Positions 1-20,000 of a DNA stretch of 20,000 nt are shown here, piece after piece. The notes beneath the pieces are model-generated. The model had not been told where the DNA came from, searched no databases, and saw nothing but the letters and a program-made list of their open reading frames with translations. The DNA is taken from the IMG/VR virus record IMGVR_UViG_3300018878_000143; one strand, given 5' to 3'. This stretch comes from an uncultured virus (IMG/VR IMGVR_UViG_3300018878_000143) (lineage: Duplodnaviria > Heunggongvirae > Uroviricota > Caudoviricetes). Each line of letters begins with the position of its first letter. The stretch's first letter is position 1. The position numbers were made by a program, and so were the translations under genes.

Positions 1-130
1 ACATTTTAATTCTTTCGTCTTGCCGTAAATTGGATGCAATAAGAGCATCTGTTTTGTACGACTCTTGTTTTTCGTTACCAACTTTAATTGTAATTATTAA
101 AATAAGAACAATAGCTATGATCAAGGCCAT
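1..130 (-). CDS. hypothetical membrane-anchored protein, partial (runs off window start)
   Basis: ATG at 130 after AGGTGG RBS that overlaps the upstream TAG; reads MALIIAIVLILIITIKVGNEKQESYK... open to base 1; N-terminal hydrophobic helix; not in ORF track. Confidence 0.7.
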   Translation of the reverse strand, partial: MALIIAIVLILIITIKVGNEKQESYKTDALIASNLRQDERIKM

Positions 131-143
131 ACACAAACACCAC

Positions 144-374
144 CTATGCTACCGCTTCATTAATGCTATCTTTTGCTTCATCAATTTTATCTATAGCATC
201 TTCTAAATTGTCTATTGCGCTCTCCATGCGTTCGTAGCGCTCGCTGCTCTGGAGATTTTCTGGAAGGTTGTCTAAACAATCCTGTTCCTCGTCTTTTGCA
301 TCGCGAATAATACAAATTGCACTGTCAAGATATGATAATGCACGCCTAAGTGACTTTCTTCTATTCTTGTTCAT
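144..374 (-). CDS. hypothetical phage protein (76 aa, helical/coiled-coil)
   Basis: ORF track; overlaps upstream gene end; EEQDCLDNLPENLQ.SERYE pattern typical of small phage proteins. Confidence 0.8.
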   Translation of the reverse strand: MNKNRRKSLRRALSYLDSAICIIRDAKDEEQDCLDNLPENLQSSERYERMESAIDNLEDAIDKIDEAKDSINEAVA

Positions 375-726
375 TCTCTCTTACCGCCTTCCATACACCG
401 GAAACGGCGGCACCGATCATTAGAAACCCATCTTCTGTTGTGGACACATCCAGTGCATCAATCATCGAAAGAAGGTTGATAAATTGCTCAAGCCCATCTC
501 GATACAAATCTACTGTTGGTACAACAACAGAAATTTTAGCAAACTCAGTGGTAGGCTCCATTTGAATGTCGGCAATGCCACCGTCGTTCTGCAATGAAAA
601 CTTACGAAGCTCTGAGTAAACAATACACAGTCGCTTATAATTGTCGATATCCAAAACATAAATCCCATCTGTTTTGGATGAAATTTCTTTTACCTTATCG
701 TCAATGGTCTTCGTGTTTTCTGACAT
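361..726 (-). CDS. hypothetical protein (121 aa)
   Basis: ORF track; AAAGGTGGG RBS; directly downstream of a consensus promoter. Confidence 0.8.
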   Translation of the reverse strand: MSENTKTIDDKVKEISSKTDGIYVLDIDNYKRLCIVYSELRKFSLQNDGGIADIQMEPTTEFAKISVVVPTVDLYRDGLEQFINLLSMIDALDVSTTEDGFLMIGAAVSGVWKAVRENEQE

Positions 727-757
727 AAATACTTCCCACCTTTCTTGCTGTTAAATT

Positions 758-786
758 ATTATATCCCTGTATGCTAACTTTTTCAA
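758..786 (-). promoter_or_regulatory. sigma-A/sigma70-type promoter
   Basis: minus strand TTGAAA (786-781), 17-nt spacer, TATAAT (763-758), in the intergenic gap upstream of the 726 start. Confidence 0.8.
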
Positions 787-793
787 CCAAATG

Positions 794-1438
794 TTACGAT
801 ACAATTGAGCACTTGACATCAATACACACTTCAGTCCCAGCAGGCACCATTGAAGCCAAGGAGTTACAAATCATATCCCTGCTGAACTTCCCATTAAAAC
901 ACAGGCTAAACTCCGTCATTGCCATCCGTTTCGACTTGGACATATCATTAACATCAACAGAGTGTTTTACATCACTTATGTTTGCCTCATCTCTTGGCAG
1001 AGGATCGTCAATAATTTGTTTCTCCTCTTGCAACAAATCGCAAGCCATAAACTTTTCAAACTCTTCACGAAGATTTTTGGGCATGCGCTTTCCTCTTGTG
1101 AATTTGATGCCGATTTCGTCACAACCGCAAAACTTTGTAACAGTCTGAGGTGCAATGCCAAACATAGTGGCAAGATCCGATGCTGTTGTTGAGTACTTGC
1201 GAATTAGTCCAAGAAGGTATTCTTTTTGAATATGTATGGGGAGCTTCCGGAAATCATCCCAAACCATAGGTCTCCCAAGTTGATAAGTCATTGTTTCTCC
1301 ACACCTTTCTTTCCATTGTTTCTGAGTCATGTGATCAGTGGACAACGGACATTTTTTGCTTTTACTTCCGTTCTTACGATATTTTGCTTGTTGAGCAAGT
1401 CTTTTTTTCTGCAAAACATCGTAGTCAAAATCGTTCAT
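794..1438 (-). CDS. hypothetical protein with basic N-terminus and possible helix-turn-helix
   Basis: ORF track 214 aa; AAGGAG RBS; TASDLATMFGIAPQTVTKF resembles an HTH. Confidence 0.75.
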   Translation of the reverse strand: MNDFDYDVLQKKRLAQQAKYRKNGSKSKKCPLSTDHMTQKQWKERCGETMTYQLGRPMVWDDFRKLPIHIQKEYLLGLIRKYSTTASDLATMFGIAPQTVTKFCGCDEIGIKFTRGKRMPKNLREEFEKFMACDLLQEEKQIIDDPLPRDEANISDVKHSVDVNDMSKSKRMAMTEFSLCFNGKFSRDMICNSLASMVPAGTEVCIDVKCSIVS

Positions 1439-1450
1439 ATCGAATACTCC

Positions 1451-1852
1451 TTACGATTGGTATGAATATTTTGTATCTGAGGCAAATGTTTCTTTTTGCC
1501 CTAATTTCGACAAACAAAAATCATCATAGGTAATAACTGCTGGACAGTGTTGTTCTCTGCCGTCGTGGAAGTATGCATACCACATATCTTCCTGGTCTTC
1601 ACCAGCTCCATGGAGTTCAAAGAGAACTTCCGGAAACTTACTGGACAGGTATTTCATATCGTCAGCATAGTCGTACCATTTCGCATTGGCATACCATCCG
1701 TATTCGACATCGCTTTGACTAAAAACCCCCATTTTATCAATCTCTGCTACCAAGTCATTTCTGACGATAGTAGGAACAGAGCTAGTTGTTACCGTATCTC
1801 CTGAGACAGAAATACCGTAGACCGCCAAACTGTAATCAGTATAGTATCCCAT
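1451..1852 (-). CDS. hypothetical phage protein (133 aa)
   Basis: ORF track; AAGGAG RBS; KWYDY...LSSKFPEVLFELHGAGED motif. Confidence 0.8.
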   Translation of the reverse strand: MGYYTDYSLAVYGISVSGDTVTTSSVPTIVRNDLVAEIDKMGVFSQSDVEYGWYANAKWYDYADDMKYLSSKFPEVLFELHGAGEDQEDMWYAYFHDGREQHCPAVITYDDFCLSKLGQKETFASDTKYSYQS

Positions 1853-1855
1853 TGT

Positions 1856-2989
1856 TTATCTCCTTCGTAAGTTTTTTACAGATTCAACGACGACACGGGC
1901 AGCATCGCGAACTTCTTCTAATGTTGTATATTTTGAAAATGAAATACGAATAGAACTCCTTGCTTGGTCGCTTGATAGTCCAATCGCGGTCAACACATGG
2001 CTTGGAACAGCCAAGTGTGCGGTGCAGGCCGAGCCTGCCGATACAACAACACCCTTACTACCCAAAAGTAAAAGTAATGTCTCTCCATCAACACCATCAA
2101 AACGCATATTTACAATTTTAGAATCTTTACATGGATCGCCGTTAATATAGACGCCCTGTAGCTCACTCAAAATGTTGAAAAATTCTTCTTTTATTGTCTT
2201 GTAGTGCTCAGGTGTTTTATGGCATTCTCTATATACTCCCTCTGCAGCCGCTCCCATTCCAATAATTGCCGGCACATTTTCCGTTCCTGCACGAATCCCA
2301 AATTCCTGTTTTCCGCCAAAAATAATTGGATTCAACAAGTCTTTATTTCTTGCATATAGAAAACCAATCCCCTTTTGTGCGTGAAACTTGTGACCAGACG
2401 CAGACAAAAAATCGATGCAGAACTTGTCTACATCGATCTCGGTATCACAATATGCTTGCACACAATCAGTGTGAAATAAAACATCATTCGCTCTGCAAAT
2501 CTGCCCAATGGATTTCGTATCCATCTTGTTGCCTATTTCATTGTTAATTCCCATAATAGAAACAAGGCCAGTGCCACCATGTATGGCGTTATCAACATCG
2601 TCTGGCGACACATACCCGTTTGAATCTACTGAAATATGTGTTACATCAAAACCATTATCAAATAGGTATTTTATAGGCTCTAAGACAGATTGGTGCTCGA
2701 CCGTAGATGTGATGATATGCGTCTTACCTACCCGTCGCAAATAATCAGCCAAACCAACAATAGCCAGCGTATTGGCCTCGGACCCACCGGAAGTGAAAAT
2801 AATACACTCCGGATCAGCATTGATTGGTTTTGCAACTTGCTTCCTCGCTTTTTCTATGGCGTTGGCAGCTAAGCGTCCCATAGAATGAATGCTGCCAGGA
2901 TTTCCATAGTTCAACGACATATATGGCAGCATAGCATCTATCACCTCTTGTGAGACTTTTGTTGTCGCAGCATTATCAAGATAAATCAT
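1856..2989 (-). CDS. iscS: cysteine desulfurase, group I (IscS/NifS/DndA family, PLP-dependent)
   Basis: IYLDNAATT, YGNPGSIH, FTSGGSEAN, HTDCVQ, PLP-lysine SGHKF, RAGTEN, catalytic SAGSAC, SHVL.A. Confidence 0.95.
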   Translation of the reverse strand: MIYLDNAATTKVSQEVIDAMLPYMSLNYGNPGSIHSMGRLAANAIEKARKQVAKPINADPECIIFTSGGSEANTLAIVGLADYLRRVGKTHIITSTVEHQSVLEPIKYLFDNGFDVTHISVDSNGYVSPDDVDNAIHGGTGLVSIMGINNEIGNKMDTKSIGQICRANDVLFHTDCVQAYCDTEIDVDKFCIDFLSASGHKFHAQKGIGFLYARNKDLLNPIIFGGKQEFGIRAGTENVPAIIGMGAAAEGVYRECHKTPEHYKTIKEEFFNILSELQGVYINGDPCKDSKIVNMRFDGVDGETLLLLLGSKGVVVSAGSACTAHLAVPSHVLTAIGLSSDQARSSIRISFSKYTTLEEVRDAARVVVESVKNLRRR

Positions 2990-3260
2990 CTATATCACCG
3001 TAGTCCTCATGAGCCGCCTCCAGTTCGTCTATGCGAGCTGCAAGCTCCAAACATTTTTTCTTCCATTTGTCTCCATCTGTAATAAGCCTTCCATGACTAT
3101 CTACCAGTAGATGGATTATCGCTTCGTCCGGGAGTGCATAATTCTTGCTACACAGGGAGACTTTTAGAATACGTCTTGTATCATCAAACCAGACCACCAA
3201 ATGATCTCCATTGGAAAATACACCTTCTTTTAGCTTTAATTCCCCTATTCGTTTAAACAT
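2976..3260 (-). CDS. hypothetical protein (94 aa)
   Basis: ORF track; GAGGAGG RBS; ATG abuts upstream TAG; stop overlaps desulfurase start region. Confidence 0.75.
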   Translation of the reverse strand: MFKRIGELKLKEGVFSNGDHLVVWFDDTRRILKVSLCSKNYALPDEAIIHLLVDSHGRLITDGDKWKKKCLELAARIDELEAAHEDYGDIDDLS

Positions 3261-3749
3261 CTACAATTCCTCCTCACATTCAGCAAGCCATTCATCTATT
3301 GGTATAAACTGCTCATACCCATCAATTTTTTCTGCGCACACATCACAATAGGGACTGATCCACCCAACGGAAACTTTTGTTGCAGGTTCTCCACATTTAA
3401 TACATGTTTTTGCCGATAGAGCTTCGTATTTTTGAATGATGTTATGTAGTGTTCTTGTGTCATGCTCTGAATCACGTCGTACAAGCGTCCCATACCATCT
3501 AAGCACACCGTATTTTTCCTTAATATCCATTATTCGATATCTGTCAATACAGTTGATACGCAGCAGCTCTTCTCTAATTTCCTCACACATCTGCTTCCCA
3601 AAAGCTTTTCTCCATCCGCATGGCATAGAATCTAATTCAGTATACCTGTAATCAAATTCTACAGGCGTTTCATCTGTAAAACGATTGTGTGGCATTAGAA
3701 ACGGATAGCGTTCGATCAAATGCTTGTTTTCGTCATATGTTGATAACAA
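3261..3749 (-). CDS. conserved phage hypothetical protein with C-terminal zinc ribbon
   Basis: likely TTG start at 3749 after GGGGGTGG; IKEKYGVLRWY plus CxxC...CxxC (TCIKCG, YCDVC). Confidence 0.85.
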   Translation of the reverse strand: MLSTYDENKHLIERYPFLMPHNRFTDETPVEFDYRYTELDSMPCGWRKAFGKQMCEEIREELLRINCIDRYRIMDIKEKYGVLRWYGTLVRRDSEHDTRTLHNIIQKYEALSAKTCIKCGEPATKVSVGWISPYCDVCAEKIDGYEQFIPIDEWLAECEEEL

Positions 3750-3763
3750 CTTTCCACCCCCTA

Positions 3764-4252
3764 TTAATACAACTGCCACCAATATTCATAGCACTTTTTG
3801 TACTGATTCCCTCGATATATTTCTTTGCTTCTGCGGACATGTCTATTTGCACATTTCTTTAGATATTTTTCTTTTCTGGAATCTCTTGGGAACTTGATAT
3901 ATGTACCGGTGCGCTTCCACACCCCATCTACCCACTCCCAATCGGCCCATCCCACATACGGTTTGTATCCAAGATCAAGAATTGCCATCAGATCGTCTCT
4001 ATGCTTGATTCGCATAGCTCTTCGATACTCTGATCCAGTTCTGCGCTTCCCGGTTTTCTTCTTGCGTGGTTTGCAAACAAAGGCATCTTCACAATATCCA
4101 CCAAACAAGAATTCGTCCTGAATTTTGTCACATCCGCAATACTCCAATTGTGGCTCATACCCACCCTCTTCAGCAATCCGAAGGCGGTACTCCACACCAT
4201 CGCTAATCGGACACTCATCACAGGCAAAGTAACATTCACCAACATCAATCAT
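3764..4252 (-). CDS. hypothetical Cys-rich/basic protein (162 aa)
   Basis: ORF track; AAGGAGG RBS. Confidence 0.8.
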   Translation of the reverse strand: MIDVGECYFACDECPISDGVEYRLRIAEEGGYEPQLEYCGCDKIQDEFLFGGYCEDAFVCKPRKKKTGKRRTGSEYRRAMRIKHRDDLMAILDLGYKPYVGWADWEWVDGVWKRTGTYIKFPRDSRKEKYLKKCANRHVRRSKEIYRGNQYKKCYEYWWQLY

Positions 4253-4282
4253 CGCAATACCTCCTTGGGGATATGTTATAAA

Positions 4283-4723
4283 TTAGCCAAAGCCGACCTC
4301 GTACAAATCGTCTTGAATAACTTCGAGAATCTCCTCTCTGGTCATATCTGTCAATTTTTGTACTGCGTCCACAATTCGATCATGAACCTCAAGAAGGCTG
4401 TTGGGTTCATTTTTTGTGTGATACCAAGGCATAGATGGTGGATAGTAAAAATAATCATTCCCGTCACCATCTCCTCCAAATATCAGGCTGTCTGTGTCAT
4501 CGCAATGACAAAGCATATCTGCAAAATTTTCAAACGGCTCTCCATAATAATAGTCGCTTGGATCAAGAGAAGAAATGTTGCCAGATGATTTTAGTAACCT
4601 TAGTTCTCCATCGTCCGGAAGCTGCTCAATAAGGAAATCGAGCAATTTTTCTTTATTAACGTGAGATTCGATTCGGTCTGCCCGAACACCAATTCCCTCG
4701 ATCATCCAATAGCACATACTCAT
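4283..4723 (-). CDS. hypothetical acidic protein
   Basis: ORF track 4283-4750; likely start ATG 4723 (MSMCYW) after AAGGGGGA. Confidence 0.8.
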   Translation of the reverse strand: MSMCYWMIEGIGVRADRIESHVNKEKLLDFLIEQLPDDGELRLLKSSGNISSLDPSDYYYGEPFENFADMLCHCDDTDSLIFGGDGDGNDYFYYPPSMPWYHTKNEPNSLLEVHDRIVDAVQKLTDMTREEILEVIQDDLYEVGFG

Positions 4724-4749
4724 TTTTAATTCCCCCTTGTTCTGTTGCA

Positions 4750-5427
4750 TCAGTGTTCATCGAATATCACTTGTTCTCCATGTTTTAGAATCCAACAACC
4801 ATCGTCTGTTGTAGCACACTCTGTGCAGTTTCCACCACATTCTTTGGCACCATCTCTTGCTGTTGTAGATCCATCCCTATATCGCACATGTGCTTCGGGT
4901 AAAGAAAATGGGTTGACCATTTCTAAGTCAACCCATGCACTAAATATAATATGTAAGTTTTTTGGTATAATCCGTTCCGCAATCATCCACATGTTATAAA
5001 GCTGTGGATGAATTGATGTACCATCGATAGATGCGATATATGAATCAATGATGTAGTCATTTACAATCTCATACTTCTTTGTGAAGCACAAAATCTCACA
5101 GTGTGGATTTCTTTTGGCGATCTCCACCATTTTAATAAGGTAGTTTACATTTGGGATATCACCGGAAACATGGAAACGGAAGTATCGAGACAGCATAATT
5201 GCCGCTTCGACCTCCCGCCAATAAACCTCTGGATTTGATTGTAGTATCTCATAGTTGTGTTGATAGGCTTTTGCCACTGTTGGCCTCAGCCGAGCGATTT
5301 TTCTCGCATAGCACTTACTTTGACATTTACATTCTCTACAAGTGAGCCCCGAAGGTAAAGAAATGCTTTGTATACTTCCGAGTTTTGAGTTGCCCTTACT
5401 AATACTTAGTTCTCCCATATTTGTCAC
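4750..5427 (-). CDS. gene product 88 (GP88)-like Cys-rich protein
   Basis: GNSKLG...SLP.G.TC, C.SKCYA, FRFHVSGD, FTK and C-terminal CGGNCTEC...CW motifs as recalled for the phage gp88 family; AAGGAG RBS. Confidence 0.75.
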   Translation of the reverse strand: MTNMGELSISKGNSKLGSIQSISLPSGLTCRECKCQSKCYARKIARLRPTVAKAYQHNYEILQSNPEVYWREVEAAIMLSRYFRFHVSGDIPNVNYLIKMVEIAKRNPHCEILCFTKKYEIVNDYIIDSYIASIDGTSIHPQLYNMWMIAERIIPKNLHIIFSAWVDLEMVNPFSLPEAHVRYRDGSTTARDGAKECGGNCTECATTDDGCWILKHGEQVIFDEH

Positions 5428-5484
5428 TCCTTAATTGTCGCAATTGCAGCTGCACCTCTATCCCAACGATTGTAGTTATCTTAT

Positions 5485-5805
5485 CTAATTTAGTTCAGAT
5501 ATATGTTCGTAAGACCATATCAGCTTATCAAAAAGTTCTCTGTTTTCACTGACACATCTAACAATAAAATTAACAGTTACCTTTAAGTCTGAGTAATATC
5601 CATGGACATTAACATACACTACAGACATGTCTTTTTTGTCAAATGTAATATAGTTATCATCAAAGCATACTTTAAATTTTCCGCTCAGTGCCAAGGACAC
5701 GTTGCACTTTGTACGCAGATATTCCGACATCAGCTGATCGCACTTTGTTTCCAGATCCATAGCCTCTTGTCGAGTCATACCACATCTCTTTTCTTCTTTT
5801 TTCAT
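5485..5805 (-). CDS. hypothetical protein
   Basis: ORF track 5485-5847; likely start ATG 5805 after AAAGGTG. Confidence 0.7.
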   Translation of the reverse strand: MKKEEKRCGMTRQEAMDLETKCDQLMSEYLRTKCNVSLALSGKFKVCFDDNYITFDKKDMSVVYVNVHGYYSDLKVTVNFIVRCVSENRELFDKLIWSYEHISELN

Positions 5806-6019
5806 ATCGTGCACCTTTCTCGCAACGGTCTTCAACTTTAATTCCAAAACACAATTTCCACATTATCTTTTGCAACCAGTTAAAATGCTGATCTACCGGC
5901 AATGATGTTCTGTAATATTTGTCTCCGATCCAAAGAATACTCTTTGGCGCCGGTGTTTGAATAAGCACCCCTTCTTTTAGTGTCACGTCCCTTAATTCCT
6001 CTGAGTTAAAAACCATCAC
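5672..6019 (-). CDS. hypothetical protein (long overlap with downstream gene)
   Basis: ORF track; AGGTGGGAG RBS; HFNWLQKIMWKLCFGIKVED motif. Confidence 0.65.
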   Translation of the reverse strand: MMVFNSEELRDVTLKEGVLIQTPAPKSILWIGDKYYRTSLPVDQHFNWLQKIMWKLCFGIKVEDRCEKGARYEKRRKEMWYDSTRGYGSGNKVRSADVGISAYKVQRVLGTERKI

Positions 6020-6066
6020 AAACTCCCACCTGTCTTTTCGCTTTATGCAAATATGTTTTTGACCAA

Positions 6067-6492
6067 TTACTCCAATGAGACAATACTGTATTTTACTGTG
6101 CCATCATCATAAATCTTGGTCTCTAGATTTCCAATTGTAGTTTGTCCAATTCTGTTCTTATACTTTGTATATGTATCTTCGCCATTGATTGAATATTCAA
6201 AGCCATTGTATTCAACAATAATTCTGTATATTGCGGGATGTGTAATTAACGTCATTGTTTTACCAACCATCATTGGCTGGAGATACATGCTACGATGATA
6301 TTGGTCTACAACAGTTACTTCTACATTCTCATATCTGGTGTCGATAAGCTTGGTACATCCCATAAGACTGAAAATCATTATAAGCAGCAACAAGATCCCC
6401 AATATTCTGTTTTTGAGTTTCTCTCTACCAATGTGGCTTCGAGCCGATTCAAGACCTTTTTTCCATTCGTAAAATCCGTTATTAAGAGCCAT
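6067..6492 (-). CDS. putative lipoprotein/membrane-anchored protein
   Basis: likely ATG 6492 after GAGGTGG; hydrophobic stretch ending in lipobox-like LMGC. Confidence 0.75.
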   Translation of the reverse strand: MALNNGFYEWKKGLESARSHIGREKLKNRILGILLLLIMIFSLMGCTKLIDTRYENVEVTVVDQYHRSMYLQPMMVGKTMTLITHPAIYRIIVEYNGFEYSINGEDTYTKYKNRIGQTTIGNLETKIYDDGTVKYSIVSLE

Positions 6493-6503
6493 AGTTTCCA
6501 CCT

Positions 6504-6686
6504 CTAATTTTTTTGTTTCCAACACTCGCATATATCACTGTCTGCTACCTCAAGAATATAGTCGGTATGTTCAGTTACAACAAAATAAGCACATACATGT
6601 GTTAAAATTTCTTGATAATCAGGGTGTTTTCTTACCTCACAGCAATACGTGCAATTGCCACATCTTTTACACATATACAACCTCAC
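6504..6686 (-). CDS. small Cys-rich hypothetical protein
   Basis: ORF track 60 aa; CKRCGNCTYCC; exact start uncertain. Confidence 0.6.
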   Translation of the reverse strand: MRLYMCKRCGNCTYCCEVRKHPDYQEILTHVCAYFVVTEHTDYILEVADSDICECWKQKN

Positions 6687-6711
6687 AAAATGAAACTTAA
6701 ATTATCTAATT

Positions 6712-6754
6712 TAAAAGAAGAAGTGAGCCGTCTGTCGCAACCAGATGACTCACT
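6712..6754 (-). terminator. intrinsic terminator-like hairpin after tRNA-Ser(GCT)
   Basis: minus strand AGTGAGTC-A-TCTG-GTTGCGA-CAGA-C-GGCTCACT followed by TCTTCTTTT. Confidence 0.55.
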
Positions 6755-6788
6755 ATATTTTTGAGGATTATTCAACTCACTTCTTCTA

Positions 6789-6875
6789 TGGCGGGAGAGA
6801 CGCGACTCGAACGCGCACAAGATCTCTCTTGGATGGATTAGCAATCCATTCCGCTACCAATTACGGCACTCCCCC
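6789..6875 (-). tRNA. tRNA-Ser(GCT)
   Basis: acceptor GGGGGAG/CTCTCCC, anticodon arm ATGGA-TT-GCT-AA-TCCAT, long variable arm, TTCGAGT T-loop, discriminator G, encoded CCA. Confidence 0.95.
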
Positions 6876-6880
6876 TCGTT

Positions 6881-6982
6881 GCCGGTCTCTTCCCGGCTGT
6901 CAAGACCTGTTTTCATGGTCTCCGTATCTATAGATACGAGCAGTTGGAAAAGGATTCTATGAAACGCCAAAAGCTTTGGCAT
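6881..6982 (-). ncRNA. structured inter-tRNA RNA, possibly skipping-rope-like phage sRNA
   Basis: 5' hairpin, unpaired UUUCAUAGAAUCCUUUUC tract, two hairpins, terminal GACAGCCGGGAAGAGACCGGC motif; fills the Gly-Ser spacer. Confidence 0.5.
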
Positions 6983-7059
6983 TGGAGCACGCGACGGGGA
7001 TCGAACCCGCAACCCTCTGCTTGGAAGGCAGATGCTCTAGCCGATTGAACTACGCGTGC
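6983..7059 (-). tRNA. tRNA-Gly(TCC)
   Basis: acceptor GCACGCG/CGCGTGC, anticodon arm TCTGC-CT-TCC-AA-GCAGA, TTCGATC T-loop, discriminator T, CCA. Confidence 0.95.
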
Positions 7060-7225
7060 ATAGTTGTGACGAGCTCTCTGACGAATTAGTAACCAAGCTC
7101 AATTTTTCATGCAAAACTACATAGTGACCACAGTGATGACAGCTGCACATATTGTCATCACTGTAGACCTCTATATCTATGTCGCAAATAGGACAGTATC
7201 CAAACTTAAGTTCCATGCGATTCAC
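7037..7225 (-). CDS. small zinc-ribbon protein
   Basis: CPIC...CHHCG; start overlaps upstream stop (GTGA); stop lies inside tRNA-Gly. Confidence 0.6.
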   Translation of the reverse strand: MNRMELKFGYCPICDIDIEVYSDDNMCSCHHCGHYVVLHEKLSLVTNSSESSSQLCTRSSIG

Positions 7226-7467
7226 CCCAACACATGGCTGTGTTCATCAAAGAAGTTCAGGAATTTACCCTCATCTTCCTTATGCTCGCAGTAAATTTCA
7301 AGTTCGTCGCCGTGTTCTCCCAACAATGCTCCAAGTGCTATGTATCTACTGATATGGCTTTTCAAGCAGAATTTATCGCCATACTGGCTGGTCAGATATA
7401 CTTCTCCGGTGCAACTTTCTACAGTCGCTAAAAAGTCATTAACATCACTGATATTCCTAAGCTTCAT
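7222..7467 (-). CDS. HPr-like small protein
   Basis: 81 aa; DVNDFLATVESCTGEVYLTS..GDKFCLKS...ELEIYC pattern fits the HPr fold, with Ser46-equivalent LKS and no His15 motif; GAGGTG RBS. Confidence 0.6.
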   Translation of the reverse strand: MKLRNISDVNDFLATVESCTGEVYLTSQYGDKFCLKSHISRYIALGALLGEHGDELEIYCEHKEDEGKFLNFFDEHSHVLG

Positions 7468-7949
7468 GTATTCACCTCTTCTTTGCCGTTGTTCTTCAGC
7501 GCTTCCATCAATGCTATTTCTGCCTCTTCTCTGATAGGAAATACTATTTTACCGAAATCATCAAATTCGATATCACGCTGTCGATCTATTATTTTACCGT
7601 TTCTTACTTCGCAGATCCTGAATTTCTTTGTCCATTTACCTTTGGAATTGCAAGAAATTGATATGCTGCGAACGGCATATTCTACGATCTCTTTTTCATA
7701 ATGATATGTCCAAGTTTCCTTATCATCCAAGTGCCAAACATCATCGACTCTCCAGACTGTGTCACCAACTTTGCACGGCGGTGTGATAATCATGTTTGTT
7801 CCGCCGACAAGGTAGTAATAAATGCCAAGAGCTTCATCTCCTTGAATTTTCTTCAACATAGTCATATCATGCTTGTCTGCTCTGGATGCTATCAATGTAG
7901 GAATATCCGTTGAGCAATTATCATATGTGATAATCAGTTCGTCTTCCAT
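7464..7949 (-). CDS. hypothetical phage protein
   Basis: likely ATG 7949 after GAGG; common phage motifs PCKVGDTVW and FGKIVFPIREEAE. Confidence 0.85.
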   Translation of the reverse strand: MEDELIITYDNCSTDIPTLIASRADKHDMTMLKKIQGDEALGIYYYLVGGTNMIITPPCKVGDTVWRVDDVWHLDDKETWTYHYEKEIVEYAVRSISISCNSKGKWTKKFRICEVRNGKIIDRQRDIEFDDFGKIVFPIREEAEIALMEALKNNGKEEVNT

Positions 7950-7984
7950 GTCGCTCAACCTCGCCAAACTCTATTTTTATATTG

Positions 7985-8215
7985 TTAAATAACACCATCT
8001 TTAGCAGCACATACGAATCTATATGTAAAATCAATATGATCATCATCTACAAATACCAACGGTATGGCATCGCCCTTCATAACCTTGACCGCTTCATCTA
8101 TGCCGCCATATGGTTTAAGCTTGCTTAATGCGTGTGCATAATCGCAAGTGTTGTCGCACTCTTCTGTATACGAATGTCCATATCTATTTAAGCACTCAAA
8201 ACACGGATTATACAT
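7985..8215 (-). CDS. hypothetical Cys-containing protein
   Basis: ATG 8215 after AAAGGTG; NPCFEC...CDNTCDY. Confidence 0.75.
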   Translation of the reverse strand: MYNPCFECLNRYGHSYTEECDNTCDYAHALSKLKPYGGIDEAVKVMKGDAIPLVFVDDDHIDFTYRFVCAAKDGVI

Positions 8216-8241
8216 ATTTTTCACCTTTTAAAAGTTTGTTT

Positions 8242-8439
8242 TTAATGCTTGACTATGCTTTTCCAAGCAACTACTTCATCACAATCGTCATAATCACAAT
8301 AGCACCACTTATATACACCATTCCACATAGGTACCAGCTTGTTGATATAGATTCTTTCTTCACCGTTATAAATAACCTTTAACTCAACATCCTCATTAAC
8401 TGGTGGAGTTTTTTCGTACAACTTAATCCAAACACTCAT
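8242..8439 (-). CDS. DUF551-like small phage protein
   Basis: WIKLYEKTPP N-terminus and VVAWKS C-terminus; GAGGT RBS. Confidence 0.7.
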   Translation of the reverse strand: MSVWIKLYEKTPPVNEDVELKVIYNGEERIYINKLVPMWNGVYKWCYCDYDDCDEVVAWKSIVKH

Positions 8440-8466
8440 GTCTTACCTCATAAAATTCGTATTTCA

Positions 8467-8751
8467 TCAATGGATACTGTCTAACTCATAAAAATGCCAA
8501 ACATAACCAAGTGCGTCTTGTGCAGTTTTAAAATAGAACGATCCATCCATAACTTCTGATGGAACTTCCCATCCGGTACCAACAGATATCAACTCTGTCG
8601 TCGTTTCAGGGCAATCATCTCTTGTCTCAATCCAACACATTAGGTCGTGCCCTTGAAGTTGAACATCAAGCAATCTGTGTCTACGGCAAGTAATCCTAGT
8701 AACTTCTCCATTTCCATTTACAGGATATTTAAAAATTCTCGTCGTGCTCAT
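8467..8751 (-). CDS. conserved phage hypothetical protein (94 aa)
   Basis: IFKYP...LDVQLQ...GTGW...YVWHFYE pattern; GGAGGA RBS. Confidence 0.85.
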   Translation of the reverse strand: MSTTRIFKYPVNGNGEVTRITCRRHRLLDVQLQGHDLMCWIETRDDCPETTTELISVGTGWEVPSEVMDGSFYFKTAQDALGYVWHFYELDSIH

Positions 8752-8785
8752 AATAATCCTCCAAATAAAATACGCTTTTCATATT

Positions 8786-8986
8786 TTAGAACAACTTGTG
8801 CCACAAAGCCCTAAGTGTTTTCTTCCATTTTCCATTGACAAATTCAAATCCGTCAATGTACACCTTATTGTTAATAACCGTGCAACTATAACCACCTGAC
8901 GGACAAGGTGGCAGCTTAACACCGTTTACTATCACTTCGCCGTTTGAAACTACCGTTCCGTTATTGATCACAACATTGTTGCTCAT
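8786..8986 (-). CDS. hypothetical protein (66 aa)
   Basis: ORF track; GAGAGGT RBS. Confidence 0.75.
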   Translation of the reverse strand: MSNNVVINNGTVVSNGEVIVNGVKLPPCPSGGYSCTVINNKVYIDGFEFVNGKWKKTLRALWHKLF

Positions 8987-9150
8987 ATCTCTACCTCTCT
9001 TTTAAGGCGGCTGTTGCACCTGCGCTCGGCATCGTCACCGCTATTCGGTACCAGTACAGGTACTGATCCCTATAAGGCTTATCCTTGTTCGCAACATTTA
9101 AAAAGCACTGCAGCAAGCATTGTACCTAGCTGACTGGCGACTCACTTTCC

Positions 9151-9239
9151 TGGCGGGAGGAGTGGGATTCGAACCCACGGTGGTGTTACCCATCACCGGT
9201 TTTCAAGACCGGCCCCTTAAACCACTCAGGCACCCTCCC
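9151..9239 (-). tRNA. tRNA-Ser(TGA)
   Basis: acceptor GGGAGGG/TCCTCCC, anticodon arm CCGGT-CT-TGA-AA-ACCGG, long variable arm, TTCGAAT, G73, CCA. Confidence 0.95.
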
Positions 9240-9411
9240 ATATTTATAATGTCCTTTGCGTTCTTGCGCCGGTCAAGAGGACGGACAAACCCCTCAGACT
9301 TTTAAGGGAGCGGCACTTCCAGACCGCTAACGACTTTCCGGGCTTCACTCACCTTGTGCACAGGTAGTATGATTTATTTAGCTCATACTCGCATATCCCT
9401 TCACCCTTATA

Positions 9412-9488
9412 TGGTGATCCATCTGAGATTCGAACTCAGGACACCAAGATTAAAAATCTTGTGCAACTGCCAACTGTGCTAATGGATC
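9412..9488 (-). tRNA. tRNA-Lys(TTT)
   Basis: acceptor GATCCAT/ATGGATC, anticodon arm CAAGA-TT-TTT-AA-TCTTG, TTCGAAT, CCA. Confidence 0.93.
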
Positions 9489-9567
9489 ATTTAGGTGAGG
9501 GGGCAAGACAATTGAGCCCCCTCTTTCTTGTTTCAAGGGAGGTACAAGAATAAACCTTAATCCCTTG

Positions 9568-9653
9568 TGGTGCCGGTGACCGGACTCGAACCGGTACGCT
9601 GTTGTCAGCAAGGGATTTTAAGTCCCTTTTGTCTACCATTCCATCACACCGGC
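9568..9653 (-). tRNA. tRNA-Leu(TAA)
   Basis: acceptor GCCGGTG/CACCGGC, anticodon arm AGGGA-CT-TAA-AA-TCCCT, variable arm, A73, CCA. Confidence 0.95.
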
Positions 9654-9656
9654 ATA

Positions 9657-9741
9657 TGGTGGCGGTTACGAGACTTGAACTCGTATGGATTTCTCCACTG
9701 GAACCTAAATCCAGCGTGTCTGCCAATTCCACCAAACCGCC
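9657..9741 (-). tRNA. tRNA-Leu(TAG)
   Basis: acceptor GGCGGTT/AACCGCC, anticodon arm CTGGA-TT-TAG-GT-TCCAG, TTCAAGT, A73, CCA. Confidence 0.95.
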
Positions 9742-9750
9742 ATTTTATTG

Positions 9751-9865
9751 TTATGCGGGCGAGGATTTGCACCTCGCATGTGGTTGTCCTACTCCCACAA
9801 CATGCGCGCCTTATTCCTCCATCTGATGGGGATTGTCTGCGTCTACCTATTCCGCCACCGCATAA
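9751..9865 (-). ncRNA. tRNA-like RNA (pseudo-tRNA with expanded central region)
   Basis: 8-bp acceptor-like stem TTATGCGG/CCGCATAA, Leu-type D arm GCG-GAATAGGTAGA-CGC, 6-bp T stem with TGCAAAT loop, non-canonical ~60-nt middle, no CCA. Confidence 0.7.
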
Positions 9866-9874
9866 TTTCACTTG

Positions 9875-10039
9875 CTAAAACCATTCTTCTAAAAACACAT
9901 TTAATATTGCATACAAAAACAAAGAAATACCTAAAACAGGGGCGGATAGAAACGCGTGCATACGACTCGCCAATACTGTTATCATTAGAAGACCTATGGC
10001 CAGTGCTACACGCACCACAACTAAAAGCCAAAACCTCAT
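9875..10039 (-). CDS. small two-helix membrane protein (54 aa)
   Basis: GGAG RBS; ATG 1 nt after upstream stop; MRFWLLVVVRVALAIGLLMITVLASRMHAFLSAPVLGISLFLYAILNVFLEEWF; below ORF-track cutoff. Confidence 0.75.
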   Translation of the reverse strand: MRFWLLVVVRVALAIGLLMITVLASRMHAFLSAPVLGISLFLYAILNVFLEEWF

Positions 10040-10040
10040 A

Positions 10041-10289
10041 TTATTTCTCCGCAATTAATACAATGTTTTCAGAATGTGTCAGGTATGTTGCACCATCAAT
10101 AACAATTTGTAGTTGCTCGCCATCATAGTCATTCCAGCTTTCGACTTCACCCTCAACGACCTCACCATTCGGTAATCCGATAATTGCATAGTCGAATGTG
10201 TAAGTTGTGTCAAATAGCTGTTGGTTGCCACATCCAACAAGTGCAAACAACATCATTATCGTCAACAGTACTGATATGTATTTCTTCAT
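10041..10289 (-). CDS. phage lipoprotein
   Basis: MKK + hydrophobic core + lipobox LVGC; GAGGT RBS. Confidence 0.85.
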   Translation of the reverse strand: MKKYISVLLTIMMLFALVGCGNQQLFDTTYTFDYAIIGLPNGEVVEGEVESWNDYDGEQLQIVIDGATYLTHSENIVLIAEK

Positions 10290-10298
10290 ATTCTTACC

Positions 10299-10760
10299 TC
10301 ACTGTATTTCATCAAACAGCTTTGCCGTATTGAGAAGAATTCTCTTAATCTGATCGTCGTAGCCAAATCTTGAAGCATTGACCGCAATTGACTTCAGTAA
10401 ATTGCCATCGTGCTGCCGTTCGGTTGCCGCCTTCCAATCACAAAACATTTCGACAATATCGATCAAGTTCATATCAAGCACGCCATTATCGAAATGTTCA
10501 GGATGGTGACGACTCTGAGCATAATGATGACTAAGTGCCGGCTTCATTGCATCAAGATGTTCCTTATATTCTGGAGAGTCATACACACAGGATGCAAGTG
10601 CCGGTGTGTGCTCTGCAAAAATCTCAACTTCTGGAGTTTCCAGCTTTACGCGATCATGATTGACACCTCTTGTTGTCAGTTTGTCTGTAAAGAAACGAAT
10701 ATAGTGCCTCACGCGTTCAATATGCTTCTGAGTTTCCACCTGACATTCTGCAATTGTCAT
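10299..10760 (-). CDS. DUF5662-like HD-domain protein
   Basis: H...HD.VKL...HHY..SRHHPEHF...MNLIDIVEMFCDW motif; likely ATG 10760 after AAAGGGGTG. Confidence 0.75.
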   Translation of the reverse strand: MTIAECQVETQKHIERVRHYIRFFTDKLTTRGVNHDRVKLETPEVEIFAEHTPALASCVYDSPEYKEHLDAMKPALSHHYAQSRHHPEHFDNGVLDMNLIDIVEMFCDWKAATERQHDGNLLKSIAVNASRFGYDDQIKRILLNTAKLFDEIQ

Positions 10761-10788
10761 ATTGCTCACCCCTTTCATAAATCATTAT

Positions 10789-12054
10789 TTACCCAAAACT
10801 AACATCCTGTTTATCCGTTCTTAGCGACACAAAAACAGGGAACTGTAAACTACAGCACCCCGTCGATTTGTCATAAGACTGTTCTTTATATTTAATTTCC
10901 ACAAGGCTACCAACCAATTCATCTTGGTGTGTCCAAATCCAAGACCTCTGCTCGTCTGTGAAGCCAGACCCAACTCCAACCTCATTTCCCTTGTAGTCAA
11001 CTATAATTGCCCCAAGTGTATTGGCAAGCTTTCCACTCCCAGACTCACATCTTAATATCGGTAGATCCATTGTGTAGAATTGTTTGACTTTAAGAATACC
11101 GCGATGTCTTTTGCACTGGTAGGGGACATCTAGATTTATCATTAATCCCTCTTTATCTTCAGACACCATTTTCTCCAACAATTTCGGAACAATGCTTTGG
11201 TCGTCACCGCTATATAAGGAATTAAGAATGTGTATATGGTCATTTCCAGTAAACCACTCTTGTAAATCATCAAGCTGTTGTCGGCGCTCTTTGTATGTAG
11301 CTACGCTTTCACCTGTATCAAACTCGTCCGCAGGAAGCATGTCAAAAATTGTGAAGCAAATCACCGTTTTATCATCATTTTCAGAGTTCACAATTCCCGT
11401 GGTTAAGCGAAAAGCCTCATTGTCAGAAAGAGTGCCCTTGTTGGCCAAGGTCAGCTCTCCATCAAAAACCAGATGTGGGAAGTGGCTAAGCTCATCTGTA
11501 ATGTGTTCAAGACCATCGAACGCAATACCGCTTCTGCCGATCAGCTCCCCACGATAAAAGGTGGCGCGGACACCGTTTAGCTTTTGCGAAACAGAAAACC
11601 AACATCCATCTTTTAGTGGATACTTCTCGATTGGATAAGCTTGCTGGACTTCCCATTCCGGGATCAGCCCAGGGATAACTTTATTGATACTTTTAGCGGT
11701 GATGCCGAGCCGAAGCGTTTTAGCCAACAGTTTGATATATAGTTCTTGCGTACCAGCATTCTGAGTTCGCAAAAACGAGCAAACTCTAAACGTTGTTTCG
11801 TCGTCAAGCGCTTTTCTTTTTGACAGCTCATTGCACACATCAAAAATATCTCTATACTGGTGGGTATGCCATGCCGCAGGTATCAGTCGTCTCAGAGTTG
11901 CCTCCGACACTTTATACGAAAGCCTTGGATTACAAGCATAATACAGCAATCTTGTGAAATGCTCATTGTCGCGATTTTCTTCAACAATAGCAAGCTTTCT
12001 TTTCATTCCTGTGGTTTGTTGCAATTCGATCAGAGCCAAGATAGCTTTATCCAA
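10789..12054 (-). CDS. lig: ATP-dependent DNA ligase
   Basis: motif I QKLNGVR, III FDGEL, IIIa IFDML, IV EGLMI, V LKVK, OB-fold VGSGFTD, VI FPVF..LRTDK; likely TTG start at 12054 after GGAGGTGG (ORF track extends to 12072). Confidence 0.93.
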   Translation of the reverse strand: MDKAILALIELQQTTGMKRKLAIVEENRDNEHFTRLLYYACNPRLSYKVSEATLRRLIPAAWHTHQYRDIFDVCNELSKRKALDDETTFRVCSFLRTQNAGTQELYIKLLAKTLRLGITAKSINKVIPGLIPEWEVQQAYPIEKYPLKDGCWFSVSQKLNGVRATFYRGELIGRSGIAFDGLEHITDELSHFPHLVFDGELTLANKGTLSDNEAFRLTTGIVNSENDDKTVICFTIFDMLPADEFDTGESVATYKERRQQLDDLQEWFTGNDHIHILNSLYSGDDQSIVPKLLEKMVSEDKEGLMINLDVPYQCKRHRGILKVKQFYTMDLPILRCESGSGKLANTLGAIIVDYKGNEVGVGSGFTDEQRSWIWTHQDELVGSLVEIKYKEQSYDKSTGCCSLQFPVFVSLRTDKQDVSFG

Positions 12055-12148
12055 ATGCTCCACCTCCACCATATCCGCCAGAATTGTAGGCGATAAATAC
12101 CGCTATGCTGGCGGCCATGATAAACCCGACAGAAATTACTTCTCCCAT
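12047..12148 (-). CDS. putative 33-aa single-pass membrane peptide
   Basis: GGAG RBS; MGEVISVGFIMAASIAVFIAYNSGGYGGGGAFG; overlaps nadE stop and ligase start. Confidence 0.55.
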   Translation of the reverse strand: MGEVISVGFIMAASIAVFIAYNSGGYGGGGAFG

Positions 12149-12891
12149 GCGACATCTCCAAAGGCGGGCATCGGTCTAAGTTTATGTAGATTTTTTTGAT
12201 GTAGGTTCTCTATAATGCGTTCATTTTTCTCAATGGCGCAAACACCACTTTCGATATAGCGGTCAATTTCTTGATAACTTACGCCAAGATTATCTTCATC
12301 TGTTTTCCCGCACAGTCCATCAGATGGAGTCTTATCAACAAGATCCCTTGGGATTGGCAGCTCGTGACCAATTTGGATAACCTCGTGTACCATCAGGTTG
12401 GCCAGCGGACTAAAGTCACCAACGCTGTCGCCAAACTTCGTAGAGTAGCCAACGAAATCCTCAGATCTGTTGCATGTGTTAGCAACGCGTCCACCACCCG
12501 GTAGAGATTGTGCCACCGCATACAATGCAGCCATCCTAAGACGCGGTGGAAGGTTGACCTTGCTCTGCTCACTGATTCCATCTGGCAAAGCGCGATCAAT
12601 TCTATCAATCATATCACGGTAAGCTCCGTAGATGTTGATTATAACATCGTTAATGCCAAGAGCCTCCACCAGACGAGCGGAGTCAGTAATGTCGCGCTGC
12701 TCACCATTTGGCATCAGGACTCCAAAAACCCTATCTGCACCGAGCGCTTCAACACACAGAGCGGCTACGATACTGCTATCTTTACCGCCGGAAATCCCGA
12801 CGACCGCATAGCAGCCTTTCCCGTTTTCTTCAAAATAGTTACGAATCCACTGGACGATTTCGTCCTTTGTTCTCTTTGGATCAGCGAGCAT
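12136..12891 (-). CDS. nadE: NH3-dependent NAD+ synthetase
   Basis: PP-loop GISGGKDS, N...RLRM, TCNRSE..VGYSTKFGD, KTPSDGL....DEDNLG..Y, HK; single domain without glutaminase. Confidence 0.95.
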   Translation of the reverse strand: MLADPKRTKDEIVQWIRNYFEENGKGCYAVVGISGGKDSSIVAALCVEALGADRVFGVLMPNGEQRDITDSARLVEALGINDVIINIYGAYRDMIDRIDRALPDGISEQSKVNLPPRLRMAALYAVAQSLPGGGRVANTCNRSEDFVGYSTKFGDSVGDFSPLANLMVHEVIQIGHELPIPRDLVDKTPSDGLCGKTDEDNLGVSYQEIDRYIESGVCAIEKNERIIENLHQKNLHKLRPMPAFGDVAWEK

Positions 12892-13306
12892 GTACAACCC
12901 TCTCTTTCAAATCGGTTTGAGATTCGACTTCATTCAAAAATCGAATGAGCAAATCATAAACCTCTCTCAAACCAGCTCGGTCGTCAAGAAAGAGGTTGTA
13001 GTACACTTTCCTGCCACCAAACTGGGTGATAATGTCCTCGTTAATACTGTCGTATGGAATATCATTTTCCTCAAGATAGGAGGCGATCCCGGCCTCTTTT
13101 TCTTTGGAACACGATGTAAATACGATAAAGCTTGCATACGGTCTCAACCTTCTTAGCAAGTTAATAACATCTTCATAGCTTTCTCCGCGATTATGATAAT
13201 CAAAGACAGTATCATCAAAGTCATAAGCAATGATGAGCTTACCATGTGCGGCAAACTCATCAATTAAACGCTTATATGCATTTTGAGTATCTAAAAAATA
13301 GTCCAT
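12881..13306 (-). CDS. small capless HAD-superfamily protein (putative phosphatase)
   Basis: motif I IIAYDFDDT, motif II FTS, K, motif IV FLDDR; overlaps both neighbours. Confidence 0.8.
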   Translation of the reverse strand: MDYFLDTQNAYKRLIDEFAAHGKLIIAYDFDDTVFDYHNRGESYEDVINLLRRLRPYASFIVFTSCSKEKEAGIASYLEENDIPYDSINEDIITQFGGRKVYYNLFLDDRAGLREVYDLLIRFLNEVESQTDLKERVVHAR

Positions 13307-14793
13307 CAGAAATTCCCCTCGTGCAAATTCTGGCGGACCTCACTCAGCGTAAACCGTTTGGTAAAGACACCATTTTCAAAAACTGTACCCAGTTCATTGT
13401 TTTCCTGTGCCTCCGCCCAAGTAAGACCGTCTTCATATGCATAACCATCTCCGGTCTTATACACACGACAACAACCTCGCTGAGACTTTTTGAAACGACC
13501 AGAATCGGTCTTTGGGTTTTTGAAAATCATAATAGGATTGCCGCACTCGTCTTCCGCATATGTTGCCTTAACCGCAATACCAAACGTATCTCTGGTGAAC
13601 GGATTGTAGACTACATCATCCTTCCAAATAGTCTCCAGACACTGCATGGAGAACGAGCCTACTCCCAAGGAAACATTATTGATTGCAAAACCGTTTTCTT
13701 CCAGAATCTCATAGATACGACGGCAACGCTGAGGCGTGATGCTGTCGCCATAAATCGCCTTTACATGTGGATTGAGAACCTTAAATCCCTTGGCATTTAC
13801 TGTTCCGCCGAAAGTGTCCCACAGCTTAAACACCGTCTGTGTAACAACCTCCACAGGATCGCCGCTGTCACCACGGATAGAGATAAAGCCATCATGTGCC
13901 AAAACTTCTTCCTTAAGCTGTGGCAAGATATTGTCTACCAGATTCCAGTAATCATAACTGTCGCTGACCATGGAAAAACTCTGGTGCGGATAAATCTCGG
14001 TAAGGAGCCGACGGACATGTGTGATTTCATCGCCATCAATCGCAAAGTTGGAACACATTACGCTGTGTTCAGTAGAAAGTGCGCCAAATGCGACGGGCTC
14101 TTTTTCACAGTCGCAATCATAATTTCTTTCCAACCAAAGAATTGCCGGAACAGTTGCTGTATTCAAAAAGCTGAGGCAGAATGCAGCAGAACTCTTAGTT
14201 GCGCTCTCAACGCTCTCTTGTCCTCGCATAGAAAAATCGCCAAGAAGTCTTGCACGAGAGACATTGTCGTCGCACGTTCTCTCTGCAAACTCATTGACGA
14301 TCTGGCGGTAGCGGTATCCGACTTCTGCAGACACCTGGGTATGCCACATTGTACAAGAAAGCATTGTTTCGATGGAATTTACCAGCCACACAAAGTCTGG
14401 ATGTGTATTTGAAATTTCAATCTGTGGCACCTTGATGTCAGACCTTGTCCCCTCGGGAAGTGCTCTAATCTTCAGGGGTAAATACCCAAGATTATAGAGC
14501 TCTTCGATGCGTTGTTCGCCGACACCGTCTGTACCAATAGTGGATCTGAGAACGCGCTTATAATCATTAAGAACATTTTCCAAACTTTTATCGAAAAACC
14601 ATCGACCAAAAGCCTTAATTAAATATTCTCCAATGAATGCCTGAAGCCCAAACATTGTGATCTTCTGAGTGTCCTGCAGACGAGACATACGAGGGGTGTA
14701 GTAAGAAACCATTTTGGTCAAACCTTTTGGGTACTGATCAGCGTGTGCCGTCTTGTAAAAATCAAGACACAACAATGGGTTATAATCTATCAT
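13306..14793 (-). CDS. nadV: NAMPT/NadV-family phosphoribosyltransferase (Namat-like; substrate possibly nicotinate)
   Basis: DFYK.AH..QYP, PEGT, DFSMRG, phospho-His TEHS, SMVSDSYD, IRGDSGDP, IYGDSIT, GVGS, RDTFGIAVKAT, K.PKTD...KKS.RG; GGAGG RBS. Confidence 0.9.
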   Translation of the reverse strand: MIDYNPLLCLDFYKTAHADQYPKGLTKMVSYYTPRMSRLQDTQKITMFGLQAFIGEYLIKAFGRWFFDKSLENVLNDYKRVLRSTIGTDGVGEQRIEELYNLGYLPLKIRALPEGTRSDIKVPQIEISNTHPDFVWLVNSIETMLSCTMWHTQVSAEVGYRYRQIVNEFAERTCDDNVSRARLLGDFSMRGQESVESATKSSAAFCLSFLNTATVPAILWLERNYDCDCEKEPVAFGALSTEHSVMCSNFAIDGDEITHVRRLLTEIYPHQSFSMVSDSYDYWNLVDNILPQLKEEVLAHDGFISIRGDSGDPVEVVTQTVFKLWDTFGGTVNAKGFKVLNPHVKAIYGDSITPQRCRRIYEILEENGFAINNVSLGVGSFSMQCLETIWKDDVVYNPFTRDTFGIAVKATYAEDECGNPIMIFKNPKTDSGRFKKSQRGCCRVYKTGDGYAYEDGLTWAEAQENNELGTVFENGVFTKRFTLSEVRQNLHEGNF

Positions 14794-14809
14794 TCTTTTA
14801 TTCCTCCAA

Positions 14810-15598
14810 TTACAGCACAGTTATCTTTTTGTGGCAACCACGATAAATGCTGTCTGTAGTATAAATATGCTCGATAAGGTCACTGCTAAGCAGCTCTCCG
14901 TTGAAGATTGTATTCTCACAGTGAGTAATGTACAGGAACACTTTTCCTGCGCCCGCTTCTTTCAAAGCCTTAGCAGTATGCATAAATGTACCGCCACGAG
15001 AACAAATGTCATCGACGATAAGAACAGTTCTTCCACGAACCTTATCTGCTCCAACCAATTCAAACTTCTGGATATTGCCGGTGCGCCAGTCTCGGTGTTT
15101 AATGCCAAACACATATTCTCCCTTGATCTGGTCAGAATACTTCTTTGTTGCCCCTTCATCTGGGTAGCAGAACAAGACTTCGTCCTTGTTCGCCCCAATG
15201 AGATTAATGGTAGCTCTTACATTCGCCCCAACACCCTTAATGTCAACTCTGTCGATTAGTGCAGCGCTTACATTAGAATGAGGGTCTTCGACAAAGACTT
15301 TTGTGAAGTTGAGGGCATTAATAAACTCTGCAAACCACTTCAGTGTAAACACCTCGTCGCACGCCTTGACTCTGTCCATTCTTGCATTTGGAATGTAGGG
15401 CAAGAATAAAAAGATACAAGTTTCGGGATCATTGGCACGAATATGATGAACCAAATGCCAAATAATGATACATTCGTGATCCCCGTCAAACTTCCATTCA
15501 ATAATGTTTTTACCACTTCCATAGTTTTCGCATCTCATAGACGAAGTGCCATCAGGGAACTGCGTACAATTGACAATACAACCATTGACTGTAATCAT
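14810..15598 (-). CDS. prs: ribose-phosphate pyrophosphokinase-like protein (Adps-like)
   Basis: FPDG, LPYIPNARMDR, DPHS, PDEGA, K.RDWRTGNI, PRPP-binding VDDICSRGGTF, YITH, TTDS; short (262 aa). Confidence 0.88.
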   Translation of the reverse strand: MITVNGCIVNCTQFPDGTSSMRCENYGSGKNIIEWKFDGDHECIIIWHLVHHIRANDPETCIFLFLPYIPNARMDRVKACDEVFTLKWFAEFINALNFTKVFVEDPHSNVSAALIDRVDIKGVGANVRATINLIGANKDEVLFCYPDEGATKKYSDQIKGEYVFGIKHRDWRTGNIQKFELVGADKVRGRTVLIVDDICSRGGTFMHTAKALKEAGAGKVFLYITHCENTIFNGELLSSDLIEHIYTTDSIYRGCHKKITVL

Positions 15599-15601
15599 AC
15601 C

Positions 15602-16147
15602 TTATGCTCCTTCGATATTGATTTGGCACATTTTCATTGCCTCTAATGCATTCTTATGGCTTTCCGGAGTAACACCGGCACAGCAAGATGCATCAACAGT
15701 GATCTTCACTTCGGGCATGAACGCCTTGATAAGCATAGCGTTGGAGATAACACAGATATCGGTACACAGACCAACAAGGACTACCTCGTCAACTTTTTCC
15801 TTTCTATCGATCTGAGTCAGCCAGTCAGCCAATTCAACAGAGCCGAATGTAGGTTTAAGAAAAACCTCGGATCTTACTCCGCCCTGGACTCTTTTATCCA
15901 ACGCTTCGAATACAGGCGCCGCCAACATCCATCCCTCGGTGTCTTCGATACAATGAATCACAGGCAGGTTCTCCCCCTCCTGCGTATCGATATAGTTTGA
16001 ATGATGTGTGTCATGCGTTACTGCAAAAATTCCATCAAAAGTATTGATCTTCTCGACAACCTTGGGAACGATTGCAACGGCATCCGCTGTGCCCAATGCT
16101 CCATCCACAAAGTCGTTTTGCATATCAACAACAACAAGGATTTTCAT
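15602..16147 (-). CDS. pncA: nicotinamidase/pyrazinamidase (isochorismatase family)
   Basis: VVDMQNDF, metal ligands DTH and HC, catalytic K and GLCTDICV; located in NAD module. Confidence 0.88.
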   Translation of the reverse strand: MKILVVVDMQNDFVDGALGTADAVAIVPKVVEKINTFDGIFAVTHDTHHSNYIDTQEGENLPVIHCIEDTEGWMLAAPVFEALDKRVQGGVRSEVFLKPTFGSVELADWLTQIDRKEKVDEVVLVGLCTDICVISNAMLIKAFMPEVKITVDASCCAGVTPESHKNALEAMKMCQINIEGA

Positions 16148-16173
16148 ATGTACATACCACCTTAATTAAATAT

Positions 16174-16485
16174 TTATTTTGAGTTGTAATGAGTCCACAC
16201 ATAATCTACAAATGCATCCCAACAATTCATTACTTGCCAGTACACATCTACCTTCTTTGGCTTGTTAATCTGGCTTCCGCACCATGGTGCAATAATAGTT
16301 TCCCATTCGCACTTACTCCAGAAGTAATATAGCAAGGACGACTCTAATTTTATGGCAAAGTCATATTTGTTCTTGCACTTCTTGTGCGCATCCTCAATAT
16401 CCTTAAAAAATCCACTGTGCTCAAAGATGTTAAAAACCTCTATTGAATCTTTATTGGGATCATGGTAGAACACATTCCATTTCAC
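16174..16485 (-). CDS. hypothetical phage protein
   Basis: likely GTG start overlapping upstream TAG (TAGTG); YYFWSKCEWE...KVDVYWQV motif. Confidence 0.8.
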   Translation of the reverse strand: MKWNVFYHDPNKDSIEVFNIFEHSGFFKDIEDAHKKCKNKYDFAIKLESSLLYYFWSKCEWETIIAPWCGSQINKPKKVDVYWQVMNCWDAFVDYVWTHYNSK

Positions 16486-16739
16486 TATGATGCTTCCTTC
16501 TTCCTTGCATTTTTGATTTCGCTCAAAAACATTTCCGCCGGCCAACAATCGGCCCCGTTGTTGATTTCTATGTACACAATTTCTTCTTCGTCATCAACAA
16601 TATGTCCTGCAGCGATATGAGAAACACCAGACCATGCGAACCATACTTTATCGCCCTTTTGTACCTGATTAGCAGGAACCACAAGTTCCTTTTTATTGCG
16701 CTCTACAAGTACCGGAATTTCGTACCATTCACTTCTCAT
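16485..16739 (-). CDS. hypothetical protein (84 aa)
   Basis: ORF track; AGGGGGA RBS. Confidence 0.75.
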   Translation of the reverse strand: MRSEWYEIPVLVERNKKELVVPANQVQKGDKVWFAWSGVSHIAAGHIVDDEEEIVYIEINNGADCWPAEMFLSEIKNARKKEAS

Positions 16740-16765
16740 AACATCCCCCTAATTTGCTCATCAAA

Positions 16766-17041
16766 CTAACCTTTCATATTCACTTTTTGGTAGCACGCTT
16801 CACAAATATTCTTTGCAATGCAAGCGTTACCAACACCGCCGCGCAGTTCTGCGCTGTTGCTCTCCACAAATATCCCGTGTTCATTTGTGGTTACCTTTGG
16901 ATAAATAATTTTTCCACACCACTCACAAACAAACGACCCTTTAACATAGGTTTCAACAAACAGTTGTGCCGCATTTTCCGTCGCTTCTTCAAGCGTAATA
17001 TCTCCCCAAAAGTACGGTGCCAAAGCATCTGTGATATTCAT
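16766..17041 (-). CDS. small zinc-ribbon protein
   Basis: CEWCG...CEAC; GGAGG RBS. Confidence 0.75.
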   Translation of the reverse strand: MNITDALAPYFWGDITLEEATENAAQLFVETYVKGSFVCEWCGKIIYPKVTTNEHGIFVESNSAELRGGVGNACIAKNICEACYQKVNMKG

Positions 17042-17065
17042 TAGGGCAGACCTCCAATTTCTACA

Positions 17066-17317
17066 TTACTCTGGTATGCATATCGTATATATGGTCTGAT
17101 CTTCATCTATGCTTCCCGTAGAGAACTCATATATTTGGTGGAAGTCTTTTATCTCGCTCACTGCACTCGCATCAATCCCTGAAACTTTTGGAAAAACAAT
17201 ATTGGCCTCTACTTCTCTACCGTCATATATGAGTTTGCATCCAGTAAACTCTATTTTAGATGTACAATCATCATTCTGAGTAATGATTACCTTTTTACAA
17301 CCGCCAATGAAATGCAA
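17066..17317 (-). CDS. hypothetical protein
   Basis: likely TTG start 17317 after AGGAGTG (ORF track 17066-17398). Confidence 0.7.
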   Translation of the reverse strand: MHFIGGCKKVIITQNDDCTSKIEFTGCKLIYDGREVEANIVFPKVSGIDASAVSEIKDFHQIYEFSTGSIDEDQTIYTICIPE

Positions 17318-17328
17318 ACCGTTCACTC

Positions 17329-17916
17329 CTATTTGATAATAATCTCGTCTCTGCCATCTGTACACAGGATACGGAATGGACGCTGGACACCGCAACAATA
17401 TTGTTCAGCTGCCTCTAATGCTTTGAGGATCTTTTCCTCCGGCGGCATGTCCAAATCCTTTGTAGTGAGAAGACTTCCCATTGCAACTTTTTCGCCACAC
17501 CCTACTGCGCAAATTCCAAGCTCCGGCTCAAGTACTGAATAGTCGCCCTGTACTTCAAATACCTTGCCGGGGGTTGCCACAATAAAATTTCCGCCACGGT
17601 CTTTTTCGCCCTCATGTACCACACCATCTTTGAACAAAGCTATTACTCTGGGAATAAATTTAGTAACCATAAATCTATGGTCAATTTCCGTCTTTTTAAG
17701 TAAATCAACCTCATCGAATAAACTGTCTGAGTACTTTAGCAAATCCAAATGTCTGAACGTCGTCGTTCCGCCAATCAGAACGTTGTCGAACGTGTTGTTT
17801 CTAAATACTTTAGATGGCATCTCGACAGCTTTTGTGTATCCATTGCTACCAAGGCTGTCTCCGCCAATCCATGAAACTCCATTTTTTCGATCCGCAAATC
17901 CTATAATACAGGTCAA
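17329..17916 (-). CDS. HslV/proteasome beta-like N-terminal threonine (Ntn) hydrolase
   Basis: TTG start after GGAGTG gives MTCIIG..; GGDS, conserved K (PSKVF), AVGCG in place of AIGSG, ALEAA. Confidence 0.75.
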   Translation of the reverse strand: MTCIIGFADRKNGVSWIGGDSLGSNGYTKAVEMPSKVFRNNTFDNVLIGGTTTFRHLDLLKYSDSLFDEVDLLKKTEIDHRFMVTKFIPRVIALFKDGVVHEGEKDRGGNFIVATPGKVFEVQGDYSVLEPELGICAVGCGEKVAMGSLLTTKDLDMPPEEKILKALEAAEQYCCGVQRPFRILCTDGRDEIIIK

Positions 17917-17947
17917 ACATTTCACTCCAATTCTTTATATATCTGTA

Positions 17948-18301
17948 TCACTCAATGGCGTCCGGGCAGTTTCTCTCATCATCATCGAACTTATCGAGTT
18001 GCTCAATATACCAAGAGCGTATGGTTTCGATAGCATCACCTGCTTCTGGGCCGTATTGCAATAACAACAGGCCACAATTCTCATCGAGCTCATCAAGAAA
18101 AAGTTCAATTGTTTCTATAGCTTCCCAAACAGGATCTACCTTTTGCTTATATGCTGTGGCACCATTAGCTATATCTATGAGTAGTCTGGTAAATTCCCTA
18201 TTGTCTTGCTCTGAATTTGTCCCCAAAAGTGCACCTCTTATGTGGTTGATAAGCTTTTCATTGATATCTTGCGCGGCGTTCGACTTCCGATCATTCTTCA
18301 T
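17948..18301 (-). CDS. hypothetical protein
   Basis: likely ATG 18301 after GGAGG. Confidence 0.75.
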   Translation of the reverse strand: MKNDRKSNAAQDINEKLINHIRGALLGTNSEQDNREFTRLLIDIANGATAYKQKVDPVWEAIETIELFLDELDENCGLLLLQYGPEAGDAIETIRSWYIEQLDKFDDDERNCPDAIE

Positions 18302-18572
18302 ATAAGCCTCCAGAAATGTCGAGTTCACCAACACTCTTAATACCGAAAATCTTAATGAACTTCTCGCCTTCCCACCAATCATACAGGAATTCAACATCGT
18401 CAAATCCCATTGGTGACGCAACTTGCTTTGTTAGCTCGTATGTATCTCCATCGTAAGAAATACCGATAGAGACAATGACAGTATCTTCTACGTTGTGTTT
18501 CCAATACTTTCTGATGTATTCACCCACGACATCGTATCCGTTCTGTCCATGCTCTAATTTAATATCTACCAT
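18291..18572 (-). CDS. hypothetical protein
   Basis: likely ATG 18572 after AAAGGAG; DWWEGE motif. Confidence 0.75.
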   Translation of the reverse strand: MVDIKLEHGQNGYDVVGEYIRKYWKHNVEDTVIVSIGISYDGDTYELTKQVASPMGFDDVEFLYDWWEGEKFIKIFGIKSVGELDISGGLYEE

Positions 18573-18647
18573 ATTTGAATTATCTCCTTTGTAAGCAGTT
18601 TTGCCTCGTTTTTTGTGTAACCAAGAGCTAAAAATCATCATACAAGC

Positions 18648-18830
18648 TTATAAAGCACCTTCGTAATCATGCCGCATCCCGGCAATTTCATATCCTTCTT
18701 TTTCAAGATTTTCTGCGTGTTCGAGCATCTGTCGCAAAAAATCTACACGGTCAGAAGACTCAATTTCAATTGTATCGACGCAACTTATACTATCTTCCCA
18801 ATATGTAACGACAGTTCGTCTTGTGTCCAT
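18648..18830 (-). CDS. hypothetical protein (60 aa)
   Basis: ORF track; AAAGG upstream. Confidence 0.7.
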   Translation of the reverse strand: MDTRRTVVTYWEDSISCVDTIEIESSDRVDFLRQMLEHAENLEKEGYEIAGMRHDYEGAL

Positions 18831-18836
18831 ACCAAA

Positions 18837-18998
18837 TCAGCCTTTCATCCGTTCTAATGCGCTAAGAAGAATATTAGAGCAGAGTTTATAAGCACCATCA
18901 TAACTGCCGGTAAGTTTGATGATGTTAGCCTGTTTGTTTGCCATATTGCGAGATTGTCCTAATGCCATCATCTTTTTCACAAACCTCTTCCTACTCAA
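18837..18998 (-). CDS. small basic hypothetical protein (53 aa)
   Basis: GAGGAGG RBS, TTG start; MSRKRFVKKMMALGQSRNMANKQ...; fills the gap; below ORF-track cutoff. Confidence 0.7.
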   Translation of the reverse strand: MSRKRFVKKMMALGQSRNMANKQANIIKLTGSYDGAYKLCSNILLSALERMKG

Positions 18999-19012
18999 GT
19001 GTCATACCCTCC

Positions 19013-19366
19013 TCAGTCTTTTGCCCATTTTCGTTCTTCGGACCACAAATCAATGCCAGCCCATTTCAACGCATGATAAAATGAATTTGAAATCCCATGA
19101 TTATCATGACAAGCCCAGGCCAGTGCCATGCTCATATATCGCAAGCTTTCTTGATTTGGCTCTTTTATGTATCTACCAAGATGCAGCCAGAACAGCTCTG
19201 ACATATCGCCGCTATCCCACGACTTAAAATCTGAGCATTTCTGGAGCGTCTTCGACTTGGCAATTACTTCGTCTTCTTTTCGTTTCTGTCGGCATTCCTT
19301 ACACAGCGGTCCAACACCTGAAAGTATGGTGTGTGTAGGAGCTCCGCAGTTTACACATTCTTCCAT
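19013..19366 (-). CDS. hypothetical protein with N-terminal zinc ribbon
   Basis: CVNCG...LCKEC; likely ATG 19366 after GAGGTG. Confidence 0.75.
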   Translation of the reverse strand: MEECVNCGAPTHTILSGVGPLCKECRQKRKEDEVIAKSKTLQKCSDFKSWDSGDMSELFWLHLGRYIKEPNQESLRYMSMALAWACHDNHGISNSFYHALKWAGIDLWSEERKWAKD

Positions 19367-19377
19367 ATATACACCTC

Positions 19378-19695
19378 TTAGACTGTACTCTTGAGCCATT
19401 CAAGACAATGCTTCTCACATTGCTCGTCGCACTTTTCTTCTCGAAACAACGGCTCGTTGTCAAGTCGTCTATGCTCAGAACACAAGTGACAATCCCACCC
19501 TATTTCAACAAGGTATTTTGCCATCTTTTCATCTGGCATCACCCTGATACAATCTGCCTTGGTTTGTTTTGCATTGGCGTTATAATGCTTTTCATACTCA
19601 ACTAGACAATCTCCAAACAAAGGGCGGGCAACTGCAGAGCAGGGCAACCGCGTTTCTTTTCCATTCATTTTACACCGGGCAACCACTGTCAACAC
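19378..19695 (-). CDS. hypothetical Cys-rich phage protein
   Basis: T.AD.IR.M.DE.MA.YL...C..C...C...CLEWLK phage pattern; start uncertain (about 19695-19668). Confidence 0.7.
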   Translation of the reverse strand: MLTVVARCKMNGKETRLPCSAVARPLFGDCLVEYEKHYNANAKQTKADCIRVMPDEKMAKYLVEIGWDCHLCSEHRRLDNEPLFREEKCDEQCEKHCLEWLKSTV

Positions 19696-20000
19696 CCACT
19701 TCCTTTGTCTGTGTGTGTTCAATGTTAAACTCATCCCTGATCTTCATCAGGATCTTGCCGAGCCGATTCTCTCCCACTCCGTCACACATCCCCCAAACTC
19801 GATCTCCCCACGTATTTCCCTCAATGAGTTCCGCGTTACCGGTCATTAACAGGAGAACCGCAAGACTAGAATTCTGGGAGAATTTTGCTTTACAAACTTC
19901 GTACATAACATCATCCTTGATGTCTTCCCAGTCAGTACGGAGATGAACGCGTCTACCAAGTCGTTTGGCCTCCGACGGGTTTAGTCCACAAAACTCCTGC
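19670..20000 (-). CDS. NADAR (YbiA-like) family protein, partial (5' end outside window)
   Basis: frame open to window edge: PSEAKRLGRRV.LR.DWE..K..VM....AKFSQN...LL.TG...LIEGNTWGDRVWG....GENRLGKILM.IR. Confidence 0.92.
   Translation of the reverse strand, partial: QEFCGLNPSEAKRLGRRVHLRTDWEDIKDDVMYEVCKAKFSQNSSLAVLLLMTGNAELIEGNTWGDRVWGMCDGVGENRLGKILMKIRDEFNIEHTQTKEVGVDSGCPV

Follow-up and report, generated by a model that had tools for sequence, protein, structure and literature searches.

Five tightly packed genes of an uncultured gut phage probably constitute a nicotinate-type NARP1 operon, by which NAD+ would be rebuilt from its own breakdown products via NaAD in four steps. This proposal is based on observed gene identities, patterns of residues, synteny, phylogeny and co-occurrence.

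Organization of the operon

The genes are located in the window, a stretch of 20,000 nucleotides from a phage record of 104,404 bp (88% complete by CheckV). All are on the minus strand, in the order PncA, Adps-like, Namat-like, HAD and NadE (Table 1). An earlier note, made from the sequence alone, had described five contiguous, overlapping or near-abutting genes, and all five ORFs were located accordingly when the coordinates were checked. The intervals in operon order are 3 nt (PncA/Adps-like) and 16 nt (Adps-like/Namat-like), followed by a 1-nt overlap (Namat-like/HAD) and a HAD/NadE overlap whose length depends on the NadE start codon, being 17 nt with TTG and 11 nt with the ATG at 12891. 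This ATG (251 aa) is preceded by a GAGAGGG ribosome-binding site and is the more likely start of NadE than the TTG at 12897. The ribosome-binding site AAGGTGG lies upstream of the ATG of the PncA-like gene.

Table 1. Genes of the operon, with positions in the window.
Gene product	Position	Strand	Length and family
PncA-like nicotinamidase, isochorismatase fold	15602..16147	-	181 aa; PF00857
Adps-like PRPS-fold enzyme	14810..15598	-	262 aa; phrog_619
Namat-like (NAMPT-like) transferase	13306..14793	-	495 aa; phrog_448
Small cap-less HAD-type phosphatase	12881..13306	-	141 aa; HAD motifs
NadE, NH3-dependent NAD synthetase	12136..12897	-	253 aa from TTG 12897; PF02540

Proposed pathway

We infer each of the following enzymatic steps, above all that of the Namat-like enzyme, as well as a role in counter-defence. 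After cleavage of NAD+ to ADP-ribose and nicotinamide, PncA would convert nicotinamide to nicotinate, while the Adps-like enzyme would transform ADP-ribose and ATP to ADPR-PP and AMP. The Namat-like enzyme would then join ADPR-PP to nicotinate, yielding NaAD and PPi, and NadE would convert NaAD, ATP and NH3 to NAD+. Because NaAD would be made directly by the Namat-like enzyme, both an NaMN step and an adenylyltransferase would be dispensable. The same deamidated route (PncA, Adps-like, Namat variant, NadE) had been suggested in the earlier note, along with the idea that the deamidated intermediate might withstand defence NADases. Every part of that route open to an in silico test gave a favourable result. 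The route would need an enzyme reaction without prior description (ADPR-PP + nicotinate to NaAD), and no paper on it was found in the literature searched. Counting against it are the extra ATP cost to the phage and the destruction of nicotinamide, neither having an evident reason.

The Adps-like and Namat-like pair

The NARP1 of phages SPbetaL1 and ICP1 consists of Adps and Namat (bioRxiv 10.1101/2024.02.11.579819; PMC12774641; PMC13586617), and the window contains a homologous, adjacent Prs-like/NAMPT-like pair. The Adps-like protein has 40% identity over its full length (E value 3e-53) with the assayed Adps from SPbetaL1 and matches phrog_619 (E value 1.4e-69); its best PRPP synthetase structure is 1DKR (E value 1.4e-13). 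The structural study of ICP1 Adps (PMC13586617) mutated or named residues F18, R87, H121, D161, K185, D212 and D213, all of which are invariant across six aligned sequences, the Adps-like protein included. The Namat-like protein matches phrog_448 (E value 1.3e-154), and its best solved relatives are structures of SPbetaL1 Namat (9W5X/9W5W; E value 7e-117), with E values of 1.8e-50 and 6e-44 against bacterial and mammalian NAMPT, respectively. It retains the catalytic residues, the adenine-stacking Phe392 and the TRD motif. Phylogenetic analysis places it in a clade (support 1.0) nested inside the Asp-type Namats, with the NARP2-type NAMPTs as outgroups. Together, the structure matches, the identity to SPbetaL1 Adps and the phylogeny indicate that the pair, as the earlier note had supposed, belongs to the NARP1 lineage rather than being Prs/NadV-like.

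The base pocket of the Namat-like protein

In SPbetaL1 Namat, Asp215 hydrogen-bonds nicotinamide (PMC12774641). The window protein differs from this NARP1 enzyme in having Ala213 at the position of Asp215, Asn211 at Gly213 and Ser240 at Ala242, and its predicted product is NaAD instead of NAD+. Asp219 of human NAMPT, which by homology, not direct alignment, is taken to be the equivalent site, is fundamental to substrate specificity (Khan et al. 2006, as cited in PMC7096376 and PMC4919578); in a review table, D219S is entered as a switch of substrate affinity, and for D219A the activity is given as lost. Since D219A inactivated the human enzyme, an Ala at this site does not by itself prove the use of nicotinate. 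The likeness is that the presumed equivalent residue would decide between nicotinamide and nicotinate. In contrast to the point mutants, however, the phage proteins form a natural clade, the window member combines Ala with several accompanying pocket changes, and its presumed donor is ADPR-PP.

From 239 loci we compared 200 Namat-like proteins, each unique. The Ala/Ser type accounts for 136 of them, all in one clade; 22 of these carry Ser at the Asp215 position. The position of Ala242 is Ser in all 136, that of Gly213 is Asn, Lys or Arg in 135, and further changes specific to the clade lie at H187, H207, S239 and R299. Several of the remodelled sites of the base pocket show at least 94% conservation elsewhere. 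D13, Y15, F189, R192, R306, D308, D361 and R399 are retained in 136/136 Ala/Ser-type proteins, and D400 in 135. The loss of the Asp that would read nicotinamide and the remodelling of the pocket speak in favour of a Namat variant that would use nicotinate.

ADPR-PP or PRPP as the donor

The operon might instead represent ordinary Preiss-Handler salvage with non-orthologous parts, in which the Prs-like protein would make PRPP, the Namat-like protein would be a nicotinate phosphoribosyltransferase producing NaMN, a host NadD would form NaAD, and the phage NadE would act last. We regard this as unlikely, although the ADPR-PP-selecting clamp has been modified. Its helix comprises 11-29 residues in 130 of the 136 Ala/Ser-type proteins but is 5 residues long in 59 of 62 Asp/Glu-type Namats. 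Most clade members have an insertion of about 9 residues here, and the helix of the window protein also carries an insertion; Arg40 is Met in 22, and Tyr394 is Met or Phe in the subclade of the window. Recognition of adenine could be weaker with the altered helix, to the advantage of PRPP, which Namat can use in vitro (PMC12774641). Moreover, the Prs-like protein has all the catalytic residues shared with PRPS, its PP loop is non-discriminating, and NadD is usually present in hosts.

Against PRPP as the donor, the pair is nested within assayed Adps and Namat lineages. The residues T398, R399 and D400 are retained in 135-136 of the 136 Ala/Ser-type proteins. The adenine-stacking aromatic at position 392, specific to Namat and replaced by Gly or Lys in two NARP2-type NAMPTs, is kept in 135. 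Phass-1, which branches first within the clade, shows Ala215 alongside an adenine-clamp motif still in its Namat form. The cassette is also tied to ADP-ribose by Macro Adpp-like genes, present in the loci of 53 of the 136 proteins, and by NrtR, an ADP-ribose-responsive regulator. In Clostridia the PncA/Adps/Namat/NadE set forms a chromosomal operon, with NrtR directly after it and housekeeping genes on either side (three bacterial chromosomes).

The profile search for PF01467 (NMN/NaMN adenylyltransferase) returned no match in the whole 104,404-bp record, which extends the absence noted earlier for the window; the record has a single NAPRTase-family gene. The family was also not found in six of eight other records of this type. 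Thus seven of nine are without it. The remaining two, which count against the proposed route, have a distant NadM-like gene separated from the cassette by more than 60 kb. In a control record of the PncB type, by contrast, a PF01467 gene lies inside the cassette, and sister cassettes that use PncB keep their own NadD. The lack of this family also distinguishes the record from NARP2 (NAMPT + NMNAT) and NARP3 (PnuC + NadR) (PMC13464706), with which it shares phage-encoded NAD+ restoration and, in the case of NARP2, a NAMPT-fold enzyme.

In its classical clostridial form (Clostridium acetobutylicum; PMC2330246), the Preiss-Handler salvage operon has the order nrtR-pncA-pncB-nadD-nadE. It resembles the window operon, as do phage loci of the L044 type, in having PncA first, NadE last (about 49% and 58% identity, respectively), deamidated intermediates and, in bacterial versions, a neighbouring NrtR. 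In the sister phages the slot between PncA and NadE holds PncB and NadD, whose place in the window is taken by the Adps-like and Namat-like genes; ADP-ribose, not PRPP and ATP, would therefore supply the ribose-phosphate-adenylate part in finished form.

Co-occurrence with PncA and NadE

Among the 136 Ala/Ser-type proteins, the locus contains PncA and NadE in 124 cases, NadE only in 6, PncA only in 5 and neither in 1, some of the incomplete sets being cut or short loci. Neither gene was found in the loci of the 64 Asp/Glu-type proteins, which include canonical NARP1. All four genes (PncA, Adps, Namat and NadE) occur together in 91 of 125 IMG/VR loci seeded with NadE or PncA, with many loci overlapping one another on shared contigs; PncA-(DUF5662)-PncB-NadD-NadE occurs in 14, and none has both PncB-NadD and Adps-Namat. 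The arrangement goes far beyond what chance would give. Gene order varies (e.g., Adps-Namat-Macro-NadE-PncA in L165-L168), and the link between pocket and PncA/NadE thus survives rearrangement. The Ala/Ser change goes strictly with PncA and NadE. Because the clade is monophyletic, the correlation is one evolutionary event, arising once and then kept, rather than many independent ones, and much of it could be explained by shared ancestry alone.

The same counts bear on the possibility, which we consider distinctly improbable, of two independent modules in one operon, a nicotinamide-using NARP1 beside PncA and NadE that boost deamidated salvage in the host. Each gene family is known singly from phages, pncB-nadD-nadE clusters occur in gut jumbo phages (PMC11662467, which also mentions pncA), and NARP1 is widespread, with 2023 phage records matching the NAMPT-like protein. 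Nevertheless, the Asp that reads nicotinamide is replaced in all the PncA/NadE-associated proteins and in none of the others, and the tabulated inactivity of human D219A points the same way. Furthermore, a Namat that uses nicotinamide would have PncA as a competitor for its substrate, and PncA and NadE without PncB or NadD make an incomplete route.

The flanking enzymes

The PncA-like protein matches PF00857 (E value 1.8e-21), and its best solved relative is the Pyrococcus PncA (1ILW/1IM5; E value 4e-12). Asp8, Lys98, Asp45, His47 and His65 are identical in the alignment of the two, and the Cys of the motif DICV (Cys132, counted by hand) is aligned with that of EYCV in the Pyrococcus chain. 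We take these residues to make up the catalytic triad and the metal site of a nicotinamidase. NadE matches PF02540 (E value 2.5e-51) and TIGR00552 (176.3 bits; cut-off 63.65), and its best solved relatives are 2E18 (E value 1.7e-36) and 3FIU (E value 2.6e-33), the latter presumably the NaMN-preferring enzyme of Francisella. Judged by sequence, NadE may prefer either NaAD or NaMN, and the rank of 3FIU counts against the nicotinate-type NARP1.

Least probable of all is that the remodelled pocket takes another pyridine or base, or that the pair yields some other ADP-ribosyl compound which, itself or through its precursors, would be the substrate of PncA and NadE. At least eight pocket-region positions are unlike every Asp-type relative, and the isochorismatase-fold protein reaches 30.8 bits with the NCBIfam PncA equivalog, whose cut-off is 174, yet the presumed triad and metal site are complete, NadE is 58% identical to that of the complete PncA-PncB-NadD-NadE sister cassettes, and nicotinate is the simplest molecule joining both flanking enzymes.

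The accessory HAD gene

The 141-aa protein has no Pfam match and scores under the cut-off of the NCBIfam BT0820 HAD model (E value 0.007). All four HAD motifs are present, with D29, D31, T33, K100, D108 and D109 invariant among 47 aligned relatives and T64 found in at least 90%. The family profile matches PDB 2OBB (E value 9e-8) and Pnkp1 (4XRP; E value 0.011), and the Atlas model (pTM 0.86) is grouped among viral HAD-like clusters. The family is recurrent in NARP1 operons, and Adps, Namat or NadE lies within 5 kb in 63 of the best 80 viral loci with a HAD relative.

NARP1-AP of Vibrio phage Gary (Adps-Adpp-Namat; bioRxiv 10.64898/2026.01.28.702374) likewise has a phosphatase gene inside the operon, but Adpp is a Macro enzyme, whereas the accessory of the window has a HAD fold and neither Macro nor Nudix domains were found in the whole 104,404-bp record. 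By analogy with the unrelated Adpp, the HAD phosphatase would be an accessory that probably converts a phosphorylated derivative of ADP-ribose into the usable form. Many relatives of the cassette have a Macro gene in the slot occupied by HAD in the window; among the loci of the 200 unique Namat-like proteins, HAD is present in 60 and Macro in 57, and the two never occur together.

Proposed pathway and organization of the operon

The best-supported reading of the operon is the nicotinate-type pathway put forward in the earlier note, in which PncA would convert nicotinamide to nicotinate, the Adps-like protein ADP-ribose to ADPR-PP, the Namat-like protein ADPR-PP and nicotinate to NaAD, and NadE NaAD to NAD+. 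We consider this reading probable, every enzymatic step in it being deduced from sequence similarity and gene context.

The parent IMG/VR virus record is 104,404 bp in length (CheckV completeness 88%), and the window corresponds to its minus strand; almost all long ORFs in the window are on the minus strand. ORF prediction together with family assignments recovered the five abutting minus-strand genes that had been described (see Table). The intergenic distances in operon order are 3 nt, 16 nt (between the adjacent Adps-like and Namat-like genes), a 1-nt overlap, and an overlap of 11-17 nt. Ribosome-binding sites are present ahead of the PncA gene and of the NadE start codon (ATG 12891). The results from consensus scans of the operon block gave no excess of promoters (8, versus 9.6 +/- 2.9 in shuffles) or terminators (4, versus 4.0 +/- 2.0). 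A DNA-level search of the phage collection returned three weak matches only, all to uncultured fecal records with a best coverage of 21%, and relatives were therefore gathered by protein-level searches.

Table. Genes of the operon and other features located in the window and in related records
Feature	Record or locus	Coordinates	Strand	Length	Remark
Five-gene operon	window	16147..12136	minus		
Isochorismatase-fold protein (PncA-like)	window		minus	181 aa	gene 1 of 5
Prs-like (Adps-like) protein	window		minus	262 aa	gene 2 of 5
NAMPT-like (Namat-like) protein	window		minus	495 aa	gene 3 of 5
HAD-type protein	window	12881-13306	minus	141 aa	gene 4 of 5
NadE	window		minus	253 aa	gene 5 of 5
Class-V aminotransferase	window	1856-2989	minus		cysteine desulfurase-like
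Six phage tRNA genes	window	6789-9741	minus		
DUF5662 gene	window	10299-10778	minus		two genes downstream of NadE
ATP-dependent DNA ligase	window	10789-12072	minus		directly after NadE
phrog_1040 protein	window	17329-17925	minus	198 aa	
ATP-dependent DNA ligase	L004 (related locus)	6757-8031			directly after NadE
DUF5662 gene	L044 (PncB-type locus)	3534-4154			between PncA and PncB
Five-gene set of Phass-1	L181	7001-11439			
Namat gene of Bacillus phage Kirov	L127	4968-6704		1737 bp	
NadM-like gene	G007:C1 (phage record)	51267-51677 (L298 1645-2205)			distant from cassette
NadM-like gene	G005:C1 (phage record)	65771-66220 (L299 1160-2407)			distant from cassette

PncA, Adps-like and NadE proteins

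The closest solved relative of the isochorismatase-fold protein is the Pyrococcus PncA (PDB: 1ILW; E value 4e-12). In NCBIfam, its score falls well short of the cut-off for the PncA equivalog. In the alignment with 1ILW, residues D8, K98, D45, H47 and H65 have identical residues opposite, and the Cys of a DICV motif (C132, counted by hand) is opposite the Cys of EYCV. We take D8, K98 and C132 to be the Asp-Lys-Cys triad of nicotinamidases, and D45, H47 and H65 to be their Asp-His-His metal site.

The Adps-like protein shares 40% identity over its full length with the assayed Adps of SPbetaL1 (E value 3e-53); among PRPP synthetase structures the best E value is 1.4e-13. A six-sequence alignment with the window protein among its members shows no variation at F18, R87, H121, D161, K185, D212 and D213 (ICP1 Adps numbering of PMC13586617). 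Since most of these seven residues occur in PRPS too, the Adps-like assignment is based on similarity and context and not on motifs. The PP loop of Adps was considered as a discriminator from PRPS and set aside; the window sequence, DDICSRGGTF, falls within the range found beside Asp-type Namats (DDLSSFGGTF in SPbetaL1, DDICDG.. elsewhere), and this loop is not known to distinguish Adps clearly from PRPS.

The NadE assignment is based on matches to TIGR00552 (176.3 bits; cut-off 63.65) and PF02540 (174.6 bits; cut-off 21). The closest structures are nearly equal in score (2E18, E value 1.7e-36; 3FIU, E value 2.6e-33), and no preference for NaAD over NaMN is readable from them.

Base pocket of the Namat-like protein

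The Namat-like protein matches the Namat of SPbetaL1 (PDB: 9W5X/9W5W, as identified in PMC12774641) with an E value of 7e-117, versus 1.8e-50 for bacterial and about 6e-44 for mammalian NAMPTs. Its Ala213 is aligned to Asp215 of SPbetaL1 Namat, a residue which we take to be the equivalent of Asp219 in human NAMPT. In SPbetaL1 Namat, nicotinamide is bound by Phe189, Arg192, Asp215, Ala242, Arg306, Asp13' and Tyr15', with a hydrogen bond from Asp215 (PMC12774641). According to a review, Khan et al. found Asp219 to be fundamental for the substrate specificity of human NAMPT, and a review table lists D219S of the human enzyme as switching substrate affinity and D219A as abolishing activity. Where NARP1 reads nicotinamide through Asp215, the window protein has an Ala.

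This replacement is typical of the nicotinate-type clade, in which position 215 is Ala in 114 of 136 proteins, Ser in the other 22, and never Asp. The same 136 proteins all carry Ser in place of Ala242, and 135 of them have Asn, Lys or Arg in place of Gly213; His187, His207, Ser239 and Arg299 are altered as a block. In the Asp/Glu-type Namats each of these pocket positions shows a conservation of 94% or more, and in both NARP2-type NAMPTs all but Arg299 are unaltered as well. The catalytic core of the Ala/Ser type is retained, with D13, Y15, F189, R192, R306, D308, D361 and R399 present in 136/136 proteins and D400 in 135/136.

The Namat-specific aromatic residue that stacks on adenine, at position 392, is also kept in 135 of the 136 proteins; the two NAMPT outgroups have Gly or Lys there. 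The selectivity-clamp helix of Namat has the motif GSX-phi-X-phi-X-phi-TRD with an aromatic X (PMC12774641). In the window protein GSF and TRD are present, the F392-T398 interval is 14 residues versus 5, and Tyr394 is replaced with Met.

In Bacillus phage Kirov and similar Bacillus phages, the query matches the long Namat gene in two pieces, which points to an insertion (intein or intron) within the gene.

Replacement of PncB and NadD

PncB and NadD together transform nicotinate into NaAD. Among 125 viral loci seeded with NadE or PncA, 91 contain PncA, Adps, Namat and NadE, and 14 have the arrangement PncA-(DUF5662)-PncB-NadD-NadE with homologous PncA and NadE; none of the 125 includes both middle pairs. 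The Adps/Namat-like pair occupies the exact slot of PncB and NadD. In L044, one of the PncB-type loci, the adenylyltransferase is assigned to the NadD type by NCBIfam (106.9 bits; cut-off 112). A corresponding operon, nrtR-pncA-pncB-nadD-nadE, has been reported in Clostridium acetobutylicum (PMC2330246).

The earlier note had found no adenylyltransferase in the window, and this holds for the 104-kb record (88% complete), across which PF01467 is unmatched, while 14 of 14 control genomes were matched. The whole record is also devoid of Macro (PF01661) and Nudix domains, and its only gene of the NAPRTase family is of the NAMPT type, with no PncB. The cassette differs from the Preiss-Handler route (PncA-PncB-NadD-NadE), for which sister loci such as L044 have both PncB and NadD, and from NARP2 and NARP3, which employ an NMN adenylyltransferase of the NadM, NadR or NatV type (PF01467 superfamily). 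PF01467 was likewise unmatched in six of eight further records of this type, five of which are complete genomes or have a completeness of 91% or more, and a PncB-type control record had its match within the cassette. In two records of this type, a gene weakly resembling NadM or an archaeal-type NMN adenylyltransferase lies over 60 kb away from the cassette; the higher-scoring of the two reaches 61 bits (cut-off 127).

The main rival reading would make the Namat-like protein a PRPP-based nicotinate phosphoribosyltransferase dependent on host NadD. The residues that Adps has in common with PRPS and the non-discriminating PP loop would accommodate it, as would the lengthened clamp; the closer match to assayed Adps and the retained aromatic residue at position 392 speak for ADPR-PP, and we regard the rival as unlikely. 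NARP3 was ruled out as being this pathway, as it consists of PnuC and NadR.

Co-occurrence and phylogeny

For the nicotinate-type pathway, loci were retrieved from IMG/VR, named phage records and bacterial genomes using as seeds the relatives of NadE, PncA, SPbetaL1 Namat, the HAD protein and the window Namat-like protein, and 239 loci yielded a comparative set of 200 unique Namat-like proteins. The survey of PncA and NadE co-occurrence suggested in the earlier note bore out the link: 124 of 136 Ala/Ser-type proteins have both genes in the fetched locus, and the remainder have NadE only (6), PncA only (5) or neither (1), some of them on cut or short loci. Neither PncA (0/64) nor NadE (0/64) was found with the Asp/Glu type.

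A tree of 120 sequences and 490 columns was computed with FastTree (LG+gamma) after restriction to proteins of 430-620 aa, and was rooted on two NARP2-type NAMPTs, one of which lies beside a NadM/Nudix gene. In this tree the window protein belongs to a subclade that branches from within the Asp-type Namats, those of SPbetaL1 and ICP1 among them. All 82 Ala/Ser tips form one clade (support 1.0), which indicates that the pocket change and the link with PncA and NadE arose once. The correlation is thus one event, and has persisted among proteins as little as about 40% identical and despite altered gene order.

The deepest branch of the Ala/Ser clade is phage Phass-1 (OQ749652), which combines Ala215 with an unaltered clamp motif and carries all five genes, a HAD homologue among them. 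In this TAG-recoding gut phage three of the genes are annotated as nicotinamidase, ribose-phosphate pyrophosphokinase and NAMPT, and the other two as hypothetical; the set comes after a block of over 15 tRNA genes, among them one for a suppressor tRNA. The five genes are not discussed in the available part of the Phass-1 paper.

Bacterial loci

Ala215 is present in 27 of 27 informative bacterial loci (28 in total). Clostridia (MAGs as well as isolates) account for the majority and Elusimicrobia for some, and the four-gene set is present in most. In three of the loci, on large contigs or in isolate genomes, NrtR (Nudix plus NrtR winged helix) is located directly after the operon, a neighbour that ties the cassette to ADP-ribose sensing and suggests a clostridial host range. 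Housekeeping genes flank two of these three loci. A fourth bacterial locus has mobile-looking flanks with DNA methylases.

Relation to described routes and significance

Sir2, TIR, SEFIR and related bacterial defences act by destroying NAD+, and its rebuilding is a major counter-measure of phages. The words PncA, nicotinamidase, NadE, nicotinic acid and deamid- are all absent from the text of the NARP1 preprint, and no published description of a nicotinate-type route was found among open PMC papers and bioRxiv. The Phass-1 and gut jumbo-phage papers were considered as earlier descriptions and rejected, neither describing the route in the parts available.

Taken as a whole, the following wider proposal has about an even chance of being correct. 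The cassette would constitute a fourth route of NAD+ reconstitution, common in gut phages, with a new step from nicotinate and ADPR-PP to NaAD catalyzed by a Namat-derived "nicotinate ADP-ribose transferase"; in many Clostridia it would also provide an ADP-ribose-regulated housekeeping recycling that replaces PncB and NadD; and the cap-less HAD family would be a second, non-homologous class of NARP1-associated phosphatase, interchangeable with Adpp, which may counter defences that leave phosphorylated ADP-ribose. If true, this would give NAD biochemistry an additional, new enzyme reaction and offer one-step enzymatic access to NaAD. It would explain how phages recycle ADP-ribose in hosts that rapidly deamidate nicotinamide, such as Clostridia and other gut bacteria, with one module serving also as chromosomal, NrtR-controlled housekeeping, and it would bear on the turnover of nicotinamide to nicotinate by gut microbes and their phages.

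HAD-type protein

The HAD-type protein has no significant Pfam match. Its family has 91 members or more, and the family profile matches PDB 2OBB (E value 9e-8). HAD motifs I-IV (DxDxT, T/S, K, DD) are present; D29, D31, T33, K100, D108 and D109 are invariant in a 47-member alignment, and T64 is found in at least 90% of the sequences. Of 323 confirmed viral loci with HAD relatives, the best 80 were inspected, and in 63 of these Adps, Namat or NadE is encoded no more than 5 kb away; the full four-gene set is present in 26 of these 80 and the plain Adps and Namat pair in 27, with the HAD gene mostly between the two.

In NARP1-AP the operon includes the Macro phosphatase Adpp, whereas the window has the HAD protein in that slot. 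In those of loci L001-L180 that have both Namat and NadE, the slot between them is occupied by a Macro gene in 65 cases, by a HAD gene in 5 and by something else in 9, and is empty in 31. Among the 200 Namat-like proteins, a sample partly seeded with the HAD protein, HAD accompanies 60, Macro 57, and both none. By analogy with Adpp, the HAD protein would be an accessory phosphatase. Macro Adpp is the only phosphatase described in the main text of the aRES preprint, which makes no mention of HAD, and no published association of HAD with NARP1 was found among open PMC papers and bioRxiv.

The Atlas model of the HAD protein resembles that of a 338-aa viral cluster whose members all match Pfam Tad3 (PF25185, Thoeris anti-defence 3), with a TM score of 0.60; the resemblance may reflect no more than the shared HAD fold.

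Neighbouring genes

The six phage tRNA genes (Ser-GCT, Gly-TCC, Ser-TGA, Lys-TTT, Leu-TAA and Leu-TAG) account for the ORF-poor, GC-richer stretch around 9-10 kb of the window. The class-V aminotransferase matches PF00266 (E value 2.8e-80), and there are GP88 and DUF7352 matches among the genes near it. The phrog_1040 protein (E value 6e-17; PHROG annotation HslV-family peptidase) is without a Pfam match. The ligase neighbour of NadE is shared with L004, a relative at 71-80% identity in which an RtcB RNA ligase is inserted between the Adps and Namat-like genes; RtcB is also found near HAD-bearing NARP1 loci. A DUF5662 gene like that of the window lies between PncA and PncB in 14 sister cassettes (L044 and 13 similar loci), and DUF5662 may be a further partner of these NAD cassettes.

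Follow-up and report, generated by a model that had tools for sequence, protein, structure and literature searches.

Which pyridine base is used by a NAMPT-like enzyme that lacks the aspartate selecting nicotinamide, and which pathway does such an enzyme serve when a nicotinamidase gene and an NAD+ synthetase gene lie beside it? The question was raised by a locus of an uncultured virus (IMG/VR record IMGVR_UViG_3300018878_000143), of which a stretch of 20,000 nucleotides (hereafter the window) was analyzed. Here, we confirmed that the Asp-less NAMPT-like enzyme is real, and comparative analysis suggests, with a probability of roughly 0.6, that the operon of this gut phage encodes a form of NARP1, a pathway by which phages reconstitute NAD+, that is routed through nicotinate and would reach NAD+ in four steps. 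NARP1 consists of Adps and Namat and is known from Bacillus phage SPbetaL1 and Vibrio phage ICP1 (bioRxiv 10.1101/2024.02.11.579819; PMC12774641; PMC13586617).

The enzyme (495 aa) is encoded on the minus strand at 13306..14793. It scored above the cut-offs of PF04095 (78.2 vs 20.8 bits) and PF18127 (32.1 vs 25 bits) and matched phrog_448 (E 1e-154), and its AlphaFold model (pLDDT 94.1) had the same fold as NAMPT, NadV and Namat in Foldseek comparisons (TM 0.85-0.91, the best match being Namat at 0.91), which places it in this fold family. The closest solved relatives were the phage Namat chains 9w5x/9w5w (HMMER, E 7e-117), and both HdNadV (E 2.8e-94) and mammalian NAMPT (about 1e-43) gave weaker matches. 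In a global alignment, 219 of 473 aligned residues (46%) were identical to those of SPbetaL1 Namat. Thus, the assignment to the NAMPT/Namat clade in the initial annotation stands, although it had not stated the Namat-like identity with an Adps partner, which is indicated by both the nearest characterised relative and the adjoining Adps-like gene. The protein also exceeded the cut-off of NCBIfam NF006629, nicotinate phosphoribosyltransferase (447.6 vs 405 bits). This label cannot separate nicotinate from nicotinamide enzymes, because the same product name is attached to Bacillus phage genes whose match to the query is roughly as good as that of SPbetaL1 Namat. No match was returned when the operon was compared by megablast with 50,697 phage records, or in the P0143 single-protein scan of IMG/VR; by protein, the nearest cultured-collection record was an unannotated faecal phage (60%), followed by Asp-type Namats (~44%).

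The segment 14140-14245 contains LGDFSMRG (residues 184-191) and FCLSFLNTATVPA (residues 205-217). An ungapped HMMER alignment to 9w5x/9w5w sets SFLNTATVPA of the transferase against SFTGTDTIPA of Namat, and the global alignment to SPbetaL1 Namat places A213 opposite D215 and H243 opposite H245. Ala213 (codon GCA, 14155..14157, minus strand) therefore occupies the site assigned to it previously, that of human Asp219, the human match being made by spacing: 26 residues separate F193 from D219 in human NAMPT (residues as listed in PMC3665594) and F187 from A213 here, and the same spacing equates Gly185 (14239..14241, minus strand) with human His191. With placement by alignment and fold by model, Ala, and not another acidic residue, appears to fill the Asp215/Asp219 site, although a more distant acidic side chain might still reach into the pocket. 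The motif TEHS had been reported as kept and is present, but it lies outside 14140-14245, at residues 241-244; its His243 (14065..14067, minus strand), the catalytic (phospho-)histidine, was invariant in the homologue alignment. PMC12774641 lists 22 sites in SPbetaL1 Namat that contact a ligand or act in catalysis, and 18 of them are identical in the transferase. Two of the four changed sites are nicotinamide contacts of Namat, namely Asp215, replaced by Ala213, and Ala242, replaced by Ser240 (14074..14076, minus strand, by global alignment); the remaining contacts to the base are conserved, as are the catalytic His, the residues touching ribose and phosphate, and most of those touching adenine. 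The base pocket has thus lost the Asp accepting the amide hydrogen and gained a Ser.

The Asp-less motif is not a chance feature, since NTA and GDF were invariant in 200 of 200 close relatives (59-98% identity). Using profiles built with hmmsearch for the homologue searches, we obtained 441 unique enzymes with flanks, from 559 fetched loci plus the window. Position 213 was Ala or Ser in 218/218 Asp-less enzymes and Asp or Glu in the 223 others (Asp-type), and position 240 was Ser in every Asp-less and Ala in every Asp-type enzyme, the two pairs never being mixed. The change from His to Gly at position 185 had been noted alongside the loss of the Asp. We considered it as part of the base switch and rejected this: Gly predominates in Asp-less enzymes (207, with 9 Ser and 2 Cys) and His in Asp-type enzymes (184 of 223), but 38 of the latter also have Gly (one has a gap), so the position is not diagnostic and it is Ser240 that tracks the switch. 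Asn/Lys211 was likewise rejected as a universal carboxylate donor, N or K being present in 216/218 enzymes of the window's clade, while members of the sister grade described below have V, G, A, S or I at this position.

The role ascribed to Asp219 agrees with a passage of PMC7096376, according to which this residue sets substrate specificity in human NAMPT, and with a table in PMC4919578, which lists D219S as switching substrate affinity and D219A as loss of activity. For Namat, D215A is given in a passage of PMC12774641 as lowering NAD+ formation 8.1-fold. Because the human D219A enzyme is listed as inactive and Namat D215A still works on nicotinamide at roughly one eighth of the original activity, Ala alone is no proof of a nicotinate switch; moreover, according to the titles of PDB entries 6ta0 and 6ta2, human NAMPT with its Asp can bind nicotinic acid and NaMN. 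The enzyme might still be a nicotinamide-using Namat in which Ser240 or a water binds the amide, with pncA and nadE serving a parallel branch via host PncB and NadD. The residual activity of D215A and the conserved remainder of the site are compatible with such an enzyme, which we nonetheless regard as improbable, as a nicotinamidase of the same operon would compete for its substrate and the Ala/Ser213 and Ser240 pair is fixed in all 218 Asp-less enzymes. The neighbours of the Asp-type enzymes point in the same direction.

Among the 218 Asp-less enzymes, 202 had a pncA neighbour, 209 nadE and 206 a prs-like gene (161, 159 and 162, respectively, of the 164 loci with full 5-kb flanks). In contrast, not one of the 223 Asp-type enzymes had pncA or nadE as a neighbour, and 211 of them had a prs-like gene; the strongest weak pncA/nadE matches in the first 80 Asp-type loci had E values of 6.3 and 0.12. 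The expectation that loss of the Asp goes together with pncA and nadE was therefore borne out, and the absence of these genes beside all Asp-type enzymes makes it unlikely that they are an independent add-on, as the parallel branch would have them. The four genes remain linked and co-directional across at least four gene orders.

On the phylogenetic tree, the Asp state changes only once. This implies one old lineage without repeated co-evolution: the covariation is one historical event that has been kept by descent over deep divergence, and independent-contrast statistics are inapplicable since a single change is all the tree needs. Hence, the match to the flanking genes, which the initial annotation had counted as independent support, reflects a single evolutionary split. 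While the A4 scan for Asp-less enzymes lacking the insertion described below returned mostly Asp-type loci and two KTA loci, the A5 scan of prokaryote genome contigs, mostly MAGs, revealed a sister grade in Sphingobacterium, Clostridia, Oscillospiraceae, Desulfovibrionaceae and CPR. These enzymes are Asp-less, with Ser240 in 57 of 58 loci, and had pncA in 49, nadE in 48 and prs-like genes in 50 of the 58 neighbourhoods. Since they lack the insertion and have the same neighbours, the linkage follows the base pocket and not the insertion.

The operon itself comprises five co-directional, nearly abutting genes, all on the minus strand: pncA-like, Adps-like, Namat-like, HAD-like and nadE; promoter and terminator sites in a scan of 10500-17200 were no more numerous than in shuffles. 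The nicotinamidase and NAD+ synthetase assignments of the flanking genes were confirmed by profile matches. The first gene (15602..16147) encodes a pncA-like nicotinamidase of 181 aa that matched Pfam Isochorismatase (E 1.8e-21), and its best solved relative was the pyrazinamidase/nicotinamidase of P. horikoshii (1ilw/1im5, E 4e-12). The alignment to this structure recovered Asp8, Lys98 and Cys132, together with Asp46, His48 and His65, which we take from the roles of the 1im5 residues to be the catalytic triad and the metal site. With only 30.8 bits against the 174-bit cut-off of the NCBIfam PncA equivalog NF008623, the protein is, judged from such matches, a divergent viral form (phrog_19305). 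The last gene (12136..12897) encodes a single-domain NAD+ synthetase of 253 aa without a glutaminase domain (PF02540, E 2.5e-51; TIGR00552, 176.3 bits vs a cut-off of 63.65), in which the SGGxDS loop of ATP pyrophosphatases reads SGGKDS (residues 36-41). An accessory gene inside the operon (12881..13306) encodes a small HAD-like hydrolase of 141 aa with a DFDDT motif at residue 29; it matched phrog_1238 (E 6e-21), was grouped with viral HAD-like clusters by Atlas and had no match in Pfam.

The second gene (14810..15598), located 16 nt upstream of the Namat-like gene, encodes a PRPS-fold enzyme of 262 aa (phrog_619, E 1.4e-69) that is 40% identical to SPbetaL1 Adps over 255 residues (E 3e-53), vs only E 1e-13 for cellular PRPS structures. 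All 11 curated PRPS models remained below cut-off, the best being TIGR01251 (93.3 vs 113 bits) and the other ten scoring far below. Its PP loop reads DDICSRGGT, vs DDLSSFGGT in SPbetaL1 Adps and DDxxDTxGT in the PRPS form, and its K167 (KHR) aligns to the KQR of SPbetaL1 Adps. A remodelled PP loop, a conserved catalytic Lys and a short protein without the C-terminal alpha11-alpha12 are the Adps traits described in a passage of PMC13586617. The protein is thus nearer to the proven Adps than to PRPS, the ICP1 residue numbering having been compared from text only.

These genes suggest the following pathway. Once host defence splits NAD+ into ADP-ribose and nicotinamide, PncA would deamidate nicotinamide to nicotinate, and the Adps-like enzyme would pyrophosphorylate ADP-ribose to ADPR-PP. 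The Namat-like enzyme would then join nicotinate and ADPR-PP into deamido-NAD (NaAD), which NadE would amidate to NAD+. The use of nicotinate, as predicted earlier, is consistent with the alignment, the structural model and the covariation, and the Namat-like nature of the enzyme, together with its Adps partner, makes ADPR-PP its probable donor and deamido-NAD its probable product. No CTP_transf_like adenylyltransferase was detected in the phage record (104 kb, estimated 88% complete), so that the four enzymes would lead from the products of NAD+ breakdown back to NAD+ unaided. We lean, somewhat less firmly than for the operon as a whole, towards an unpublished reaction, a 'nicotinate ADP-ribose transferase' (nicotinate + ADPR-PP to deamido-NAD + PPi); combined with PncA, Adps and NadE, it would amount to a fourth NAD+ reconstitution pathway that is complete in itself. 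A nicotinate-type Namat or NARP variant was not found in the literature, including the NARP1 preprint, the NARP3 paper and the Nezha preprint (supplements aside).

The donor deserves separate consideration. The selectivity-clamp helix of Namat follows the consensus G-S-X-phi-X-phi-X-phi-T-R-D, with aromatics at X positions 3 and 7, according to a passage of PMC12774641. The transferase departs from it, reading GSFSMQ, an excess of 13 residues and YNPFTRD. The insertion (residues 384-395, between GSFSM and YNPFTRD; 13609..13644, minus strand), seen as a gap in the Namat alignments, varies in length among relatives and was modelled within a beta-hairpin (385-398, pLDDT about 85). Given this departure, the insertion and the shift of the conserved aromatic to directly before TRD, the donor could differ. 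On the other hand, F381 and an aromatic directly before TRD are kept (GSF and P[FY]TRD, each in 205/218 Asp-less enzymes), the stacking residue of the clamp loop is present as Arg38, aligned to Namat Arg40 (PRxSR in 207/218), and the clamp and adenine residues R38, F381, Y396, T400 and D402 are conserved in the global alignment.

A different donor would make the enzyme a NAPRT analogue in a Preiss-Handler shortcut, in which the Prs-like protein gives PRPP, nicotinate and PRPP yield NaMN, host NadD makes NaAD and the phage NadE finishes. Host NadD would be available, as NadD is essential in bacteria, and this route accounts for pncA and nadE just as well; besides, Namat is reported in a passage of PMC12774641 to make NMN from PRPP and nicotinamide in vitro, roughly half as fast as human NAMPT does. 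However, the Prs-like protein resembles an Adps of proven function and reaches none of the curated PRPS cut-offs, the adenine contacts named above are kept, and the sister grade retains the exact Namat adenine motif (YTYQYVTRD), conforming to the clamp consensus, with the same neighbours. A CTP_transf_like gene occurred in 8 of 43 related phage records, leaving 35 without an adenylyltransferase, including 12 of 15 that are at least 90% complete. The three cluster-adjacent adenylyltransferase genes examined had NadR-, NadM- or heptose/glycerol-type best models, not NadD, with their NAD-related matches each below cut-off. We therefore consider the PRPP route unlikely, though less so than a nicotinamide-using enzyme, and retain ADPR-PP as the probable donor.

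The role of the operon is a further point, because close relatives accompanied by these four genes occur on contigs attributed to many bacterial genomes, the majority of them MAGs, and the module need not be phage-specific. The enzyme might act on another pyridine or base, or serve a non-defence role, for instance in housekeeping by recycling ADP-ribose, in which case the phage would carry an ordinary auxiliary metabolic gene set. Another base is doubtful, as PncA makes nicotinate and NadE uses NaAD, which brackets exactly one missing step; housekeeping and counter-defence share the chemistry, so that this explanation, to which we assign little probability overall, touches the role and not the mechanism.

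Depleting NAD+ is one of the major strategies of bacteria against phages, and the phage countermeasures known are NARP1 to NARP3. If the nicotinate-routed reading is true, a fourth pathway would be widespread in large gut phages, with the operon also present in Clostridia, Sphingobacterium, Desulfovibrionaceae and CPR assemblies. It would add a new NAD enzyme activity, making deamido-NAD directly from ADP-ribose pyrophosphate, would offer a naturally occurring switch of specificity by two residues (Asp to Ala and Ala to Ser), and would explain why a nicotinamidase and NadE are tied to an Adps/Namat pair in hundreds of gut phages and bacteria. With freely diffusing nicotinamide trapped as charged nicotinate and a final step driven by ATP, the recovery of NAD+ could become irreversible during an attack by NADases. 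Genes now labelled NAMPT, NAPRT or PRPP synthetase would also need corrected annotation.

Compared with known systems, the operon shares phage-encoded NAD+ restoration with NARP2 (NadV + NMNAT) and NARP3 (PnuC + NadR) (PMC13464706), but those proceed via NMN and need an adenylyltransferase, which this record lacks. It resembles NARP1-AP, which adds the Macro-domain ADPR-1''-phosphate phosphatase Adpp to NARP1 (bioRxiv 10.64898/2026.01.28.702374), in being an extended operon, its small hydrolase gene lying between the Namat-like gene and nadE; however, this accessory protein is HAD-like and not a Macro domain. Preiss-Handler salvage comprises PncA, PncB, NadD and NadE, with pncB-nadD-nadE clusters in jumbo phages (PMC11662467). 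The nicotinamidase start and the action of NadE on NaAD at the end are common to both, whereas no PncB-type NAPRT was seen beside the cluster, no CTP_transf_like adenylyltransferase is in the record, and the Adps/Namat-type pair in the middle would bypass NaMN. Human NAMPT has the same fold (TM 0.85) and the same Asp219 position (Khan et al. 2006, as cited in PMC7096376 and PMC4919578); but it uses PRPP and nicotinamide and is listed there as inactive with D219A, while the Ala here is natural, conserved and paired with Ser240. The nearest system is NARP1, whose text in preprint form has no mention of nicotinic acid, nicotinate, PncA, NadE, nicotinamidase or deamido. As in NARP1, an Adps-type gene adjoins a Namat-type gene (40% and 46% identity to SPbetaL1, respectively); unlike NARP1, the window has the Asp215-to-Ala and Ala242-to-Ser replacements, the clamp insertion and the added pncA and nadE.

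The 495-aa product of the minus-strand ORF at 14793-13306 carries the motifs LGDFSMRG (184-191), FCLSFLNTATVPA (205-217) and STEHS (240-244), and codon mapping confirmed Ala213 at 14157-14155. HMMER aligned it (E 7e-117) with the crystallised SPbetaL1 Namat (9w5x/9w5w), the enzyme that forms NAD+ from nicotinamide and ADPR-PP in the phage NAD+ reconstitution pathway NARP1, pairing SFLNTATVPA with SFTGTDTIPA without gaps. Global alignment with the same protein matched Asp215 to Ala213, Ala242 to Ser240 and His245 to His243; the TEHS motif is kept, as the initial annotation had reported. Namat structures show nicotinamide hydrogen-bonded to Asp215 in a pocket that is also lined by Ala242, and D215A cuts NAD+ formation 8.1-fold (PMC12774641). 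In human NAMPT, substrate specificity is defined by Asp219, according to one review (PMC7096376); the equivalence of Ala213 to this residue was matched by spacing of the numbering only.

The Ala213 enzyme is Namat-like and not a plain NAMPT. Eighteen of 22 ligand-contact or catalytic Namat sites are identical, including the catalytic His, the residues that contact ribose and phosphate, and Arg38, Phe381, Tyr396, Thr400 and Asp402 of the adenine clamp; the four altered sites are D215A, A242S, A362S and Y394M. Foldseek ranked Namat first (TM 0.91) for the AlphaFold model (pLDDT 94.1, pTM 0.92), ahead of HdNadV 9ke8 (0.87) and mammalian NAMPT (0.85).

The window corresponds to the minus strand of positions 11549-31548 in an IMG/VR virus record of 104,404 bases (estimated completeness 88%). 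Five minus-strand ORFs lie head to tail, with first two gaps of 3 and 16 nt and overlaps at the final two junctions. The first encodes a pncA-like nicotinamidase of isochorismatase fold (16147-15602), which among solved structures is closest to an archaeal nicotinamidase; its triad and metal site are kept, and it scores far under the NCBI PncA cut-off. It is followed, upstream of the Namat-like gene, by a 262-aa Adps-like protein (15598-14810) with 40% identity to the proven SPbetaL1 Adps (E 3e-53), against only E 1e-13 to cellular PRPS structures; with each of the 11 curated PRPS models it stays under the cut-off. The last gene, a single-domain nadE (12897-12136), scores well over its cut-off. 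The flanking pncA and nadE claimed earlier were therefore borne out by family matches and nicotinamidase active-site residues. Between the Namat-like gene and nadE lies a small viral HAD-like hydrolase (13306-12881; 141 aa, DFDDT motif); the PHROGs label of its family, phosphoheptose isomerase, is at odds with a HAD motif. Directly downstream of nadE is an ATP-dependent DNA ligase (12072-10789, minus strand), and thus the phage ligase makes no use of NAD+. Promoter and terminator scans of the operon region found sites no more often than in shuffled sequence. Elsewhere on the minus strand are six tRNA genes in two groups (Ser-GCT, Gly-TCC, Ser-TGA, Lys-TTT, Leu-TAA and Leu-TAG; 6789-9741) and an ORF matching the PHROG 'peptidase HslV family' (17329-17925; E 6e-17); most remaining window ORFs had no family match or matched function-unknown families only.

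Loci around relatives were taken from IMG/VR, where one scan, with the single family protein P0143, yielded none, and from one-genome-per-species prokaryote contigs. ORFs called in six frames were searched with profiles that had been iterated starting from the five operon proteins of the window. After removal of identical enzymes, 559 fetched loci and the window left 441 enzymes. Among the 218 enzymes lacking an acidic residue at the Asp215 site (Asp-less), pncA was found within 6 kb in 202, nadE in 209 and a prs-like (Adps-like) gene in 206, and three loci had neither pncA nor nadE; where at least 5 kb was available on both sides (n=164), the counts were 161, 159 and 162. In contrast, the 223 Asp-type enzymes had no pncA or nadE, whereas 211 had a prs-like gene. 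With filters off, the best E-values among the first 80 Asp-type loci were only 6.3 (pncA) and 0.12 (nadE); later ones were searched at E 1e-3 only. Asp loss thus covaries with these neighbours, and Ser240 tracks the switch perfectly (Ser in 218/218 Asp-less, Ala in 223/223 Asp-type enzymes). The His191 to Gly185 change, which the initial annotation had coupled with Asp loss, was rejected as a marker since Gly also occurs in 38 Asp-type enzymes. The four genes are co-directional across at least four gene orders. HAD-like relatives adjoin 11/218 Asp-less and 51/223 Asp-type enzymes, and are therefore a recurrent NARP1 companion.

A tree was built without the trait columns from 100 rows, of which 71 represented clusters at 65% identity and 29 were context-free representatives; five fragments among the 441 enzymes were excluded. 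It shows a single change of the Asp state, and the branch concerned has SH-aLRT support of 98%. Hence, the covariation reflects one old split kept by descent rather than repeated co-evolution, and independent contrasts are not possible. The tree is unrooted, and the polarity, a loss of Asp, rests on Asp in NAMPT and NadV.

Unlike in Namat, the defining clamp-helix consensus GSXphiXphiXphiTRD is interrupted in the window's enzyme by a 13-residue excess (GSFSMQ...YNPFTRD), modelled as part of beta-hairpin 385-398. The length of this insertion varies among relatives; GSF is kept in 205/218 enzymes of the clade, as is an aromatic residue immediately before TRD (205/218). Many family representatives (P0127, P0150, P0160, P0191 and others) are 540-1114 aa long and matched the query in 2-5 stretches, and some, such as P0160, P0195 and P0200, carry intein-like sequence directly after the clamp-motif GS.

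Some Asp-less representatives lack the insertion, and a genome scan with their alignment found a sister grade of 58 loci (L560-L617, duplicates retained) on contigs, mostly MAGs, of Sphingobacterium, Clostridia, Oscillospiraceae, Desulfovibrionaceae and the CPR groups Saccharibacteria and Nomurabacteria. Asp is absent in 58/58 and Ser240 present in 57/58, which implies that the base-pocket change is separable from the insertion. Where the region is present, it shows the canonical Namat adenine motif (e.g. YTYQYVTRD), and the neighbours include pncA (49/58), nadE (48/58) and prs-like genes (50/58).

The most economical mechanism is predicted to be nicotinate + ADPR-PP -> NaAD (deamido-NAD), to which we assign a probability of about 0.6. 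PncA would convert nicotinamide to nicotinate, the Namat-like enzyme, its pocket lacking the amide acceptor, would join this to ADPR-PP, and NadE would consume the NaAD; the Adps/Namat-type pair would fill the sole gap between PncA product and NadE substrate. ADPR-PP is favoured as donor mainly because the intact-clamp sister-grade enzymes share the same four-gene setting, which argues against PRPP use with NaMN as product. Although host NadD could supply the adenylylation, this PRPP route appears unlikely, as adenylyltransferases are also absent from the record and most related phages: neither a CTP_transf_like nor a NUDIX domain was found in the whole record, and CTP_transf_like was absent in 35 of 43 related phage records picked from different clusters and in 12 of 15 at least 90% complete. 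This is consistent with a pathway needing no NaMN adenylylation. Three CTP_transf_like genes beside the cluster best matched NadR, NadM and heptose/glycerol types, not NadD, every match except the generic domain model falling under its cut-off. In two related phage loci, the nicotinate-type cluster is closely followed downstream by a NadR-like or NadM-like adenylyltransferase gene that scores below the curated cut-offs (L034:10811-11938 and L291:8240-8827), which suggests stacked NAD+ salvage modules.

Several points count against the nicotinate and ADPR-PP reading: Asp loss was a single evolutionary event, the clamp is remodelled in the window's own clade, and human NAMPT D219A is inactive, a review table giving loss of activity for D219A and a switch in substrate affinity for D219S (PMC4919578). 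The titles of PDB entries 6ta0 and 6ta2 also describe human NAMPT in crystals with nicotinic acid plus PRPP and in crystals with NaMN, and by these titles the Asp-containing enzyme is not blind to nicotinate. The partial activity of D215A Namat (PMC12774641) counts against it as well and would favour continued use of nicotinamide, which we consider improbable; other roles for the enzyme or operon seem equally improbable.

Our literature search found no description of a Namat that uses nicotinate, nor of a NARP1 extended by pncA and nadE, while supplements might list such operons. A jumbo-phage survey, in its accessible part, describes pncB-nadD-nadE clusters and counts NAMPT genes without setting the nicotinate type apart (PMC11662467). 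As in Adps (PMC13586617), the window's prs-like protein is short and has a similar PP loop.
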